This document shows positions 1-64,000 of a DNA stretch of 64,000 bases, piece after piece. Positions within the stretch are counted from its first letter, which is position 1; every line of letters starts with the position of its first letter. A program made the translations under genes and the position numbers. Location: the sequence record LT598654.1; one strand, 5' to 3'. The notes under the pieces are model-generated. The model was given only the letters and a program-made list of their open reading frames with translations. It searched no databases and was not told where the DNA came from.

Positions 1-50
1 CTGGTTCTGATACAAAAGCGGTTCGAGTTAAGCGTAAGGAACTGAAAGCT

Positions 51-512
51 TTGGACTCGCGCATCGTTAAAACACAATCCAATTTTGAAAAACAAAATGC
101 TACGACGCGCCAGATGACTCAGAAGCTTTTAGACAAACTGGAAGCCGAGCGTGAAAAGTTAGAAGGTGAGATTGCACACTACGAAGAAACCATAAAGCAA
201 AAACGCCACAAGATTGTTGTGTTCAAGCGTGAAGTGTTCCAGGTGTCTAATCTAAAATCTGAAACACCTTCAAAGACAAAGCGGAGGATGTTGAAACCTA
301 AAGCTATTGAGTTGTACCTTTATGAGATACTTAAACAGTTCTCGGACGCGGGTCACGAATTCTCTATGTTGTCTAACCAATTCATCAACAATACTGCTAG
401 TGCAGATATTCAAATGGCTTGGTTAGTTAGGTCTGAACAGGCTAAAGTTATTCGCGAGTTGTACGGCGATATGAACATCGTAGTAAACTGGGGCTTACCA
501 TGGAAGTCATAA
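51..512 (+). CDS. hypothetical protein, N-terminal coiled coil
   Basis: 153-aa ORF with TTG start preceded by AAGGA; heptad-rich N-half. Confidence 0.75.
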   Translation: MDSRIVKTQSNFEKQNATTRQMTQKLLDKLEAEREKLEGEIAHYEETIKQKRHKIVVFKREVFQVSNLKSETPSKTKRRMLKPKAIELYLYEILKQFSDAGHEFSMLSNQFINNTASADIQMAWLVRSEQAKVIRELYGDMNIVVNWGLPWKS

Positions 513-579
513 CACAGGTAGTTAATACGTTATATCAACCAACTAAAGAGGAGAAAGAGCAGTCTTTCTGTGAGGAAAG

Positions 580-1170
580 ATGGCCCGCATAAAGCCGGGT
601 GAAAACAAACTTCCGCCTGAGGAAAGAGGGAAGTTTACAAGGTGCTGTATATGTTTCGAATTCACACGTAACATACACTGGCACCATACAACACCACGTG
701 CGCTAGGTGGTGAAGAAAGTTTGCAAATTCCAATCGACGGTGACTGTCACACCACACTTCATGCTAAGTCAGAAGCAGTAGTGTCTTACTTGAAAGGAAA
801 TCGAGAGGAACCGCCAGGACGTTTCTGGGACAAATGGGAAAGTGAGCAACGTGCTCAACCGTACCTAGAGATATTAGTAAGTGCAATGTTAAATCCTCCA
901 GTCTCTGACGAGGACAAGAAGATTAGACTTGCACAGCCTATAGTTGATCTGATCACAAGGAATCAGCTAGACAAATTAAAACAAGATTTGCCCGGCGTTA
1001 CTAATATTGGACAAACAATAGATTATTGCATACACTATACATTAAAGCATCAAGGATATAAAAATGAAGAAGCTAGTAGAACAATCGTTACCAATTCGCG
1101 AAATCAAAACGGGACACCTGACTTGTGGGGAGTGCGCAGGGTTAAGCGTAGAAAATCTGATCGCAGGTAA
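580..1170 (+). CDS. HNH-family domain protein
   Basis: CCIC...WHHTTPRALGG...DCHTTLH matches the CxxC-HH..P...GG..CH HNH pattern; GAGGA upstream. Confidence 0.7.
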   Translation: MARIKPGENKLPPEERGKFTRCCICFEFTRNIHWHHTTPRALGGEESLQIPIDGDCHTTLHAKSEAVVSYLKGNREEPPGRFWDKWESEQRAQPYLEILVSAMLNPPVSDEDKKIRLAQPIVDLITRNQLDKLKQDLPGVTNIGQTIDYCIHYTLKHQGYKNEEASRTIVTNSRNQNGTPDLWGVRRVKRRKSDRR

Positions 1171-1945
1171 TGATTTGAACAACTGCTCGGAAGAAGGGAA
1201 GTTAAAGACTTCAAGAGCGTGTCCGAAATTTCAACCGGAACCGACTATCATCAAAGATGCGTTACAGGATGATGCGGAAGACGGTATACGTGAGATTGCA
1301 TCCAGTGTTAAGAGTTGGGATAACAGGACTCTTAAAGCTGTCGCTGGTGCGTTATTAAATGAAGTTACAACTCGTAAAGCTGGTTTCTATATGTGGCAAC
1401 CAGTTTACGTGAGATTCAGAGGTACTGCTGCTTCAAACTATATGAGCAACTTTATGACTGCTCGTGTTTTAACTGCTGACAAGGATACCGTGCGCTTGGT
1501 GTCGGATGACGGTAAAGTTGTTCTCCGTTATGCTAACACAGGTCATGAAGGTCCTAGCATTTATTCAGTGGACGCATTTTCTCCATTGAAAGAAATGATG
1601 ATCGAAAAAGGTAAGGACGTTGATCAAACTGAACGTGCTACACCTAAGCGTTTACGTCCAGAGGGCTTCGAAGACGTAGACTTCCAATTAAACACTGACG
1701 GTATGAATGGTCGTATCACTTCAATCGGTAAGATGGCTCGTGCTAACAAGACTGGTCGCCGCACTCGTAGCGACAACAACATTCTTGACTTAACTAAGAT
1801 TGCACAACGTATTGATGACGGTACTGCAAACTATTTAGAAATGTCAGAAGAAACTGGTGAGTACACCTTGAAAGGTTCAAGCTACAAGGTGGGCTCGAAA
1901 CGTAAACGCAATCCTAACGATGACATTGAACTTGGCGACCTTTAA
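1064..1945 (+). CDS. hypothetical protein with Cys cluster (possible Zn-binding)
   Basis: CGEC...C...CPKF near the N-terminus; 293-aa ORF with phage-like codon usage. Confidence 0.75.
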   Translation: MKKLVEQSLPIREIKTGHLTCGECAGLSVENLIAGNDLNNCSEEGKLKTSRACPKFQPEPTIIKDALQDDAEDGIREIASSVKSWDNRTLKAVAGALLNEVTTRKAGFYMWQPVYVRFRGTAASNYMSNFMTARVLTADKDTVRLVSDDGKVVLRYANTGHEGPSIYSVDAFSPLKEMMIEKGKDVDQTERATPKRLRPEGFEDVDFQLNTDGMNGRITSIGKMARANKTGRRTRSDNNILDLTKIAQRIDDGTANYLEMSEETGEYTLKGSSYKVGSKRKRNPNDDIELGDL

Positions 1946-1965
1946 GCAATAAGGCTATTTGAAGA

Positions 1966-3132
1966 ATGGACAAGAAATATAAAAGCTTGTGTTCACAAAT
2001 AGTAGAGTTGCTTGAACTGGAACATGGAACACCTGAATTTGATCAGGTGTTCATCTACTGTCTTGAACACCTTTGCTTACAAACAGATATAAAAAGTTTC
2101 CATAATCGTTTGAAGTCTATAGTTGATTTTAAGAACTTGAGTTTATCGCCGTCAAAGTTCCGATTAGCTATAAGTAAATCTGGCTACTTGCTACTGAACC
2201 TAAGATTCCATGTTGTTTATCTTAGTTTGGTTCGTAGGAAGTTAGACGATTTTGTTTTTGAGTACTATATGTTTCAACACCAAGTTGATCCTATAGATAA
2301 TGCGTTGCTGACTGAACTGTTAACCAAGAACATGATTAACCGCAAGTCACTCCGAACTTTAATCAGAAGCAAGATACCTGCTAAAGATAGAGAGTTGTAT
2401 GCACCTGTTGCTATCCAGAATATTCTGGACGAATTCAACAAGATGCTACCTGATATTAAGGCAACAATCAATCGTGTTATCTACAAACGTCTTCGGTTTG
2501 TTATGCGCACCTACAACATGACTCGGGATGAATTTATTTCCGAGTTGTTGTTTAGTGCTATCCGAGCACATTACAAATCAAAACCTAATACGTTCAGCTT
2601 TGAAAAAAGCTTGAATGTAATCAGACGTTCTATCGATAACTATGCTGTTAACCTTATCAAAGCGTACACAACCAACAAGCGTGAACGTTTGGTAAATGAA
2701 GGCAAAGACGCGCAAGGAGATTATGTTTTCTCTTTGCGTGTTGTATCAGAAAATCAAATGAACCTAACGTCAATGACTGGTGACGATGTTGATATTAGCT
2801 ACGACTCAATGTTTAGTTCCAGTCTGCGAATAGGTTTAGAAAAGAAAAGAGATATTGAATTTAGTGTTGACCAACTAATGCGTAGATACGGAGTAAAGAG
2901 CCGACGCGGTAGACTGTTAAGCGTTTACTTTAGTCCTGATTGTACGCTGTTCCGAAACTGGTTAATCCGAAATAAATATCTTCGCAGTAAGAATAAAACA
3001 ACTCAGGAATTCATGGATTCAAAAACAACTCAGGAATTCATGGATATTCTTTCGGCTTACTTGGACACTACTGTATCCAAGCTAAGAGAGATTGCGCTGC
3101 CAGGTATGGCGAGAGCGTTAGACTTACTTTGA
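1966..3132 (+). CDS. putative sigma-factor-like transcription protein
   Basis: TRDEFISELLFSAIRAHYK...SFEKSLNVIRRSIDNYAVNLIKAYTTNKR resembles sigma70/ECF region 2; by-eye similarity only. Confidence 0.4.
   Translation: MDKKYKSLCSQIVELLELEHGTPEFDQVFIYCLEHLCLQTDIKSFHNRLKSIVDFKNLSLSPSKFRLAISKSGYLLLNLRFHVVYLSLVRRKLDDFVFEYYMFQHQVDPIDNALLTELLTKNMINRKSLRTLIRSKIPAKDRELYAPVAIQNILDEFNKMLPDIKATINRVIYKRLRFVMRTYNMTRDEFISELLFSAIRAHYKSKPNTFSFEKSLNVIRRSIDNYAVNLIKAYTTNKRERLVNEGKDAQGDYVFSLRVVSENQMNLTSMTGDDVDISYDSMFSSSLRIGLEKKRDIEFSVDQLMRRYGVKSRRGRLLSVYFSPDCTLFRNWLIRNKYLRSKNKTTQEFMDSKTTQEFMDILSAYLDTTVSKLREIALPGMARALDLL
2995..3045 (+). repeat. 27-bp-period in-frame tandem duplication (KTTQEFMD x2)
   Basis: aaaacaactcaggaattcatggat at 2995-3018 and 3022-3045. 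Confidence 0.95.
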
Positions 3133-3142
3133 GGAAAATAAC

Positions 3143-3628
3143 ATGCAAGAACTTGCAGCACCGAAGAAATTAAATCTTCACCCATGGCAGGTCGATGCGA
3201 TGTTTACGCTAACAGTTGGGCCAGAGCAGAACAAAAGGACTCTGCTCTATCCTGCTAACGATTCTGGCAACGTTCAGATATTTGTTAAGGGTCGTCGGTC
3301 AGGATTGTCTAGCCAAAAAGCATTGCACGATCAGCACCGTGTATGTCTTTACTTAGCTTACCATTTGATTTCTTCGTCTGAGGGTAACACCTCAGACAAG
3401 CGAGTTATCTGGAAACTAAAGCAGTTCAACATGCCTAGCGAGGCAATTGTTTGTGCTTTGAAAGGGCTGGAATCTATTTTCGAATGTGTTAACTCCTTTT
3501 ATTACAAAAATAATAAAAGTGTAAAACGATACAATGTTGAAAACAAAGATCAGGTCTTGATTAAAGAATGGTGTGACTGGTATTCAAAAGCGAATCCCGA
3601 AGTTGCACTTCTTAAGGACCGTCTGTAG
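3143..3628 (+). CDS. hypothetical protein
   Basis: 161-aa ORF with GAGGA SD, packed between neighbours. Confidence 0.75.
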   Translation: MQELAAPKKLNLHPWQVDAMFTLTVGPEQNKRTLLYPANDSGNVQIFVKGRRSGLSSQKALHDQHRVCLYLAYHLISSSEGNTSDKRVIWKLKQFNMPSEAIVCALKGLESIFECVNSFYYKNNKSVKRYNVENKDQVLIKEWCDWYSKANPEVALLKDRL

Positions 3629-3645
3629 TTTAGTGTAAGGCGAAC

Positions 3646-5130
3646 ATGGAATTATATTCGATTGACTCAGAACTTAGGTTCTTGAAGACAGTCACTAATG
3701 CAAAAATACCAAAAAGAGACCGTTTAACTTTCTTAGGCAAGGTTACGGTCAACACATTCCACCATGAGTATACCCAACAGGCATACACTCGCATACTTAG
3801 TCTTTTGCAATCCCGTAACCATCTTATTGATTGGTCTGAATTAAAAACAGACCCAAGCATGGAACGTGACGCAAGGGATTTGTTTGAGGACACCGACGTT
3901 AAAGCTGCCAAGAGTTCTAAGAGTTTGGATAAACTTATCTTAGACCTTGAGGAATTCCGTAAACGTCGAATGCTGTTTGATATAATCAATGATGTTGCCT
4001 CTGAATTTGAAAAAGATGAAAAGATTGTAGCGGATTCCCTGTTAGATACTTTGCGTAACGGCATTGGTTCTATTCAAGAGAATATGGTTGAAGACGAAAC
4101 TGTTTGGTCTTTCGGTGAGAACGACAACTCAGAAGATATTCTTGACCGTATCCTACACAAGCCTGGTGAGACTTTGTACAAAACAGGCTTTGATGAATAC
4201 GACAATCGAAACGGAGGTCTTCCTACAAACGGTGTTATGATCATGGCGGCAACTACCTCAGGTGGTAAGTCTGCTGTATCTATGAACTTAGAAAAGAATC
4301 TTGCCGAACTCAATAAGGGAATGCACGCCTGTAAGGTAACCCTTGAAATGAGTGAGGAGCAAGAAGGTAAACGTGTTGCTTCGATGGTGTCGGGTGTACC
4401 TCTTGCTAAGTTCAAACACAACAATCTGACTGACCGTGAAAAGAAAACGGTTATCAAGAAGATGAAGAAGTGGCGCGAGAAGTTAAAAGAAAACAAATCA
4501 CGCTTTACTTTTGTATCCGGTAAAAAGTCTCGTACTATCGATCAGTTGCTAGCCTTCCTAATTCCTTATGCTTTCAAGGTAATCATAATCGACTATATCT
4601 CCCTACTGGAAGGTGTTGATGATGACAACCAGTGGCGTATGCTTAGTGCTATCGCTCGTAAATGTAAGGTGTTTAGCGCAGAACATAATTGTCTAGTGGT
4701 GTTGCTTGCTCAGTTGGATACCGAGTCTAGCCAACTTCGTTATTCAAAAGGTATCAAAGAACACGCTGACGTTATGTGGAAGTGGAACTACTACGATGAA
4801 GAGGTACGTGCAACACACGTTATCACAATCGAAGTAGACAAAGCGCGTGATGGTGAACTGTTCCATATGCCTGTAGGGGAGGACTTCGCAACAATGCGAA
4901 TTACTAATCCTAGTGATGAAGACTTGGAGAGTTATGAAGAACTCAAAAATTCTAAGAATCGCAGAGGCAAAGGTAAAAAGTCTAGCGACGACGATGACGA
5001 TACCGACACCGAACTTAATACGCGCCGACGTAAACGTTCACGTAATACCGAAGACGATGATGACGAGTCCGAAAAACGTGCTAAGAAAAAGAGCCGTCGC
5101 AAACGTGAAGGTAATAGTTTAGTTCTTTAG
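3646..5130 (+). CDS. DnaB-like replicative helicase
   Basis: Walker A ATTSGGKS, TLEMS motif, Walker B IIIDYI, LAQL, IKEHAD and KARDG motifs of the DnaB/SF4 family. Confidence 0.92.
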   Translation: MELYSIDSELRFLKTVTNAKIPKRDRLTFLGKVTVNTFHHEYTQQAYTRILSLLQSRNHLIDWSELKTDPSMERDARDLFEDTDVKAAKSSKSLDKLILDLEEFRKRRMLFDIINDVASEFEKDEKIVADSLLDTLRNGIGSIQENMVEDETVWSFGENDNSEDILDRILHKPGETLYKTGFDEYDNRNGGLPTNGVMIMAATTSGGKSAVSMNLEKNLAELNKGMHACKVTLEMSEEQEGKRVASMVSGVPLAKFKHNNLTDREKKTVIKKMKKWREKLKENKSRFTFVSGKKSRTIDQLLAFLIPYAFKVIIIDYISLLEGVDDDNQWRMLSAIARKCKVFSAEHNCLVVLLAQLDTESSQLRYSKGIKEHADVMWKWNYYDEEVRATHVITIEVDKARDGELFHMPVGEDFATMRITNPSDEDLESYEELKNSKNRRGKGKKSSDDDDDTDTELNTRRRKRSRNTEDDDDESEKRAKKKSRRKREGNSLVL

Positions 5131-5138
5131 GAAGGTAC

Positions 5139-5987
5139 ATGTTTGATAAAAATAACAGCCCATACGGTTTCTTAGATAGCGATAGTCCTGTTAAAGACAT
5201 GACTGCTTCCGAAATACACCGTATTGCACAAACAAGACCTAAGGGGTATCGACCCTGGACTAAAGTTCGTGATGGAGCAGATAAAGAAGTCAGTGGACGA
5301 CTTCGCCCTATCGTGGACGGTGCTGATGTAAATGTTGAGGAGCACAACGAATCTATTATTGAAGGTTTGTTTGTTGCGCCTCACGAAGAAAGTAAAAGTG
5401 GTGAGGAGCAAATTCCTCAATCTACTATAGACCTAAACGCTTTACGTGCTAGGCAGAACATGCGTAAGCAACCTCAATACCGAGAGTCAATCAGTCCAGT
5501 ACCTCCAGCATTGGACGATACAAAAGGTATTGTTGAAAACGTCATACCTATAAAGAAGCGTGACATACAAGAGAGCCATGAGTTTACCGAAGACTTGTCT
5601 AAAGTAGTTGGTGACTTGACTGTTAAGCACTTGGGTATGATGCTGAGTTTCGATAATGCCTCAGCTTATGTTGAAGCATTTGCAAAAGATGGGTTGGACT
5701 TGCGTACTGACGTTCAGATAGCAGACGACCCTATGCACTTCCTTTCTAATCTATGTAGTATTGAAACGCTACACCACTACATAAGAAAGACCAAATTACC
5801 TCGCAGCGTAAAAGCTTCGTATATGGAAAAGGTTACTGAGTATTTCTTTGAACGTGGAAAGATAGAAGCTGAATCTGCTCGTAAGAGTGAATTACTCCGC
5901 CGATACAATCAAGCTAACCAATCTAAGGGTCACGTTGAAGATGACTCACAAGGTTCACCGCATGGTACTATCAGACAAAGGCGCTAA
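5139..5987 (+). CDS. hypothetical protein immediately upstream of the terminase
   Basis: 282-aa ORF whose stop overlaps the terminase ATG (TAATG); position would suit a small terminase but no motif is recognised. Confidence 0.75.
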   Translation: MFDKNNSPYGFLDSDSPVKDMTASEIHRIAQTRPKGYRPWTKVRDGADKEVSGRLRPIVDGADVNVEEHNESIIEGLFVAPHEESKSGEEQIPQSTIDLNALRARQNMRKQPQYRESISPVPPALDDTKGIVENVIPIKKRDIQESHEFTEDLSKVVGDLTVKHLGMMLSFDNASAYVEAFAKDGLDLRTDVQIADDPMHFLSNLCSIETLHHYIRKTKLPRSVKASYMEKVTEYFFERGKIEAESARKSELLRRYNQANQSKGHVEDDSQGSPHGTIRQRR

Positions 5988-8260
5988 TGAAACGCATTCG
6001 TAAAAAATCAAAAGAAGTGGAGGCTGAGGTCTCCACTAAACCAAAAAAGAAAATCAAAAGAGTACGTAGACGAACAAGTAAACCTGAGAAATCCGAACAA
6101 CCTTCAAAAGTACATCCTATAGCTGCGGCTGTTTCTACCAAAAGTCCCCTCGACGAACTCCTATCTCTTTCCGACGAAGAAGTAACCCACGCAGAAAATC
6201 TCGACTTCCTAGAAAATCTTTCAATGGACTACAACCCTCTTGATGATGGAGAAGGTGTAGATATTGTCGGAATGGTTGATGAAGCTATCAACCAAGATAC
6301 GCTTGTTGCACCTGATTTGAAGATTGATGATTCTAGCTGCCCGGAAGCACCTAATGTTTTCGAATGGTTGATGGGTGATAAGTTCTTAGGTTGCGAACCT
6401 CCTTATCTTGAACAGGCACTTGTTTGTATACAATTGTTTGCTGAGTACTGCCCTCGCTGTAGTGACACTGAGTGGATGCACATAGACAATCACGAACCTC
6501 AAGAAGGTGTCGGTGCTATATACGACAAAGTTGTGTGTACCCATTTCGGTGTTTGTCCTAAGTGCGGTGCTGAAAGAAGCGAGTTAATTCAAAACGGTGA
6601 ACTTAACTTCTACAATGAACTTGCTATGTTGGCAGGTCAGCGTAGCGGTAAGTCGATTGTTACCGCTATGGCATCTACGTACATCACTCACCGTATCCTT
6701 AAAATGCAAAAGCCTACTGATATTTATAAAGTAGGTAAGGGGCAGATACTTCACGGTACTTTCGTTGCACTTACACAGGGCCAGGCTAAAGACACTCTGT
6801 GGGAACCCTACTACGGCTACCTGTTAGAGAGTCCCTGGTTTAAAAAGTATCACGCACTGCTACGCTTCTACGAGAAGAAGTACCAACAAGACTTCTTCAA
6901 GTTAAAAGATACGTTTGTTTTATACAGACACCGTGGACTCAGTGTTTATCCTGCTGGTCCCGATAAGCGGGTACTTCGTGGTCGTACTCGTATATTCGGC
7001 GCAATAGATGAAATCGGTTGGTTCGATAACAACAAAAACTCCGACAAGGTTAAAATTAACGCAGAAGAAGTTTATGTTGCTATGGTACGTTCACTTGCTA
7101 CAGTACGTTCAAGTGAGGAACGTTTAGTAGGTATCGGATACAACCAGGCTATATCTGCTTACATGCTCAACATCAGTTCACCTTCTAGTGTACGTGATAA
7201 AATCTGTGAGCTAGTAAGGCAGTCCCAAGGTTCTACCAAGACATTAGGTGTACACGCACCTACTTGGAAGATGAATCCAAACATAACTCGTAATACTGCG
7301 TTCTTGGTAGAAGAATTCCGCAAAGACCCTATTACTGCAATGCGAGATTACGGAGCAGAACCTCCGTTGAGTGCTAACGCATTCATAAACAACAAGCAGT
7401 GGATACAGGATATTTTCAACGACAAGTACCGTAACATTATCAGCTACACTAGCAGGATAACTAAAGTCGGGAAAGAACAGTATCGATATGCGGAAGTCAA
7501 CAAAGTTAAACCTTCTAACCAGTACAGCATAATGGCTATCGATGCCGGTTACACAAATAACTCGTTTGCGCTGGTTGTAGGTACTATAGGTTCAGACGGT
7601 GTTCCTAAAATGGATCTTGTAGCAGAAGTAATTCCTTTACCTGGTATTCCTTTAAACTACACCATGATATATGAGGAATTAATGCGTCCTATTATAGAGG
7701 CGCGTAACGTCCGAATCGTACTTGCTGACCGATGGAACAGTCTAAAGCTATTGCATGATATAGCTATCGACTATATGGATGTTGAACTGGTTACCAAGCA
7801 GTACTCTTTGAAGTATCCTGATTTTTGGAACATCAAGACTACTATTGAACAAACAATGCTTACCATCCCTAACTTAGAGAAGGGTCATGACCTCGATGGT
7901 GTGTTAAAAGATACACTCGAAGAATATCCTCGTTGCTTTGAAGGTAGACCTGCGTGTCACTTAGCCTTACAGATATTAACTGTACAGGATACAGGACGAA
8001 CTGTTACTAAAGGTGAAGGTGACCTAACAGATGATTTGTGGAGAGCAATGGTCCTAGCGTTCTGGGGTATGCAACAAGATGAATTCGTAGACGTTCTCTT
8101 GACTGATATGGCACCTCAAGATAAACCACGTGTTGCTGCACTGGGAACCGCGTTACTTGGTTCAGCGGGTGGTGGTCAACTGTCAAGTGTAGGAGGCTCT
8201 AGCGGCGCTAAGTCTACCGGGTCAGGTGGTGTAGTAGGATTACTAGCAGGGAGAAAATAA
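5987..8260 (+). CDS. terminase large subunit
   Basis: Walker A AGQRSGKS, LRG motif, Walker B FGAIDEIG, ISSP coupling motif, nuclease AIDAG and late DDL; near the portal. Confidence 0.9.
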   Translation: MKRIRKKSKEVEAEVSTKPKKKIKRVRRRTSKPEKSEQPSKVHPIAAAVSTKSPLDELLSLSDEEVTHAENLDFLENLSMDYNPLDDGEGVDIVGMVDEAINQDTLVAPDLKIDDSSCPEAPNVFEWLMGDKFLGCEPPYLEQALVCIQLFAEYCPRCSDTEWMHIDNHEPQEGVGAIYDKVVCTHFGVCPKCGAERSELIQNGELNFYNELAMLAGQRSGKSIVTAMASTYITHRILKMQKPTDIYKVGKGQILHGTFVALTQGQAKDTLWEPYYGYLLESPWFKKYHALLRFYEKKYQQDFFKLKDTFVLYRHRGLSVYPAGPDKRVLRGRTRIFGAIDEIGWFDNNKNSDKVKINAEEVYVAMVRSLATVRSSEERLVGIGYNQAISAYMLNISSPSSVRDKICELVRQSQGSTKTLGVHAPTWKMNPNITRNTAFLVEEFRKDPITAMRDYGAEPPLSANAFINNKQWIQDIFNDKYRNIISYTSRITKVGKEQYRYAEVNKVKPSNQYSIMAIDAGYTNNSFALVVGTIGSDGVPKMDLVAEVIPLPGIPLNYTMIYEELMRPIIEARNVRIVLADRWNSLKLLHDIAIDYMDVELVTKQYSLKYPDFWNIKTTIEQTMLTIPNLEKGHDLDGVLKDTLEEYPRCFEGRPACHLALQILTVQDTGRTVTKGEGDLTDDLWRAMVLAFWGMQQDEFVDVLLTDMAPQDKPRVAALGTALLGSAGGGQLSSVGGSSGAKSTGSGGVVGLLAGRK

Positions 8261-8976
8261 TGGTTGATAGAGACACAGCACCTTTTTATTTTACTCAGCC
8301 TCTTGCAACTAGTTTTAAGTTGCATGAGGACGCAGCGTTTACTTCGGGTATTCGCCGAATGTACCACGAACATATCAAGTGGATAGATAAGCAGAACTGG
8401 AATGACCAATCCAGCTACTTAGAAAAGCTTGCTATGTTAATGAGTGAGGTTTGGGAAGTATATTCAAAACCTTTAGACACAGTTGATGATGTTGAATTAT
8501 ATCATGGACGTACTTTGGAGTTTGCTGACATTATTCTCCGCACGTTTAGTATGATTGACGTTCTCAAACGTGATACCGACGGTGAGTTTAACATCGAATC
8601 CGTTTTAATGGCAGACACCGTTATCGATAACAGGTTTGAATCTCTGGCTTCTTTGAATGAAGGTTTCTTTATTGAAGACTGGTTGTTTTGTTTGTACAAC
8701 AAGATAGCAAGTATGGTAAACGGTTTCCGTAGTTACACGCTGGATGCTAATACTATGGACTTGAATGCAAGCCTGAACCAGATCATTTACATGAGCCTGA
8801 TGTGTATAACCATACTTGGTCGCATTCGTGAAAATATCGAATTGCTTAGAAATGATTATGAACCTAGCTCCGACCTAACAGAAGCCATTTCTGTAAAAGA
8901 TCGTGAGACCTGTTTAGGTTGTATATTAGTCAAAGTTGCACTGAACAGCAGAAAAACATCCCTTAGGGACAAATGA
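8260..8976 (+). CDS. MazG-like nucleotide pyrophosphohydrolase
   Basis: W...LEKLAMLMSEVWEV...LEFADIILR fits the ExxE...ExxD MazG pattern. Confidence 0.6.
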   Translation: MVDRDTAPFYFTQPLATSFKLHEDAAFTSGIRRMYHEHIKWIDKQNWNDQSSYLEKLAMLMSEVWEVYSKPLDTVDDVELYHGRTLEFADIILRTFSMIDVLKRDTDGEFNIESVLMADTVIDNRFESLASLNEGFFIEDWLFCLYNKIASMVNGFRSYTLDANTMDLNASLNQIIYMSLMCITILGRIRENIELLRNDYEPSSDLTEAISVKDRETCLGCILVKVALNSRKTSLRDK

Positions 8977-9008
8977 TAATTTAAGGTTAAATAGAAGGAG
9001 AACTCCAA

Positions 9009-9221
9009 ATGACTAAGATATTTAACCCTCTCGATTCGATTGCTGCCCCGGCTAGTGAAAGTGGTTCTGATATGGAATCGAACTCAAAAGCTATGCGCAA
9101 CGATACGCATGGTGTGTGCCCGAAGTGTGCGGCACAAATGAAAGTAACGAGTGTCAGTTCAGCGGAGCAGTGCTTCTATTGCCCGACCTGCCGTGTATCT
9201 AGCCCAATGCCAATTGAGTAA
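9009..9221 (+). CDS. small C4 zinc-ribbon protein
   Basis: CPKC...CPTC; strong GAAGGAG SD. Confidence 0.8.
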   Translation: MTKIFNPLDSIAAPASESGSDMESNSKAMRNDTHGVCPKCAAQMKVTSVSSAEQCFYCPTCRVSSPMPIE

Positions 9222-9224
9222 GCT

Positions 9225-11135
9225 ATGATAAAACTAAACAATCGGTATGGTTCGCAGCCTCAAAGAAATGTTGTGGCTGGAGCCAAGACGAATAAGAGAC
9301 TGACCGACTCTGAATTTTACCAGGAGAAGGATAGCCAAAGATTGGAAGCATTAGCCTCTAAGCAAGGTTTAATGAGTACGTCAGATGCTACTCCTCGAAT
9401 GTCTCAGCTTCCTCTTAACATCGACACTGACCCGTTGATGGAAGGAATGGATTACGAATTACAGGATAAGATTCTGTTCAATATGTACCGTGATATGTAT
9501 TGGCATGATCCTGTATGTGGTAGCGCGGTAGATATGTTCAGTACTCTACCGTTTAGCGAATTCTCTATAGGTGGTGCAGAAGACAAGCACTTAGACCCTT
9601 ACCGAGAGGCTATCGAAATTCTAAACATGCGAACCATCTTTCCTGAGTTGAGTATCGACTACAAGGTTACAGGTGGGTTCTGCGGAAGTCTTTTATACAA
9701 CAAGCAAAAGAAAAAGTTTATCGACCTGATGTGTCACCGGATGGATAACATAGAAATTCATCCTCTTTTTGCCTACGGTCAAGATCCTATTATCAATCTT
9801 GAACTAGACAAAGAAATGAAAAGTACTCTACAGCTAGATAGTCCTCGTGTTGCCCGATTGAAAGAATCGGTTGGTGCGGAGTTCTTTGATAAGCTATTAG
9901 GTGAAAAGCTTGAACTTGATCCTATTGGTACTCTGTATGTTCCTCGTAAGACGTTTACGCATAGTGGCCCTTCAAGTTACTTCAAGCGTGTACTACCGAT
10001 TTGGTTGATTGAAAAGAATCTTTATCGAGGTACTCTGATTGAATCCGGTCGTCGTCAACGTGGTATCATGCACTTGCAGATTGGTGACGGAGACCAGTGG
10101 GAACCTGCTCAGGAAGATTTCGAAACAATAGCTAACATGTTCAACAATGCTGATGCTGATCCAATCGGTGCTGTTGTTGCTACACGTTTAGGCGTTAGTG
10201 TTGACGAACTAAGACAAGGTGGTGACTTCTGGAAAGTTACTGACCTATGGAACGAAACAACCTTCGTTAAGATGCGGGCGCTTGGTATCTCAGAAGCATT
10301 TCTTTCAGGTGACGCCAGTTATGCAAACATGGAAGGTAGTTTAACAGTCTTTGTTGAATCTATTCGTAGTTACCGTGACCATCTTACTCGCTCTATCTTC
10401 TACAACAAGATATTCCCTCTTGTTAGTATTATGAACGGTAAGACTATCAACGCCAAAGGTAAGATTGTTCAGAAAGGCGGTTTGATGGATCAGGACAGTG
10501 AAGATATTTTGCGTACCATGAACGACGGTAGCAAATTGTTTATTCCGACTGTCCACTGGGCTAAGCAGTTGAAGCCAGAAGCTGACCAGCAATATATGGA
10601 TATGCTTCGAGGTCTACAGGAAATGGGTGTTCCTGTTCCTTTACGTGCTATGGCAGCAGCAGGTGGTTTCAACCTAGACTCTCTATTAAATAACCGTGCA
10701 GAAGATTTAGCTTTGCAAAAGCAGATCAATAGCTACCAAGATGAACTGAATAAGCTCAAAGGCGGAGCAGGCGGTGAGGGAGGCGACGACGGAGGTGGTT
10801 TCGGAGCGTTTGCTAATTCACAAGGTTTACCTGGTTTAGGTCGAAGCCGTGTACTGGATGGGTACTCTCGTAGACCTACCCTTGCTGACCGTGACTTTGG
10901 TGAAGAAAGTGAAATCTACACACGTTCTGTTACAGGTAAGAAGCAGCATGTATTCCGTCAAGCACATGCCAACAATGTAGCAAACGAAAAGATTGCTAAA
11001 GCACTGAGTTCTTTGGATAGTAAAAATCCTGCAACTCAACACCTGTTTGGTTCAACATCAACATCGCTTACACCGAATGCACCTTCGCGCCCTGCTCGAC
11101 GTAAGCGTACTATGAAGCGTAGACGTACACGGTAA
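9225..11135 (+). CDS. portal protein
   Basis: 636 aa following the terminase; YRDMYWHDPVCGSAVDMFSTLPFS N-terminal helix, LGISEAFLSG..SYAN motif and basic C-tail typical of large-phage portals. Confidence 0.75.
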   Translation: MIKLNNRYGSQPQRNVVAGAKTNKRLTDSEFYQEKDSQRLEALASKQGLMSTSDATPRMSQLPLNIDTDPLMEGMDYELQDKILFNMYRDMYWHDPVCGSAVDMFSTLPFSEFSIGGAEDKHLDPYREAIEILNMRTIFPELSIDYKVTGGFCGSLLYNKQKKKFIDLMCHRMDNIEIHPLFAYGQDPIINLELDKEMKSTLQLDSPRVARLKESVGAEFFDKLLGEKLELDPIGTLYVPRKTFTHSGPSSYFKRVLPIWLIEKNLYRGTLIESGRRQRGIMHLQIGDGDQWEPAQEDFETIANMFNNADADPIGAVVATRLGVSVDELRQGGDFWKVTDLWNETTFVKMRALGISEAFLSGDASYANMEGSLTVFVESIRSYRDHLTRSIFYNKIFPLVSIMNGKTINAKGKIVQKGGLMDQDSEDILRTMNDGSKLFIPTVHWAKQLKPEADQQYMDMLRGLQEMGVPVPLRAMAAAGGFNLDSLLNNRAEDLALQKQINSYQDELNKLKGGAGGEGGDDGGGFGAFANSQGLPGLGRSRVLDGYSRRPTLADRDFGEESEIYTRSVTGKKQHVFRQAHANNVANEKIAKALSSLDSKNPATQHLFGSTSTSLTPNAPSRPARRKRTMKRRRTR

Positions 11136-12088
11136 TGGATAAGAAGTATTTAGACACTCTAACAACCAAACAAATATTCAAGGCAGTGTTCGGTTATCTT
11201 TATGACCGACACTCCAAACGTCTTTACGAAAAATGGATAAGTGTAAAGAGTGACTGGATGTATAGACCGTTAGGAAAGCTTAGCGTTTGGAAACACTCAA
11301 TAAGTGACCGGGTCTATACCTTCTTATACGACAAGGGCTACCTATCTCGACCTAAAGAAAGTCTCGAAGTAGAATTCGACAAGTACACCAAAACGTGCTT
11401 ATCCAAAGAATTCATGCCTCGACTTCTCTCTTATTGTCAGGAAAACGATGCAGGTAACACTCACCTAGTATCTGAAATGAATGGTCGCCCTTGCTTTACT
11501 GCGCTGGGTGCATACGCATACAAAGACTATATCAACAAAGCCGAATTTGATATTAAACTCTATCCTTATTCGCAAAGCTTTGTTGGAGGTCATGCGGTCA
11601 GTAGACACTATGTTGCAAATTTAAAGGCAGCCTTTGAACAAACGTTTGAAAAAATGTTTGTATCCAGTTTTGGTATAGATACGAAGTGGACAGCAAGCGC
11701 ACATTCAAACGCTTACTATTCACGCGGTCTTGTCAACATGGCTCCCTGGTTTGCAACAATGCTTTATCAAAACGAAGAAGTAGACTTCTTTACCCAACGA
11801 TTCCTCAATTCTTATTTGCGCATGGTTCATTTGGAACAACGTAAATTGGATGTGAGTTCTGACTACATCAGAAACTTACGAAGACGCTGGGAACAGGAAC
11901 TAGTTCACGACTTCACACTGGGAGTTACCTTAATTGGTTTATCTCAATACGCTTTTGTGTACAAGTGTTTACCAGCTAGTGTGCAGAAGCGAGTGCCTGC
12001 TTTCCGGGCTAGAAGTAGTTACGATAAGCAGGGTGTGTACCGTAAACCTACGCAAGAATTTAAACGTATTGAACGGAAAGAGTTATGA
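11135..12088 (+). CDS. hypothetical protein
   Basis: 317-aa ORF with start overlapping the portal stop. Confidence 0.75.
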   Translation: MDKKYLDTLTTKQIFKAVFGYLYDRHSKRLYEKWISVKSDWMYRPLGKLSVWKHSISDRVYTFLYDKGYLSRPKESLEVEFDKYTKTCLSKEFMPRLLSYCQENDAGNTHLVSEMNGRPCFTALGAYAYKDYINKAEFDIKLYPYSQSFVGGHAVSRHYVANLKAAFEQTFEKMFVSSFGIDTKWTASAHSNAYYSRGLVNMAPWFATMLYQNEEVDFFTQRFLNSYLRMVHLEQRKLDVSSDYIRNLRRRWEQELVHDFTLGVTLIGLSQYAFVYKCLPASVQKRVPAFRARSSYDKQGVYRKPTQEFKRIERKEL

Positions 12089-12465
12089 TAACCACCCCTG
12101 ACGATTTTTTAGCAGAAGCTTCGGAGCTTGAAGGTTTTAACAAACGCTTCCTCGTGCAGGTTGCTACTGCAAAACAGTATGCCGTTATCTTTAAAATTGA
12201 GAAGTATGAAAGTGCTGAACACACAAGCAAGCTTCCTATTATTATGAAGTACATGGTTGTACTAGACCCTACTGGTAAATTTGAAGACAAGTCTAACTAT
12301 ACTGCTGTTACCAAAATAGCAGATATGCCTGACGACTTGCACGGTGCGATCTTTACTTGGATATTCCGATACAACATGTGGATGAATGCCAAAGCAAGTT
12401 GGAAAGCCCTTACGTTTAACCAAACAGAACCTTTGCACTTTACTTCGGTGGTGTACGGTGAGTGA
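12085..12465 (+). CDS. hypothetical protein
   Basis: 126-aa ORF, ATGA overlap. Confidence 0.7.
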   Translation: MITTPDDFLAEASELEGFNKRFLVQVATAKQYAVIFKIEKYESAEHTSKLPIIMKYMVVLDPTGKFEDKSNYTAVTKIADMPDDLHGAIFTWIFRYNMWMNAKASWKALTFNQTEPLHFTSVVYGE

Positions 12466-12754
12466 TACAGATTTAAGTAAGTGGTACGCGCAACATTTCA
12501 AAAAGCCGTACCTTAATTACTTAGAGCCTTCTGTTCGTATTGATTTAGGTATGCTTAATCATGCAGAGCAGTTGGCATTAACAAGGATAGTTCTTGAGCC
12601 TATAACTCAGGAAGTATACCAAGATCGTCCTTACGAAGAACTCAAAAATGATTCTGAGGTAGGATACAGGTTCTACTTTGCTATGCTTAACTGTAGTAAC
12701 AAAGTAATATTGGAAAGTCTTTTTAAATTGTTCGGAGACACAGATGTCAAATGA
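12386..12754 (+). CDS. hypothetical protein (true start possibly GTG at 12458)
   Basis: fills the gap between neighbours; start uncertain. Confidence 0.6.
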   Translation: MPKQVGKPLRLTKQNLCTLLRWCTVSDTDLSKWYAQHFKKPYLNYLEPSVRIDLGMLNHAEQLALTRIVLEPITQEVYQDRPYEELKNDSEVGYRFYFAMLNCSNKVILESLFKLFGDTDVK

Positions 12755-13199
12755 TTTATTTACCGCAACTGTCCTAGAGTCAGAACAACCCGGTATTGTG
12801 GTAGTAACTAACAGCATCGATATTGATTTTACTTTTTCGTGCTTCGAAGCCTTCATCGATGAAGACCAGCAAGCGATTTTGCAGGATCAGAATGAACAGG
12901 AAGAAGTATTGGCTGCTGTATTTAATTATACCGGCGCACTGGTTCACGACGAGGAACTCCTCGAGGATGCACCTGTTGTAACTCAGGTTATCTATGCAGG
13001 TGACCATGTAATTATCGTTATTGAACTCAGTGATGAAACCATTGAGTACCTCGAAGAAACCTACGACGACATTGAAGACGTTCAAGAAACTTTATTCGGT
13101 GACGAAGATGATTCGGATGAAGATGATGATTCCGAAGAGGACGAGGACGACGATGATGTTGAGGACGACGAAGACGAAGACGACGATTGGAAAATGTAA
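12744..13199 (+). CDS. extremely acidic protein
   Basis: about 56 D/E of 151 aa by hand count, one Lys, no Arg; D/E tail. Confidence 0.85.
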   Translation: MSNDLFTATVLESEQPGIVVVTNSIDIDFTFSCFEAFIDEDQQAILQDQNEQEEVLAAVFNYTGALVHDEELLEDAPVVTQVIYAGDHVIIVIELSDETIEYLEETYDDIEDVQETLFGDEDDSDEDDDSEEDEDDDDVEDDEDEDDDWKM

Positions 13200-13507
13200 T
13201 GCGACTGTATACCCAAGAATGTTTAAGCGTCCACCAAGTCAGAGCCAACCAGAAAGAGAATGTTCTTACTGCTGTTCTTATCCAGAAGGGGTTAGCCGAA
13301 GCTAAATCTCGTCGTGAAGAATTGTATAAGGAGTACGAAAAGTTTTACCCAACCGAATATCCTAACAAGGTTGTTTTTGTTTACTTGAACTCTGTACGTA
13401 CTTCGGATAACTACAAATCAGTAAGTGCTTGGCTTGAAGGTCGATTATCTGGTGTTGAGGTTGACGCGGAATCGAACATCTTGGAATACACTCCTAACGA
13501 TGGCTAA
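13187..13507 (+). CDS. hypothetical protein
   Basis: 106-aa ORF overlapping both neighbours. Confidence 0.65.
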   Translation: MENVMRLYTQECLSVHQVRANQKENVLTAVLIQKGLAEAKSRREELYKEYEKFYPTEYPNKVVFVYLNSVRTSDNYKSVSAWLEGRLSGVEVDAESNILEYTPNDG

Positions 13508-14075
13508 TCCGATTGAAGCAGTAGCCTCCTGTGGTTGCTGCTTTTCATCTTCACACAAATGCCGATTACATGATGCACCTATTGTAATGCTCGGTAAGAC
13601 TCATACTCGAAAAATCAGGTCGGAACAATCCAGCTTTGACCTGTATCGAAGTAAGTTAAACTCTTTTATAGACCTCAACGCCATTCCAGATAATGTAGTT
13701 GTTGAGAACCCGACACAGTTTGCTTGTCGCCAGCTAATGGCTACTACTGAAAGCCTGATTGTGATTGGAAGACTCCCTAGTTTATTTAAGGGTGACTTCA
13801 ATATACTAGGTACTCTAGGTCGTTACACGGTCTATATCTATTTGAATCCAGACGGTGTTATGTCTAGCTTTGAGTTCTCAAATATCTCGGAATTCTGCAA
13901 GGCTGTAGCAGGGTATAGTTGGCTAAACTGTTCTGTAGGTGAATTCTTTTTATATGCTGAGGACACTGTTCACACACCATTCCTCAATGTTTATAAATAC
14001 TATTCTAGTGAAAGTTTCCGAGCATCCGTATCCGGGAATTTAGAATCAAATCTTCCAAAAGGGCTTTATTCTTAG
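13500..14075 (+). CDS. hypothetical protein with Cys-rich N-terminus
   Basis: ATG at 13500 in the frame of ORF 13425-14075; SCGCC...HKC. Confidence 0.7.
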   Translation: MANPIEAVASCGCCFSSSHKCRLHDAPIVMLGKTHTRKIRSEQSSFDLYRSKLNSFIDLNAIPDNVVVENPTQFACRQLMATTESLIVIGRLPSLFKGDFNILGTLGRYTVYIYLNPDGVMSSFEFSNISEFCKAVAGYSWLNCSVGEFFLYAEDTVHTPFLNVYKYYSSESFRASVSGNLESNLPKGLYS

Positions 14076-14086
14076 CCCTTTTTGTT
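14057..14086 (+). terminator. intrinsic terminator
   Basis: aaaagggct-ttattctt-agccctttt hairpin followed by a T-run, at the end of the upstream ORF. Confidence 0.75.
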
Positions 14087-14094
14087 CCTTCCAA

Positions 14095-14105
14095 AACTGT
14101 AAATA
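14095..14105 (+). promoter_or_regulatory. conserved motif AACTGTAAATA (putative phage promoter)
   Basis: intergenic, after a terminator, 37 nt before the exonuclease ATG; recurs at four other gene starts. Confidence 0.6.
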
Positions 14106-14141
14106 CTCTATATGAATTAACGTCAATGACTATAGGTATTT

Positions 14142-15173
14142 ATGATTTTCCCAACTGCCAAGAAACCTGTTGTTCATCTTATTGATGGAAACAATTGGGT
14201 TAACCGTGCGTTCTATGCGACACCTGTGTTGCACACAGACGACGGCATTCCAACTAACGCAATTAAAGCATTCCATAATATGCTACTGAGTCTGCATAAC
14301 AAGATTCTGAAAGCTGATCAAGTACCTTACATTGCAATATGTTTTGATATTAAGCGCAAAGATACATTCCGCGCTGATGTGTTCAAGAAGTGGCAAAAGC
14401 GTGACCCCGAACTGGTTCAAGCTTTGTTGCCTGCTAGTTCTTCGAAAGAATACAAGGGTAACCGAAACAAAGGTAAGTCAACTCACGAAATAGAAGACCT
14501 ATACGAACAGATACGCATCTGTCGTGAAATGGTTGAGTTAGCAGGCTTCCCTACTTTCGACGGCTACTCTATTGATCAACCAGTAGAAGCTGATGACATT
14601 ATAGGTACTCTTGCTAAGCTTAAAGGCTGCTTGAAACTTATCCAAACACGCGATAAAGATTTTAATCAATGTATAGAGCCTGGTGTAAGAGTGTATCATC
14701 CACCTCAAGCAAACTCAGAAGCCAAGCTTTTGACTATAAAGAACCTGTACGCTCAAACAGGTTTACGTCCTGACCAGTTTATCGAATACTTGATGTTGTT
14801 TGGTGATACGTCTGATAACATTCCGGGTGTTCCAGGTTGTGGTGAAAAGACTGCTACCGCATTACTTAATCGATGGGGAACCATAGAAAACATTCAAGAA
14901 AAAGCAGAGCGTGTTCAGGGCAGAGAGCGTAAGGTAGCACTCACCATTGCAGGTCTTCCCGTAGAGCCTACTGCTAAAGCCAAGAAAGAAGGTGCTAAAC
15001 CTGCTGTTGCTCCGTGTCCTGATTTTGAAGTAACTAGGGAACTAGCAACCATTCGTACTGACGTAAAGAATCTTCCGAAAAGTTATAAGGAACTCGTTAT
15101 GCGAGAACCTAAGTTGAAGAAGTTGAAGAAGTTGAAAAAGCAACTCGAATTTAAAGAACTGTTTTGGGTATAG
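14142..15173 (+). CDS. 5'-3' exonuclease / flap endonuclease (PolI N-terminal family)
   Basis: LIDGNNWVNRAFY, EADDIIGTL, RDKDFNQ and GDTSDNIPGVPGCGEKTA helix-hairpin-helix. Confidence 0.93.
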   Translation: MIFPTAKKPVVHLIDGNNWVNRAFYATPVLHTDDGIPTNAIKAFHNMLLSLHNKILKADQVPYIAICFDIKRKDTFRADVFKKWQKRDPELVQALLPASSSKEYKGNRNKGKSTHEIEDLYEQIRICREMVELAGFPTFDGYSIDQPVEADDIIGTLAKLKGCLKLIQTRDKDFNQCIEPGVRVYHPPQANSEAKLLTIKNLYAQTGLRPDQFIEYLMLFGDTSDNIPGVPGCGEKTATALLNRWGTIENIQEKAERVQGRERKVALTIAGLPVEPTAKAKKEGAKPAVAPCPDFEVTRELATIRTDVKNLPKSYKELVMREPKLKKLKKLKKQLEFKELFWV

Positions 15174-15185
15174 GAGAAACTTAAA

Positions 15186-15812
15186 ATGTATCCACTGGAA
15201 AGTGACACTAACTTGATTCAAAATGATCATCTTTGTAAGCCCGTTATCATAGACATGGCTCTGACTGATGAACAGATTGATCAATTGGTAAACCTCATTA
15301 AAGCAGGAAAAGTTGAAGCCGAGAAAGGTGAGGTAGAAGCTGCTGACGAAGACGGCGAAGACGGCTACGATAGTGAAGCACGTATTGTTGATATGCACTT
15401 CATGGGTGAAGAAGAAACCTATGATCTGGATATTGAATGGCTGTTCCCTGAACTGGAAGCTATTGCTCTTGAAGCGAACAAACTGTTTAACTTTGACCTA
15501 CACGGTTTCCCGGAAACAATCAATGTTCTCCACTACCACACCAAAGACCCGGATGGTGCAGGTCACTTCTATGAACACACCGACATAGGCTCTGGTGACA
15601 TTAGTACGCGCAAGCTTACTATTATTATCCAGCTAAGTAATGAGGAGGAGTACGAAGGTGCTACTCTTAACATTGCTGATTGGGGTGATGCTCCAAAGAC
15701 ACGCGGTACAGCTATCGTGTTTCCTGCTTATATGTCGCACGGTGTTGAACCAATTGAATCCGGTGAGCGTTTTTGTCTTAACGCTTGGGTGCATGGACAC
15801 GCATTCCGATGA
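15186..15812 (+). CDS. 2OG-Fe(II) oxygenase (prolyl-4-hydroxylase-like family)
   Basis: EHTD (HxD), RKLTIIIQLS, SHGV distal His, GERFCL 2OG-binding Arg. Confidence 0.9.
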   Translation: MYPLESDTNLIQNDHLCKPVIIDMALTDEQIDQLVNLIKAGKVEAEKGEVEAADEDGEDGYDSEARIVDMHFMGEEETYDLDIEWLFPELEAIALEANKLFNFDLHGFPETINVLHYHTKDPDGAGHFYEHTDIGSGDISTRKLTIIIQLSNEEEYEGATLNIADWGDAPKTRGTAIVFPAYMSHGVEPIESGERFCLNAWVHGHAFR

Positions 15813-16069
15813 AGATAACAAAAGATGGATTTGAAATAGTAGTAGCTGTTGGGTTGATAGTGAGTTTGGTGCTTGCTGTAGGTCTGTTGATATTTTTCCC
15901 GTTTTCATCAACTGCCGCAATATGGGGGCCAGGATTATTCTTTTTATTCCTGTTAGCTACTAGCTTCACAGGACAGGTTCCCGATTGGAAGAGTGTACTG
16001 ACGGATTTAGCCATTTGGTCAACGATATTCGTAGTCTACGTTTTCGTTTGGTACCAAATAAACAATTAG
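15809..16069 (+). CDS. small multi-pass membrane protein
   Basis: three hydrophobic segments; ATG at 15809 overlaps the upstream stop. Confidence 0.7.
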   Translation: MKITKDGFEIVVAVGLIVSLVLAVGLLIFFPFSSTAAIWGPGLFFLFLLATSFTGQVPDWKSVLTDLAIWSTIFVVYVFVWYQINN

Positions 16070-16072
16070 ATA

Positions 16073-16083
16073 AACTGTAAACA
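16073..16083 (+). promoter_or_regulatory. conserved motif AACTGTAAACA
   Basis: intergenic copy of the AASTGTAAAYA motif. Confidence 0.55.
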
Positions 16084-16097
16084 ATGACTGTACATAA

Positions 16098-16688
16098 ATG
16101 TACGTCAATAATCAAATAAGAAGGAATGCGCAAATGGTATCTGCTACAAAATTAAAACAGCTAACAGCTGGCGGTATCGGATCTAAACAGAACTTTATTC
16201 AGTATCAGGAAGGTAATATCTTAACTGCCTTTACTCGTTATGCTGTACCTAAGTTCGACGTTATGGTTGCGGACACGAACACGCAATTTAATCCTGTGAC
16301 AGGTATTCAAAAAGCTGTCGCTAAATTGTGGCCTGAACTTTGTCTGTTATCCGCAGAAAAAGGCTCGTGTAAGTTGCTTGACGTTCGCGTTGTAAATGAA
16401 AAATTGCCTGACCGTTTCCAAACAGTAGCAATGATCGTCATGCACAATACATCAGGTGAATCCAAAGAAGTTACAGGAGTTAAAAACCTGTTTGTATCTT
16501 TCCGAGAAGCGTTCTCAACTTTACTCGAAGAAGCCGTGCGTTCTAAATTAACTATCGGTATGCCTGTAATCGGTAACCGTAATATCTGGGCTGAACTTGA
16601 AACAATTATCAATGAACTGTGTGACGAGCATGGGTACACGGATATGATTCAAGTCTATCGACCAAAACCTAAAGCAAAGGTAAAGTAA
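16098..16688 (+). CDS. macrodomain-like protein (start possibly 16134)
   Basis: IQYQEGNIL..., DVMVADTN...GIQKAVAKLWPE, IGMPVIG...W..LETII...IQVY follow macrodomain order; Gly-rich loops are degenerate. Confidence 0.6.
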   Translation: MYVNNQIRRNAQMVSATKLKQLTAGGIGSKQNFIQYQEGNILTAFTRYAVPKFDVMVADTNTQFNPVTGIQKAVAKLWPELCLLSAEKGSCKLLDVRVVNEKLPDRFQTVAMIVMHNTSGESKEVTGVKNLFVSFREAFSTLLEEAVRSKLTIGMPVIGNRNIWAELETIINELCDEHGYTDMIQVYRPKPKAKVK

Positions 16689-17344
16689 TGATCGTTGACC
16701 TATATGAAGTCCCAACTGAAAAGCAGTTAAAACAGTTTCTGGTAGCAGATTCAAATAGCATTGTCTCAATCCGACAAAAAGTTGATATTGCACTTGGTTC
16801 AAATACAGCAAATACAGATAATATGTCAGTTGCGTATACCGTTTATACCAGCGTTACTGCGGCTGGGCCTTCTGTAGGTCCTGATCAATCTCTGATGGTA
16901 AACTACGTAGCCCTATCAAATGGCAGCACTGTTTTTGACGACCTTGATATTGATTTAAAGGTAAGAAAAGAGGGTATAAGACAACAAGCTTTGTGTTCCA
17001 TTCGGGCAGGTGTTGTCGATGCTATTATTCATTATGGTATTACGGTTGTTGATCGTGAAGCCGACAGAGACATACTTGTATTTTGTAATGGTGCATTTAC
17101 AGGTATTGATGAACCTCACTCGCTGCCTGCTATACAGGCGATTAACCGAGTTCTTCATCAAGCTGAATTTGATTGTGCTGTTATGCCTTATTCAAGCCTT
17201 AGATTATCAAAGGATGACGAAGGTAATGATTTAATACCAAAGCTGGAAGCTTTTGAAGCTTTCTTGGAGCAACAAAATGAAGACAAAGAAGATAGACAGC
17301 TGGACGTTTCTAATCGCTCCAGCAATACCGAACTTGATCGTTGA
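16688..17344 (+). CDS. hypothetical protein
   Basis: 218-aa ORF, TAATG overlap. Confidence 0.75.
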   Translation: MIVDLYEVPTEKQLKQFLVADSNSIVSIRQKVDIALGSNTANTDNMSVAYTVYTSVTAAGPSVGPDQSLMVNYVALSNGSTVFDDLDIDLKVRKEGIRQQALCSIRAGVVDAIIHYGITVVDREADRDILVFCNGAFTGIDEPHSLPAIQAINRVLHQAEFDCAVMPYSSLRLSKDDEGNDLIPKLEAFEAFLEQQNEDKEDRQLDVSNRSSNTELDR

Positions 17345-17924
17345 TGATTACTACGAGTATCACCAATACATGAACGTTAGCGTTTTGCTGAACTTGTGTA
17401 TTGACCGAGTGGACTTTGAGTACTCGGAAAAGAAAAACAACCTACACATTGTTCTTCGCAATGACCTACCTTACCAACTGATACGGATTTTCTATCGCAA
17501 TCTTGGTAGACCTTGCCCTAAGGCGTATGACGAAGACGCTATCTGTGTAGACTTGTTGATGCTGGTAACCGAGTACGTAGAACAAACCGATTCTGTGATT
17601 CAGATGAAACTTGTTTACGATGACGGTAACACCGAGATACGACAATTCGGCGAACTTGAAGTCGTACTGGAAGCCAGTCGTTTGAGTTTAGGTGAAGAAA
17701 TTAACACGGTTAACCTAGCTGCGGTAATTAACGGACTAAGCATTGCACCTTTTGTAAATCATACATTTCTAACACTTGTGTTTGGTGAGCATTGTACTTA
17801 CCGGGCAAAATCGGAGCAACGATTCGGAATTATTTCTTTTGATGACGGCTCTACCTACGTAGATATTTTCAATCACGTAGATACGCAAAGAATATCTCTT
17901 GCGCGAACCTTGAACATAAGCTAA
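17277..17924 (+). CDS. hypothetical protein
   Basis: ATG at 17277 within ORF 17253-17924. Confidence 0.7.
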   Translation: MKTKKIDSWTFLIAPAIPNLIVDDYYEYHQYMNVSVLLNLCIDRVDFEYSEKKNNLHIVLRNDLPYQLIRIFYRNLGRPCPKAYDEDAICVDLLMLVTEYVEQTDSVIQMKLVYDDGNTEIRQFGELEVVLEASRLSLGEEINTVNLAAVINGLSIAPFVNHTFLTLVFGEHCTYRAKSEQRFGIISFDDGSTYVDIFNHVDTQRISLARTLNIS

Positions 17925-17928
17925 CTAC

Positions 17929-17950
17929 GGGAGGGCACTGCCCTCCCTTT
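17929..17950 (+). terminator. intrinsic terminator
   Basis: gggagggc-act-gccctccc perfect 8-bp stem plus TTT right after a stop codon. Confidence 0.75.
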
Positions 17951-17965
17951 AAGAAACGATCAATA

Positions 17966-18742
17966 ATGAAATCAGTAAAGTTTATCAGATACTTTTTACC
18001 GCTAGGGGAATTCCTAGAGTCATGGAAGTCATACTCAGGGATAGAAGAATTCAAACGGGTAATGACTGGTATACAAGATCGTTTATCTTGCTATACGCTA
18101 CACATCGATGATTCAATCTCAGGTTTATTTCTTCACGACCTAGATACTTATGATTCCTTGGACACCGATGTATTCAGCAAACGTTTTTCTGTAGTAAACT
18201 ACTTGGGCACCAGCTTTAGAAAACATCCGTTTAAAAACAACTCGAATGTAAAACAACGTGTAATGGATATTGTCTCCGAGCTAAAACCTCATTTGCCTCA
18301 TTACCTAGAACACTCTCGTAATATCCAAATGATGGATTCGAGTTTTTATCAGTGTTCTCTGCAATTGCTTTTCAACAAAGCAGACGTTATTCCTATAGTG
18401 TCTGTGTTAGACCAATTAGACGCTGACGGTACACCTGTTTTTGAGCCTCCTGCAGGTGACTCCTGGTTAGAAATACCTTCAGGATTGCTCCACCAGATTA
18501 TCTATAGAGGCGATACTAAACCTCTTATCGATTCAATATACAAGGGTTTGGAATCCAATGAGTTCTCTACCGATGTTATATTGATAGAAACTCTCACCAA
18601 GTTAATGAATGAACTAAAGGCTAACCGGTCTAAGTGGTCAGCTTATGACATTCAGGAACAAGAAAATAAAATTCATACAATACTTCAACTTGTTAAGCGG
18701 TCAGGTTTGAATGTTGATGCACTAATGCAGAGACTTGGTTAG
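17966..18742 (+). CDS. hypothetical protein
   Basis: 258-aa ORF. Confidence 0.75.
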   Translation: MKSVKFIRYFLPLGEFLESWKSYSGIEEFKRVMTGIQDRLSCYTLHIDDSISGLFLHDLDTYDSLDTDVFSKRFSVVNYLGTSFRKHPFKNNSNVKQRVMDIVSELKPHLPHYLEHSRNIQMMDSSFYQCSLQLLFNKADVIPIVSVLDQLDADGTPVFEPPAGDSWLEIPSGLLHQIIYRGDTKPLIDSIYKGLESNEFSTDVILIETLTKLMNELKANRSKWSAYDIQEQENKIHTILQLVKRSGLNVDALMQRLG

Positions 18743-18760
18743 TGCCGACTGGAGAAATTA

Positions 18761-19441
18761 ATGATGGAAGGAAACGAATTGAAGCAAGCATTACGTGCCA
18801 TTAATTGTGACTTAGACAAGTCGCTTGGTACACTATCTAACTACCGTGCTTTGAGTCCTAAGATAGAACTCTTTGTTGGTTTGATGGGAATGCTACAAGG
18901 GATGGCAACAGAACTTTCGGATTCAGCAAGTGACATACTGACAGAGTTAAGCCAGTTGCCTGATAACTTTTCCGAAGTCCTAAATCATGTTAATTTAACA
19001 GTGTCAAAAAACAAAGACATTGTTAGTATTACATACGTTCCAAAAGAAGATGGTTTATCTATGGAACATAGTGCTACAGTGTCCGACACAAACTTCGTGT
19101 GTGCAATGCTTAAAGTGTACTCACGAATAATAGGAGACACTGCTATGACTAAAACTCGATACTTCCACAAACGTATGTCAGGGACTAATACTGGAAAGGG
19201 ATTTGAAACGGCTGTAACCTTCCCAACCGATATGAATACCTACTTACTCTTCCAATCGCATGGTACGGAAGAAGAATACCCAATCGGTGGGCTAGAAGCC
19301 GGTTCTTCTATTCGTTCTCTGTGTAAAGTTGTCTCTATAGACCGAGAGGAAGGTGTGTTGAAGCTAGACTGGTTAGTGCCTTTCTTTGGAAACCTTTATG
19401 TAGTAGGAGATTCGGAAGATGACAACGGAAAGAATAGTTAG
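18761..19441 (+). CDS. hypothetical protein
   Basis: 226-aa ORF with GGAG SD. Confidence 0.75.
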   Translation: MMEGNELKQALRAINCDLDKSLGTLSNYRALSPKIELFVGLMGMLQGMATELSDSASDILTELSQLPDNFSEVLNHVNLTVSKNKDIVSITYVPKEDGLSMEHSATVSDTNFVCAMLKVYSRIIGDTAMTKTRYFHKRMSGTNTGKGFETAVTFPTDMNTYLLFQSHGTEEEYPIGGLEAGSSIRSLCKVVSIDREEGVLKLDWLVPFFGNLYVVGDSEDDNGKNS

Positions 19442-20045
19442 CTATTTTGAAACGCTAAAACGTAACCCTCGTTCTTATGAGCACATACGTAAACGCCTTA
19501 ACCTGACTTGCCAGGAACTCAACACTCTGTTTGTAGACTCAATACCAGAGGCAAAGCAGCTTGAAGAAAGTTGTGCAACCAGTTACGTTAAGTACGGAGT
19601 ATATCCAACACCAAGTAGTACTATAACACTGAAAGTACTTGCACACGATGCTGACCTTCCTGCTTTTATTTTGGCAATTGCCTACAAAAAGTTTGGCATG
19701 TGTGATGAACTTCTGGATTACCTTGACGTACCCTTTATTCGTCTTTTTGATTCGGTGTTTACCCAGCAGCATTTCTTTAAACTATTCGGTATTAAAAAGA
19801 CTGATAAGTTTTTGCGTATCTATATAGGTAACCGCTTCAATATAATGAAAGCTATTGAGGTTTATTGCAAAGCTGAGAAAATTTCTATCGATGTTCGTGA
19901 GCATTATGCGAAGATGGCAGTCATTACCGAAAAGCAATTCTATGAGGCGCACTCACCTAAAGCTGGCCGCAATCGTAAATCAAAGTCCGTGCAAGAGTTT
20001 GAGGATAGTGATATGGAATCCTTCTTAGGAGAAGAACATGAGTAA
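19419..20045 (+). CDS. hypothetical protein
   Basis: 208-aa ORF overlapping neighbours. Confidence 0.75.
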   Translation: MTTERIVSYFETLKRNPRSYEHIRKRLNLTCQELNTLFVDSIPEAKQLEESCATSYVKYGVYPTPSSTITLKVLAHDADLPAFILAIAYKKFGMCDELLDYLDVPFIRLFDSVFTQQHFFKLFGIKKTDKFLRIYIGNRFNIMKAIEVYCKAEKISIDVREHYAKMAVITEKQFYEAHSPKAGRNRKSKSVQEFEDSDMESFLGEEHE

Positions 20046-20619
20046 GTATATCAAACCCATGGATTTCAAGTTGTCTAACAACTTTCGTTTCTACGAGTTG
20101 GTGCGCAGTACCGAAGCCGACCGTCTAGGTATCGATAACACTGCCTTTGTTACCGAAGAAATTCTGGCTAACGCTGTATACGTTGCCGAGACTGTCCTTG
20201 AACCTATACGTAAACTTATTCGCCGACCTTTTACCCCAAATAGCTGGTTTCGCTGTGAAGAACTCGAATTCGTGCTCTGTACACGTAGCTTCTTTAATGG
20301 GTTGGCTAGGCAGGGTGTAGAGGGGGTAGAACGCGATAGAACCCACCTTCTGTACCCTGTAATTTCGTTACTTCCGACTGAATACGCTAGCTATTGGGAC
20401 GCATATTTCGAAACAAAGCAGCATCCTAAAGGAGAAGCTGTAGACTATGAGGTCTCAGGCGTTTCTAACTTAGACCTGTTTGAAATGGCGCGTGACAATA
20501 TCCGGTATGACCAACTCATATTGGAATTCTATCGTAAAGAAGCTGGTCCTAACTCTGGTTGGGTTCATACAAGTACAAAGCGTAAAGGTGCTAACCGTTC
20601 GCAAATTATTCGGTATTGA
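20038..20619 (+). CDS. peptidase M15-type endolysin (Zn D-Ala-D-Ala/L-Ala-D-Glu peptidase fold)
   Basis: LSNNF...E, LEPIR, SWFRC, QHPKGEAVD (H...D Zn ligands), YDQLILE, GWVH (third ligand). Confidence 0.85.
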   Translation: MSKYIKPMDFKLSNNFRFYELVRSTEADRLGIDNTAFVTEEILANAVYVAETVLEPIRKLIRRPFTPNSWFRCEELEFVLCTRSFFNGLARQGVEGVERDRTHLLYPVISLLPTEYASYWDAYFETKQHPKGEAVDYEVSGVSNLDLFEMARDNIRYDQLILEFYRKEAGPNSGWVHTSTKRKGANRSQIIRY

Positions 20620-20622
20620 TTT

Positions 20623-20952
20623 ATGGTTCCTCAAGCAAATCTCGAAGGTGCGGAGACAGTGATTGCAACTACCCCTGCACAGAAAAACCTCGTAGACAAC
20701 ATCGACCCTGAACGTATTTATACGACAGTAGGTATTTACTTAGACAAATCGTTTAAGTCGAATGGTGTTAAAGGCGAGGAACTCAAAGGTCATATCGAGT
20801 ACAACCTAGACCTACGACCCGGTCGTGCTTTCTTTGTTGATGGTGTGTGCTTCAATTCAGGTTACTACGAAACTGAGGAAGACGCGCAGGCAGTGTTTAA
20901 CGAGAAGTGTTCTAAGATCAAATTCAGCATGGACACCAGGCCCTATGTCTAA
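20623..20952 (+). CDS. hypothetical phage protein
   Basis: 109-aa ORF; HIEYN...RPGRAFFVDG. Confidence 0.7.
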   Translation: MVPQANLEGAETVIATTPAQKNLVDNIDPERIYTTVGIYLDKSFKSNGVKGEELKGHIEYNLDLRPGRAFFVDGVCFNSGYYETEEDAQAVFNEKCSKIKFSMDTRPYV

Positions 20953-20970
20953 ACGTCAATTAGGTATTCT

Positions 20971-21282
20971 TTGTTGTGTGATATTCGTTGTGGTATCGAT
21001 GCTATGAGAAAGAAGAAGCAGAAAAGGAAGGCTAAACTTAGCCTAAGGGAAAGTGAACGTAGACGCGCTCAGTCCAAGATAGATACTGAGGATATTGATG
21101 TGGGATGGTCAGAAGGTTCTTTTGATTTAAGTCCTACCGCTTTGGATATTCCGTCTTTAGATTTAGGGGCCTACTCTGACCCCTCTGATACCAAGACTAT
21201 GGTTGCACTATATCCACAGGATGATGTAATAAGTGCTGCCTTCCTATCTGCTAGATTGCGACGGCTAGGGCTAAAGCCGTAA
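20971..21282 (+). CDS. hypothetical protein (start possibly ATG at 21004)
   Basis: basic N-terminus; overlaps the convergent gene by 32 bp. Confidence 0.55.
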   Translation: MLCDIRCGIDAMRKKKQKRKAKLSLRESERRRAQSKIDTEDIDVGWSEGSFDLSPTALDIPSLDLGAYSDPSDTKTMVALYPQDDVISAAFLSARLRRLGLKP

Positions 21283-21835
21283 TAACTCGCCAAGTAAAAC
21301 TATCTACAGCGTTAACCTTCTGTTGGCGCTGTAGTTCTTCCCTGTAGTACTTAGAGAATTCCTCTATTCTTTTTGCTCGGTACGCTTCTAAGCGTAACAC
21401 CCTTAGCAACTGATTCCTTTCTTCTACGCTTAACTCCTGTACATTGTTCAACTGGCTAACCAGCTTTGCGTTCTCTGCACCTGCTTGGTACACATCACGT
21501 ATTTTGTATAGGGTAGGCGTATCAATTAACGTGTATAGCGTGTCTGATTCTGTGGCTGGAGGTAAACCTGATACGTTATCCTCTGCCTTACCAACAAACA
21601 CTTCTTCAAAATAGACTATACCGTCTTTTTCTACAACTCGTACAATCTTTGCATTCTTTACTTTCGATTCTAAGTCAGTTGGATAATCAAAAGGCTTAGT
21701 GTCTTTATGCTCAATCAATTCCAGGTCTAATAAATTAGTCACCTGTTCTATTTCAGCATTTGGTATTTCGGTACTGTCTAACATTGCGCACCCGGTCATC
21801 ATAATAGACACCGTGACCAGTAACCATCTTACCAC
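21251..21835 (-). CDS. outer-membrane lipoprotein, o-spanin candidate
   Basis: lipobox-like MMTG-C at residue 16, coiled coil, hydrophobic C-terminus; follows a TM plus coiled-coil gene. Confidence 0.65.
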   Translation of the reverse strand: MVRWLLVTVSIMMTGCAMLDSTEIPNAEIEQVTNLLDLELIEHKDTKPFDYPTDLESKVKNAKIVRVVEKDGIVYFEEVFVGKAEDNVSGLPPATESDTLYTLIDTPTLYKIRDVYQAGAENAKLVSQLNNVQELSVEERNQLLRVLRLEAYRAKRIEEFSKYYREELQRQQKVNAVDSFTWRVITALALAVAI

Positions 21836-22164
21836 TGTTTACCCTTGAACGCTTCAAGGTTTTCTAAGTCCGACTTTGATTCATCGTACTTAGGCTGTTC
21901 TTCTAATTTCTTTTCTGCAAGGATACGCTTGTTATGAAGCATTTCCTTTTCTTCTTCAAGCTTTTTTATGGCTTGTTGTTGATCAGCTAGCGCCTGTTTG
22001 GTCTGCTCGTCATCAATATCTCGGATTCCTTTTTCAAGTTCACCTACCCGACGACCTGCCTTACCTCCGGTCAGTGCAATAGCTACACCAGTTAAGATAA
22101 GACCTAGACCTGCTAATAGTGCCAGCCAATACTTTTTGTACCAGGGCGTGTTGTCCGTTGTCAT
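21829..22164 (-). CDS. i-spanin (Rz-like) candidate
   Basis: single N-terminal TM then charged coiled coil; overlaps the lipoprotein gene. Confidence 0.65.
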   Translation of the reverse strand: MTTDNTPWYKKYWLALLAGLGLILTGVAIALTGGKAGRRVGELEKGIRDIDDEQTKQALADQQQAIKKLEEEKEMLHNKRILAEKKLEEQPKYDESKSDLENLEAFKGKQW

Positions 22165-22487
22165 TTTTGAATTACCTTCTTAGACGCAGGAGCTTTATTG
22201 AACATACTGTCTACTACATAACCAATAGCAAAGAAAGTAAGCAAACTAGCTTCGGTATTAGTCATTAGTATACCAATGTATGAACTAATTGCAGCAGTAA
22301 CCGCTGTAAAGGTTTGCGATTTATGGGTTAACCAGTACGTGTCCCAATCCGCTTCGAATCGAATACACTTTTTAATATAGTGAACCACTACACCACATGC
22401 AGTTATCATAAAGCTAAGTAACAAATATCCCCATGAATAAATCAATAAGGGACCAAGTAAATCTGAAAGGTTTTTGATTTCTAACAT
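22161..22487 (-). CDS. holin candidate
   Basis: about three hydrophobic segments, basic C-tail; ATG at 22487 with GAGGAG SD. Confidence 0.55.
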   Translation of the reverse strand: MLEIKNLSDLLGPLLIYSWGYLLLSFMITACGVVVHYIKKCIRFEADWDTYWLTHKSQTFTAVTAAISSYIGILMTNTEASLLTFFAIGYVVDSMFNKAPASKKVIQK

Positions 22488-22542
22488 TGGTGTACTCCTC
22501 AGGTTGGTGCAGCCCAAATGAGCTGCAACTTAACCTAAACCT

Positions 22543-22824
22543 TTAAACCTTATCAGCAGGGATAACGCCTTTCTCAGCGAGTTCTGCCTTACGCGCAGCC
22601 CAACGAATCTTAACATTGTTGAAGAACTCTTTGATTTGTTCTTCATCACCTTCGAAAGGCGTAACGTCAAAACCTGATTCTTTAACCTGACCTTCAAAGA
22701 ACTTACGGTATTCTTCCTGCAGGGTACTCAATTCACCTGTGCTTTGGCTTTCCAGTGTGGTGGCAACGTCTACTGCGTCCATGCCAACCATTTGAAGTGA
22801 GCCTAGATTAAGTTGCATCTTCAT
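22543..22824 (-). CDS. hypothetical protein in the fibre operon
   Basis: 93-aa ORF. Confidence 0.75.
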   Translation of the reverse strand: MKMQLNLGSLQMVGMDAVDVATTLESQSTGELSTLQEEYRKFFEGQVKESGFDVTPFEGDEEQIKEFFNNVKIRWAARKAELAEKGVIPADKV

Positions 22825-22832
22825 ATCAATTC

Positions 22833-23411
22833 CTAGTCGTTTAGTATAGCAAGTTGTCCAGCTATAGAGATTGAAATCTCTTTGAGCGTAGCATCGCGTA
22901 GTTCAGGAGCCTTAACAGAAACAATCTCTCCCTTAGAAACCAACATAGGTTCGTTAGGAATAGTAGGACTGAACACGCCGACTTTAGCGCCAGCTGCGAA
23001 AGTAACTGTACCTAAGGTACGGTCTACATCACCGTTCGCATCAACAATACGGATGGTGAAAACTGTTTCGTCGGTTGCTGCATCAATAGCAACAGCCTGA
23101 CTTATTTCAAAATTAGAGTAAAACACGAAAGTACGAACAGCGATACTATTTGCAACTACAGCATCAGGCTTAGGACGACCTACGATTGTAACGCTAATAT
23201 CATAAGGGTTTCGTTCTTCATCTTCCTGCAAGACCCACATTGCTGCGTTGCTTGAGTAGATATAAATACCAGGAACGTACTCACCTTCTGGAGCAGTCAG
23301 TTGGTATTTTTGTGCATTAGTAGGAGCAACCGGGAACGTAGCTCCGCGGCTCGATACTAACTCACGGGAAATTTCACTGTCATCTAATAGGTCAACGCCG
23401 TCAATCTTCAT
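22833..23411 (-). CDS. virion fibre-associated protein
   Basis: beta-rich; RGATFPVAPT...YIYSS...W motif typical of fibre linkers. Confidence 0.6.
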   Translation of the reverse strand: MKIDGVDLLDDSEISRELVSSRGATFPVAPTNAQKYQLTAPEGEYVPGIYIYSSNAAMWVLQEDEERNPYDISVTIVGRPKPDAVVANSIAVRTFVFYSNFEISQAVAIDAATDETVFTIRIVDANGDVDRTLGTVTFAAGAKVGVFSPTIPNEPMLVSKGEIVSVKAPELRDATLKEISISIAGQLAILND

Positions 23412-23647
23412 TAGGCAACCCTCACTTTACCTGTTCGTGGAGAAGTGAATGTAATCTCCAACGTGTTATTATCAATGTTCACAACATCATAAGGAAGTAT
23501 CTTATGGCTGATTCCATCTATATCGATAGTAACGTCGGAAATAACTTCACGCCCTAAGTTATGAATAACAGTCCAAACAGAGGCAGCCACATCTTGAACG
23601 TGAGTATGACCAGAACGGATATTAAGTCTATTTCCGTTAATAGGCAT
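23411..23647 (-). CDS. small fibre-domain protein
   Basis: HVQDVAASVWTVIHNLG...LEITF...GKVRV repeat unit. Confidence 0.7.
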   Translation of the reverse strand: MPINGNRLNIRSGHTHVQDVAASVWTVIHNLGREVISDVTIDIDGISHKILPYDVVNIDNNTLEITFTSPRTGKVRVA

Positions 23648-23657
23648 AGTGCTCTCC

Positions 23658-24275
23658 TTAGATTGCTATAATCTTACCAGTGGTTGACGCAGAGAACGTA
23701 ACAACCGCCGAGTTTACATCAGTGTGTTGAACTGAGTCCGGCTGGATTTCGTAACCGTCAACGATAACTCGGATAAGAGGTTCGTACCCAAGCATGTGAT
23801 TCACGTTAACCGTAGTCTTATCCGTGAACTCCAGTTCGAAAGAAACGTCAGGTTTCGGAGTACCGTCGAAGTTACCGATGATTACGATAGCCTGTCCGAA
23901 TACAGGTACATCGTCGAAAGATACTGTAACCGTATTGTTATCGGTAGACTCAATATCTTTTGGAATGATTACTCGGTTGTTCTCGTCAAAACACTGTACG
24001 ATAACACTGGTGCTATTCATGTTGTGTTGAATTGTCCAGGTTACTGCTGCTTCATCCTGGCTATGGATATACGTGTTAAGCTCTTGCGTTAACGGAATCC
24101 AAACAGGGCTAGAAGCTAAGTCAAGACAAACCATAACACGCTTGTCTTTAAAAATAAATGAACCTACTTTGGGTTCAGTAGGGAAGCTGTCCATCATAGG
24201 CAGAGTAACATTACTCAAAAAGTTGCCTACTAAATCAAGCCCGCCCATGTGTTGAGTATTGCTATAATGCTTCAT
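23658..24275 (-). CDS. fibre protein with two copies of the WTIxHN repeat domain
   Basis: HSQDEAAVTWTIQHNMN... and VNVNHMLG... units. Confidence 0.7.
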   Translation of the reverse strand: MKHYSNTQHMGGLDLVGNFLSNVTLPMMDSFPTEPKVGSFIFKDKRVMVCLDLASSPVWIPLTQELNTYIHSQDEAAVTWTIQHNMNSTSVIVQCFDENNRVIIPKDIESTDNNTVTVSFDDVPVFGQAIVIIGNFDGTPKPDVSFELEFTDKTTVNVNHMLGYEPLIRVIVDGYEIQPDSVQHTDVNSAVVTFSASTTGKIIAI

Positions 24276-24300
24276 GTCTACTCCTAGTCTAAACGGATGA

Positions 24301-24322
24301 AGGGTGAGCCTAAGCCCACCCT
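24301..24322 (-). terminator. stem-loop after the major fibre gene (weak terminator or stabiliser)
   Basis: agggtgggc-ttag-gctcaccct; the G-U pair forms only on the - strand; short U tract. Confidence 0.55.
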
Positions 24323-24340
24323 ACCTTTTCTCAAACTAGA

Positions 24341-26035
24341 TTAAGCTTGAGGAGCAGCACCCATACAAACTGCACGGATAGCAAGACCTTGAGACAAGGT
24401 GATAGTTAACTGCGTGGTGCTATCGAAAGTGATAGAGTCAGGCATGATAACTTCATCGTTTGCATCCAGGACAGTTACGTTAACGTACTGTACGCCGATG
24501 TTGTGAGTTACTGTGTGAGAGGCATCAGCAGAACCAGTACCATCATACACGAAGTATGAATTGTCGATACGAGTTTGCGCAGCATCTACAGCAGACTGTA
24601 CAGTAGCAACAGCGTTGTCAGTGTATTGCTTGGTAGTCGCTTCCATCGCAGCAGTAGGATCAGAAGCTAATACCAGCGCACCTGTCATGGTGTCGCCGTC
24701 TACGTTGATGTAGCGGTTGTCCAGGTAAGTTTCGTCAACGTTAACACCAGTGCCGTCTACAACAACACCAGTACCAGCAGCAACGCTTAACGTAGTTCCG
24801 TCACCACCTTGCAGACCGTTACCCAGTGCAGTAGCGGCAACTTCTACTTCGGTGATACCAGAAGCAGCAACTTTAACACCAGTCGCGCTAGTGCTTAACG
24901 TAGTGCCGTCCAACAACAGGCTTAACTGTGCAGCAGTGTCAACAGAAGGAGTAGAACCGTCTACAGTCAGGAATAAACCTGAGGTAGCATACAGGTCGAT
25001 ACCAACTTCATCAGTAGGCAGTGATGCAACACCAGCACCCATGTTAACGTCGATTACGTTACCATTCTTAACAAGACCGTTACCAGCAGTCAGACCGTCC
25101 AGACCTGAGAACGCAGCCCATGCAGTACCGTTGTAACGCATGTAAGTAGAACCTGCAATGTCATACGCCAGTGTACCAGCAGGAGACAGAGCGGCATCAG
25201 AAACGTCGAAAGCAACAACGAATTCAGAACTTACGTACTCAACAATGTCACCGTCAGCAACGTCAGTGATAGTACCGAAGTTAGCATGAAGGTTAGCAAC
25301 GTCAGTCAGGATGTAGCGGTCACCTTCAGAAGGCGTACCTGGATCAAGAGTCGCATCAATCTGAGTAGCAAGTACATCGTCCTGCCAGTTCAGAGTAGAG
25401 ATAGCGTTGTCCAGGTCAACAAGACGAACAGCATCGTTTGCGTCAACTGGAGCACCTAAGCTCTTGACCAGGTTGCCGTCAAGAATCAGGTTACCCGTCA
25501 TTGAGTCACCAGCTTTGTTTACTGGTACATAACCCAGGTCAGCCTGCTTACCATCCAATTGAGTTTGGATAGGTGCAGTCACGCCAGATACGTAACCGAT
25601 TTCAGCAGCAGTCGTCGCAGATTCACCAACTTTACCACTTGCGTCAGAAACCAATGCAACAGATGCAGTGAGGTCTGAGTCAGTAATAGTAGTCGCGGCA
25701 CCAGTGATAGTGTCTTGCTTAGTAGCAAGTTCTGTATCCAGGTGTCCTTTAGAAACTGCAACACGGTCGCCAGAAGCAGCAGATTGGTCGTTAGAGTTAA
25801 GAACCAACTCACCAGTCATACCCGCATCAGAACCATCGCGTAACAGGTAGTTATCCAGGTCACCACCTTTCGCAAATGGATAGATAGTAGTACCGTCGTA
25901 AAACTTGTACGCTTCTTCGGTTGTGTTGAACCAGATTTGACCAACTCGTGGAGAGGCTGGGTCGGTCGCTAAATTCTCGGCAGCGAAGTTTGAGATAGTC
26001 GCTGAACCGAGTAGAGTAATGGAACCATATTTCAT
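24341..26035 (-). CDS. abundant fibre (hair/whisker) structural protein
   Basis: YVPVNKAGDSMTG and YINVDGDTMTG fibre motifs, DAVRLVDLD, WQDDV...GDRYI domain; visibly skewed codon usage; AGGAG SD. Confidence 0.7.
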   Translation of the reverse strand: MKYGSITLLGSATISNFAAENLATDPASPRVGQIWFNTTEEAYKFYDGTTIYPFAKGGDLDNYLLRDGSDAGMTGELVLNSNDQSAASGDRVAVSKGHLDTELATKQDTITGAATTITDSDLTASVALVSDASGKVGESATTAAEIGYVSGVTAPIQTQLDGKQADLGYVPVNKAGDSMTGNLILDGNLVKSLGAPVDANDAVRLVDLDNAISTLNWQDDVLATQIDATLDPGTPSEGDRYILTDVANLHANFGTITDVADGDIVEYVSSEFVVAFDVSDAALSPAGTLAYDIAGSTYMRYNGTAWAAFSGLDGLTAGNGLVKNGNVIDVNMGAGVASLPTDEVGIDLYATSGLFLTVDGSTPSVDTAAQLSLLLDGTTLSTSATGVKVAASGITEVEVAATALGNGLQGGDGTTLSVAAGTGVVVDGTGVNVDETYLDNRYINVDGDTMTGALVLASDPTAAMEATTKQYTDNAVATVQSAVDAAQTRIDNSYFVYDGTGSADASHTVTHNIGVQYVNVTVLDANDEVIMPDSITFDSTTQLTITLSQGLAIRAVCMGAAPQA

Positions 26036-26085
26036 TTAAGGTTTCTCCTAATAAAACTCATGAGTTATAATTGCATTTGCAAATA

Positions 26086-26874
26086 TTACATAACACACGC
26101 GATGCGAATGCCGTGTAATTCTATTTCGGACATTAACTTATTGAACATTTGGAATGTTCCAAAGTCGTTATCCAGATGGGTTCTATTCCAATAAGACTTA
26201 ACAGTCCAGTAAGCCTTACGGTTTATAAGCCCAAATTCTTTATAGACTTGAATACGTTCATTCACGAGGACAACCTTAGTGTTGTCCCTATATAAATTAA
26301 CATCCACGAAGTCTAAACTGATAAAAGGATAGAAAGTTTCTGAATCTTTATCAGCTTGGTTAGAATACAAATAATCCATTTCGTACAATACATGAAGCAT
26401 ATGGCTAGAAAACTGCGCGGTAAATTTTACAACGTCCGCGAAGCAATTAGTCAAATCCTTACGCAACAATCTTTTATATTTGGTCAGTACGATAGGTTTG
26501 TATACTTTAAAGAGGCGTATAAATACCTCAGTAAAACCTCTATCGAACTGATCCTCGTTTTTGGTCATAGTGATAATGATGTTTTCCATATACTGAGAAA
26601 GTTCATCAATTTCTTCTGACACAATATCCCTGAGTTCTTCTTTACTCAGGTTTTGATTCTTCGACATTTTAATATGCTCTTCCAACTCTATGAGCCAAAA
26701 GCGCAATTGGTGTAACGTATACAGGAAAGTTTCTTTGCAGCTTACACTGAAACGGCTTTCCGATATAATAAGTTGGTTCAATAGAAACTCTCGGACTTTA
26801 TAAAAGTCAGTCCAGGCATTAGATGCAATAATCTGAAATTGAACGTTGTTTGGAACGAAATCGGTTTTAATCAT
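26086..26874 (-). CDS. hypothetical helical cytoplasmic protein
   Basis: 262 aa, AT-rich, abuts the upstream stop. Confidence 0.75.
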   Translation of the reverse strand: MIKTDFVPNNVQFQIIASNAWTDFYKVREFLLNQLIISESRFSVSCKETFLYTLHQLRFWLIELEEHIKMSKNQNLSKEELRDIVSEEIDELSQYMENIIITMTKNEDQFDRGFTEVFIRLFKVYKPIVLTKYKRLLRKDLTNCFADVVKFTAQFSSHMLHVLYEMDYLYSNQADKDSETFYPFISLDFVDVNLYRDNTKVVLVNERIQVYKEFGLINRKAYWTVKSYWNRTHLDNDFGTFQMFNKLMSEIELHGIRIACVM

Positions 26875-27594
26875 TTACTTCACGCCGAACACATTCATAT
26901 CGTCATCCCCTGTTTGGAGATTCCGTTGTGAAGCGTACAGCCCTCTAAGGTCTGAGATTCCTGATTCAATAGTTGCCAACGAAGAACTCAATTGACTGGT
27001 GTTGGTAGACTTGAGCGTTATCATTTCACGACACAAGGCTTCAACAGAACCTAGCCGCGATTCAACCTCTTTTGACTTGTCACCAAAGTCTTTAAACTGC
27101 TGTCTTATAACAGGTGCAAGTTCTTCATTAACACTCTTTATCAAGCCTTTATAGGCACTTTCCGTTTCCAATGAACTGTTTTTCAAGTCTTTAGACATGC
27201 TAGATAATGTATCTTCCAACTTATCGATTGCTTGCCTAATATCCAGTGACGTTTGAACTATTGTATCAATGCGTGTCAGCTTTTCTATTGTGCTTGCTTG
27301 GTCACCAACGTGTTGCTCAAGGTTTGCAATGGTTTCCTGCTGGCTAGCTAACGTTCCGATGTTGTCAGCTACCATAGCATCCAGCGCAGCCACTTTCTTT
27401 TCGTGCTTTTCCCTTAGTTCTTCAAGCTCCTGTTTGTGCTTTTCTCTAAGGTCACGATCATTGTTTTCTAATCCATCTACCCGTTGCAGCTTGGGTACAA
27501 TGAATATTTGGTACACTGCAAAGAAAACTGCTGCCAGTATAATGATAACACCGTAGCCTAAGTTTCCTGTGAGTAACTTTTCTATTATATCCAT
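26875..27594 (-). CDS. membrane-anchored long coiled-coil protein
   Basis: N-terminal TM (GVIIILAAVFFAVYQIFIV) then about 190 aa of heptads. Confidence 0.8.
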   Translation of the reverse strand: MDIIEKLLTGNLGYGVIIILAAVFFAVYQIFIVPKLQRVDGLENNDRDLREKHKQELEELREKHEKKVAALDAMVADNIGTLASQQETIANLEQHVGDQASTIEKLTRIDTIVQTSLDIRQAIDKLEDTLSSMSKDLKNSSLETESAYKGLIKSVNEELAPVIRQQFKDFGDKSKEVESRLGSVEALCREMITLKSTNTSQLSSSLATIESGISDLRGLYASQRNLQTGDDDMNVFGVK

Positions 27595-28001
27595 TACGGC
27601 GATTCTACCGGTGGGAGTTCTGTTTGACTATCATCTTCGGTCATCCTCATATTGAGGTATATGTTAGTACCGCAAAGCTTACTCGTAGGATTAAGTATAA
27701 GCCTGTGAGCGCCTTTTACTTTAGGGTCTTCCGAAATTACCAAGTGACTTATTGTTGGATTTAGTTCTGTACACTTAGACACTGAACCGTCAATCAAACA
27801 CATCGCACTTATACAGTAAATATCTTCCTGTCGTACAACACTTTCTTCTATCCCTTTATTAGAGAGCACTGTTTGGTTTATTGTTATTAGGAGTACTGCA
27901 ATGAGTGAACCCCATATCAACATGTTACCTACACGGTATCTCTTTTTTTGTTCTTCTGATAAGGCGTAGCCGCTACCAGTTTGTTGGTCGTTGTTAGCCA
28001 T
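27594..28001 (-). CDS. single-pass membrane protein with Cys-containing domain
   Basis: KKRYR then TM (MLIWGSLIAVLLITI); four Cys downstream. Confidence 0.75.
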   Translation of the reverse strand: MANNDQQTGSGYALSEEQKKRYRVGNMLIWGSLIAVLLITINQTVLSNKGIEESVVRQEDIYCISAMCLIDGSVSKCTELNPTISHLVISEDPKVKGAHRLILNPTSKLCGTNIYLNMRMTEDDSQTELPPVESP

Positions 28002-28930
28002 TATTCGACTATCACATCAATCTGCTCAAAGGCTGCTATGTAATGGTTTTTGTAACCTAACAAACGCATCTTACGTTTGTTGACCAGCAGTTTAAACGGA
28101 AGAGGATCCATATCAACTGGCTCCTTACCTCGAAGAAAAAATTCTTGAACAACGGGAGAATAATCTAACTCGAATATTAGGCACTCGTTGTTCTGACCCG
28201 GCATGAAATTAAAACCTACAGTCAGGTGTCGCGTATTCCTTCGACTGATAATGTCTTTGATTTCCTGCATCTTTACCACAGTACCGAATTCGTTATCGGT
28301 AAGTGCAGTCATATTATTTACTATAACACCTCGTTGGTTTTTATTAAACGAGATAAGTAAGTCTTCCAACTGCTGAACGGTAGATACTTCATAGAACTTA
28401 ACTGTGTTAGCCAAGCCCTGCAAATTCTTTTTGAGATTAAAACTATCTCTTGCTGTTAAACCTGTGGTATCATATAAAACATAGTACGCATCAGGAAACA
28501 GATTCATTTCACTAATAGTTTGAACAAGTTCACGCGCTAGGTTTGAGACTCGGAATACGTAATCTCGGTCAACACCTTGTACGCCAGTTCTATTTATAAA
28601 CCAAGTTCGTGATTTGTATTCGGGAGGTAAGAGGGTTAATAAATGGGAGGTAGCATCTACTTCGTCTACAATAATTGTATTAGGTTTTAGCTTTTGAATA
28701 TCTAATGCAACAGAGTACATAAGCTGTTCTGAACTAGTACCTCCGTCACCGAACCCTAGTGAAATATATAGTGAGGAGACTTCTGACTGTTTGAATCTGG
28801 CTAGCTCTGATGCAAGAGGGTGTCCGTAGTAGGTAGCTAACGGTCTACTAGATACGATAAACGTTTCATTACCTGCCACAGCCTGTGCTGAGATAATCAA
28901 AGACGTAACTAATGGCAGGAATTTTTTCAT
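28001..28930 (-). CDS. secreted periplasmic solute-binding-protein-like (ABC_sub_bind-like)
   Basis: signal peptide MKKFLPLVTSLIISAQAVA; IQKLKPNTIIVDEVDA, YYVLYDTT and terminal LLVNKRKMRLLG resemble ABC_sub_bind proteins. Confidence 0.6.
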   Translation of the reverse strand: MKKFLPLVTSLIISAQAVAGNETFIVSSRPLATYYGHPLASELARFKQSEVSSLYISLGFGDGGTSSEQLMYSVALDIQKLKPNTIIVDEVDATSHLLTLLPPEYKSRTWFINRTGVQGVDRDYVFRVSNLARELVQTISEMNLFPDAYYVLYDTTGLTARDSFNLKKNLQGLANTVKFYEVSTVQQLEDLLISFNKNQRGVIVNNMTALTDNEFGTVVKMQEIKDIISRRNTRHLTVGFNFMPGQNNECLIFELDYSPVVQEFFLRGKEPVDMDPLPFKLLVNKRKMRLLGYKNHYIAAFEQIDVIVE

Positions 28931-29772
28931 TATATCTTAACCAGTATAGCTTTACCTGTCACAGGACCTGCGAAAGTAATCAAGCTTGTGTTATTATCGC
29001 TGCCTTCTATAACAGCAGCACTTACAGGAAGAACCTGTTCACCGTTTTCATCATACACCTGGTACATGATGTTATTAGTAGAAAACCCGTGTGGTATAAC
29101 CCAAGAGTCTGAGGGTTCTTCTTCAACGTGCGTGAACGCAACAATGTTAGTGCTACCTCCACCGCCTAGTTCAAGTTCATCTAGTCGTGCGGCGTTGTTA
29201 GCAGCAAGGGCTTCAACTCTACCTAAACGTTTATAGATAGTAACAACAATGTTGTAGAAGCCTTGTGTTTGGTCATTCTTTTCGTCAATTACAAATGATT
29301 TAGGAACTAACTCTTTAGAATCAAACTCCTCACCCGTTGCAAGAGTACGTGCATTCAAAGGTCCTTCGAGAGTATCACCTGTTCTATCTACCGCATTAGC
29401 CAGAGAATTGCCTAGCTGTTCTTCGGTATAAAGAGGAACAGGTGTGTCCTCTACTGCGTAATACTGAGGTGGATCGAATATAGCAGCATAAGCATCAAGC
29501 TCTACCCAAGTATGGTTGAAACCACCCGATGACGCTTTTGATGACCTTTTAAATGCACCCTTATAGTCTTCACTATCTGGGTCTCCGTCTATCCAAGTTA
29601 CGTTTAGAGGTAGTACCAAATTGTACGGTTCAGAGTAAGATACAACTACCAAAGTCTCAACCGAGTTTGCGTTCTCTTTAACCGATAACGTTATCGGATA
29701 ATTATCCGCAAGCCCTCGCCCTTCAGCAATGCTAACACATCTGTCTGCAAAATCTTGTAGTTGGAGACCCAT
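28930..29772 (-). CDS. fibre protein with C-terminal repeat domain
   Basis: AVDRTGDTLEGPL motif; HVEEEPSDSWVIPHGF repeat unit. Confidence 0.7.
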   Translation of the reverse strand: MGLQLQDFADRCVSIAEGRGLADNYPITLSVKENANSVETLVVVSYSEPYNLVLPLNVTWIDGDPDSEDYKGAFKRSSKASSGGFNHTWVELDAYAAIFDPPQYYAVEDTPVPLYTEEQLGNSLANAVDRTGDTLEGPLNARTLATGEEFDSKELVPKSFVIDEKNDQTQGFYNIVVTIYKRLGRVEALAANNAARLDELELGGGGSTNIVAFTHVEEEPSDSWVIPHGFSTNNIMYQVYDENGEQVLPVSAAVIEGSDNNTSLITFAGPVTGKAILVKI

Positions 29773-29787
29773 TAGCTAATCCTATAA

Positions 29788-30273
29788 TTATTTCTTATAC
29801 AGCAGTTCGCTGGTTTGTTCTCTACGCTCGTTAAACGCTTTTGCGATTTCTAAAATCATTTGACTGTTATGATCAATAAAGCGCCACTCGTTAGACTCAC
29901 GTTCTCGGCACCATAACCGACTGACGTATTCTGAGTCCATAGCGTGAATACCTAAAAGCAACGAAATATTTTGCTGGAATGCAGAATCTGGAACGTAGAT
30001 AAAATTACCTACTTCCAGATCCTTATTGATTCTTTGTTTAGCTTGTTTTCGTTCAATGCTAATAGCTTTCGCTTTAGTGAAATTAGAAAAATGTTCATCT
30101 ACCAGTTCAAGCTTTCCGTCAACAACTGCAAATCTGTTTGGGTCTTTCTTGACTTCCTGCAACTGCTTTTCTGAAATACTTACATAGGGATTCTTGGCTC
30201 TGCTTTCTACAGTGTATATGCCTCGAATATTTGAACGGTTGGTAATCTCTGGATTGAAGTGTACGAACGGCAT
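29788..30273 (-). CDS. tail-fibre assembly chaperone-like (DUF4376-like)
   Basis: size and position; K.R...I....D...QQNI...W.......I..IAKA pattern. Confidence 0.5.
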   Translation of the reverse strand: MPFVHFNPEITNRSNIRGIYTVESRAKNPYVSISEKQLQEVKKDPNRFAVVDGKLELVDEHFSNFTKAKAISIERKQAKQRINKDLEVGNFIYVPDSAFQQNISLLLGIHAMDSEYVSRLWCRERESNEWRFIDHNSQMILEIAKAFNERREQTSELLYKK

Positions 30274-30274
30274 A

Positions 30275-31117
30275 TTAATCTCCTAATGCAATCCAAGTAA
30301 AGTCCCAAACGTCTGAAAGAGGGAGCGTAAACGTTCCCTTAACACCTATTGTAAACCCACCAATATCAGAGTCTACATCAACAAAGTCTCCGATTTCATA
30401 ATTCTGAGCTTGGAAACTATACGGGTCATTGAAGAAAATCATAATAGAGGTAACCCGATTCACAAACGGCTCAGAGAAAAGAACAGTGACTTCTTCTGTA
30501 CCTGTGTCCTGAATATAACGACCCCACTCAATCATTGCACCAGACTCAATCATTCGAATGTAAGGGCTGCGACCTTGAGTAGTGTTACCTTCATCATCAG
30601 TTTCAGTAAACGTGTGAGAACCTTCTTGGTTTCGGATACCAGCAAAGTACTCAGGTTCGTTTCCGTCTGTACCCGTAGCACCTGTTGCTCCGGTAGGACC
30701 AGTAGGGCCTGCATTTCCTATAGGACCTTGTATTCCACGCTCACCCGTAGCACCTGTCGCACCCTTAGGACCTCTGTCTCCTTTAGGTCCTGCACAACCT
30801 TGAATGCCCGTAGCACCATCACGACCGTTACGTCCCGGAGTTCCTGCTTTACCTTCCTTACCTCTAGCACCTTGAGGACCGCTAGGTAAGTTGAGTTCTG
30901 TAGGGAGTCCTGATACTCGAACAGTTCTGTTATTGATCGTTATTGACAACACGCCTGACTGTTTATCAAAGTCGGCGGTAAACGTATCTAATGCCTCAGT
31001 AGCACTAGTACCAGGAGATTGTGTTTCCAATCCCTGATCTGTTTGTTGAACGAAGTCACCTGACTCTGAGCCTTCTGTGGGCTGAATCATACTCAGGCTT
31101 GGTTTAGTTAAACTCAT
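30275..31117 (-). CDS. collagen-like fibre protein with C-terminal gp53-type domain
   Basis: 25 Gly-X-Y triplets; MIEWGR...VLFSEPF C-terminal fibre motif. Confidence 0.85.
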   Translation of the reverse strand: MSLTKPSLSMIQPTEGSESGDFVQQTDQGLETQSPGTSATEALDTFTADFDKQSGVLSITINNRTVRVSGLPTELNLPSGPQGARGKEGKAGTPGRNGRDGATGIQGCAGPKGDRGPKGATGATGERGIQGPIGNAGPTGPTGATGATGTDGNEPEYFAGIRNQEGSHTFTETDDEGNTTQGRSPYIRMIESGAMIEWGRYIQDTGTEEVTVLFSEPFVNRVTSIMIFFNDPYSFQAQNYEIGDFVDVDSDIGGFTIGVKGTFTLPLSDVWDFTWIALGD

Positions 31118-31365
31118 TCTGCATCCTCAACTGGTAACGGCTCTAACCACAAAGGGTAGTCTGCATCATCGGCATCGTGAGCCGTAGTGTCATGCTCTGG
31201 ATTTCTTATTCGCGTGTTTTCAGGACCCATTACTATCCATTCTGAATTCTCAGCATTGCGTACCTTCCATCCTAATTGGTGAAAGTTATCTACGCCCCAC
31301 GGATTTAAACGGGTTCTGTCTCTTACACGGATTGTGACTTTTTTATCCGACGTTGGCATCGTCAT
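31114..31365 (-). CDS. small Trp-rich fibre module
   Basis: WKVRNAENSEWIVMGPENTRIRN is similar to the N-terminus of 34419-38546. Confidence 0.7.
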   Translation of the reverse strand: MTMPTSDKKVTIRVRDRTRLNPWGVDNFHQLGWKVRNAENSEWIVMGPENTRIRNPEHDTTAHDADDADYPLWLEPLPVEDAE

Positions 31366-31841
31366 AGTATTTCTACCTCGACGTTAAGTACCTTTGAATC
31401 TAGGTTTGTTATAGCTATCCAACCATTCTCAATTTCAAGTTCTAATTCCTGAGGGTCAATATCACCATAAACTGGTTTATTGTTACTATCTCGGATTAAA
31501 AATCCTGTGTAGTCAGGAAACTTTAGTTTGACTTTGGAAGCTTTGATAGCTACAGCTTGGAACTGACCAACCTTAACTCTACCAGATTCTGTTATAAATT
31601 CACTAGCATAAAGGTTAATGCTGTAGGACTCTGTGTGTGAAGTCTTGAGAACTGGCGAAATGCCAGCCTCAAGTTCCAGACAGTACTCATCATCTGTTAG
31701 TGTTAAATTACTGTGTTCCAGCGAAGATTCAATTGCAGTGCTAAACGATATGTAAGCAAAGCAAGGTTCTTCAACACTAGGTAGTACTAATTGCTTTGTC
31801 AGAGGTGTAGGTATATACCTACTATTCCATTCAATCTTCAT
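31362..31841 (-). CDS. hypothetical structural protein
   Basis: 159-aa beta-rich ORF in the operon. Confidence 0.7.
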   Translation of the reverse strand: MKIEWNSRYIPTPLTKQLVLPSVEEPCFAYISFSTAIESSLEHSNLTLTDDEYCLELEAGISPVLKTSHTESYSINLYASEFITESGRVKVGQFQAVAIKASKVKLKFPDYTGFLIRDSNNKPVYGDIDPQELELEIENGWIAITNLDSKVLNVEVEIL

Positions 31842-31848
31842 ACATCAC

Positions 31849-34410
31849 CTAGTCGTCAGGGCAGTTAAGTATAGGCTTGGCTTTATCTTTAGCCGACTGC
31901 GCATTTGCAGCTTGTACCGAAATAGTATTTGAAGGATCACCAGAACAGTAGGCGGTATACGTATTTAATGCTGCACTCTCAATTCGGTCATTAAGAGTGG
32001 TGGACGCACCTGTGTTATATTCTTCAAAACTTTCAAATGAACCTTCGCTTACAACGGCAGGTGCCGTATTGATAATATTCGTATAGCCTTCTTCTGCTGC
32101 GACACCGTTCGTTGACGTCCAAGTTGAAGAACCTGATATACGAACAACAGTTATCTTAAGGTCAGTAATGTGGCTAGGTACTGCACCGATCGTATCATTC
32201 CAAGAGTCACCTTCTGCTGCTGTTACCTCTGTAAGTGATATTGTGGTTGTTACCGCATCCCCTTCCAACGGATGGTCTGTCGGGTCGCTATCATAAGTAT
32301 AGAAAGTAGACGTACTAGAGTATCCGTCCGTAGCATCTGTAATATACAAGATACTAACCTTAGTCTGATTGGTCGGTACATTAGCAAGAACATGTGCAAC
32401 GTATGTAGTAAACATTGTTACAGATGCAAACTCACCACCTATGATATTAGCGGGGTCAATTGCATAATCATTTAGGATAGTTTGTATAGCAACATCACGA
32501 CTTGTTGTTACACCATTTGTAGTTACATCACTTGCGTTTGAGGTTGAACCACTCATATCACGGAATATATAGATAGTAAACTGCTCACCTTCACTAGCTA
32601 ATTCGACCGTCGTAACACTAGGTGAACTGTCTAAGATAGTACCGATACCTTCTGCTTTCGTAATACTTCCACGAGAAGGATTTGAGATAACAACTTTGAA
32701 TGTTTCGTCGTCTTCTTGAACGTCATCACATTTAACTGTTACCTGAACTGTCTTGGTTGTTTCACCCTCTGAGAATGTAACGGTTCCACTATTAGCCAAG
32801 TAGTCAGTACCTTCAGTTGCAGTTGCTCCCTGAGTTTCCCAATCAACGGTAACATCGCTACCTTCAATTGCTTCATCCGATGTAATGGTAAACGTTGCAG
32901 TTGTATCGGTATCGCTAGCACTGCACTCGTCTACATCCACATCACTGATAGAAAACCCTGTCTCATTACCTAGAGTCACGCAAGGCATTTCGAATGTGAG
33001 TACTGCATCGTCGCTATCACTAACACCAACCGTACCATAGTCGTTGTCTTCTACAGTAACAGATATATTGTAAGGCAACATGGCTCGGCTATCTACTTCC
33101 GCAACACTTCGACGTAGCGTAAACAAACCTACTCTACCGTTTTCTTCTGTACCTGTTAAAGACAGATTAGGGTGAGGAGCAGACCAAGTGTACGAGTAAT
33201 TACGCAGTTGCCAATCCGATGGGTCATTGAATTTAACTTCTACCCTAGCCGTTGCCTCATACGTGTCTCCTACGTTTAAGCATCTGTCTTCACACGGTAT
33301 TGTTTCATCTTCTACATCAGGAGGAGGCGGTAGAGGAGGATCAGGGTCTGGTTCAGCTTCTTCGTATTCCTGTACTGATTCTTTGTGGTAGATCTCCAGA
33401 GCTTTACCCCCGTTGACCCTGAACCACCAGAACGAACTCGATACAGTCCCACCTATTTCAGCCCAGTTATCACGACCACTACACGTAGCAAAACCCGCTG
33501 AACCACCTGCGTTATCTGCATACTGGATTAGAGTTCTGTCCAGATACATCTGACCCTGCATACATAATTCATCGTCACCGCGAGTATCGTCGGTAACAAA
33601 AATATACTCTTGGTCAAACGGTATCTTGGCTCTGGATATGTTTACTTTGCTTCCCTGAGGAGAACTATATTTAATCTTTTGCGTGAACGTATTGTAGTAA
33701 CCTAAGTTTTTGTTATACACCATAGGTCTTCGATAAATACGATACATTTTATGACCACCCGGACCTTTAAATTCAGTTCTAGGTGTAGTCGATAATCCGC
33801 TAAGTCTAAACCATTCATCCCATCCCTGGAAACCGCAGTACTTAACCATTCGACTATGGAGCTTGTTAGCGAATGAATAAGCCGATGCAAAGTTATAGAA
33901 GCTTACTGTAGCATAATATTTCTCGGTACTTGAACGGTCACATTTGACTACGAATAAGTATTCATAATCCTGTGCAAAATCACTCAGTACCAGAGTTCTA
34001 CCTTGTGATGTATTCCACAGTTCAAAAGTATGAGTGTTATCGTCGGGATGCAGGTTCCATACAGCAGGGTCTGGGTTTAGGTCGCGCTCCCAGATTTTCA
34101 ACATGTACGGATTACCTTTGGTTCTATAGAAATCAAATTTCTTATAACCATTGGAAGCTACCGTAGCCCTTGTTATTTGGTCGAGACCGTTAGACATAAA
34201 ACCGTCTGTAACATTAGAAGACGAGGGAGGCTGAATATCCATATCAGCAGGTATCTTGATAAACACGTTACCGATTTCGTCTTCCCTGTCGGTATCTACC
34301 ATGTGAATCATATATTCTTTGTTTGGTTGCCAGTCAAAAGGAACAGACCTAACCTGAGAGCTAGCGTTAGGTCTTGCCCAGACTTCAACCCATGGGTTGA
34401 TTATTGCCAT
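31849..34410 (-). CDS. adhesin-like virion protein with Calx-beta and vWA-like domains
   Basis: Calx-beta FSISDV...GTDY...GTVTF..GET.KTV.V....DD..E.DETF.V..SNP; DMSGS MIDAS motif and ILYITD. Confidence 0.8.
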   Translation of the reverse strand: MAIINPWVEVWARPNASSQVRSVPFDWQPNKEYMIHMVDTDREDEIGNVFIKIPADMDIQPPSSSNVTDGFMSNGLDQITRATVASNGYKKFDFYRTKGNPYMLKIWERDLNPDPAVWNLHPDDNTHTFELWNTSQGRTLVLSDFAQDYEYLFVVKCDRSSTEKYYATVSFYNFASAYSFANKLHSRMVKYCGFQGWDEWFRLSGLSTTPRTEFKGPGGHKMYRIYRRPMVYNKNLGYYNTFTQKIKYSSPQGSKVNISRAKIPFDQEYIFVTDDTRGDDELCMQGQMYLDRTLIQYADNAGGSAGFATCSGRDNWAEIGGTVSSSFWWFRVNGGKALEIYHKESVQEYEEAEPDPDPPLPPPPDVEDETIPCEDRCLNVGDTYEATARVEVKFNDPSDWQLRNYSYTWSAPHPNLSLTGTEENGRVGLFTLRRSVAEVDSRAMLPYNISVTVEDNDYGTVGVSDSDDAVLTFEMPCVTLGNETGFSISDVDVDECSASDTDTTATFTITSDEAIEGSDVTVDWETQGATATEGTDYLANSGTVTFSEGETTKTVQVTVKCDDVQEDDETFKVVISNPSRGSITKAEGIGTILDSSPSVTTVELASEGEQFTIYIFRDMSGSTSNASDVTTNGVTTSRDVAIQTILNDYAIDPANIIGGEFASVTMFTTYVAHVLANVPTNQTKVSILYITDATDGYSSTSTFYTYDSDPTDHPLEGDAVTTTISLTEVTAAEGDSWNDTIGAVPSHITDLKITVVRISGSSTWTSTNGVAAEEGYTNIINTAPAVVSEGSFESFEEYNTGASTTLNDRIESAALNTYTAYCSGDPSNTISVQAANAQSAKDKAKPILNCPDD

Positions 34411-34418
34411 ACAACTTC

Positions 34419-37400
34419 CTAGTGTTTTTGATCAACAGGGGCGTTATGAACAAGAACAGGATTCTTACCTGCGTAATAAGTATCGTTTTCTTCAACGTCA
34501 ATCACGATTACATCCAATCGATCTTTAACATGACGTAGAGTTCCAACGTGAACTTCATTACCGTTCATTCCAAGAAGCTTATCGCCCATCTTAATATCAC
34601 GCACATCCAACCAGTGCCACGTATCATCACGCTTAACCAGGATGTGGTGCTGTTGGGTAATCTTCAAGTCGCTATTGATAACCCAGTACTCTTTGTACCA
34701 GTTCATCTTAGCACTCTTAACCGTTGACGCAACATTAGAAGAACCTTCAAGTGATTGAGTTGTCCAATCTTCCCAGCCTTCTGTGTTTTCGTCAATCATA
34801 CCTGGAATTTGTCTTCCTATGATTTCATCACCAGGTCTTAGAAGTTCAGCAATCTTGGTAGTACCGTCAGCCATTAGAATAGGTGTATCTAAAGCTACAC
34901 ACCCACCGCCGCCTCCGCCAGAGTAAACATTTGCTTTCTGTTGGATAGTGACTGTAATTGGACTAGACTTCTGTACGTTACCTAAATCATCTTTAACAAA
35001 TATTTCTACTTCAAAGATAGCTGTTCCTGCCTGAGTTGTACTAGCAGTAGTCCACTCATAAGCAATAGACAGTCTATCATTGTTGGCATGGTATTCATCG
35101 TAAGGAACAAACGACCATGTATCTCCGTAACCATCTTCGTTTTCAATATAGAAAGCGCAATACGGAAGTATTAATATACGGTTAGCTGCATTAGGTATTG
35201 TTGCTGTGCTCCTTGTTACCGACCATTTGTATTCATAGGTACGCGCAGGATCGAATTCGAATTCTGCACAAACACCTGATACCATTGAATTAGCAGGACT
35301 CAACGTAGGTGAACTAACAGTCGTTTGAGTTTCTGTCATTGTCATATACGCAACAGAACCGGCGTCCTCAGTGTAAGAAACATCGGCATACTGGAGTTGT
35401 GTAGTACCTTCGTTAGCCCAACTGTAATTGATTGCGTTCGCATTTATTTTAAGCGCAACAATCGTTTCGGGATGCGAGTAAGTGGTAGAACTTACTAAAG
35501 CTGTACCTACCGAAGTAAGCGAATCTTTAACAATGTTCATATCACCGCTTGCACTAGTCGCAGTACCTTCCAGTATAGTACCTGTGCCTTCGCCTCTACC
35601 TATTACACCTGCACTTGGATTAGAGATAACAACCTTAAACGTTTCATTAGGGTCGCTTACTGTATCCGTGAAAGTGTTGACAGGAATCTCGGCACTACCT
35701 GCACCTGCTGGAATTGTCAGGGTTCCGCTTGTAGACTGGTAATCTACTTGGTCGCTACTACCACCTGAATTAGTTCCACCGACTGTGCTCAACGAGAACA
35801 AACTCATTAATGCCGCGTCTTCCTGTAGGTCAAGGATGTTGGTTACACTCATGCTGTCCCACAAGTAAGAGTTGTTTCCTGCATAGTCAATAATTGACTG
35901 AACAGAGATACCGTCGGTAGTACCCATACCAGTCGCAGTAGTGTTATAACCAATGTCAACGTCTTCACTGATTCCTAACGCATTAATAATACTCTTTGCG
36001 TTGGTATTCATTTTATAGAACAGGTCTGTATACGAACTCTTTGGACTGAAACCCGCAGTTGCAATAATAACTTTAGGGTCATTGGAGTTCTTAGCCATTC
36101 TGCTTAGTGCGACGGCAAAAGCACTAGACTGTCCTAAGTTGAACACTTTGTTTTTGTAGCTGTTCAGGTCAGATATATCACTGTTTTCATTAACGTGGTG
36201 ATTAATCAAACCGAATTGGTCTACAACAACAATGTCGTAGTCATTGAGAATATCTTTATGGCTCTTCCATGTTCCGCTATCAGGATCAATTGTGGTACGA
36301 CTGTAACCGTGAGGTCCGTAGTAGTTGATTACCTCAGTATCTACCGTAATTCCATAAATATTGGAAAGCGATTCTGTCATGTGACCCATTGCAGTAGTCA
36401 TATCATAAACAGCATCTTCTGTCACACGACCGCCGTAGTAATCGTCACGCTCAATATACGAATACTGCCAAATACGTTGGTGAGAAAGAACCAACATTTT
36501 AATCGAACTATTAAGAGTACCGAACCTGTCTTTCAAAAGGTTGGCAATCATTTTGTAGTAAGGCGGTAATTCGTTAAACGAGTTAACTGCTATATCGGTA
36601 TTAGAGATAACATCCTCTTGGTACACACCTGCAAAGTAGTTCATTTGCGTAGTACCAGAAGTACCGAACGGCCCGTACAGACGGTTAGGGTTTGCTTCTA
36701 GCAATAGTGTGTAGTTGTAGGTTTCATCTTTGTATACAGCACTAGTGATGATTCCTTCTTCACGATACAGAGGATACGGATTACCTACAGCAGGAACTGC
36801 GTCAGGACTAGACTGTGCTGTACCGTCCACTGTTGTATACTGAACCGTAATAGGATCAGATTGAGGTACGTTTAAGCTTACAACAAATCGTGCTTGCTGA
36901 CCTTCATACGCAAAAGCATCATTGATATTAATCTCAATATCAGGACACGCATCAATGGTTTGGTCATCAATCTGAATATCCAACAGAGGAATATAACAAC
37001 CTACCAAGTAGTTCCAGCTTGCATCGATAGGACAGTCAATACGTACACTAACATCAAGCAAGTCATCATAGTTGTCATTCGCCTCTAACCTGAACCACTG
37101 AATGTACTGAGTACCGGTTCCTTGTTTGGCAGCAACAACATTACCTTGCGCATCAATAACACTAGCAACATACTTGAAGTCACCGTACCCAACAACCTTA
37201 ACACTAGCAACACTGTCACCAATATCGTTCATTGTGTAATGGTCTTCTGTGCTGTAGTGACCTGCGCTGGTAATACCACTCGGAGGCTGCTCACAGTTCC
37301 AACGATTTTCTTTGTAGCCCTGCCTGTTTGCGTCATACAGCATGTATTCGTAGGACTCAATATCCGCACCATACTCACGTTGCTGAGCCATTACTTTAAC

Positions 37401-38546
37401 TACAATGTCAGGAACAGGATTTTCAAATCTCCACGGGTCAAAGACGATACTCATTAACCCATCTTCAAACTTGGTTTCTAAGGTAGACGCGATACGCTCA
37501 CCGCCGTGATAGACTTCAACCCAGTCACCGTTATCCCACGTTTCGTAGTTTAGATGCAGCACATAAGGTCCTGTGCTTGGGTCAAGTAATCCTACGTTGT
37601 GTACGTACTCCGTCCAGTATTGACCATTGTTCTGACGTTCACTGAAAGGATAAACTCTGGAATGTGTTGGTGCAGGAAATAAGCTAGTACCAATATACTC
37701 AGTTGTTCGTATTTGAGCCAAGTGTATATTGTTACCAGGTTCAAACACAGGCAAGTTCAAAACTTTCTTAGGCCCAATTACAGAATACATCCAGCGTTGC
37801 TTTTCTTCACTACGTATTCTGATCATCACACGGTCTTCACCGCTTCCGATTGCTGGGTCAAGAGTGAATTCTAACTTGCCTCTACCTGTTACACGACCAC
37901 ACGTACTGGCAATCAAGGCACCTAGATAGTAAACATCAACACTCATTCCGTACGTAGAATAAGAAGCGTAGCAGATTTCAAATATACCTGCTAAGTCTCC
38001 ACATTCGTAGATGGTTTCTGCGATAGCACTACCATTACTGAACGTATGAGTCCAACACATTGCTGGGTTCTCATAAGTACCGTGACCCAAGAAACTATTT
38101 GTTCCTGGATACGTATAGCTTTCTTTTGTGCCGTCGAGTCCTGGACGTTTGATAGCTTTACCCTCAAACGTTCCGAATGTTTTCTCAACACCGAAGCCTA
38201 CTTCACCTGCATCTGGTAAGTCGTAACCTGCAGGATAGCCTGTTAAGATATTGAACTCAGCACCGTCCGAGCCAACTCCGTTACCCGAGCCAGCTTCTTC
38301 TAAGGGAATACTACCACACGCAACACTTGCCAAGCTTGCTGCTGTACCGCAAGGGTTATCTAATATAGGGTCATAAGTACAGTCTACTGCTAACCACGTT
38401 GTGTTTCCGCTGTCCCGTATATGGGTTTGTTCTGGATAGAAACGAATCCAATTGCTGTTAAAACCGTCTCTGAAATAAAACTCAGAGTTACATTGGTCTA
38501 ACCAGCCATTGTCTAATGCGTTTCTTACTGTAAGTCTAGTACTCAT
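34419..38546 (-). CDS. large fibre/adhesin with split Calx-beta and C-terminal Hint domain
   Basis: 1375 aa; Calx-beta halves around an insert; GGGGG-CVALDTPILMADG...TQQH...VHN-A. Confidence 0.85.
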   Translation of the reverse strand: MSTRLTVRNALDNGWLDQCNSEFYFRDGFNSNWIRFYPEQTHIRDSGNTTWLAVDCTYDPILDNPCGTAASLASVACGSIPLEEAGSGNGVGSDGAEFNILTGYPAGYDLPDAGEVGFGVEKTFGTFEGKAIKRPGLDGTKESYTYPGTNSFLGHGTYENPAMCWTHTFSNGSAIAETIYECGDLAGIFEICYASYSTYGMSVDVYYLGALIASTCGRVTGRGKLEFTLDPAIGSGEDRVMIRIRSEEKQRWMYSVIGPKKVLNLPVFEPGNNIHLAQIRTTEYIGTSLFPAPTHSRVYPFSERQNNGQYWTEYVHNVGLLDPSTGPYVLHLNYETWDNGDWVEVYHGGERIASTLETKFEDGLMSIVFDPWRFENPVPDIVVKVMAQQREYGADIESYEYMLYDANRQGYKENRWNCEQPPSGITSAGHYSTEDHYTMNDIGDSVASVKVVGYGDFKYVASVIDAQGNVVAAKQGTGTQYIQWFRLEANDNYDDLLDVSVRIDCPIDASWNYLVGCYIPLLDIQIDDQTIDACPDIEININDAFAYEGQQARFVVSLNVPQSDPITVQYTTVDGTAQSSPDAVPAVGNPYPLYREEGIITSAVYKDETYNYTLLLEANPNRLYGPFGTSGTTQMNYFAGVYQEDVISNTDIAVNSFNELPPYYKMIANLLKDRFGTLNSSIKMLVLSHQRIWQYSYIERDDYYGGRVTEDAVYDMTTAMGHMTESLSNIYGITVDTEVINYYGPHGYSRTTIDPDSGTWKSHKDILNDYDIVVVDQFGLINHHVNENSDISDLNSYKNKVFNLGQSSAFAVALSRMAKNSNDPKVIIATAGFSPKSSYTDLFYKMNTNAKSIINALGISEDVDIGYNTTATGMGTTDGISVQSIIDYAGNNSYLWDSMSVTNILDLQEDAALMSLFSLSTVGGTNSGGSSDQVDYQSTSGTLTIPAGAGSAEIPVNTFTDTVSDPNETFKVVISNPSAGVIGRGEGTGTILEGTATSASGDMNIVKDSLTSVGTALVSSTTYSHPETIVALKINANAINYSWANEGTTQLQYADVSYTEDAGSVAYMTMTETQTTVSSPTLSPANSMVSGVCAEFEFDPARTYEYKWSVTRSTATIPNAANRILILPYCAFYIENEDGYGDTWSFVPYDEYHANNDRLSIAYEWTTASTTQAGTAIFEVEIFVKDDLGNVQKSSPITVTIQQKANVYSGGGGGGCVALDTPILMADGTTKIAELLRPGDEIIGRQIPGMIDENTEGWEDWTTQSLEGSSNVASTVKSAKMNWYKEYWVINSDLKITQQHHILVKRDDTWHWLDVRDIKMGDKLLGMNGNEVHVGTLRHVKDRLDVIVIDVEENDTYYAGKNPVLVHNAPVDQKH
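34443..34901 (-). other. Hint (BIL/intein-like) domain 1
   Basis: block A Cys1, block B TxxH, block F DVEENDTYYAG, terminal HN; +1 residue is Ala. Confidence 0.88.
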
Positions 38547-38554
38547 AATAGCCC

Positions 38555-39049
38555 TTAGACAGGTTTAATCCAAAGAGCGCCTGCTCCAACGGGGCCTGGA
38601 TCACTATCGCTGATATAGATAGCAACACGACCATCGAGTCCTGCTAAACCTCTTTCACCTTGAGGTCCGCTCGGTCCTTGTTCACCCTGTTTACCTTGTG
38701 GTCCACGTACACCGCGTTCGCCTTGAGCACCCTGCGGCCCTTGACAGCCCCGCTTACCCTGCAAGCCTTCTTCGCCGATAATACCATCGACACCTGCTGT
38801 ACCTGATACACCTTGAGGTCCTTCTGAACCTGAACCTACATCACTTTGAGTCATAAAGTTTTTGATGGTTAGTGTATCGTAGCCCGGTATCGAAAGAGTT
38901 AGTGTACCAGTTACGTTATCAAACGTTCCTGATATTTGAGAGGAATCGTTGCTGTCTGCTGTTACAGTTAAACCGGTTCCTGTATTCTCTACATCCCCAC
39001 TAACTGTACCTGCTTGAATCATTTTTAAACTAGGTTTAGTTAAGCTCAT
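38555..39049 (-). CDS. collagen-like fibre protein
   Basis: MSLTKPSL start shared with 30275-31117; about 23 Gly-X-Y triplets. Confidence 0.85.
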   Translation of the reverse strand: MSLTKPSLKMIQAGTVSGDVENTGTGLTVTADSNDSSQISGTFDNVTGTLTLSIPGYDTLTIKNFMTQSDVGSGSEGPQGVSGTAGVDGIIGEEGLQGKRGCQGPQGAQGERGVRGPQGKQGEQGPSGPQGERGLAGLDGRVAIYISDSDPGPVGAGALWIKPV

Positions 39050-39058
39050 ATCTATACC

Positions 39059-39697
39059 CTACGCAAATTGGTCTAAGTCGTCGTCATACTGACCGATAGC
39101 TGGATTGACCCATATCGCACCAGGTCCTGCTGACGCACCTGGATCAGTTTCAGAGATAATAATGTTGATAGTACCTGCAGGACCTTGATCTCCTTGCGGA
39201 CCAGTAGGACCTGTTTCTCCTGTAGGACCTGTTATTCCCACTTTACCTTGAGGACCTTGTGCTCCAGTAGGACCGCGCTCACCCATAGGGCCTTGTACAC
39301 CTTGAGGGCCGGGAGGACCAACTTGTCCGGGTCTTCCATCTTCACCTCTAGGTCCTTTGTCTCCGGTTGGTCCTACAGGTCCTGCACAACCTTCGGGACC
39401 TTCTTCGCCGTCCCTTCCATCACGACCGTCCTGACCGTCTAAGCCTGGTTCACCCTGAGGCCCTTGAGGTCCTTCTGGTATACTATCGAAAGTAGGGAAT
39501 CCTGTAATAGCAACATCCTGACCATTGGAGAATGTTAGTGTTAGGACTCCGCTTCCCTGATCATAAAAGCCAGCGGTTATCTCACTGGCTGTTGTTACTG
39601 TTTCGTCACTTGATTTAAGCTTGCCTGATTCGACAACAACGGCACTACCGTCGGCACCGCTTGCTTTAATCATCGACACTGGAATTCGTGTAAGCAT
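39059..39697 (-). CDS. collagen-like fibre protein
   Basis: about 34 Gly-X-Y triplets; IIISETDPG..GAIW tip motif. Confidence 0.85.
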   Translation of the reverse strand: MLTRIPVSMIKASGADGSAVVVESGKLKSSDETVTTASEITAGFYDQGSGVLTLTFSNGQDVAITGFPTFDSIPEGPQGPQGEPGLDGQDGRDGRDGEEGPEGCAGPVGPTGDKGPRGEDGRPGQVGPPGPQGVQGPMGERGPTGAQGPQGKVGITGPTGETGPTGPQGDQGPAGTINIIISETDPGASAGPGAIWVNPAIGQYDDDLDQFA

Positions 39698-40158
39698 CAG
39701 TCTACCTTGTTGTGAACTAGTATGCCGTTCATAAAGAAAGAATCAAACATACATACTTTTAAATCCGAACTCTGCGCTCTTTCCGTAATATACTCATGCG
39801 ATACTACTTCAACTGTTTCAAGCTTGTCGTTCATAAGTAGGTCACCGATTCTAACTGACTTAGGCATAACCCATTGCCAGATGGAATTGCGACACACGAA
39901 CAGAGGATAGCCCGTTACAAAGTGCATAGTGTTTATTTTGAAGTAACCCTCACGGTAGCTGTCTGTGCGCCTTGAAACAAAACTCTCACAAAGAAAGATT
40001 GAATCACGGTTCTCTGTAGCCCAATCCATTACCGCATAATCATTACCGTAACGAGAACCGGGCATGTTAGGAATTCTAACGCACGAAACCACATCACCGA
40101 AGTGTAAGTCCCTTGCATTTCGTTTACTGTTAACGCATGTGATTACTTGTTTCAACAT
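39697..40158 (-). CDS. stand-alone degenerate Hint-like protein
   Basis: ARDLHFGD, VRIGDLL and FFMNGILVHN match Hint blocks; Cys1 and TxxH absent. Confidence 0.7.
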   Translation of the reverse strand: MLKQVITCVNSKRNARDLHFGDVVSCVRIPNMPGSRYGNDYAVMDWATENRDSIFLCESFVSRRTDSYREGYFKINTMHFVTGYPLFVCRNSIWQWVMPKSVRIGDLLMNDKLETVEVVSHEYITERAQSSDLKVCMFDSFFMNGILVHNKVD

Positions 40159-41678
40159 TATTTTTTCGCCACCATTACTGCGTTATGAATACACACAGGA
40201 CTTACACCACCGAAATAGTTATCGTAAGGTTCTGCGTCTATTATAACAACGTTGATAGGTTCGTTTATTTGTTTGATTGACTCTACCTGGACTTCGGATT
40301 CTTTTCCGAACAATGTATCGCCTACCTTAATGGATTCAGCACCATGCCATCCCCACTGATCACCACTCTTTATTAGCAAGGGGTGCTGCTCGGTAATTTT
40401 AACATCATCGTTGATAACCCAATACTTGTCATACGTAGTGTGCATAGCAACCCTGGCTATAGTAGGTACTGTCTTAACATCACTGAGTTGTGTTGCTTTC
40501 CAGTCCTTCCAACCGGGTTCAGATTCGTCAAGCATTGAATCACAGGTAAATGCCTGTAACGTATCACCTACTTTAATATGCTTGGCTTTGACTTTCTCTC
40601 CAGACCAGAGCAAGATTGGTGTATCTTCGTGAACACAACCTCCGCCTCCTATTACGATAGGTGCTCCCTCTTCCTCTTCTTCATCTGTAGTCCTAGAATT
40701 AGAACCTGTGAATCGAAAGGTTATTCCGTCGATAACATGTTTCTTATTGGAGTTACCTGTATCAGTTATAGTGAGTTTAACATCACCTGAGTACGAGAAG
40801 CTTTCACCTGGATCAATAACAACATAGCAGGTTATCTTGAGGCTTTTGTTTGTAACAGAACCGTCTATGCTAACGTCACTAGAGTTGAGGCTACCATCTA
40901 CCTGTTGCCAATTATACTTGAAAGGACCGACACCCCCTGAGAAATTACTCAGTACAAGAGTTACCGAACCTCCATAGCTGTCAGTAGTAACCAAACTCAG
41001 ATTAGCACTCTGGTCGCTGACACTTCCTTTCATATCTGCTATTTCTATAACAGGTGCTTCTACAACAACACCGTCTTCATAAGGTACAGCCCAGATAAAG
41101 TAGTTGTCAGGTGGAATATCAGAACCGTAGTATGCGTCACCGCTTGCTGTAGGTCCTGTTTCTCCTTTAGGACCTATCAAACAACTTGGTCCTGTCGGTC
41201 CTATAGGTCCTTGGAATCCTATAATACCGGGTTCACCTTCAGCACCTCTCGGTCCCGGGCTTCCGACAGGACCGTATAGACCCGTGATGCCTAATTCACC
41301 ATCGTCACCGTCTAAGCCTGCCTCACCTACAATTCCTTTGACACCTTGTGGGCCTTCACATCCTGTTTTACCTTCTTTTCCTATTCTACCTAGTCTTCCA
41401 GGCTTTCCGTTTTTACCTGCAACTCCCTTAGTACCTCGAGGACCTTCACCTAGCTGAGCTACAGTTAAAAACCCTGTGACGGTTAATAGTTCACCGTTAG
41501 TTCGAACAAAGTTTAATTCGCCTGTCTTTTTGTTAAAACCTACTTGCGATATAAGTAACTCACTTGTAGGTTCTTCCGATGAATATTCTATAAGACCTGA
41601 CGTTGTATTTACTTTCAGTGTAGTACCGTCACTTCCGTCCTTAGGTACTACACTGTTAATGTTAGCTTCTTGTGCCAT
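40158..41678 (-). CDS. collagen-like fibre protein with C-terminal Hint domain
   Basis: about 32 Gly-X-Y triplets, Ig-like domain, GGGG-CVHEDTPILL...TEQH...IHN-A. Confidence 0.85.
   Translation of the reverse strand: MAQEANINSVVPKDGSDGTTLKVNTTSGLIEYSSEEPTSELLISQVGFNKKTGELNFVRTNGELLTVTGFLTVAQLGEGPRGTKGVAGKNGKPGRLGRIGKEGKTGCEGPQGVKGIVGEAGLDGDDGELGITGLYGPVGSPGPRGAEGEPGIIGFQGPIGPTGPSCLIGPKGETGPTASGDAYYGSDIPPDNYFIWAVPYEDGVVVEAPVIEIADMKGSVSDQSANLSLVTTDSYGGSVTLVLSNFSGGVGPFKYNWQQVDGSLNSSDVSIDGSVTNKSLKITCYVVIDPGESFSYSGDVKLTITDTGNSNKKHVIDGITFRFTGSNSRTTDEEEEEGAPIVIGGGGCVHEDTPILLWSGEKVKAKHIKVGDTLQAFTCDSMLDESEPGWKDWKATQLSDVKTVPTIARVAMHTTYDKYWVINDDVKITEQHPLLIKSGDQWGWHGAESIKVGDTLFGKESEVQVESIKQINEPINVVIIDAEPYDNYFGGVSPVCIHNAVMVAKK
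40182..40637 (-). other. Hint (BIL/intein-like) domain 2
   Basis: Cys1, TEQH, DAEPYDNYFG, HN; paralogue of Hint 1. Confidence 0.88.
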
Positions 41679-41681
41679 AGA

Positions 41682-44114
41682 TTACCCCAAGTTTGGAGAA
41701 ACGTCTACAATCAAGTTAACCAATAAACGTGAACCATAGTCACTGACTGAACCATTACGAACACGCATCTTAGCAACAACATCGATATATCCGCTCGGCA
41801 TGTTTGCTTTCTTCAAACTCCAGCTTTGTGAAATAGATTTATCCGCATAAGCATACGTACCTTGTTTGTCCGGATTAGTAACAGAGAAACCAGTTTCACC
41901 AGTACCTTTTATGTTACGTCCGTATTCAGGTTCGTTGATAGAGTGCGTTTTAAAACCAAGTACAAACTGAACTGCTTCTAGTCCTTCGTTACTGCTAAAA
42001 CCTGGCCCGAGTCGAGCAGAGAAATCCGCAGTTGCTTTAACCGTTACATCGCCTTTGAATGTTACGCGAGTGGTATAGATAATTTCTTCTGCGTTATCTA
42101 ACCTGTGTTGGTTGTTGAATACCTGAGGACTATCTTTAGCAATCTGTTGGCTCAACGTAGACGTAACTGTGTACTCAGGAAATGTTCCTGTTACTTTAAT
42201 ACCGTCACCTGCTTTGATATTAAATTTGGGAACAGGTAATCGAATACGGTCAGCATTATGTCGGATAAGTTCAATGCTCTTGGACGTAACCACTGCTTCT
42301 GTGACAACACCGTTGATAGAAGTATCCGCATTACCCTCGGACAGAACGTTACGGAAAATCATAACCTCTATTTCGGTGTTTGCATCAATATCACGACGAA
42401 CAATAAGTCTGTCATCTACAATGTCAAACAAAGAACGGTTAACGTGCATACCCTGCTCACTCATAAACACCAAACCTTTGTCACTAGGTGCAAAGGGTAA
42501 TTGGATGATACGAGTTAAATCTTTTGTTGTGTAACACGCCGTATGAATATGTGTAGCGTAACCTACAACACTTTCGGTTACTAGAGCATTAACTTCAACT
42601 TTAAGACCTTGCAAAGGAGGACTGGTAAACACAATCTTTTGGTTCTCAACATCGATAACATACGTGTTGATACTTTGTAAGAATGGGTCTACATAAACCA
42701 AGCACTGATCAGGACTTGTAATCTGCTCACTCCCTACAACAGGAATATCAAATTCTGTTTGCGAACCATCTGCAATGTATTCGGCGTAACGGATATTTAA
42801 TAGTGCGCCTGTACTAGGACTTAGGTGGAACAGTCGTGCATCTACCTGTGTTTCGTTCGGTAAATCTTCTGAGAATTCAATAGTGTTCTCAGTGATTTCA
42901 AACGCATCCCGATGCTGGTTAATACCACCTAATGCGATGATTGCATAGTTGTTGTTTTTGGTATGCGAGTACTTGTGGATTTGAGCCTTTTCATTTGTGG
43001 TCTGGCTTAAATCTTTTGAATACAGTTCAAAAGTACGTTGACCCGCGGAGTCTTCGGCTGCTGTTATATAACTAGCGACACGTAACTCACCAGGTGGATG
43101 GTATAGCGTAGAACCATTGTTAGATGCTTTAAGAGGCGGAACCCAACGAGGAGTAGACACACCGCGCTCCAACACATAGTTGCTAGGTACATCACTCATT
43201 GGGATGATTGTACCGTTGCTTGCTTCGGTTGTCTGCCAAATAGAAACAACTGACGCATCTTCCAAGTCACTAAATCCATCTACGAAAGCAGTGAAGCGAT
43301 AAATCTCTCCGCTAGGTACTGCTGTAAATCTGCGTGTCTGACCAGCACCCGCTCCAGTGATCACCTGTACAATAACAAGTTCACCATCCGAGAAGTCTGT
43401 GTTGTCGTTGGCTTCGGGACATTCAAAACCGCTAGGTCCTGTTACGTTACCGTCACCAAGTACACCAGTAAACACGCGCTTGTGACCAGTGAAAGACCAA
43501 TGCGCTCCACCCGCTCCAAACTGCTGTGCAATCCCTGGCGTTGTAGAACCGTCTGGACTAACCAGAATATCCTGCACACCTACGACATTAGCAATAGCCT
43601 CAATCGGACTAGGCAAGTCATCGATACTCATTACACTGGGAATACCTGAATATTCACTTAGCGTAACATCGATAAGAGCAGCTTTGTTTTCGGTTAGGCT
43701 GAACAGTACTTCCAGTCTAAGACCTTCGTTGCTTCGTTTGACATAAGGCGTAGAGTAGACGCAATGCCCTAAACAAGTACCGTCTTTATCCTGAATGATT
43801 AATTCACCAATATTAACACTCGGTACGATACCGTCTGACGTATTACTGTCTACTGGAATACCTTCAGGAATGTCAATAGTGAACCGTACTGTAGCGGCAC
43901 CTACTACTTGAATGTAGCTAATGTTTCCTGTGTGGACAACATTACTTGTGATCGTTGTTGGGATTCCGCCCTGTGACTGATAAAAGTCTTCTGCGCTGGA
44001 GACACTGAGGTCTCCAACTTGGAAGTACTTAGGAGCTACAAGAATACCACCTGCATCAGCATCGGCAAGTGCTTGTAATCCGTCGGCGGTTATGTTTAGA
44101 GTATCTGGTGTCAT
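41682..44114 (-). CDS. tail-fibre/baseplate attachment protein
   Basis: N-terminal IT..GL.ALA.A...G.......F.VGD tail-collar (gpH-like) start; repeated ADGSQTEF-type beta modules. Confidence 0.7.
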   Translation of the reverse strand: MTPDTLNITADGLQALADADAGGILVAPKYFQVGDLSVSSAEDFYQSQGGIPTTITSNVVHTGNISYIQVVGAATVRFTIDIPEGIPVDSNTSDGIVPSVNIGELIIQDKDGTCLGHCVYSTPYVKRSNEGLRLEVLFSLTENKAALIDVTLSEYSGIPSVMSIDDLPSPIEAIANVVGVQDILVSPDGSTTPGIAQQFGAGGAHWSFTGHKRVFTGVLGDGNVTGPSGFECPEANDNTDFSDGELVIVQVITGAGAGQTRRFTAVPSGEIYRFTAFVDGFSDLEDASVVSIWQTTEASNGTIIPMSDVPSNYVLERGVSTPRWVPPLKASNNGSTLYHPPGELRVASYITAAEDSAGQRTFELYSKDLSQTTNEKAQIHKYSHTKNNNYAIIALGGINQHRDAFEITENTIEFSEDLPNETQVDARLFHLSPSTGALLNIRYAEYIADGSQTEFDIPVVGSEQITSPDQCLVYVDPFLQSINTYVIDVENQKIVFTSPPLQGLKVEVNALVTESVVGYATHIHTACYTTKDLTRIIQLPFAPSDKGLVFMSEQGMHVNRSLFDIVDDRLIVRRDIDANTEIEVMIFRNVLSEGNADTSINGVVTEAVVTSKSIELIRHNADRIRLPVPKFNIKAGDGIKVTGTFPEYTVTSTLSQQIAKDSPQVFNNQHRLDNAEEIIYTTRVTFKGDVTVKATADFSARLGPGFSSNEGLEAVQFVLGFKTHSINEPEYGRNIKGTGETGFSVTNPDKQGTYAYADKSISQSWSLKKANMPSGYIDVVAKMRVRNGSVSDYGSRLLVNLIVDVSPNLG

Positions 44115-44151
44115 CTATATAACTTCCATTATGATTTCTATAAAATTAGAG

Positions 44152-47100
44152 TTATTCTTCTGTGTAGCTGACAGCGAATCTGCCTGCTGAGAAGCCTCTC
44201 AGATTTGTTCTGTAGAGATACCACTGTTCAGTTAATCCTGACTCATAGGTGCGAGTAACAGTTATAGGACCTTCTTGTGTACCCGAACCGTCTTGCCCTC
44301 TTTGCGCTCCGTCCCAACCACCTATAATAGAACTGGCTGAGTTAGGCTCAGGGATATAAGTAAACGTTGCTAAACCTAATGCCTTAGGATGTGCGAAGTA
44401 TCCGTATTCGTCTGCGTCTGGGTCAACATTAAAAATACCACCTGTTCTACTAAGTAGCTTAGTGAAAGCACCTTCATCTACAACACTTTGGAACAGAGAA
44501 GTATTTGAAACACCATAAGCATACGTACCAAACAGAGGATATGAACTGTACACCTTGATTGTTTTGGTATCATAAAAACTAGGATAGTCTTTTGCTTTAA
44601 TGGTAACCGTAATGTCCTTATCTTCCGTAACAGGATCAATAGTCAGTACGTTATCTTCAAAGCTGGCATCATCCTCAGAATAGTTGAAGTAATAGAACGC
44701 TAGATCATTAATCGCTCTTACTTCTGTACCGTCTGAGGTAGTACCTGTCAACAGAGCACCCAATGAATACTCACCGCTATCAATCAAAGCATCTTGATTG
44801 GTTTGAGGTAACGTGAGTTCGATACTGGAAGGAACAAATTCCATTAACAACGTGTATTCAAAATCGCTCTGAATTGTTTGCAGACCTTCTCTGGCTACAG
44901 CACGTAATACCATTGTGGTGTTAGCAGTCAGTTTCGGAATAACAAACCCACCCGTTTCTTCATCCTGAGTCAAACCCACTGGTCCACTCATAATGTACCA
45001 TGTAACTAGTGCTTCGGGATTAGATACGTAGGTTCCGTCGCGACGTAGTATAGAAACACTAGGAACGAAAATAGTGCCGTCAGTATCGTAAGCGTAAGTA
45101 GATCCTGTTCGTTGAATCGTTTCAATCGCTTTACTACTCTCGATAATAACTCGGATAGAACTGCTAACAGTCTCAACGCGGTCTTCTCCTGCTAAGGGAT
45201 TACTTGAATCAATACTATCAGAGGTTCTTTCAAACTCCTCTGTATAGACACCTCTAATGATTACTTGTGTATCTGCCTCTACCGGAGAAACCATTAAACC
45301 AATAATGTTTTTGGTTGGTTGCATCAAACTTACTTTGTCACTTGCGGTTTCAAGAGTCCAGGTTACAACTTCTGGATCGTAGAACGTTCCTAAATCATCA
45401 GTACGTTCAACCTGTGCTTTGAACCTGTAGAATAGTTTTCCACTGGTAGCATCGATTTGGTCAAACGCATCTGGAGTCCCTACGTTATTACCTGCTACAT
45501 CACGTAAGCGAATAATGTCGTTGGCTCCACTGCTATCTCCTACTGTAACGTTGGTAGTACGCTCAAAAGAACCATCGTTGGAAACGTTCAGTACATACAT
45601 TCCTGTAAGAATACTATTGGTTCTCTTTAAGAATACCTCTAATGTTTTCTCAAACGTTGTGATTTCATCATCGTAGGTTGCAGTTATCAATAACTCTGCG
45701 TCAACGTTGATTCTTGGATACAGGTAACCGTTTGTATCTATCTCAGCAATAAAGATTTGCTGGAAGATTTCAGTTAACTGATCTTCACTTAATTCAGCTA
45801 CCGTATACACACTCAAATCAGATTTGGTAGGCAACAAGCTTCGGTAGTTGTCGTTAGAGTTAACCAACGTAGTTAGCACTTCTGCTTTATTGATTACGTC
45901 AACAGTCCAACCATTAGATACCATATAGCTGATACCTAAGTCGTCATAGTCAACAACCAAACCGTATGAGTAATACAATGTGGTATCTGCGTATACTTCA
46001 CCAGGACCTTCAATACGAGAACTATTGATAGTATCGTGCGGTTGGATAACGTCTGCTGTGTTGGTGATAGTTACGCTTTCGTTTTGCTGGAAGTACCTCG
46101 CATTAACCTTAAACTCTTGGCTTACTGCACCGTCTTCCAAAGGTCTTGTCTGCAATAATGCTCTAGGAAATTGTTTACCTACATTAGCATCAATAAGATT
46201 TCTAACGCTCGCTGTCCAATCCGCCTGTGCAGTTTCTGCCAGAGTAGCAAACAACAATTCACCTTCAACCAGCTTAGTCACCTGAGCATCAGTTAACGTA
46301 TTTGTGTTTAAGTCTTCTCGGTCAAGACCTATCAGCACTTCTACCATTCGTTCAACAGTAAACGTACCCTGAGTTAAGTCTGCTTCAACTTCTTGGTCAA
46401 CGTACACAGGTTCAACAGACCAAACGGCTGCGGACTGTTCAGTTTCACCATTAGCGTAAGTTACCAGCGCAGTTAAAAACACACGACTACGTTCAGCCAT
46501 TCCAGGAGCATAAATAATTTCTAGGCTCTCCGACAAGAACACTTTAGGTACAACACTAATGTTGGTACTATACGTAGTGTAGGCAGCACTAGGATTGGCT
46601 AACCAGTAGTCTGTCATTTCAACAGGTATCGGGTCGTCATCCAAAGGATTGATGTAGTAAACCTTAACCTCAACTAGACCGTTTACTGCTACCAAGCTAG
46701 AGTTTTCATTCTCGGTCAATAGGTAATCGATATAGAACTGCTCGTGAGTAGTTCCATCCTCAACAGCTTCGAATTCTTCACCTGCTTTGGTTGTTAAGAT
46801 TACAGGGTTACCAGTTTCGTGTTCAAACGTATCTTCGAATCTTTCGTTGGCAATGTCATAAGAGCGAATGTACTTTGAAATAACCTGACCGTTTTTGATT
46901 AGTTCAATTCTGTTTGGAATAATCTGTGTTGCAGTATCATCATTCCAATCGGCATACATACGGATTCGGTTTGTGTTACCTTGAGATAAACCTTGAGGTG
47001 TCAACACTTCCAGTCTATCGATTTCGCGGCGTAGTGCATTAACCGCAACCACTTTACTTGTACTTAAACGAACAATAGATTCTTCGTCGTTTGCATCGTA

Positions 47101-49029
47101 CCTGTATACCGAGATAGAAGCATTAATGTTAACGTTAACCGAATCTTTATCCACACTGGGTGCAGACAGAATTCCGTTGTCACTTATGTTAGCTGACCTA
47201 GCACCTGCTGTACGGGAACTTGACCAATCTGCTTCAACGATACTGGTTTGTCCGTTGCTCCAAGTAGCTTGAACCTGGTAAACACTTCGGGTTTCTTCGG
47301 TTACTGTGCTGAGTCCAATTATCTGGATAGACTCAACTACCAGTCGAGGCTTCTTAAACAGTAGCGTAATAGAACCTGTTACTGTTCGATCACCTTCTTG
47401 GTAGGTACTCACAAAGCTTGCACTAAAGTCACGGTACACAATAGGAATATCTATTTGTCCGTTGCTATCAATACTAGTCGCATTGGTACTGACATTCCAC
47501 TGAGGTATAGTCAGTTCTTCGCTACCCGCTCTTAGCTGTGCAGGCACACTCGACAATTCTACTTCTGAATCGTCAGTATAAACAACAACAGGAGTCAAAT
47601 AAACTCCTGTCATACCCTGAACCACATCAGCACCTGGATCAAGTTCTGTCCACACACCATTTATTTGTTGCTCTACCTTAATGTCGATTCGCTTCGGCAT
47701 CAAGTTACGTTCCATTGGAACAAGAACAACAGACAACGTACTGGTACTCTGTGTACCATCACTATTACTGTGAGTAGCTGTGATTGTGGCATTAACAGCA
47801 TCAAAGATTTCATCAATTACCAAAACGTTATCTGTGAACGATGCAACGTCACTATCGATAGACCAAGTAACGCGGTCAGGATCCGCAGCCCTTCTAACGT
47901 TATCGGTTTTGGTAATCAAGGTATACGTGTTGTCACCACCTTCTAAAGGATTCACAGGTCCTGTAATTGAAACTTCATCAGGAACAAAACCAGTTCCAAT
48001 GGGGTACAGGTCAACTGTTTTAATTACGTCAATACCGTCGATAGTAAACACAATATCTGTTTCGGTAACAAAGTCTACATCACTTAGACGCAATACGTTT
48101 GCCTCAAACAACGACACATGCTCACCGTATATATTGGTGGGCAGTCTTTGCATTTGAGTACCGTCCTGATAAGTCACTAATAGAGTAGGTGAGTAATCAC
48201 GCAGACCTTCTACTTTGGTAGGTATCGTACTTGCGTAGTGTACGGGTAAGGGAGCACCAGGCTTCGCGTATACCTTTCTTCTGAACAGAGTAGAACCTGA
48301 AATAAATAGGTTCTTGGTGATTTCCATGCTTAGATAGATTTCACGAACTACCTTTTCGATGGGTGCAAATTGGTAGTAGACACTTAGAATACGATTCTGG
48401 ATAAGTGTCTTAACCACTCGCGCATCGTCTGTCAGAGGATTAAGTTCACGGTTAGACATTGAGGCAATTAAGCTATCAATCGATGCTTTACCTTCACTGT
48501 CTGTCTGGGAATAACCTAATGCTTTACGCAGACTAGGAATATCTTCACTTGTTACGCGCAGCGTTAGACTTTCTTTCAAACCCTTTGCATCAATACTCAA
48601 ATCAACATGGCTAGTAGAGTACCAATCACCACCGTCAACGATAAGCTTACCATGCTCTGTGGTAAAGTCTACGTAGTCGTTTGTATAAAGTACCTGTTCG
48701 GTAAAGTTACGACCTAATATGAATGCAATAAACTTAGGGTAGTTTGGTGTACCGTCTACTTCCCAGAACTTGATCAATTCATAAAAGCTGTTTGAGATTT
48801 TATCTTTATTAAGTTCAAAAAACTCACTTGTTAGTGCAAGACCCGCTTGTCGGATAGAACGCTCAACAAATGTTTGGTCGGTGTCCTGGTCAAGATGACG
48901 GATTCTTTCAAGTTCTGAAAGCGGTGCATCTACTTTTGCATCATAAACTCTTTGCGCAACATCGGCAAAGGATGACCACAGATCATCTTCCTTTAATACA
49001 TCAATGAGCAGTTCGGTAGCTGTCTTCAT
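44152..49029 (-). CDS. large baseplate wedge/fibre protein with Ig-like repeats
   Basis: 1625 aa directly after baseplate J; repeated I.G...V.E....Y...A.W modules. Confidence 0.65.
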   Translation of the reverse strand: MKTATELLIDVLKEDDLWSSFADVAQRVYDAKVDAPLSELERIRHLDQDTDQTFVERSIRQAGLALTSEFFELNKDKISNSFYELIKFWEVDGTPNYPKFIAFILGRNFTEQVLYTNDYVDFTTEHGKLIVDGGDWYSTSHVDLSIDAKGLKESLTLRVTSEDIPSLRKALGYSQTDSEGKASIDSLIASMSNRELNPLTDDARVVKTLIQNRILSVYYQFAPIEKVVREIYLSMEITKNLFISGSTLFRRKVYAKPGAPLPVHYASTIPTKVEGLRDYSPTLLVTYQDGTQMQRLPTNIYGEHVSLFEANVLRLSDVDFVTETDIVFTIDGIDVIKTVDLYPIGTGFVPDEVSITGPVNPLEGGDNTYTLITKTDNVRRAADPDRVTWSIDSDVASFTDNVLVIDEIFDAVNATITATHSNSDGTQSTSTLSVVLVPMERNLMPKRIDIKVEQQINGVWTELDPGADVVQGMTGVYLTPVVVYTDDSEVELSSVPAQLRAGSEELTIPQWNVSTNATSIDSNGQIDIPIVYRDFSASFVSTYQEGDRTVTGSITLLFKKPRLVVESIQIIGLSTVTEETRSVYQVQATWSNGQTSIVEADWSSSRTAGARSANISDNGILSAPSVDKDSVNVNINASISVYRYDANDEESIVRLSTSKVVAVNALRREIDRLEVLTPQGLSQGNTNRIRMYADWNDDTATQIIPNRIELIKNGQVISKYIRSYDIANERFEDTFEHETGNPVILTTKAGEEFEAVEDGTTHEQFYIDYLLTENENSSLVAVNGLVEVKVYYINPLDDDPIPVEMTDYWLANPSAAYTTYSTNISVVPKVFLSESLEIIYAPGMAERSRVFLTALVTYANGETEQSAAVWSVEPVYVDQEVEADLTQGTFTVERMVEVLIGLDREDLNTNTLTDAQVTKLVEGELLFATLAETAQADWTASVRNLIDANVGKQFPRALLQTRPLEDGAVSQEFKVNARYFQQNESVTITNTADVIQPHDTINSSRIEGPGEVYADTTLYYSYGLVVDYDDLGISYMVSNGWTVDVINKAEVLTTLVNSNDNYRSLLPTKSDLSVYTVAELSEDQLTEIFQQIFIAEIDTNGYLYPRINVDAELLITATYDDEITTFEKTLEVFLKRTNSILTGMYVLNVSNDGSFERTTNVTVGDSSGANDIIRLRDVAGNNVGTPDAFDQIDATSGKLFYRFKAQVERTDDLGTFYDPEVVTWTLETASDKVSLMQPTKNIIGLMVSPVEADTQVIIRGVYTEEFERTSDSIDSSNPLAGEDRVETVSSSIRVIIESSKAIETIQRTGSTYAYDTDGTIFVPSVSILRRDGTYVSNPEALVTWYIMSGPVGLTQDEETGGFVIPKLTANTTMVLRAVAREGLQTIQSDFEYTLLMEFVPSSIELTLPQTNQDALIDSGEYSLGALLTGTTSDGTEVRAINDLAFYYFNYSEDDASFEDNVLTIDPVTEDKDITVTIKAKDYPSFYDTKTIKVYSSYPLFGTYAYGVSNTSLFQSVVDEGAFTKLLSRTGGIFNVDPDADEYGYFAHPKALGLATFTYIPEPNSASSIIGGWDGAQRGQDGSGTQEGPITVTRTYESGLTEQWYLYRTNLRGFSAGRFAVSYTEE

Positions 49030-50498
49030 TATCTTCCCTCACGTTCGGTGTACTTCACGAACACGGTTAGGCTATTAAGAGTAACGTATTCCAATTTAGA
49101 TTGAGGCTCAAGGTCACTAGTAGGTTTCAGTACTTCTACATAGTCAACACCATCACGGCGCGTATCTTCATTAGGCAAAAACTTACATACGTCAACAACA
49201 TCCGATTTAGAAAAACGTTTACCAAGCATTCCGCTTTTACGCTTGAACAGAGATATAATATCCTGTCTAAGTGTGGCTTTCATTTCTTGGATGTTAACCC
49301 ATTCTTCAACACTTACCTCAACACTTAGGTCGATAAGAATTTTCTTTGGGTTGTACGTTTGAATTGTGATGTGAGGACCGATACGCTCTTGTGCATACGC
49401 TTTAAAATCATTCCAAAGAGAACTACGCGGATTAGGATTGTCACCTCCCCAAGTAGCAGAGTCACTAGGCAGGATGCAAACTCGAACAACGTTCATCCAA
49501 CTAGGATCGTTTGGTGCAATCTCACGTTGCCCTTGAACCACGCAATCTGCAACACCCGGATATAGCATGATGTTGCCCTTCCAAGCGTTAGGTCTGTTCC
49601 AACTCTTTCTGCTTTGGTAAACATAAGGCGCATACTTCTTGTAGTAGTAAGGGTCTTTGGGGAACGTCCCACCTTTAATGCTTTCAACACTAGTACCTGC
49701 AACAAGTGTATTCACTGTGCTTGTTGCTCTTGTGCCTACACTACCGATGTTTCCGTTTTTGCCTTTGGTTGTGACATACTGAACGATAAGAGTTTCAGAC
49801 GCTTTTAGTTTACGACCGAATGTACCGTCACCAAACAATAAGCTAACGTCACCGTCACCTGTTGTGGCTTCGAAATATTTTGCATCAGTAGGCTGCAAGT
49901 CACTTAATGATTCTTCGTGCTCTTCCCATTCGGTGAGTTCACCAGTTGCAGTATCACGGGTAAATACAATCAGGTCATCCATCGATACAGAGAAGTTGGG
50001 CTCACCTAGAAGTATCTCGGGAATATTCAGGTTACGTGTAGACAAGTCGAACTCTTTAAGTCTAACCTGTCCTTCATATAATGTAACTGTTTTGGTTTCG
50101 CGTGACTCTAAGATGATACCTTCACGGCAGTAGAACAAAGCACCACCTACACTGAAAGGTGAATACGCATCTATGCTAACCTTTGTGTTATTGTTGTTGG
50201 TAAGGTTGAAGTCGGCTCTTGCACTGGTACGACGATTAATCTTAACACCTAACATTCGTGTGCAAGCAAAAATACTGGAATCACGACGAGCAGTGGTAAT
50301 GAAAGATTCTAGTTGTGCAATATCCGCTTTAGCACCTGCGTTGGTATACAGGGCTGCCATAACATCAACCAAGAAAGTATTGAGACTTGATGTGAGTTTA
50401 TCCTGCCAGGGATATTCAGTCGCAAACTCTTCCTGTATCTCGGTAACAATGTTTTGAAAGCCGACAGTTGTTTTAGATAGTTGTACTGTGGTTGTCAT
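49029..50498 (-). CDS. baseplate J / T4 gp6-like wedge protein
   Basis: TARRDSSI...LG....R..SA, LLFGDG.FG, Y.TTKG..GN motifs; follows the gp25-like gene. Confidence 0.88.
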   Translation of the reverse strand: MTTTVQLSKTTVGFQNIVTEIQEEFATEYPWQDKLTSSLNTFLVDVMAALYTNAGAKADIAQLESFITTARRDSSIFACTRMLGVKINRRTSARADFNLTNNNNTKVSIDAYSPFSVGGALFYCREGIILESRETKTVTLYEGQVRLKEFDLSTRNLNIPEILLGEPNFSVSMDDLIVFTRDTATGELTEWEEHEESLSDLQPTDAKYFEATTGDGDVSLLFGDGTFGRKLKASETLIVQYVTTKGKNGNIGSVGTRATSTVNTLVAGTSVESIKGGTFPKDPYYYKKYAPYVYQSRKSWNRPNAWKGNIMLYPGVADCVVQGQREIAPNDPSWMNVVRVCILPSDSATWGGDNPNPRSSLWNDFKAYAQERIGPHITIQTYNPKKILIDLSVEVSVEEWVNIQEMKATLRQDIISLFKRKSGMLGKRFSKSDVVDVCKFLPNEDTRRDGVDYVEVLKPTSDLEPQSKLEYVTLNSLTVFVKYTEREGR

Positions 50499-50995
50499 AA
50501 GCTTCGTAATCCAAATTCAATATTTTCTTTTTTAATGTTTAAGCTAGGAACAGTCACAACCAACTTAACAAAGAAGTGTTGATTTTCTGTGTCAGGTATT
50601 ACTTGGATTTCACTAACTACTATTCGACGGTCACCAGTTCGTGCATTACCTAATGCGTTTGTAAGTTCAGAACGGATTCGTGTAGCAGTCGTGTAATCAA
50701 GTGGGTCAAACAATAGAGATTCAATCGCTGTACCGAAGTTAGGTCTGAACCATCTGCTTCTTTTAGGAGTGCCGATTATCATCCAAAGACTTTGCTTAAC
50801 CGAATCAATGTCTCTAACTTCATCGTTAGGTTTTGAGTTGGTGTAAAGGTTTACATCAGAGTAGGTGTACGCTAACTGTTGAGGACTTGACGTATCAACG
50901 TAGACGATATTAGGTGACCATACTTCTGTGTTGTCTTGAGTGGTTGTACCACTAACCTTTTCCCATTGTGCTATATTGACGGGAGAACGTGCCAT
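50495..50995 (-). CDS. baseplate wedge gp25/gpW-like protein
   Basis: VKQSL..II.TP.RSR.FRPNFG..I..LLFDP...D.RI motif. Confidence 0.9.
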   Translation of the reverse strand: MARSPVNIAQWEKVSGTTTQDNTEVWSPNIVYVDTSSPQQLAYTYSDVNLYTNSKPNDEVRDIDSVKQSLWMIIGTPKRSRWFRPNFGTAIESLLFDPLDYTTATRIRSELTNALGNARTGDRRIVVSEIQVIPDTENQHFFVKLVVTVPSLNIKKENIEFGLRSL

Positions 50996-51282
50996 TAACC
51001 ACCAGCCTTAACAGTAGGAGAACCTTGCCCTGCTGTGTCACCACAACTTGTTTTGTCACCTGTTCTGTGTACGCCTTTGCCGTTTACTTTAACGGTAGAG
51101 CTAACTTTGGCAGCATTAGGTTGGTGACAAGAACCTGACAAACAATGTAGCTTGTAAGTGTCACCTTGTCTAACAACGCCTTTGCCATTGGCGAACACAT
51201 TTGTACTGGCTTTGATAGTAGGAGTCGGTGGAAAACCGTGACCTACAGACATATCGCCAAGACGCATAACAGATTGTGCCAT
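50995..51282 (-). CDS. PAAR-like spike tip protein
   Basis: RLGD..VGH, VFANGK.VVRQGD, V.VNGK..HR.GD..SCG; ATG at 51282 with AAGGA SD. Confidence 0.9.
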   Translation of the reverse strand: MAQSVMRLGDMSVGHGFPPTPTIKASTNVFANGKGVVRQGDTYKLHCLSGSCHQPNAAKVSSTVKVNGKGVHRTGDKTSCGDTAGQGSPTVKAGG

Positions 51283-51302
51283 AGCAAGATTCCTTTTCAA
51301 AA

Positions 51303-51313
51303 AAGTGTAAACA
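51303..51313 (+). promoter_or_regulatory. conserved motif AAGTGTAAACA at the divergent junction
   Basis: intergenic; 37 nt upstream of ATG 51350, the same spacing as at 14095. Confidence 0.6.
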
Positions 51314-51349
51314 TACTAATAAATTAGCATATCACGAGGTCTTAGAAAT

Positions 51350-51895
51350 ATGGATAATCAAGTTCAACTAGCAGTGGCTAAACAAGGTTGTGCTTATCAT
51401 TGGTATCATACACTCGCTGAAATACTTCATCCTAAAGACCGACTAAGTGCGGTTAAAGTGGGGTTCACGCAAGAGGGTGCAGAAGTAGGCAGCATCCATG
51501 TAACTGTGCCTGAGTTTAACCAGTTTGTGGTTTTGTGCCGAGCGCGTCAAAAGTTTGAACTGGCTCAGTACCTTACTACTATGTTGGAAGAATTTAGTCA
51601 GGTAGTAATGGACGAAGAACATGATATAGGCAAATGCTTAAAAGGGTTTGTTGATCAGGCTATGCCGATAACAAACCAGAGCATGACTATTATCCAAGAT
51701 AGTCTTGACAGAATAGAAGTGCAACACTTCCATGCCGAACAAACTAACTCGTATCTGTTACTTATGGAAATCATAGCGTTGGACAGTAATGTGCTCGAAG
51801 AGGCAGGTATTATAGAACTGATTGAACAGGATGCAGAGAAGTTCAGCAACCTTACTAAATTTATTGAAGAACTCACAACGGAAAAACCTTTATGA
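51350..51895 (+). CDS. hypothetical protein
   Basis: 181-aa ORF, GAGG SD. Confidence 0.75.
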   Translation: MDNQVQLAVAKQGCAYHWYHTLAEILHPKDRLSAVKVGFTQEGAEVGSIHVTVPEFNQFVVLCRARQKFELAQYLTTMLEEFSQVVMDEEHDIGKCLKGFVDQAMPITNQSMTIIQDSLDRIEVQHFHAEQTNSYLLLMEIIALDSNVLEEAGIIELIEQDAEKFSNLTKFIEELTTEKPL

Positions 51896-52200
51896 ATATA
51901 ACAGAAAAGCTTGGACTATGGCTTATGGCGATAGGTACTAACCTATATTTAAGAGGTGGGTCTGAGCGCAGAACTGAAAAGGCTCAACGCTTTATGGATG
52001 CCTACAACGGCGAACTATTAGAGTGTGCTGTAGTGTATGCAGGTGGTCATGGATTTTCTGATAACCAAATGAAAAGCGCACAGTGGTCTGCTGACGTTAT
52101 TCTAGGAATGCTGAGGTCTAGTGATGTTAAACTGGACACCGACAGACCTTTATCCGCATTTGAACAAGATGCCAAATTCGATAAGGAAACCTCGCAATGA
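51892..52200 (+). CDS. hypothetical protein
   Basis: ATGA overlaps on both ends. Confidence 0.7.
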   Translation: MNITEKLGLWLMAIGTNLYLRGGSERRTEKAQRFMDAYNGELLECAVVYAGGHGFSDNQMKSAQWSADVILGMLRSSDVKLDTDRPLSAFEQDAKFDKETSQ

Positions 52201-53192
52201 GCAAAACCAAGATTAATATCCTGATGTGTTACCAAGAACCTGTCCCTAGCAGCAAACAACGAAAGTTTGTTACTTACTGTCCTTATCTACAGTCGGTTCC
52301 TGAGGCGCAAGCATTTATTGAAAATCGCTTTTCTCATTTGGCTCGTGATGGATATGTAAGTCGTGTGTTTTTAGAAATTGTGCTAACCCTGTTAACCAAC
52401 GATCTTTACCGTGTATTTTTATATCCGGTGGATGATACTAAAGGTTACACCAAATGCCCTCAGATAAGTTCTGTTTCTTCAATGGATTTGGATTTAGACC
52501 TTGTATCCTCGGATGACGATTACGCAGCAATAGAAAACTTTGTGTACGATACCCTACTGAACACAAGCTGGGTTGCAGGTTTCTATTCTGATAACTTTAA
52601 GATGCAAGGTAACAGTCCAAACGTCAAGAAAGATATAAGTTGCTCAGGGCGAGATTTGAAACCTAACGTAGGTCTAAACTTTCTGTATATGTTCCCAGCG
52701 GACTTACCTAACTTGGAACGATTGAAAGCTTTCATATCAAAGCGAAGCTTGAATGCACCAAAGTCGTTGGATACTTCTTCTTTGGGGACAGTACTAGGTA
52801 ATTCGGAGTACTCTATTACCAAAGGGAACTTAAAATCTACGCTGGTTCTGCCTGACGAATACCAACAAGCGTGTATTCAAGCCGAGCAGTTGCTAACAGC
52901 ATTCTTAACCAAGCTTGCTGAAAAATGTAAACGTGAAGTGTCTGATGACCAGATAAAACTGTTTACTATCGACCGAACCGAAGCATTCATTCCGACTCGT
53001 CGAACCTATTACCGTGTAGCGTTTACCTACAAGCATACCGACGAACAGTTGTACGATTTAGGTTTTATGTTCGACTTCCACCCCATTGAGATAGAGTCGT
53101 CTAACTCTAATTTCTTGGTTCGTGTTTTTGAAGATAAGTTCGCCGAACTTGTCGATAGTATTGAAAAATTAAATGAAAGAGATAACCAATGA
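52197..53192 (+). CDS. hypothetical protein
   Basis: 331-aa ORF. Confidence 0.75.
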   Translation: MSKTKINILMCYQEPVPSSKQRKFVTYCPYLQSVPEAQAFIENRFSHLARDGYVSRVFLEIVLTLLTNDLYRVFLYPVDDTKGYTKCPQISSVSSMDLDLDLVSSDDDYAAIENFVYDTLLNTSWVAGFYSDNFKMQGNSPNVKKDISCSGRDLKPNVGLNFLYMFPADLPNLERLKAFISKRSLNAPKSLDTSSLGTVLGNSEYSITKGNLKSTLVLPDEYQQACIQAEQLLTAFLTKLAEKCKREVSDDQIKLFTIDRTEAFIPTRRTYYRVAFTYKHTDEQLYDLGFMFDFHPIEIESSNSNFLVRVFEDKFAELVDSIEKLNERDNQ

Positions 53193-53560
53193 ACGATAGC
53201 TTTTTATTTTTAACCACAGCCCCCAAGTCTAAAAGCGGTGAAGTACATACTCCACTGATCAATGTTGATCGTGAAACGTTAGACGTTGAAATGCCTACGC
53301 TGGCTAAAGAGTTAAAAGAAGTTGAAGGCTTAAACTTTGATAACTTTAAAACCTTCTCGGTTCTTAGTCTGCAATCACTGCCTGTAACGGACAGCGACTT
53401 TGCAAAACTAAAACCTTGTTTGTTTAAAACCATATTCGTGGATACGTACTCTGCGAAAATAGCTTGGGAATTTGAGGCTGACTACTCACGCGCACGTGGT
53501 ACAAAAAACGGAGCGTTGCGTGGGTTTACCACAACTCCCAACATACGATTCTGGGTGTGA
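53189..53560 (+). CDS. hypothetical protein
   Basis: 123-aa ORF, ATGA overlap. Confidence 0.7.
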   Translation: MNDSFLFLTTAPKSKSGEVHTPLINVDRETLDVEMPTLAKELKEVEGLNFDNFKTFSVLSLQSLPVTDSDFAKLKPCLFKTIFVDTYSAKIAWEFEADYSRARGTKNGALRGFTTTPNIRFWV

Positions 53561-53561
53561 T

Positions 53562-54143
53562 ATGCCGCAAAATATAGTCCGCGAAATTCTGGATGACTAC
53601 TGCCATCTTCGCATAAAATCAAGTGAACCTGCTTTACCTGTGGTTGGAACCCAGCCTGTATACTCGGCGGGTAACGTTCACAAGCTAGACTTAGGTGGGC
53701 AGGTTTTGACTAAAGATGGAATGATGGATATTCAAGCCAACTTTGAAATCAGTGTATCCAACACTGGTGAAGAAATCATTGAAAAGATGGGTAACTTGTT
53801 GAGACAGACTGCCCGACGACTTTACGGAGACCATATGATTAACGCAGAAACTTTCTTTGGTGTAGATGAAGCCACAGTAGACCAAGCTGTTAGCGTTCTC
53901 ACCAATGCTTTAAAAAATGAGCAAAGTAACCTTCATTGGCTTGATGTAGACAGAGCTGAAAAGAAAGTCACGGTTAACTTCCATCAGTCTAAGGGTAACA
54001 AAGAAATATTTGATCGTGTCAACTTCGATGCACTAAACAAACGTATTGCATCTTTCGGTTGGAAAGCGTCACCTAGTTCTTGGGTAGCGAGTCAACGCGA
54101 CAACCCGTTTGAATTTAAAATCATCTTGGAGGTAGTAGGATGA
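53562..54143 (+). CDS. hypothetical protein
   Basis: ATG at 53562 within ORF 53472-54143. Confidence 0.7.
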   Translation: MPQNIVREILDDYCHLRIKSSEPALPVVGTQPVYSAGNVHKLDLGGQVLTKDGMMDIQANFEISVSNTGEEIIEKMGNLLRQTARRLYGDHMINAETFFGVDEATVDQAVSVLTNALKNEQSNLHWLDVDRAEKKVTVNFHQSKGNKEIFDRVNFDALNKRIASFGWKASPSSWVASQRDNPFEFKIILEVVG

Positions 54144-54535
54144 GCCAGGCATTTAAAGGCTTAACAGGGGTTAAAACGTCTTGTCAGTTCCAAACAATTC
54201 AAGTCCATATTCTTGATTTTGTTATGCAGTTCTCTACAACTCTCACCAGTTCTGTGGTGCAGGGAAAAACACTGTCTATGAAGTTAGGTATCGATTCAAA
54301 GTATATCTTACCTCTGGAAGCAGCGCAGGTTGAAGTGCTAGACAGTGATGACCTACCTTCTAGCCAATTGCAGGCTACTTTGGATAATGATAAGTTAAAC
54401 CTTACTTTTATCGATGTACCAAAAGACATTGCCCGTATTCGTATCAACGTACCTGTTGCCCGTGCGGATGGTAACCACATCGAAACCGACGAAATGGACA
54501 GTGTTAGCTTATCTGTTGACACTGACCTAAATTGA
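54140..54535 (+). CDS. hypothetical beta-rich protein
   Basis: GGAGG SD, ATGA overlap. Confidence 0.7.
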   Translation: MSQAFKGLTGVKTSCQFQTIQVHILDFVMQFSTTLTSSVVQGKTLSMKLGIDSKYILPLEAAQVEVLDSDDLPSSQLQATLDNDKLNLTFIDVPKDIARIRINVPVARADGNHIETDEMDSVSLSVDTDLN

Positions 54536-54783
54536 TTCTTGAAGTGGACTCCGATAATCCTGATATGATTCTTATACTTGTGGACAAACCTAACGTCGAT
54601 CAAGTATTTGAATCTGCCGATACGGAGCAAGACATTATTGACCCGCGCATGTTAAAAGGGACTCTTAAATTCTGTAAGCGTGTGCGTGTAATTAGTGAAG
54701 CTACATTCCGAACTCTACCTGAGTTTCAACACAACTTTGGAATTCCCCCTAAATTTCCTAACGGAGAAAACAATGGACAATAG
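54532..54783 (+). CDS. hypothetical protein
   Basis: TTGA overlap start, 83 aa. Confidence 0.55.
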   Translation: MILEVDSDNPDMILILVDKPNVDQVFESADTEQDIIDPRMLKGTLKFCKRVRVISEATFRTLPEFQHNFGIPPKFPNGENNGQ

Positions 54784-55303
54784 CGAATCAACAGGCTTAG
54801 CTAAAATTCAAGACCGGGCACGTAACCGAGTAAGAGAAGTATTTGCAGAAGTCTTCACTGACCAAGAACTTGACCAAATGCTTAAAGCAGAAATCGAGGC
54901 GTTCTTTAAGAAACCTGCCGAGAAGATGAACCTGGTGAAGGTTAATCATCGTGCGTATCAAGGTCACGGTCAACCTGAAAAGTATGTAACCGAAGCAACC
55001 GAAGTAAAACTGTCTCCATTCCAATTGATTGTTTGGCAGTTCTGTTCTCAGCAGGTGTTGGATATGTTGACTAAGAACATGGAGCAACCTGAGTTCACTG
55101 CACGAGATACTTTCCTAACCCTGCAAAATGCAGACGGTTCCCTCTCAAACTTTATGGTCACTGAACTTGGTGAAGAACTGCAAAAACGTTCCGAGAATAT
55201 GGCTAAAGAAAACATGCACCTGATGTTTGCTCAAATGTTTGCCGGGATGTTCAAGCAAAGCAAAGACGAAATGATGATAGAATTCTCCCAGCGTTTTGGT
55301 TGA
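54773..55303 (+). CDS. hypothetical protein
   Basis: ATG at 54773 with GGAG SD within ORF 54695-55303. Confidence 0.75.
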   Translation: MDNSESTGLAKIQDRARNRVREVFAEVFTDQELDQMLKAEIEAFFKKPAEKMNLVKVNHRAYQGHGQPEKYVTEATEVKLSPFQLIVWQFCSQQVLDMLTKNMEQPEFTARDTFLTLQNADGSLSNFMVTELGEELQKRSENMAKENMHLMFAQMFAGMFKQSKDEMMIEFSQRFG

Positions 55304-55328
55304 TCTCGTTTTGTGTCTTCCTAGAATC

Positions 55329-55426
55329 GGCATTTCCTTGCGTAGATTAGAGGTTTGTCGCAGAAAAATGCCATTAATCTCGTATTATACTAAAGTATAA
55401 GGTACTCTTTGTAATTTTAAAGAGTA
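55329..55426. other. structured intergenic region with three inverted repeats
   Basis: ggcattt/aaatgcc long imperfect stem; ttatact-aa-agtataa; tactcttt-N8-aaagagta. Confidence 0.7.
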
Positions 55427-55443
55427 ACTACTGGGGTATAAAT

Positions 55444-56346
55444 ATGGAAATCGATTCATTTTTGGAGAACACTTTAGGATTCGAGGTGCGCACTGGTCGC
55501 CCTGTATCTAAAGTCGTATCCTTTTTACCAAGTGGTTACGGTGACGAGTATGTACTAGGAAAATGGCATATCCATTTACTAGATAGAGTCACACAAGACG
55601 GTCTACAAAAGCTGGGAGTCAAGATTGAAATAAATAGCCTTGACCACCATCACGTTGTTGTTTACTGGGGTTACGTTAAGTACGATGTTAGCGAATTTAA
55701 AAAGCTGTTGCATTCGTGTACTGATATTTTCGACCATGCCGAAGATGACGTTCTCTGTGAACGGGTAGTCCTAAACTACTCAGACCAATTGTTCCATAAC
55801 AGTGCATTCATATCTGAATACAACATTTGGCACTTCGACGACTTGTTATCTTCGTATGTGCCGGACGGATTCAATGTGTTGGTACCTGATGATATTGCAG
55901 AAGAAACAAGTATTGATTTAATAAACGAGTTTCTTTTTGATATGGACGGACCGAGTGTTTCATCTAACTCCTTTGATATGATTCCTAGATTCCCTGAAAG
56001 TTTTACGGAGCATTTTAACGAGGTAGGCGTAAACGTTCTTGATGTTAACTCAGAAGGTAGGCTTTTTATAAGCAAGAACTTTGTTAAAGAAAAGACGTTG
56101 CGTTTAAAAACAATGAACCAGGTATTCATTGTACGTTTAGCTCTAAAAGCTCTTAGGGATAATAGAGTACCACAAGCTGTGAAATTTCTAAAAGAGGTAG
56201 GTTTGGTAAAAGATATTGTCATACTAAAAGACATACACAACCAAACCAGAATTTCGTTTTTAAATGATACTTGGGATGACGTTGAGGTATTTGGAGATTT
56301 TGATGAAATGTTATTGCACGTAAATAAAACTTACGGCAACTTATGA
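55444..56346 (+). CDS. hypothetical protein
   Basis: 300-aa AT-rich ORF. Confidence 0.75.
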   Translation: MEIDSFLENTLGFEVRTGRPVSKVVSFLPSGYGDEYVLGKWHIHLLDRVTQDGLQKLGVKIEINSLDHHHVVVYWGYVKYDVSEFKKLLHSCTDIFDHAEDDVLCERVVLNYSDQLFHNSAFISEYNIWHFDDLLSSYVPDGFNVLVPDDIAEETSIDLINEFLFDMDGPSVSSNSFDMIPRFPESFTEHFNEVGVNVLDVNSEGRLFISKNFVKEKTLRLKTMNQVFIVRLALKALRDNRVPQAVKFLKEVGLVKDIVILKDIHNQTRISFLNDTWDDVEVFGDFDEMLLHVNKTYGNL

Positions 56347-56597
56347 TAACCAATGAAGATATTTGTAGAATTAATGCGTGTCTACGAAAGCAGTTCTCAA
56401 AAGCAGATTTAGTTCTGCACTCGCATAGTCTCCGCCAAGATTACAAAGCGGATAATTTGGATTTCGTTGAATTAGCAATGTCCCTAGAGGAGGAATTTAA
56501 GGTAGATATTGACGATGATGTATTTTTTAATCTTGAAAGCATAGAGGACTTATACAACTTTATCAGTACCTTACTGGAGAATACTTCTAAGTATTAA
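56343..56597 (+). CDS. acyl-carrier-protein-like, phosphopantetheine Ser replaced by Asn
   Basis: KADNLDFVELAMSLEEEFKVDIDD versus canonical GADSLDTVELVMALEEEF. Confidence 0.85.
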   Translation: MITNEDICRINACLRKQFSKADLVLHSHSLRQDYKADNLDFVELAMSLEEEFKVDIDDDVFFNLESIEDLYNFISTLLENTSKY

Positions 56598-56615
56598 AAC
56601 TGTAAACTGTAAGCA
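56598..56615 (+). promoter_or_regulatory. conserved motif AACTGTAAACT followed by a partial repeat TGTAAGCA
   Basis: intergenic copy upstream of ATG 56638. Confidence 0.5.
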
Positions 56616-56637
56616 TAACTACCTTACAGGAATCGGT

Positions 56638-57015
56638 ATGAATACTTTGGACTTACTTCAAACTTACGATAAATATCTCGTAAAACTTCAAAATTCAATT
56701 TCCCAACCAGAACAAGTCCTCTGGCAAGCACTAGAGGACTTCGCCCTTCCAAAGACTTCTTTCCTTAATATCCTGGACGTATACGATTTAGTGGAACACT
56801 CAGTACGCAGTGCCAAGCTAGAGTCGCATCTGATTAACTCAACCTATGAGCTTATTAATCGCCTTCGTGTGGAATTCAATGGTACAATATCACTACTTGC
56901 GGTCAGTGACTTCGTCCAGTGCCTTCAAAACTTTTCAGATACGCAAAACATTCCCAAGCGTATAGACCTAATCGTGAGACAGTTAAGAAATGACCTCGTT
57001 AAAGCAGTCTGTTAA
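56638..57015 (+). CDS. hypothetical helical protein
   Basis: 125-aa ORF, AGGA SD. Confidence 0.7.
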   Translation: MNTLDLLQTYDKYLVKLQNSISQPEQVLWQALEDFALPKTSFLNILDVYDLVEHSVRSAKLESHLINSTYELINRLRVEFNGTISLLAVSDFVQCLQNFSDTQNIPKRIDLIVRQLRNDLVKAVC

Positions 57016-57104
57016 AATTTTCTTTGCTTGTACTTTTATATTTATGGTACTTGCAATTTTCTACGTAGGCTACCACGTAGCTTGCTACATTAGGAAGATA
57101 AAAA

Positions 57105-57929
57105 ATGCTGAGTAACTATCCCTTATTAGCAATAAGCTTTATGAGCCAAGCTTTTGAAATGGCTGCGTTGAGTAGTGCGCGTCGTCGAAAAACGGGTGCA
57201 GGTGTTTACCGTCAGTTAGAAGGTAAATATTTTCAACCTGTATCCAACGGAATTAATGGAACCCGAACAGGTACACCTAACTATTGTGAGAACATGGACG
57301 GCACAAGCAGAGGTCGTAAAGTAATACATGCCGAACAGAACTGTCTTATTAAAATGATGACAACAGGTGTCGCTACTGAGGGCTGCACTCTGGTCACTAC
57401 CTTCGTTCCCTGTGAGGTGTGCTGCGAGTCTATCATCGATGCCAAAATTCGCGAGGTAGTCTACTGTGAAGACAGCATTAACGAAAGCAAGAAAGCTTCT
57501 ATAGGTAAACTAGAAGAAGTAGGTATTCGAGTACACCGCGTTACCAAACATGAAGTAATTGAATACAAGATGATGGTTCTTGATGGTCTTCGCACAGGAA
57601 ATAAATTTCTAGGTGAGCCTGTTGAGCAGGAGTACCATGACTTTGCTAACCATATAAGAGCACTTACCTCAGAGCAGGTGGAACTGGTCAAGAAGAACAT
57701 AGAGAACACCATTCACCAACGTAACTATTCTCCTACTAAAACGTTTGCGTTAGATACAAACATTATCGAACTCTCTCAGGTAACTAACAGTGAAGACCTG
57801 TTGAAATGGATTGAAGACAGCTACGACTATCTTATGGAGATAGAGCACCGAGTAAGTACAACCCATCCAATGATGCGTATATCAACCTCGTTGCCTGAGT
57901 TGTTGACGTATTACGTAAAAATCAAATAA
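57105..57929 (+). CDS. dCMP deaminase family protein with C-terminal extension
   Basis: NG...G..N.CE, HAEQN and PCEVC Zn motifs. Confidence 0.88.
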   Translation: MLSNYPLLAISFMSQAFEMAALSSARRRKTGAGVYRQLEGKYFQPVSNGINGTRTGTPNYCENMDGTSRGRKVIHAEQNCLIKMMTTGVATEGCTLVTTFVPCEVCCESIIDAKIREVVYCEDSINESKKASIGKLEEVGIRVHRVTKHEVIEYKMMVLDGLRTGNKFLGEPVEQEYHDFANHIRALTSEQVELVKKNIENTIHQRNYSPTKTFALDTNIIELSQVTNSEDLLKWIEDSYDYLMEIEHRVSTTHPMMRISTSLPELLTYYVKIK

Positions 57930-57938
57930 CTGTAAATA
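57928..57938 (+). promoter_or_regulatory. conserved motif AACTGTAAATA
   Basis: overlaps the deaminase stop, just upstream of the ACP gene. Confidence 0.5.
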
Positions 57939-57944
57939 GAGGTT

Positions 57945-58193
57945 ATGATGAACAACATTGATGAAGCCTGTGCAAAAGTAGTAGAGTCTGTGCTACAGAT
58001 ACCTGCTACTCTTATTGATAAAGAAAAGTCTCTTGCGGATATGTCTTGCGATAGCCTAGACCTTCTGCAAATGGTAATAGAGTTCGAAGAAGAACTTGGG
58101 ATTGACTTGGATGAACGCGAGTTTACATCCAACTTTTTAACTCAAAAATATTCACAAGCAGTGGAAGAGTTAAAAGCAAAAATTAAGGAATAA
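57945..58193 (+). CDS. acyl carrier protein
   Basis: DSLD motif with Ser, then MVIEFEEELGIDLD. Confidence 0.85.
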   Translation: MMNNIDEACAKVVESVLQIPATLIDKEKSLADMSCDSLDLLQMVIEFEEELGIDLDEREFTSNFLTQKYSQAVEELKAKIKE

Positions 58194-58195
58194 GT

Positions 58196-58462
58196 GTGTC
58201 AAGAGTAAGTCTGTACTTGGTATTAAGAACATACCGTAACTATTATAATGTTCAACCAGGTGATTACATCATCAAGATGCCATGCGGTTTATGTTACAAA
58301 GTTGAAACTATGGATAACATAGATGAAAGCAGTTTGAAGCTAACGGTGTCCAACAAGAGTCCTGCTCTTTTGATGACCAACATTAAGTCTACTTACATTA
58401 GAAACCAATCTGTTGATATTGAAATCAACGGTGATATTACAGAGGTAAAAGCCAGTGCTTGA
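58196..58462 (+). CDS. hypothetical protein
   Basis: 88-aa ORF, GTG start. Confidence 0.6.
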   Translation: MSRVSLYLVLRTYRNYYNVQPGDYIIKMPCGLCYKVETMDNIDESSLKLTVSNKSPALLMTNIKSTYIRNQSVDIEINGDITEVKASA

Positions 58463-58874
58463 AATGAAACCTTACCTGTTAAATGCGGTATACCGTTTTA
58501 TCGCAGACAAGGGAGAGATCCCTTTTATGACAGTTGTTGCAGATGAACGCTGCACACTGCCTATGGAGTTTGCGAAAGACGTAAGACTTCCTAACGATGA
58601 CATTGTTAAGGCAATTACGCTCAATCTTAGCATGAACGCTACCAAGAATTTAAGTATACCAGAAGACGGTCACTACTTGACATTCGGTGCTACGTTCGGA
58701 GGTCGCCACATGGATGTAGTTGTACCTTACGATTGCATCTTGCACATGTATCCTAAGGGTAAGATTGATCAGGGTATTGGTTTTGAATACATCGAACCCG
58801 AAGATTCGCAAATTCCGACCGAACCTGAATCTAAGCCAGCGACCAAAAAGCCAACACTCTCTGTAGTTAAGTAA
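58455..58874 (+). CDS. sspB: ClpXP adaptor SspB homologue
   Basis: PYLLNAVYRFI, ITLNLS.NAT..L, F.A.FGG, VPY..I, and C-terminal LSVVK ClpX-binding tail. Confidence 0.92.
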   Translation: MLEMKPYLLNAVYRFIADKGEIPFMTVVADERCTLPMEFAKDVRLPNDDIVKAITLNLSMNATKNLSIPEDGHYLTFGATFGGRHMDVVVPYDCILHMYPKGKIDQGIGFEYIEPEDSQIPTEPESKPATKKPTLSVVK

Positions 58875-58882
58875 ATGTAGTT

Positions 58883-59239
58883 ATGTCTTTGTTTTACCCG
58901 ACACCAAAGAAAGACTACATAGTATGCGTAGCTACTAATAATACCCACATGTTGCCTACTGGACAGTTCTTCTACTTGAAGATGAAACAAAACAAGGTAG
59001 GCAACTTTGCAATTCAAGATGGTCATTGCTGCTGGGTACTTGGTAAAGAGTTCGATATGGAAGGTGTTAAGTACGTCCATCTAACTGCGAAGTTAGAGCT
59101 TGATGATCCTATTCCAGAAGAACAGATTGAAAGTTTAAGCATTAGCGAAATATTAAAAACATACGGAATTGAAGGTATTGGTTTGGAAGTAAGCTTGATG
59201 CGTAAAGTAGAAAGCCTTTGTGCAAACCGAAACACCTGA
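58883..59239 (+). CDS. hypothetical protein
   Basis: 118-aa ORF. Confidence 0.7.
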   Translation: MSLFYPTPKKDYIVCVATNNTHMLPTGQFFYLKMKQNKVGNFAIQDGHCCWVLGKEFDMEGVKYVHLTAKLELDDPIPEEQIESLSISEILKTYGIEGIGLEVSLMRKVESLCANRNT

Positions 59240-59257
59240 TTACCGTATTGAGGATTT

Positions 59258-59629
59258 ATGAAAGAACTTATTAGTTATAAGTATCAAGGCTTCGTAGAAC
59301 GTGTTGTTGATGGTGACACGTTTGACATTCGTATTGACTTAGGTTTCTATACGACAACAACGCAGCGCATTCGCTTAGCCGAGATCGATACACCCGAAAC
59401 GTATCGTCCAAAAACAGAAGCCGAGCGCACACATGGTCAGAAAGCAACTGACTTTGTTACGCGCATGATTGAAAACAAGCAGGTATTTGTCGAAAGCGTT
59501 AAGCGCGGTAAGTATCGGTTTGTAGCAAAAATCTCATATCAAGACCCTGACACCAAAGCGTGGATTGACTTAGGCACTAAGTTGAAGAAAGAGGGATTGG
59601 TAAAACTCGATTCTTATCCAGAGGACTAA
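59258..59629 (+). CDS. thermonuclease (SNase-like)
   Basis: RVVDGDT, RIRLAEIDTPE, G.KA, KYR motifs; no signal peptide. Confidence 0.9.
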   Translation: MKELISYKYQGFVERVVDGDTFDIRIDLGFYTTTTQRIRLAEIDTPETYRPKTEAERTHGQKATDFVTRMIENKQVFVESVKRGKYRFVAKISYQDPDTKAWIDLGTKLKKEGLVKLDSYPED

Positions 59630-59641
59630 AGGAAATAACTC

Positions 59642-61057
59642 ATGTTACCAACTGAACATACAATCAAATGTGATGATTTCGGTACACATACAGAAGAAAA
59701 CGGACGTTTAATCCTGTTCTTCTTTAATGCAGACCGTGAAGCAGTATTGAAAATCCGCAAAGGCGATTATGTGACTATCAAAGGCAGTGTTCGCTATGAA
59801 GACTCAGAATCAGTATTCAATGCAGAGCACTCGGGTGTAGTTACTGACATTGATGCTGGTCCAGGTTACCCATACAACCCGGGTGGTATTGTTAAAATAG
59901 TTCAGACCATCATCAAACAAAGCGATAACTTCAATTCTGCTGATTACCAGTATCTGTACTGGGTTCGTCAGATTCTTGAACGCGGTCGCGGTAGTGAAAA
60001 CCGCACAGCCACCAACACACGCAAGTTGTTCGGTGAAGCGCAAATGCACTTCGATTTACGTAAAGGTTTCCCGTTGTTAACTACCAAAAAGGTTAATACG
60101 GGTGCTATCACTAAAGAACTGTTGTGGTTTAATCGGGGCGAGACCAATATCAAAACACTCGGTTCAAAGATTTGGGACGAGTGGGCTACAGAAGACGGTG
60201 AACTTGGTCCTGTATATGGTGCTCAGTGGCGTAACTGGAGTGCTTGGCATGAAGTATCAAGAAACGATCAGGCACGTATCGACTTCTTGAAAGAGCAAGG
60301 TTATACCGAACAGTATTCTACCGATTGGCACGTAATGCTGTCTAAACGTATCGACCAAATCGATAACCTGATTAACGAACTAAAGACGAATCCAAACAAC
60401 CGTCGTATGTTAATCACTGCATGGAATCCTGCTGCTGACCCTGACACCAAATACAGTCCGAAACAGAATGCGGCTTTCGGTATGCAAGCACTTCCGCCCT
60501 GTCATACTATGTGGCAGGTAGGTTGTACTGAAATGAATAGCGAAGAACGTTTCGAAGCTATTATCCATGATAAAGCACTTGAGATTATGGCTAACGTTGA
60601 CCGTCTGCGTACTTACGACCGTTGCCGAAGTGAAGCACTAACCGAAATTGAATTGCTACAAGATAGCTACTACACAACAAGCGGTGACCATTCACTCGAA
60701 GGTTTCTTGGATAGTATCAATGCTCCTGAGTTCTTCCTTGACTTGAAACTGTATCAACGTTCGGCAGACTGGTTCTTGGGTGTACCTTTTAATATCGCAA
60801 GCTATGCTGAACAGGCTCTATTACTTGCTAAGCACTGTAACCTGGTTGCGCGTGATTTCTATCATACGTTTGGTGACTTCCATATTTATGATAACCACGT
60901 TGAACAATTGCAAGAGCAGTTAAAACAACCAATGCAAGGTACTCCGTATATGCGGATAGCTAAACGTCGTGCAATCATTAGTGATTATCGACCAGAAGAT
61001 TTCCAATTACTTAACTACAACCCAGGTATCGTGCTGAAAGGCGACGTTGCTGTTTAA
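59642..61057 (+). CDS. thyA: thymidylate synthase with N-terminal extension
   Basis: NRTATNT, FPLLTTKK, GPVYG.QWR, PPCH, YQRSADWFLGVPFNIASY, HIYDNH. Confidence 0.95.
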   Translation: MLPTEHTIKCDDFGTHTEENGRLILFFFNADREAVLKIRKGDYVTIKGSVRYEDSESVFNAEHSGVVTDIDAGPGYPYNPGGIVKIVQTIIKQSDNFNSADYQYLYWVRQILERGRGSENRTATNTRKLFGEAQMHFDLRKGFPLLTTKKVNTGAITKELLWFNRGETNIKTLGSKIWDEWATEDGELGPVYGAQWRNWSAWHEVSRNDQARIDFLKEQGYTEQYSTDWHVMLSKRIDQIDNLINELKTNPNNRRMLITAWNPAADPDTKYSPKQNAAFGMQALPPCHTMWQVGCTEMNSEERFEAIIHDKALEIMANVDRLRTYDRCRSEALTEIELLQDSYYTTSGDHSLEGFLDSINAPEFFLDLKLYQRSADWFLGVPFNIASYAEQALLLAKHCNLVARDFYHTFGDFHIYDNHVEQLQEQLKQPMQGTPYMRIAKRRAIISDYRPEDFQLLNYNPGIVLKGDVAV

Positions 61058-61066
61058 GGAGAAAAC

Positions 61067-62167
61067 ATGAAACGATTATTTGTATTGGGTGCTATGTTAG
61101 CTACAGCACTGTTGAGCGGATGTACCAAACACATTCCTGTCACAGCACAGGAGATCGGTACAAAAGTAAACGGCGGAAACGGTGAGTTCTATGACGGACT
61201 GTACCGTTCTAAGGTAATCAAGATCAGCGACTGGTGCGGTACAACGACTGCGTGTGATAAAGCATTTATTATGACCGTACCTGCTTACAACCATGTAGTA
61301 CCTGGTGAGTACGCGATGCCTCTGTCTAATGATATGGACTTGACTCTTGACCTAGAGTTTCGTGTTAAGTTCGATATGAGCGGCAACGATACTCAAATTC
61401 TTGATCGTATGGCGATAGCCGCCACTCGTTACAAAATGGGTGTTACTGGTTCTGCAACTAGTGTTCAGGAACAGCGTATTAGTATTGAAACTATGGCAGC
61501 ACTCGATCTCAGTCCTGCTATTATCAAAACTCGAATTAGACCATTGTTGGCTAGCTACAACCTAGAAACTGCCTTCCGTAACATAGGTCAAGGTGGTTCT
61601 ATTTTGTACGGTGGAAAAGATCCGAACAATAAAGATACTGTTGGTATTCTGGAAACTGCTCGTGCGTACTTAAAAGAAATTGGTAGTCCTTTGATTATCG
61701 AAACTGTTGCGGTAAAACGTATTGCGATGCCACCTGAAATCATTAACCGTAAAAAGGAAAATGAAGGCATCGAAGAAGAAGACGAAATGCAACGCAAGCG
61801 TTTAGCAATGTCGGAACGTCGCCGAGTACAAGAACACTTGTTGAACATGCGTCAAGCTGCGGATGAATTAGAAGTATTGGTAGCACAAGCACCTATCCTA
61901 GCTGACCCTAACATCATTGCATACAAGTGGACACAGGTAGCTCAGCAGTTTGCAGACGCAGGATTACCTTTTGCAACTACTCCTGAAATGTTACCGATTG
62001 GTAAGGGCGGCTCTCTTGCTGTGCAAGACTTGGAAGCTCGTATCCAATCTCTGCGTAGTAAAGCTGACTCTTATGAACGTAGTGACTACTACCGTTGCTT
62101 GGAAAACTCGGACAAGACTGTAGAGCAGTGTAACACTGAATTCCCTCAACGGACAGGTAACGAATAA
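61067..62167 (+). CDS. lipoprotein with SPFH/band-7-like domain and coiled coil
   Basis: LLSG-C lipobox; DMDLTLDLEFRV, IETVAVKRIAMPPEI and coiled coil follow SPFH organisation. Confidence 0.65.
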   Translation: MKRLFVLGAMLATALLSGCTKHIPVTAQEIGTKVNGGNGEFYDGLYRSKVIKISDWCGTTTACDKAFIMTVPAYNHVVPGEYAMPLSNDMDLTLDLEFRVKFDMSGNDTQILDRMAIAATRYKMGVTGSATSVQEQRISIETMAALDLSPAIIKTRIRPLLASYNLETAFRNIGQGGSILYGGKDPNNKDTVGILETARAYLKEIGSPLIIETVAVKRIAMPPEIINRKKENEGIEEEDEMQRKRLAMSERRRVQEHLLNMRQAADELEVLVAQAPILADPNIIAYKWTQVAQQFADAGLPFATTPEMLPIGKGGSLAVQDLEARIQSLRSKADSYERSDYYRCLENSDKTVEQCNTEFPQRTGNE

Positions 62168-62583
62168 TGGACATATTGGGTAAACTAATCTTTTGGTTAG
62201 CTTACCCTCTTATCTGGCTTCTTCATCCTACACTGGTTAAGCTTAGATACGAGGGTATCAAAAACAACGAAGCTGTTAGAGGCGCGTTCTGTATTCTGGC
62301 ACTGACAGCAATTACTTTCTACGCCTGCATAGCTTCGTTTATTGTTTTCAATTGGATTATTGTTGCAGCACCAGAGGCTACCTATGAGATTAAACGAGAA
62401 ATACTTAGTACAAACAGGGGTATGCTCGAACAGCAACAAAGAGCGGCAGCCGCGAGTACTGTGCAAACGCAAATACAGGCAGCCGAGGTAGACTACAGTG
62501 TTCCAGATACTGCACCCGCAGATGATGCACAAGACAGAATTGAATCACTGAAAAAGAAAATGCAGGAAAAGAATCCTGATTAA
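62167..62583 (+). CDS. membrane protein
   Basis: two hydrophobic segments; TAATG coupling to the SPFH gene. Confidence 0.7.
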   Translation: MDILGKLIFWLAYPLIWLLHPTLVKLRYEGIKNNEAVRGAFCILALTAITFYACIASFIVFNWIIVAAPEATYEIKREILSTNRGMLEQQQRAAAASTVQTQIQAAEVDYSVPDTAPADDAQDRIESLKKKMQEKNPD

Positions 62584-62600
62584 AAGGTGGGAGGTACAAA

Positions 62601-63332
62601 GTGGATTTAAGGAAGCTTAGCCAGTGGCAACTATATGACTACTATTCGTTCTGGTTTTTAGTCAGTGAAAAATCGCACCCATTAGGTAGCGTTCCTAACT
62701 TGGCTATTGTGAGAATTACGGATGAACTGGATAGAGATATACAAGACCGTAGCCGTCATGTTATCTTTAAACAGAATAACAGCTTTACCGACATTACGTT
62801 TCATCTTGGTAAAAGTATTGTATCCAGTCCAGGTAATGTTAGTACTCTTATAAAGTCTTTCAAGGATGTTATAGAGCACTACAATGTGTTTGCAGTGTTT
62901 GACCATGTTTTGGATACGTCGGAAGACAATGTTCGTGCTGCATTCAATTCTCTGAAAATCCTGGCAGATAGCAATTGGGTACGCACAAAGGATCAGTTAG
63001 GATGGCCCTACTGCTTTACCCGTGGTCAGGAGAATGTCAATCCTCCTTTGTTACCTCCCGAAGTCGCACTCAGCAACAAGCTGGCTGTACGCGCACTTGG
63101 TGTTATGTTAAGTGACGACACCGACGAAATGCTATTCAATCAATCCCGTACTGGTGACAAACAGTGGTGGAATGTAGAAGCATATTATTGCTCGTATGTT
63201 CCAGGGTGTAGCAAACACTTGATAAAAACTGACCATAAAAACTTCGCTGACTTTGTATGTGTACAGCAAGACAGGTTAGCCAAACTACTAGGTGTACCGC
63301 GAAGTATGTTAGGAGAAACTCTTGATGAATAA
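62601..63332 (+). CDS. hypothetical protein
   Basis: GTG start with GGAGG SD. Confidence 0.75.
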   Translation: MDLRKLSQWQLYDYYSFWFLVSEKSHPLGSVPNLAIVRITDELDRDIQDRSRHVIFKQNNSFTDITFHLGKSIVSSPGNVSTLIKSFKDVIEHYNVFAVFDHVLDTSEDNVRAAFNSLKILADSNWVRTKDQLGWPYCFTRGQENVNPPLLPPEVALSNKLAVRALGVMLSDDTDEMLFNQSRTGDKQWWNVEAYYCSYVPGCSKHLIKTDHKNFADFVCVQQDRLAKLLGVPRSMLGETLDE

Positions 63333-63774
63333 AACAAGACTGTCAATGTCAATAGGGTCACAAAGCTTGGCAGGAATCATGTTACCGAAGACATTCGAAG
63401 GTTATCCTTTAAGTCACGGTAACTACTTCTCAGTGTTAGACTTAGACTGGGTTATAAAGTACCAAGAAGGTCGTGCAACTCGCTTCCAGGTGTACGAAAA
63501 CCTTATCCGCGTTCTGAATATGAATGCGGAGAACTACCAAGCATTGGAGAAGTTCTGTCACTTTCAATCATGTGAAGCAGTTATGTACCATCAAGTTATC
63601 GAGAACGACCGCATAGTAAAATGGGCTGTTGTCTGTGACGAGAGAATTCCGAGTATCAAATGGCTAGATGAAGACTTCTGCTTTTTGAGCCACCATGTTC
63701 CACATCCTATTGTACGTCAGCAGATGGCAGATGATTACGAAAAAATACGAGAAGGGTTTCGCAATCGATGTTAG
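63322..63774 (+). CDS. hypothetical protein
   Basis: 150-aa ORF, AGGAG SD. Confidence 0.7.
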   Translation: MMNKTRLSMSIGSQSLAGIMLPKTFEGYPLSHGNYFSVLDLDWVIKYQEGRATRFQVYENLIRVLNMNAENYQALEKFCHFQSCEAVMYHQVIENDRIVKWAVVCDERIPSIKWLDEDFCFLSHHVPHPIVRQQMADDYEKIREGFRNRC

Positions 63775-64000
63775 ATCCTATTTTAAAATGGGTTGGTGGT
63801 AAACGTTGGATGAAAGACACTCTAACTGATCTGTGGTTAGCCAATCCGTCTGAGCGTTTTGTAGAGCCTTTTTGCGGAGCACTAGGTGCAAGCCTGTCTG
63901 TTAATCCTAAACGTGCTTTACTGAATGACTTTAACCCACACCTAATTCAGCTATTCAAAGGTATCAAACGCGGTGAAGAATTTGACATTCTTATGGAGAG
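63768..64000 (+). CDS. dam: Dam-family (D12 class) DNA adenine methyltransferase, truncated by the window edge
   Basis: translated by hand: MLDPILKWVGGKRW...FVEPFCGA...ALLNDFNPHLI; not in the supplied ORF track. Confidence 0.9.
   Translation, partial: MLDPILKWVGGKRWMKDTLTDLWLANPSERFVEPFCGALGASLSVNPKRALLNDFNPHLIQLFKGIKRGEEFDILME

Follow-up and report, generated by a model that had tools for sequence, protein, structure and literature searches.

C-terminal Hint domains on fibre-cluster proteins of jumbo phage NCTB as candidate BIL-like self-processing modules

A fibre gene cluster with three Hint copies

The window analysed here is a stretch of 64,000 nucleotides from the jumbo phage NCTB (sequence record LT598654.1). 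It contains three Hint-bearing genes, which we call A, B and C, and two collagen-like genes, all intact and all on the minus strand (Table 1). The GenBank names of A, B and C each already carry "intein domain" in the label. The collagen-like fibre genes at 38555–39697 adjoin the Hint genes and have no Hint. In marine relatives the genes come after PAAR and gp25-like baseplate genes, and other family members belong to a prophage tail module or are flanked by large tail genes and an endolysin.

The C-termini of A and B share one layout: a Gly run, Cys1, a TxxH motif, His-Asn and a 7-aa tail starting with Ala. This arrangement of Gly run, Hint and short tail is common to many fibre-like proteins of uncultured phages. 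The interval given in the initial annotation (34443–40637) indeed runs from the Asn codon of the A Hint (34443) to the Cys1 codon of the B Hint (40637). Its description of two intact Hint domains on fibre proteins, each preceded by four to five glycines, is confirmed, with some corrections. A and B are intact, but a third, degenerate copy (C) lies between them and was missed; B has four glycines, but A has six; and B fits the description of a fibre, whereas A is adhesin-like.

Judged by its collagen repeats and tail-fibre PHROGs, B is clearly fibre-like. Its Hint carries TEQH in block B (aa 429–432), the insert MLDESEPGWKDW (aa 382–393) and His498-Asn499 at the end. In eight B orthologues, which are 30–98% identical, Gly(−1), Cys1, the block-B Thr and His, and His-Asn are all invariant. 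Orthologues are labelled virion structural proteins, a label that is silent on which part of the protein sits in virions.

Protein A begins with a conserved N-terminal part of 517 aa, followed by a Calx-beta domain and a variable distal part; the Gly6 linker, Hint and tail make up its end. The N-terminal part is conserved in 62 phage records, and because of this conservation in relatives we place the start of A at the upstream ATG (38546). A is a large adhesin-like protein of the fibre gene cluster, a cluster that adjoins baseplate genes in relatives, and A would presumably itself be a fibre protein. Its Hint contains TQQH in block B (aa 1297–1300), the family insert MIDENTEGWEDW (aa 1250–1261) and His1367-Asn1368 at the end. 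The tail, whose single Lys is Lys1374, is disordered in the AF2 model. The Hints of A and B are 38% identical (E 3e-40), and a chance likeness is excluded. Hints of unrelated metagenomic proteins resemble the A Hint more (44–51% identity) than the B Hint does (39%), a sign that modules may have been exchanged.

Copy C lacks the N-terminal Cys1 and the TxxH motif and ends in His-Asn-Lys-Val-Asp; its start overlaps the stop of B by one base. It is nevertheless kept at about 40% identity in three NCTB-like genomes, and hence the Hint fold can persist in a non-catalytic role. Short metagenomic matches of about 130–160 aa might be taken for stand-alone relatives of C, but they look like truncated gene calls with an internal Met start, and we did not count them because they keep TxxH.

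Table 1. Positions of the genes and of the C-terminal features of A and B in the window
Feature	Position	Strand	Description
Gene A	34419..38546	-	1375-aa structural protein; GenBank BN7874_132 "large intein domain protein"
A tail	34422..34442	-	APVDQKH, 7 aa, single Lys (Lys1374)
A Hint	34443..34901	-	Cys1216 to Asn1368
A linker	34902..34919	-	Gly1210-Gly1215, immediately before Cys1
Collagen-like gene	38555..39049	-	164-aa collagen-like fibre protein without Hint (context)
Collagen-like gene	39059..39697	-	212-aa collagen-like fibre protein without Hint (context)
Gene C	39697..40158	-	stand-alone degenerate Hint, 153 aa; GenBank BN7874_135 "intein domain protein"
Gene B	40158..41678	-	506-aa collagen-like fibre protein; GenBank BN7874_136 "putative phage tail protein, contains intein domain"
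B tail	40161..40181	-	AVMVAKK, 7 aa
B Hint	40182..40637	-	Cys348 to Asn499
B linker	40638..40649	-	Gly344-Gly347

Family, fold and conserved residues

A word-indexed protein search returned only two relatives, and an exhaustive profile search was needed. With a profile of the two copies A and B, the exhaustive search gave 609 cluster representatives at E ≤ 1e-10; matches to the Hint family number 2805 cluster representatives, most of them metagenomic. In the cultured-phage collection that we searched, matches are confined to one jumbo-phage lineage. Those beyond it come from metagenome and genome assemblies and include at least one prophage. Searching cultured phages with the Hint by tblastn undercounts the family, as SNUABM_7, which has a complete Hint, is missing among the matches listed; a Hint-like C-terminal part is also present in Sen-NF. 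A scan of IMG/VR with patterns drawn from the A and B copies gave no confirmed match.

The AF2 model, built on an alignment of 68 sequences (pLDDT 94.7), replaces a single-sequence model that was unusable (pLDDT 31). Foldseek returned 62 PDB matches at E ≤ 0.001, and all 50 of the 50 listed have the Hint fold (BIL domains, inteins, Hedgehog). The best are the Clostridium thermocellum BIL 2LWY (target TM 0.83) and BIL2 of Tetrahymena BUBL1 (6Y75/6TMM); inteins rank behind, and Hedgehog (1AT0) appears only at rank 20. Against PDB sequences the family profile gave 1.5e-15 for 6Y75, 3e-14 for 2LWY, about 1e-7 for inteins and about 3e-4 for Hedgehog. Judged by profile and model, the A and B Hints are closest to BIL domains, with inteins and Hedgehog farther away. 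That both domains are Hints, as first proposed, is borne out by the Hint fold of the model, the 50 PDB matches listed and the sequence profile. Of the proposed analogues, Hedgehog and BIL domains, the BIL/BUBL type is the closest, and not Hedgehog: the sterol-recognition region is absent and the terminal Asn is retained.

All Pfam matches of the A and B copies fall below gathering scores; for PT-HINT (PF07591) the isolated domains score 22.9 and 24.0 bits against a threshold of 27.7. Among 87 relatives, PT-HINT is found in 56 at E ≤ 0.001 (best E 6.6e-34), and the N-terminal partner domains include collagen, fn3, Ig, PKD, Flg_new, Calx-beta and phage tail-fibre domains. Judging by these partners, the host proteins are variable and non-conserved, as they are for type A BILs.

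Every residue that the N–S acyl shift needs (Cys1, block-B Thr/His) is present in A and B. So is the C-terminal His-Asn required for Asn cyclisation, which also marks type A BILs (His1367-Asn1368 in A, His498-Asn499 in B). The block A nucleophile and block B TxxH of the HINT superfamily are found in A and B and are missing from C. We counted residues in the best 150 relatives, which hold 155 Hint copies. Of the 116 terminal copies in which residue 1 could be placed, 112 have Cys there, and His-Asn is near-universal. Cys1, block-B Thr/His and His-Asn are near-invariant even among relatives less than 50% identical to each other. The canonical block-F His position is occupied by Asp in both copies (alignment to 2LWY), a difference that might slow Asn cyclisation or alter how it works. 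Among copies with a recognisable His-Asn, 83% end at most 15 aa from the protein end, with a median tail of 7 aa. At −1, 70 of 116 copies have Gly, which often lies inside a Gly run.

At +1 both NCTB copies have Ala (Ala1369, Ala500) rather than the Cys, Ser or Thr of class-1 inteins. Class-1 splicing is therefore ruled out for A and B, in line with the earlier view that canonical splicing is not expected; BILs are also the nearest relatives by sequence and fold. Of 125 terminal copies, 16 have Cys, Ser or Thr at +1, and the other 109 have no nucleophile there. Most cultured orthologues (Alexandra, Yoloswag, AD1, Y3, SNUABM_7 and P0002) have Thr, a feature missed by the initial annotation; some others have Val, and Sen-NF has Met. 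The insert shared by A and B had been called private, but it is a hallmark of most of the closest relatives, with Trp in 117 and 103 and Asp in 105 of the 155 copies at its three conserved columns. The Erwinia, Dickeya and Yersinia orthologues carry a version that is 6 aa shorter.

The tail holds a further conserved residue, which had also been overlooked. Lys is present in 122 of 125 tails, nearly always exactly one, whether or not +1 is Ser or Thr, and at positions that vary from +1 to +13. From the Lys content of these proteins one would expect it in 19.5% of the tails; for comparison, Lys occurs within the last 7 aa in 46% of the 61 long ORFs of the window. This Lys is the most obvious candidate nucleophile.

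An orthologue in Dickeya phage JA29, annotated "virion structural protein", is 324 aa long and Hint-less. It stops at ...ARNPK, the point at which Alexandra, Y3, SNUABM_7 and Sen-NF begin the linker leading to their Hint. It has no counterpart of the tail and thus differs from an intein-less allele, in which the exteins are joined at a conserved site. Judged by where it stops, the protein fits a mature fibre without a Hint. The collagen-like fibre genes at 38555–39697, which lack the domain, likewise speak for a mature fibre being able to do without it.

Possible fates of the Hint domain

On balance we favour the reading that the A and B Hints are autoprocessing modules similar to type A BILs that remove themselves from the fibre C-terminus, which we hold to be somewhat probable. 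It builds on what we observe: domain identity, fold, residue conservation, terminal position and a Hint-less orthologue. A flexible Gly run would tether the modules to the distal end of fibre-cluster proteins. After folding, Cys1 would attack the carbonyl of Gly(−1) in an N–S acyl shift aided by the block-B Thr/His, yielding a Gly thioester. The terminal Asn would then cyclise with the help of the penultimate His and free the short tail. Water could resolve the thioester, which would be plain cleavage, or the amine of the freed or attached tail could do so, which would be ligation without a +1 nucleophile. The net product would be a mature fibre minus a Hint of about 17 kDa, ending at the Gly linker with or without a short Lys-bearing peptide. 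Every chemical step, as well as the absence of the Hint from virions, is what we infer. Type A BILs offer a precedent: they have His-Asn and no +1 nucleophile (PMC4031507), and cleavage products dominate, with ligation by aminolysis after Asn cyclisation (PMC4031507, PMC7664689). For BIL domains in general, cleavage is the main activity, and ligation is possible even where +1 is no nucleophile (PMC4031507).

Self-removal does not account for the benefit of carrying a domain only to discard it. Plain removal also leaves unexplained the single tail Lys in 122 of 125 copies and the conservation of a catalytically degenerate stand-alone Hint next door. One could argue that the tail Lys is the acceptor: in lysine-directed "isopeptide splicing", a special case of self-removal, its epsilon-amine would take the Gly thioester and Asn cyclisation would free the Hint, so that the fibre ends in Gly linked to the epsilon-amine of Lys in a mini-peptide. 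The excess of tails with Lys over both expectation and window ORFs, the near-constant single Lys, its retention irrespective of Ser/Thr at +1 and the frequent Gly(−1), often in a run and reminiscent of the ubiquitin C-terminus, all fit. So does BIL2, the closest solved relative by family profile, which is reported to form such a bond (PMC8616854); by analogy, the Gly end would possibly be transferred to the tail Lys. The range from +1 to +13 implies no fixed geometry, however, and the tail is disordered in the model. The Lys could also serve Asn cyclisation or solubility or mirror a general C-terminal Lys bias, and the Hint-less JA29 protein lacks a branched end, even though it ends in Lys. 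We consider this version rather unlikely. In trans-ligation, the thioester would instead tie the fibre C-terminal Gly covalently to a different molecule. Attachment to a Lys of a second virion protein would amount to covalent assembly, and attachment to a host-surface amine to covalent adhesion. Held by its flexible Gly run, the activated end could get to such a partner; the conserved dead paralogue C and the two Hint-less collagen fibre genes next door are conceivable ones, and BIL2 joins the domain upstream of it to several substrates in trans (PMC8616854). Yet the near-universal tail Lys is a competing internal acceptor, and members of the family are spread over very dissimilar phages that share no neighbour gene; on general chemical grounds, a thioester would be unlikely to last on free virions long enough to react with a host. 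We think ligation in trans improbable. As a broader and tentative proposal, the fibre/adhesin family may use its terminal BIL-type Hint as a built-in, energy-free ligase that passes the Gly thioester to its own tail Lys or else to a Lys of the virion or host surface, giving an isopeptide-capped or cross-linked end.

That no processing occurs, and that the Hint stays as a structural or receptor-binding distal knob whose catalytic-looking residues are a legacy, is very improbable to us. It would suit copy C, conserved despite the loss of Cys1 and TxxH, and the annotation of orthologues as virion structural proteins. Against it, Cys1, block-B Thr/His and His-Asn are near-invariant at less than 50% identity, although the domain has otherwise diverged. 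Receptor-binding tips are usually the most variable part, but in these proteins it is the fibre body that varies, with the Hint conserved, and the JA29 fibre functions without a Hint. We give almost no credence to the idea of true mobile mini-inteins, which would rejoin a very short C-extein to the fibre by splicing. The domain has mini-intein size (about 150 aa), Thr at +1 in the six orthologues named above would make class-1 splicing possible there, and the similarity of the A Hint to unrelated metagenomic Hints suggests module exchange. However, +1 is Ala in the two NCTB copies and no nucleophile in 109 of 125 relatives. In the Hint-less allele the two exteins are not joined but the C-extein is missing, and the hosts are variable fibre or adhesin proteins instead of conserved enzyme sites. 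There is also no homing endonuclease, and inteins are farther than BILs in sequence and fold searches.

Significance and comparison with known systems

We found no literature on C-terminal Hint domains of phage fibres. To our knowledge, the self-removing C-terminal domains of phage fibres known so far are S74 intramolecular chaperones. If self-removal is true, it would be a second, chemically different maturation route for receptor-binding organelles, one that passes through a thioester that can also ligate. If the domains merely fall off, the result extends BIL biology to phage fibres only modestly. The single, near-universal Lys after the terminal Asn leads to a sharp, checkable product prediction and links the family to BUBL BIL2, the only Hint domain reported to form isopeptide bonds. 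Should the ligase proposal be true, the phage domains would be a viral counterpart of the conjugation reported for Tetrahymena BUBL BIL2, which needs no enzyme cascade. As tools for protein ligation, Hints that naturally lie at a terminus with minimal flanks also hold practical interest.

Several known systems resemble the phage domains to different degrees. Peptidase S74 is alike in function only, as a C-terminal phage-fibre domain that removes itself. We rejected an S74 identity: there is no Pfam S74 match and the fold is Hint. S74 has an unrelated fold and Ser-Lys chemistry and aids folding of the parent polypeptide after detaching (PMC7824862), whereas the phage Hint is parted from the fibre by a flexible Gly run.

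Pretoxin HINT (PF07591) is the best Pfam family for both copies, albeit below threshold, and is presumed to cleave autoproteolytically. It sits upstream of a C-terminal toxin domain and is thought to release the toxin. With only seven residues and no toxin domain after the Hint, we rejected this role. The Hog part of Hedgehog shares the Gly/Cys junction and the C-terminal position, and its N-terminal functional part is released via a thioester; a sterol-recognition region follows its Hint. Hedgehog uses the first step only, the N–S acyl shift (PMC7664689). The phage domain differs in its conserved His-Asn and short tail, Hedgehog is the most distant Hint class in our searches, and sterol transfer was discarded in view of the missing sterol-recognition region and the 7-aa tail. 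Class 1 mini-inteins have the Hint fold, Cys1, TxxH, His-Asn and, as in some orthologues, Thr at +1. The NCTB domains differ from them in the +1 Ala, the 7-aa C-extein, the Hint-less allele without C-extein and the lack of a conserved site in a conserved protein, and mini-inteins are farther away in searches.

The closest systems are the two BIL types. Type A BILs, such as that of C. thermocellum, share Cys1, the block-B TxxH and the C-terminal His-Asn, need no +1 nucleophile, and are hosted by variable, surface or secreted-type proteins rather than conserved enzymes; 2LWY is the best fold match and the second-best sequence match. The phage domain differs by its place at the very end of fibre or adhesin proteins, with 1–15 residues and a single conserved Lys after it, by an extra Trp-containing insert of about 20 aa between blocks A and B, and by Asp at the block-F His position. 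BIL2 of Tetrahymena thermophila BUBL1 is the best family-profile match and a top fold match, and its upstream partner also ends in Gly. The epsilon-NH2 of a Lys is reported to be bonded to the C-terminal residue of the upstream ubiquitin-like domain as an isopeptide (PMC8616854), and this transfer from Gly to a downstream Lys matches the pattern of Gly(−1) and tail Lys in the phage domains. Unlike the phage domains, BIL2 is eukaryotic and has folded ubiquitin-like domains on both sides, whereas the phage Hint has a fibre upstream and an unstructured peptide of 1–15 aa downstream, and its chemistry is a prediction.

Intein-like genes of a jumbo phage

NCTB is a jumbo phage with a circular genome of 257,877 bp, assembled from surface water. 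It is placed in the 'Lupandier' group of hairy myoviruses, whose other members include Pseudomonas phages PaBG and Lu11 as well as Erwinia and Dickeya jumbo phages (PMC7412058; PMC6143709). That it carries intein-like domains is already known, because GenBank names A, C and B 'large intein domain protein', 'intein domain protein' and 'putative phage tail protein, contains intein domain'. Our literature search found no paper that works out the type, spread or likely action of these domains. All three genes are intact, and A's Hint aligns with record LT598654.1 at 100% identity (window positions are record coordinates minus 62,000). The sign of the GC skew flips near 20 kb and near 50 kb in the window, matching gene blocks on opposite strands, and no tRNA genes were found within the 64-kb window.

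Features discussed in the text; positions refer to the window unless a locus of a related genome (L) is named
Feature	Position	Strand	Description
Protein A	34419-38546	-	1375 aa; Gly1210-1215 (six), Cys1216, TQQH 1297-1300, His1367-Asn1368, tail APVDQKH; Calx-beta, E 7.8e-10
Extra N-terminal part of A	38334-38546	-	upstream of GenBank start
Protein B	40158-41678	-	506 aa; Gly344-347 (four), Cys348, TEQH 429-432, His498-Asn499, tail AVMVAKK
Copy C	39697-40158	-	153-aa ORF; profile of A and B Hints against six frames of the window, E 8e-11
Copy C, marine NCTB-like contigs	L013 11534-11992; L014 11144-11605
DNA similarity of A and B Hint genes	34617-34690; 40353-40426		74 nt, 72% identity
Collagen-repeat genes (three)	38555-39697 and 40638-41678	-	164, 212, 506 aa
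Calx-beta protein	31849-34410	-	853 aa; E 2.7e-18
Hint-less orthologue of B, Dickeya phage JA29 (gp099)	L007 2501-3475		324 aa, 'virion structural protein'
HNH endonuclease, Yoloswag	L003 6657-7514
HNH endonuclease, Alexandra	L002 17001-17828

The initial annotation had described Hint domains behind runs of four to five glycines at the ends of A and B. The domains hold up, with Cys1, TxxH and His-Asn present and a Hint fold in the AlphaFold model of A's domain; the linker length is right for B and one glycine short for A. In GenBank the CDS of A (BN7874_132, 1304 aa) begins 71 codons after the ATG at 38546. The longer reading frame is likely to be the real gene: the TARA orthologue (1376 aa) also has the extra residues, in conserved form, and so do Erwinia and Dickeya phages, where tblastn matches start at residue 3-4. 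The Hints of A and B are 38% identical (E 3e-40). The sole extended stretch of DNA similarity lies around block B (TxxH), which marks the two copies as old and, judged from sequence, rules out recent duplication or gene conversion.

Three neighbouring genes encode fibre-like proteins with collagen repeats (Gly-X-Y), and only the 506-aa one adds an extra domain of ~130 aa, a Gly linker and a Hint. Calx-beta domains occur in A and in an 853-aa protein; they probably explain adhesin-derived GenBank names such as 'aggregation factor core protein MAFp3'.

The start of copy C overlaps the stop codon of B by one base. It shares only 23% identity with A's Hint, and as modelled it is a complete Hint fold, given its match to A's Hint model in BFVD (TM 0.86/0.92). 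Two marine NCTB-like contigs keep it at ~40% identity; it was not found in the genomic loci compared from Erwinia, Dickeya and Yersinia relatives. All three versions lack the N-terminal Cys1 and the Thr and His of block B, and all three retain His-Asn followed by Lys or Arg (His-Asn-Lys in NCTB). Copy C is thus predicted to be unable to make an N-terminal thioester. It may act as a partner or as a decoy, or have a structural role.

Closest folds and families

Our results place the NCTB domains among bacterial intein-like (BIL) Hints; they are neither Hedgehog-like nor true inteins. On the isolated Hints of A and B, Pfam PT-HINT scores 22.9 and 24.0 bits, below the cut-off of 27.7, and Intein_splicing and Hom_end_hint also match below threshold. 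The AlphaFold model of A's Hint, built from 68 sequences (the two NCTB copies and 66 relatives), reaches a pLDDT of 94.7 and a pTM of 0.89, with the tail alone poorly defined. A Foldseek search of the PDB with this model puts the Clostridium thermocellum BIL domain 2LWY first (target TM 0.83), then BIL2 of the Tetrahymena BUBL1 locus (6Y75/6TMM), then class 1 and class 3 inteins, with Hedgehog (1AT0) at rank 20. Sequence profiles agree that BIL domains are closer than inteins and inteins closer than Hedgehog (6Y75, 1.5e-15; 2LWY, 3e-14; inteins, ~1e-7; Hedgehog, ~3e-4). In BFVD the three NCTB proteins rank top; below them stand entries from uncultured Caudovirales named 'Hint domain', 'Fibronectin type III', 'PASTA' and, lower, 'Collagen triple helix'.

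Among 1.84 billion cluster representatives, 2805 match a profile built from the Hints of A and B at E<=0.001; 609 do so at <=1e-10 and 38 at <=1e-30. The following statistics rest on the best 150 of the 2805 proteins, which together contain 155 Hint copies that span most of the profile. Among copies with a recognisable His-Asn, 83% of 150 end at most 15 residues from the protein end. In these terminal copies residue 1 is Cys in 112 of the 116 where it could be placed, the preceding residue (-1) is Gly in 70/116, a run of at least three Gly occurs in 45/116, and only 16/125 have Cys, Ser or Thr directly after His-Asn (+1). The insert that the initial annotation took to be private to A and B is common to most of these relatives: the two Trp columns are Trp in 117/155 and 103/155 copies and the Asp column is Asp in 105/155.

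Genomic contexts of the family are phage tails. On the marine NCTB-like contigs, PAAR and gp25-like baseplate genes precede the Hint genes; of two further members, one belongs to the tail module of a prophage in a bacterial genome and the other is flanked by large tail genes and an endolysin. Across 87 relatives, 56 match PT-HINT at E<=0.001, and N-terminal partners include collagen repeats (9), phage tail-collar fibres (3), fn3, Ig, PKD, Flg_new and Calx-beta. Five metagenomic proteins (P0014, P0111, P0126, P0136, P0150) carry two or three tandem Hints, joined by linkers of 1-5 residues, mostly Lys-containing, and then Cys.

Among cultured phages, the Hint turned up in the NCTB/Erwinia/Dickeya/Yersinia lineage alone. 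Erwinia phages Alexandra, Yoloswag and Y3, Dickeya phage AD1 and Yersinia phage fHe-Yen9-02 share one gene order: a ~1500-aa tail protein, a ~780-810-aa protein, a collagen and Hint protein, two short collagen-like fibres and an A-like protein. Eight orthologues of B (30-98% identical) keep Gly(-1), Cys1, block-B Thr and His, and His-Asn invariant. Their +1 residue is Ala in NCTB and a 96%-identical relative, Thr in four cultured phages and P0002 (a relative from the profile search), and Val in fHe-Yen9-02. Only the NCTB lineage has the poly-Gly run and an insert that is 6 aa longer. Similarity of A to the ~670-aa orthologues in 61 other phage records is confined to its first 517 aa, and those orthologues have neither the distal part nor the Hint. 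The Hint module appears to move between fibre genes, because A's Hint has 44-51% identity to Hints of unrelated metagenomic proteins but only 39% to B's. Free-standing HNH endonuclease genes lie inside or beside the fibre cluster of Yoloswag and Alexandra; none is present in the corresponding region of the NCTB window.

The tail lysine

Another aspect of the family, seen in sequence and to our reading new, is a lysine in the tail. Tails of terminal copies have a median of 7 aa; among the best 150 proteins, 122 of 125 short tails contain Lys, where the overall Lys frequency of these proteins predicts 19.5%. As a control, Lys occurs among the last seven residues in 46% of 61 long ORFs of the window. 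Lys makes up 16.6% of tail residues and 3.6% overall. Nearly all tails carry a single Lys, which stands at +1 in 25 of them, falls between +4 and +6 in 65, and is either the final or the penultimate residue in 82. Single-residue tails are Lys in 15 of 16 cases. The lysine is kept regardless of Ser or Thr at +1, and non-terminal Hints, tandem arrays included, have one within the first eight residues after His-Asn in 20/25. The search profile took in the tails, but one column is worth only a few bits against scores of 86-210 bits, and we therefore judge that selection bias cannot explain the pattern.

Possible self-removal or ligation

Type A BIL domains have an intein-like His-Asn and no +1 nucleophile. 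They form a thioester at the N-terminal side and use Asn cyclisation to cut on the C-terminal side; mostly this yields cleavage products, but the freed amino group can also attack the thioester, which gives ligation (PMC4031507; PMC7664689). The Hints of A and B show every sequence feature of this type, which leads us to read them, as the best-supported account, as putative self-removing modules on a flexible Gly tether. An N-S acyl shift would occur at Gly|Cys and Asn cyclisation at the C-terminal side, either water or a tail amine would then resolve the thioester, and the mature fibre would be left without its Hint. Removal is favoured over retention because catalytic residues are conserved at both junctions while +1 drifts, because the Hint occupies the extreme C-terminus, and because the JA29 orthologue of B has none. 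That protein ends in ...ARNPK, the point at which the other orthologues run on through a linker of 5-7 residues into Cys1 and the Hint, and it has no counterpart of the tail; a working fibre ending about where N-terminal cleavage would leave it thus exists. The terminal Lys of gp099 resembles the remnant expected from precise loss of a Hint with a one-Lys tail, and the TARA orthologue in L013 has such a tail after His-Asn. The self-processing proposed in the initial annotation is partly supported; of the two likenesses it drew, to Hedgehog and to BIL domains, the latter is the closer.

Ligation to a nucleophile, proposed there too, is a live possibility, with the overlooked tail lysine as the likeliest acceptor. 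The Gly of the fibre end could be joined to the epsilon-amine of this lysine by an isopeptide bond. A Gly-rich -1 side and one conserved Lys in a flexible tail are what such chemistry would need, and BIL2, the closest solved relative by family profile, is reported in section 2.4 of PMC8616854 to link the epsilon-amine of a downstream Lys to the C-terminal residue of the upstream ubiquitin-like domain, and to conjugate that domain to other substrates as well. The position of the lysine varies, however, and the tail is disordered in the model, and we consider this outcome unlikely. Trans-ligation of the fibre end to a hypothetical partner, another virion protein or the host surface, is possible.

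The variant of BIL-type Hint described here stands at the end of phage fibre proteins and is followed by only a minimal C-flank that bears a Lys. The tandem Hints of metagenomic proteins recall the repeated BIL units of BUBL loci. A rigid, templating chaperone role like that of S74 is argued against by the Gly tether of the NCTB Hints.

Follow-up and report, generated by a model that had tools for sequence, protein, structure and literature searches.

Acyl carrier protein (ACP) is among the most connected proteins of bacteria, and an "ACP" gene in a phage is routinely classed as a lipid-metabolism auxiliary gene. What could a phage use an ACP for that lacks the serine to which phosphopantetheine (Ppant) is attached? 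This question is raised by a locus of the marine jumbo phage NCTB (LT598654.1; 258 kb), part of whose genome, a window of 64,000 nt, was analysed here. A genome-wide Pfam search identified two PP-binding proteins in total, ACP1 and ACP2, and both open reading frames are present where a preliminary description of this DNA had placed them (Table 1). That description had reported an Asn codon at the Ppant site of ACP1 and an intact Ser in ACP2, and both were read as such.

Table 1. Features of the ACP1 locus of phage NCTB; positions are those of the 64,000-nt window.
Feature	Position	Strand	Basis or remark
orf300, orphan 300-aa protein	55444..56346	+	TGA stop overlaps ACP1 ATG (ATGA); proposed ACP1 partner
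ACP1, 84-aa ACP-fold protein, D-N-L-D	56343..56597	+	PF00550, PDB ACP matches, AF2 model
AAT codon, Asn38 of ACP1	56454..56456	+	read from sequence; aligned to solved ACPs
orf125, 125-aa ORF unannotated in GenBank	56638..57015	+	between ACP1 and deaminase
dCMP deaminase with C-terminal extension	57105..57929	+	PF00383 E 4.8e-14; phrog_174
ACP2, 82-aa ACP, intact D-S-L-D	57945..58193	+	PF00550 32.4 bits; Ser37 = AGC at 58053-58055

ACP1 matches PF00550 with 34.6 bits, above the gathering cutoff of 20.8 that ACP2 also exceeds, and PHROG 5934 ("acyl carrier protein") is the best PHROG match of both proteins. Against the AcpP equivalogs of NCBIfam (TIGR00517 / NF002148-51), ACP1 and ACP2 scored 48.2 and 29.5 bits, respectively, under the cutoffs of 66-106. 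Solved ACPs in the PDB were matched by ACP1 with E as low as 5e-9, and its residue 38, an Asn, aligns with the Ser of their D-S-L-D motif; this hallmark of holo-ACP is missing in ACP1 and present in ACP2. The AF2 model of ACP1 (pLDDT 82.7) has helices at residues 4-18, 38-52, 58-62 and 67-82, with Asn38 as the first residue of helix II. In a Foldseek search with this model the top matches were all ACPs, those of fatty acid synthesis (FAS) aligning at TM 0.75-0.85 and rmsd 1.4-1.9 Å. We are therefore confident, on the basis of the predicted structure, that ACP1 has the four-helix ACP fold, and its sequence indicates that it is not modifiable at the canonical site.

Helix II is the best-conserved part of ACP1: of the 17 residues invariant across four lineages, 11 fall at positions 33-49. 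The ACP1 segment ADNLDFVELAMSLEEEF agrees with the consensus ADSLDxVELxMxLEEEF at all consensus positions but Ser, and D37, D40, E43 and E49 are acidic positions conserved in canonical ACPs. The acidic helix II is the face with which ACPs dock onto partner proteins. Outside helix II, the Ser-less ACPs of the different lineages share 34-43% identity. Compared with AcpP of type II FAS (PF00550), ACP1 has the same fold, length and acidity (pI 4.3) and a nearly identical helix II motif, but it carries Asn, and its orthologues Asp or Glu, at the attachment site, and its gene lies in a nucleotide-metabolism operon of a phage, without FAS genes. Without Ser at this site, ACP1 would have no Ppant arm and carry no acyl group. 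The preliminary view of ACP1 as a genuine but non-modifiable ACP-fold protein with a near-perfect helix II is thus borne out, and its remark that no PPTase or fatty-acid enzymes lie nearby extends to the genome as a whole: no ACPS-family PPTase, AMP-binding enzyme, ketosynthase, PlsC-type acyltransferase or SDR was found in the 258 kb of NCTB.

The preliminary description had cautioned that the Asn codon might reflect a sequencing error or a recent mutation. AGT to AAT is a single transition, and selection on ACP1 is not discernible from so few changes within the NCTB species (2 synonymous, 2-3 non-synonymous), so that a misread base, or a duplicate of ACP2 recently inactivated and drifting to loss, deserved consideration. 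However, all strain variants retain AAT at Asn38, as do over 20 independent metagenome contigs and contigs from three independent DNA runs of other studies; these independent assemblies do not read AGT. In three other, diverged phage lineages the site of the syntenic ACP1 orthologue is Asp, Glu and Asp (GAT, GAA and GAC), and in no case Ser. Asn, Asp and Glu are residues still able to cap helix II. The ACP1 family is under purifying selection: between contigs L025 and L026, within the third lineage, the ACP-like gene had a dN/dS of 0.165, compared with 0.134 in the deaminase and 0.075 in orf300. Moreover, the copy that is missing from relatives is ACP2, not ACP1. The codons in independent contigs and in the orthologues indicate that the Asn of ACP1 is neither an error nor recent and that the Ser-less state was in place before at least three lineages diverged; artefact or decay is hardly conceivable, and we regard it as already refuted by these data.

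Orthology of the ACP1 relatives rests on synteny. Two of the orthologues, P0035 and P0008, have a precomputed PF00550 match. A tree of ACP1 and its 120 nearest homologues did not resolve, and the Ser-less proteins were scattered in it, with 14 changes versus 16.2 in shuffles, so that a single large Ser-less clade is not supported. Word-indexed searches returned only species-level variants together with P0035 and P0166. A metagenome scan with a three-lineage alignment recovered L025 and L026; an earlier metagenome scan had given 0 matches, and IMG/VR, scanned with ACP1, with orf300 and with the ACP1/P0035 alignment, also gave none. No PP-binding ORF was found in PaBG, AD1 or Yoloswag, so the trait is not group-wide.

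ACP2 differs from ACP1 in its history, and the preliminary notion of the two as a pair did not hold, since the Ser-less copy is ancient and conserved and ACP2 is restricted to NCTB. L014, L025 and L026 lack it at the syntenic position, and two sequence searches found no ACP2 homologues beyond the NCTB species cluster. ACP2 has a divergent helix IV and lies on a long branch in the tree. Strains differ in it by 6 synonymous changes and no non-synonymous one, an outcome with P about 7e-5 under neutrality. As judged from these comparisons, ACP2 is an ACP in its own right that bears Ser, occurs only in NCTB and is under purifying selection. It would depend on the host's PPTase; no ACPS-family PPTase was found in the phage genome. 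For the proposal that ACP2 diverts acyl flux we found no support beyond its intact Ser.

The constant companion of ACP1 is orf300. Homologues of orf300 (40-43% identity) lie immediately 5' of the Ser-less ACP gene in L014/L015, L023/L025 and L026, with the same 4-nt overlap as in NCTB, and dN/dS of orf300 is 0.035-0.075. The dCMP deaminase is syntenic in all lineages as the conserved downstream neighbour of the pair. The flanks vary, with orf125 and ACP2 present or absent and the upstream inserts differing, and the pair stays together. Invariant polar residues of orf300 include C105-E106-R107, D132-D133 and H190. The orf300 protein had no match in Pfam, PHROG, NCBIfam, PADLOC or the PDB, and its AF2 model (pLDDT 55.6) is confident only in part. 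A fold search with its N-terminal domain gave weak PC4/Pur-alpha-like matches (E about 0.1), which we did not use as evidence, and a weak match of NCBIfam McbB to the orf300 family (E 0.0014), seen for one orthologue only, was disregarded. Likeness to rIIB was considered and rejected, as there was no PHROG rIIB match and hhalign against T4 rIIB returned a probability of 1%; phrog_609 had no match in NCTB or Lu11. An Atlas search with orf300 was uninformative, and a genome_contigs scan found no bacterial or archaeal copy and therefore gave no clue to host or origin.

Altogether, we consider it probable, if by no means assured, that ACP1 serves as an adaptor with an ACP fold but no cofactor, working through binding and most likely together with the orf300 protein. 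The old family to which it belongs, conserved in NCTB-like marine jumbo phages, has lost the Ser for Ppant attachment, and its small acidic members would work as subunits, adaptors or regulators, purely by binding other proteins. Its most likely partner would be the co-translated orf300 protein, in the setting of an early nucleotide-metabolism operon (dCMP deaminase, SspB-like, SNase and ThyA). Since 4-nt overlaps are common among neighbouring genes of NCTB, the ATGA coupling by itself says little about a physical complex; the conservation of this coupling points to a phage-internal partner at least as strongly as to a host target. A complex prediction for orf300 and ACP1 scored 0.00 and was weighed neither for nor against.

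The closest analogue that we know of is found in a eukaryote. In the mitochondrial ACP (mACP) of Plasmodium falciparum the Ser is replaced by Phe, and the Ppant-free protein is an essential binding subunit of Isd11-Nfs1 (PMC8547962); the authors of that study encountered Ser-less ACPs in Apicomplexa and chromerids only. In both mACP and ACP1 the Ser is lost, the gene is kept under selection and no FAS enzymes or PPTase are around, and ACP1 with orf300 would resemble the Plasmodium protein as a cofactor-less structural partner. In contrast, mACP belongs to a eukaryotic organelle and has a hydrophobic Phe, whereas ACP1 is viral with a polar or acidic residue (N/D/E). The partner of mACP is an LYR-motif protein; none was identified among the ACP1 neighbours, where a Pfam search for Complex1_LYR gave no match. 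We take the likeness as one of function by analogy and not of common descent. The apicomplexan mitochondrial case was the only published functional Ppant-free ACP found in our literature search, and a viral counterpart would widen the concept beyond these mitochondria.

The annotated phage ACPs (PHROG 5934; e.g., phiRSL1 ORF083, Motura and the Vibrio phages P018-4 and 10AMN) are likewise small stand-alone or fused domains of large phages, but all those checked keep D-S-L-D and so resemble ACP2, not ACP1. A Ser-less parallel is gp353 of Pseudomonas phage Lu11. It ends in a C-terminal ACP-like domain with D-D-L-D, and no other part of Lu11 matches ACP1 as well (E 4e-8); the likeness is one of domain match, orthology not being established. 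Unlike ACP1, gp353 has 140 aa, a 65-aa N-terminal extension and another gene neighbourhood with no adjacent orf300 homologue, so this fold may function without orf300. Lu11 and NCTB both belong to the "Lupandier" group of jumbo phages (PMC7412058).

This Lu11 domain is also among the observations that would fit a host-directed role, in which ACP1 mimics host apo- or holo-ACP, occupies ACP-binding sites and rewires or blocks host proteins such as FAS or PlsB-type enzymes, MukB-like SMC complexes, SpoT or IscS, orf300 being unrelated or only co-regulated. The conserved docking face, nearly identical to the ACP consensus, is what such a decoy would present, and published data indicate that unmodified ACP still works on some partners. 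Keating and colleagues reportedly described apo-ACP in 1995 as a potent inhibitor of E. coli growth. AcpP stimulates the MukB ATPase to the same degree in its apo and holo forms (PMC8602292). Other partners require Ser36 or the Ppant arm, however: binding of IscS by ACP is abolished in S36T (PMC13343975). The divergence outside helix II is also more than expected for a mimic of one highly conserved host AcpP, the genomic coupling to a phage gene is left unexplained, and no named host target is favoured by our data. A decoy is rather doubtful.

Small acidic immunity or antitoxin proteins are encoded 3' of their toxin genes, and the conserved arrangement of a larger gene followed by a coupled gene for an acidic protein of about 80 aa would suit orf300 as a harmful or timing-dependent enzyme and ACP1 as its cognate inhibitor or chaperone. 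The invariant polar residues of orf300 could be catalytic, but the protein has no recognisable nuclease or toxin fold, and such an inhibitor would be a special case of the adaptor reading and not a distinct observation; we consider it improbable. It is more improbable still that ACP1 carries cargo by another chemistry, on Cys13 or on the Asn/Asp/Glu side chain in place of a Ppant arm. Cys13 is invariant in all lineages at a position where canonical ACPs carry Ile, Leu or Val (Cys in 2 of 64). However, in helix I of ACPs this column lies in the buried core, so the Cys is most simply taken as a hydrophobic substitute; no acylation chemistry is common to Asn, Asp and Glu, and no loading enzyme was found in the phage genome.

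Turning again to ACP1 as a cofactor-less adaptor, an ACP unable to carry cargo is here conserved across deep divergence in a phage lineage, and since it is conserved yet carries nothing, a lipid-metabolism reading would be wrong for this NCTB-like family; its fold probably serves as a docking module, as the conserved helix II suggests. It is tempting to speculate, although we would not expect it on present evidence, that Ser-less ACP folds are a recurrent phage device, i.e., host-takeover or adaptor proteins that use the ACP interaction network or its docking logic with no lipid chemistry. Candidate independent examples would be the NCTB-like orf300/ACP pair, Lu11 gp353 and a DELD protein (L017) in an unrelated phage replication module. 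The orphan orf300 as candidate partner and the cultured phage Lu11 (host Pseudomonas putida), with its genetically tractable Ser-less ACP domain, offer handles on this family.

Some further observations concern the region as a whole. Promoter-like sites at 55000-59000 occur at chance frequency, and 0 terminators were found there. A repeat, AACTGTAAA, 3' of ACP1 and 3' of the deaminase was dismissed as non-significant (4 matches versus 1.6 expected). PADLOC-DB defence models gave 0 matches for ACP1, ACP2, orf300, orf125 and their neighbours. The sole RNA-library run with this DNA probably derives from the source sample, and its RNA is inseparable from DNA. Strain changes in orf125 are 16-17 synonymous versus 2-3 non-synonymous. 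At its position L014 has a 125-aa ORF with no similarity to orf125, and in L025 and L026 orf125 is absent; being lineage-variable, its membership of the module is uncertain. In the GenBank record of NCTB, ACP1 is unannotated and record positions 118347-119104 are left blank; the present analysis corrects this annotation, with ACP1 and orf125 as missed genes.

Region 55400-59700 matches Phage NCTB (LT598654.1) at 100% identity. The phage, named 'Trichodesmium phage NCTB' in the literature and grouped with Lu11 and PaBG among the 'Lupandier' jumbo phages (PMC7412058), has a circular genome of 257,877 bp of surface-water origin, in which window positions equal LT598654.1 positions minus 62,000. 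Exactly two PP-binding ORFs are present in this genome, ACP1, with Asn at the phosphopantetheine (Ppant) site, and ACP2, which keeps Ser. No ACPS-type PPTase, AMP-binding enzyme, ketosynthase, PlsC-type acyltransferase or short-chain dehydrogenase is encoded in it, extending to the whole genome, for these classes, the preliminary description's statement that no PPTase or fatty-acid enzymes lie nearby. ACP1 and orf125 fall in a GenBank gap (window 56347-57104, record 118347-119104) and were both left unannotated in LT598654.1; metagenome gene calls for the same DNA include both.

Features of the NCTB window and the Lu11 protein compared with ACP1
Feature	Position	Strand	Description
orf300	55444-56346	+	orphan gene, 300 aa; stop overlaps ACP1 start
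ACP1	56343-56597	+	84 aa; Pfam PP-binding above gathering score; PHROG 5934 'acyl carrier protein'
orf125	56638-57015	+	GenBank-unannotated; 16-17 synonymous vs 2-3 non-synonymous changes among strains
41-aa ORF	56990-57115	+	strongly hydrophobic core; overlaps orf125 end, just upstream of deaminase
ACP2	57945-58193	+	82 aa; Pfam PP-binding above gathering score; PHROG 5934 'acyl carrier protein'
SspB-like (ClpXP adaptor)	58455-58874	+	same operon, conserved in four lineages
Thymidylate synthase homologue	59642-61057	+	471 aa; ~100-aa N-terminal extension; split Pfam match
Lu11 gp353	NC_017972.1 262034-262456 (L031 3535-3957)	-	65-aa N-terminal extension, then ACP-like domain, D-D-L-D

Comparison of ACP1 with solved structures gave ACP matches down to E 5e-9, with Asn38 aligned to the Ser of D-S-L-D. 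An AlphaFold model built from 70 homologues (pLDDT 82.7) contains four helices (residues 4-18, 38-52, 58-62 and 67-82), which makes Asn38 the first residue of helix II, and superposes on type II ACPs with TM 0.75-0.85 and rmsd 1.4-1.9 A. Helix II had been described as near-perfect, and indeed ADNLDFVELAMSLEEEF matches the family consensus ADSLDxVELxMxLEEEF, with the Ser position alone differing. Seventeen residues are invariant across four lineages of ACP1 orthologues, 11 of them within positions 33-49, i.e., the end of loop I and helix II. The acidic residues D37, D40, E43 and E49 are near-invariant in canonical ACPs too; in E. coli ACP, D35 and D38 touch arginines of IscS, and such acidic positions serve in partner docking (PMC13343975). 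The sole family-specific signature is an invariant Cys13 in helix I (56379-56381), which no Ser-less orthologue lacks; canonical ACPs carry Ile, Leu or Val in this column, and 2 of 64 carry Cys.

A sequencing error or recent mutation at the AAT codon, against which reads were to be checked, can be rejected, as independent contigs and DNA runs all keep the codon. At least 24 contigs of the Tara, ZHEN20, JGI and Logan assemblies encode a protein that shares 98-99% identity with ACP1 and always has the Asn, and strain DNA differs from the window at 2-5 positions inside ACP1 with AAT untouched in every case. Contigs of three DNA runs from three other studies (word depth ~17-18 over the stretch) showed 127-129 differences per 2.9 kb and none at 56454-56456.

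An exhaustive HMMER search found no relatives of ACP1 between 95% and 46% identity, and Ser is absent in ~15% of its best matches. P0035 (DDLD) lies on Tara contigs of 182-257 kb whose gene order here matches that of NCTB perfectly: an orf300 homologue of 310 aa, the ACP-like gene (4-nt overlap), a 125-aa ORF, dCMP deaminase, an orf88 homologue, the SspB-like gene, an orf118 homologue, SNase and ThyA. P0008 (DELD) overlaps by the same 4 nt a preceding 301-aa orf300 homologue, which is 41-43% identical to the NCTB and P0035-side versions. A three-lineage alignment scan recovered two contigs of the P0008 lineage (lineage 3), both ~243 kb, L025 (DELD) and L026 (DDLD), sharing the order orf300, ACP-like, deaminase, orf88-like, SspB-like. 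The attachment-site codons across four lineages are AAT, GAT, GAA and GAC, so that the syntenic orthologues carry Asp or Glu and none carries Ser. Asn and Asp, like Ser, are well suited to capping the N-terminus of a helix, which offers a structural reason for this spectrum without phosphate mimicry. Between lineages, substitution at synonymous sites has reached saturation, and the ACP-like proteins share 34-43% pairwise identity. Comparison inside lineage 3 gave dN/dS values of 0.165 (ACP-like gene), 0.134 (deaminase) and 0.075 (both orf300 and SspB). The absence of Ser from the orthologues, together with these ratios, indicates that the Ser-less state is ancestral to the NCTB-like lineages and that selection maintains the protein.

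The orf300/ACP junction reads TTATGA in every lineage; as a caveat to reading this coupling as partnership, ATGA overlaps are frequent in the NCTB operon. The pair is never split in any lineage, whereas its flanks vary: an additional 88- or 184-aa gene lies upstream in relatives, and downstream orf125 and ACP2 are present in some lineages and absent in others. ACP1 has an ACP fold that lacks the attachment site; its docking helix is conserved, and so is its coupling to orf300. Of the proposed non-modifiable, conserved, binding-only ACP mimic, the first two attributes held; as for the third, we infer that ACP1 would act by binding. Mainly because the pair stays together while its flanks vary, the orf300 protein is our favoured candidate partner. 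Profile, structure and defence-model searches gave orf300 no recognisable family or confident fold, and complex prediction for orf300 with ACP1 gave no answer (score 0.00), which weighs neither way. Identity with rIIB, a protein of similar size, was rejected as orf300 has no similarity to it; an rIIB match is absent from both NCTB and Lu11.

ACP1 may alternatively be a decoy for host ACP-binding proteins, as originally proposed. MukB is activated equally by apo-AcpP and holo-AcpP (PMC8602292), and apo-ACP is reportedly toxic in E. coli according to work cited in PMC13343975; IscS binding, however, requires Ser36 (PMC13343975). The only published functional Ppant-free ACP that we found in the literature is that of apicomplexan mitochondria, in which Phe replaces Ser and which serves Isd11-Nfs1 as a structural partner; the authors of that work report no Ser-less ACPs beyond Apicomplexa and chromerids (PMC8547962). 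For phage ACPs, our literature search returned annotations and no functional work. For the function and partner of ACP1, the orf300 protein, as a specific candidate partner, and the cultured phage Lu11 provide entry points.

Lu11, which belongs with NCTB to one phage group and has Pseudomonas putida as its host in culture, encodes a Ser-less ACP fold in gp353 (140 aa, C-terminal end VDDLDRIEMVLALEEEF), the top Lu11 match of ACP1 (E 4e-8); its neighbourhood differs and lacks an orf300 homologue. No PP-binding ORF was found in PaBG, AD1 or Yoloswag. In contrast to the Asn of ACP1, Ser is kept in all cultured-phage ACPs checked (phiRSL1 ORF083, Motura, Vibrio phages P018-4 and 10AMN, and MT838883). 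The Vibrio phage proteins (L019 2974-3534 in P018-4; L020 2941-3504 in vB_VibM_10AMN), 186 aa and annotated as hypothetical, start with a Ser-bearing ACP domain, which is fused to a second, uncharacterised domain of ~100 aa at the C-terminus. The scatter of Ser-less ACP-like proteins across a tree of poor resolution suggests that Ser was lost repeatedly and independently. An ACP-like protein of 76 aa with D-E-L-D (L017 6001-6231) is encoded on an unrelated phage contig together with DNA pol A, gp32 and a PDDEXK nuclease; its gene is tightly packed, with that nuclease on one side and a dUTPase-like gene on the other, which makes it another Ser-less ACP of a DNA-metabolism module. A bacterial contig (L016) carries a stand-alone ACP with D-N-L-D (5413-5655) downstream of yceD and adjoining rpiB, roughly where acpP-region genes usually sit.

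ACP2 retains Ser37 (AGC, 58053-58055) and shows 6 synonymous against 0 non-synonymous changes among strains (P ~7e-5 under neutrality), a pattern indicating strong purifying selection within the NCTB species. Searches of a word-indexed database and a phage collection found no homologues beyond the NCTB species cluster, the C-terminal helix is divergent, and ACP2 sits on a long branch. Its syntenic position is empty of it in all three relatives (L014, L025 and L026), and therefore ACP1 and ACP2 are not the conserved pair they had been taken for. ACP1 is the core gene and ACP2 a lineage-specific addition, which would need host AcpS. The suggested diversion of acyl flux by ACP2 found no support beyond its intact Ser.

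By its substitution pattern orf125 is a real gene; its position holds a 125-aa ORF without detectable similarity in L014 and no ORF in lineage 3. The 41-aa ORF possibly encodes a small membrane protein, and the SspB-like protein could redirect host proteolysis. Between NCTB and the L014 lineage, thymidylate synthase and SNase are 82% and 83% identical, against ~40% for neighbouring genes, values that point to either unusually strong conservation or recent exchange.
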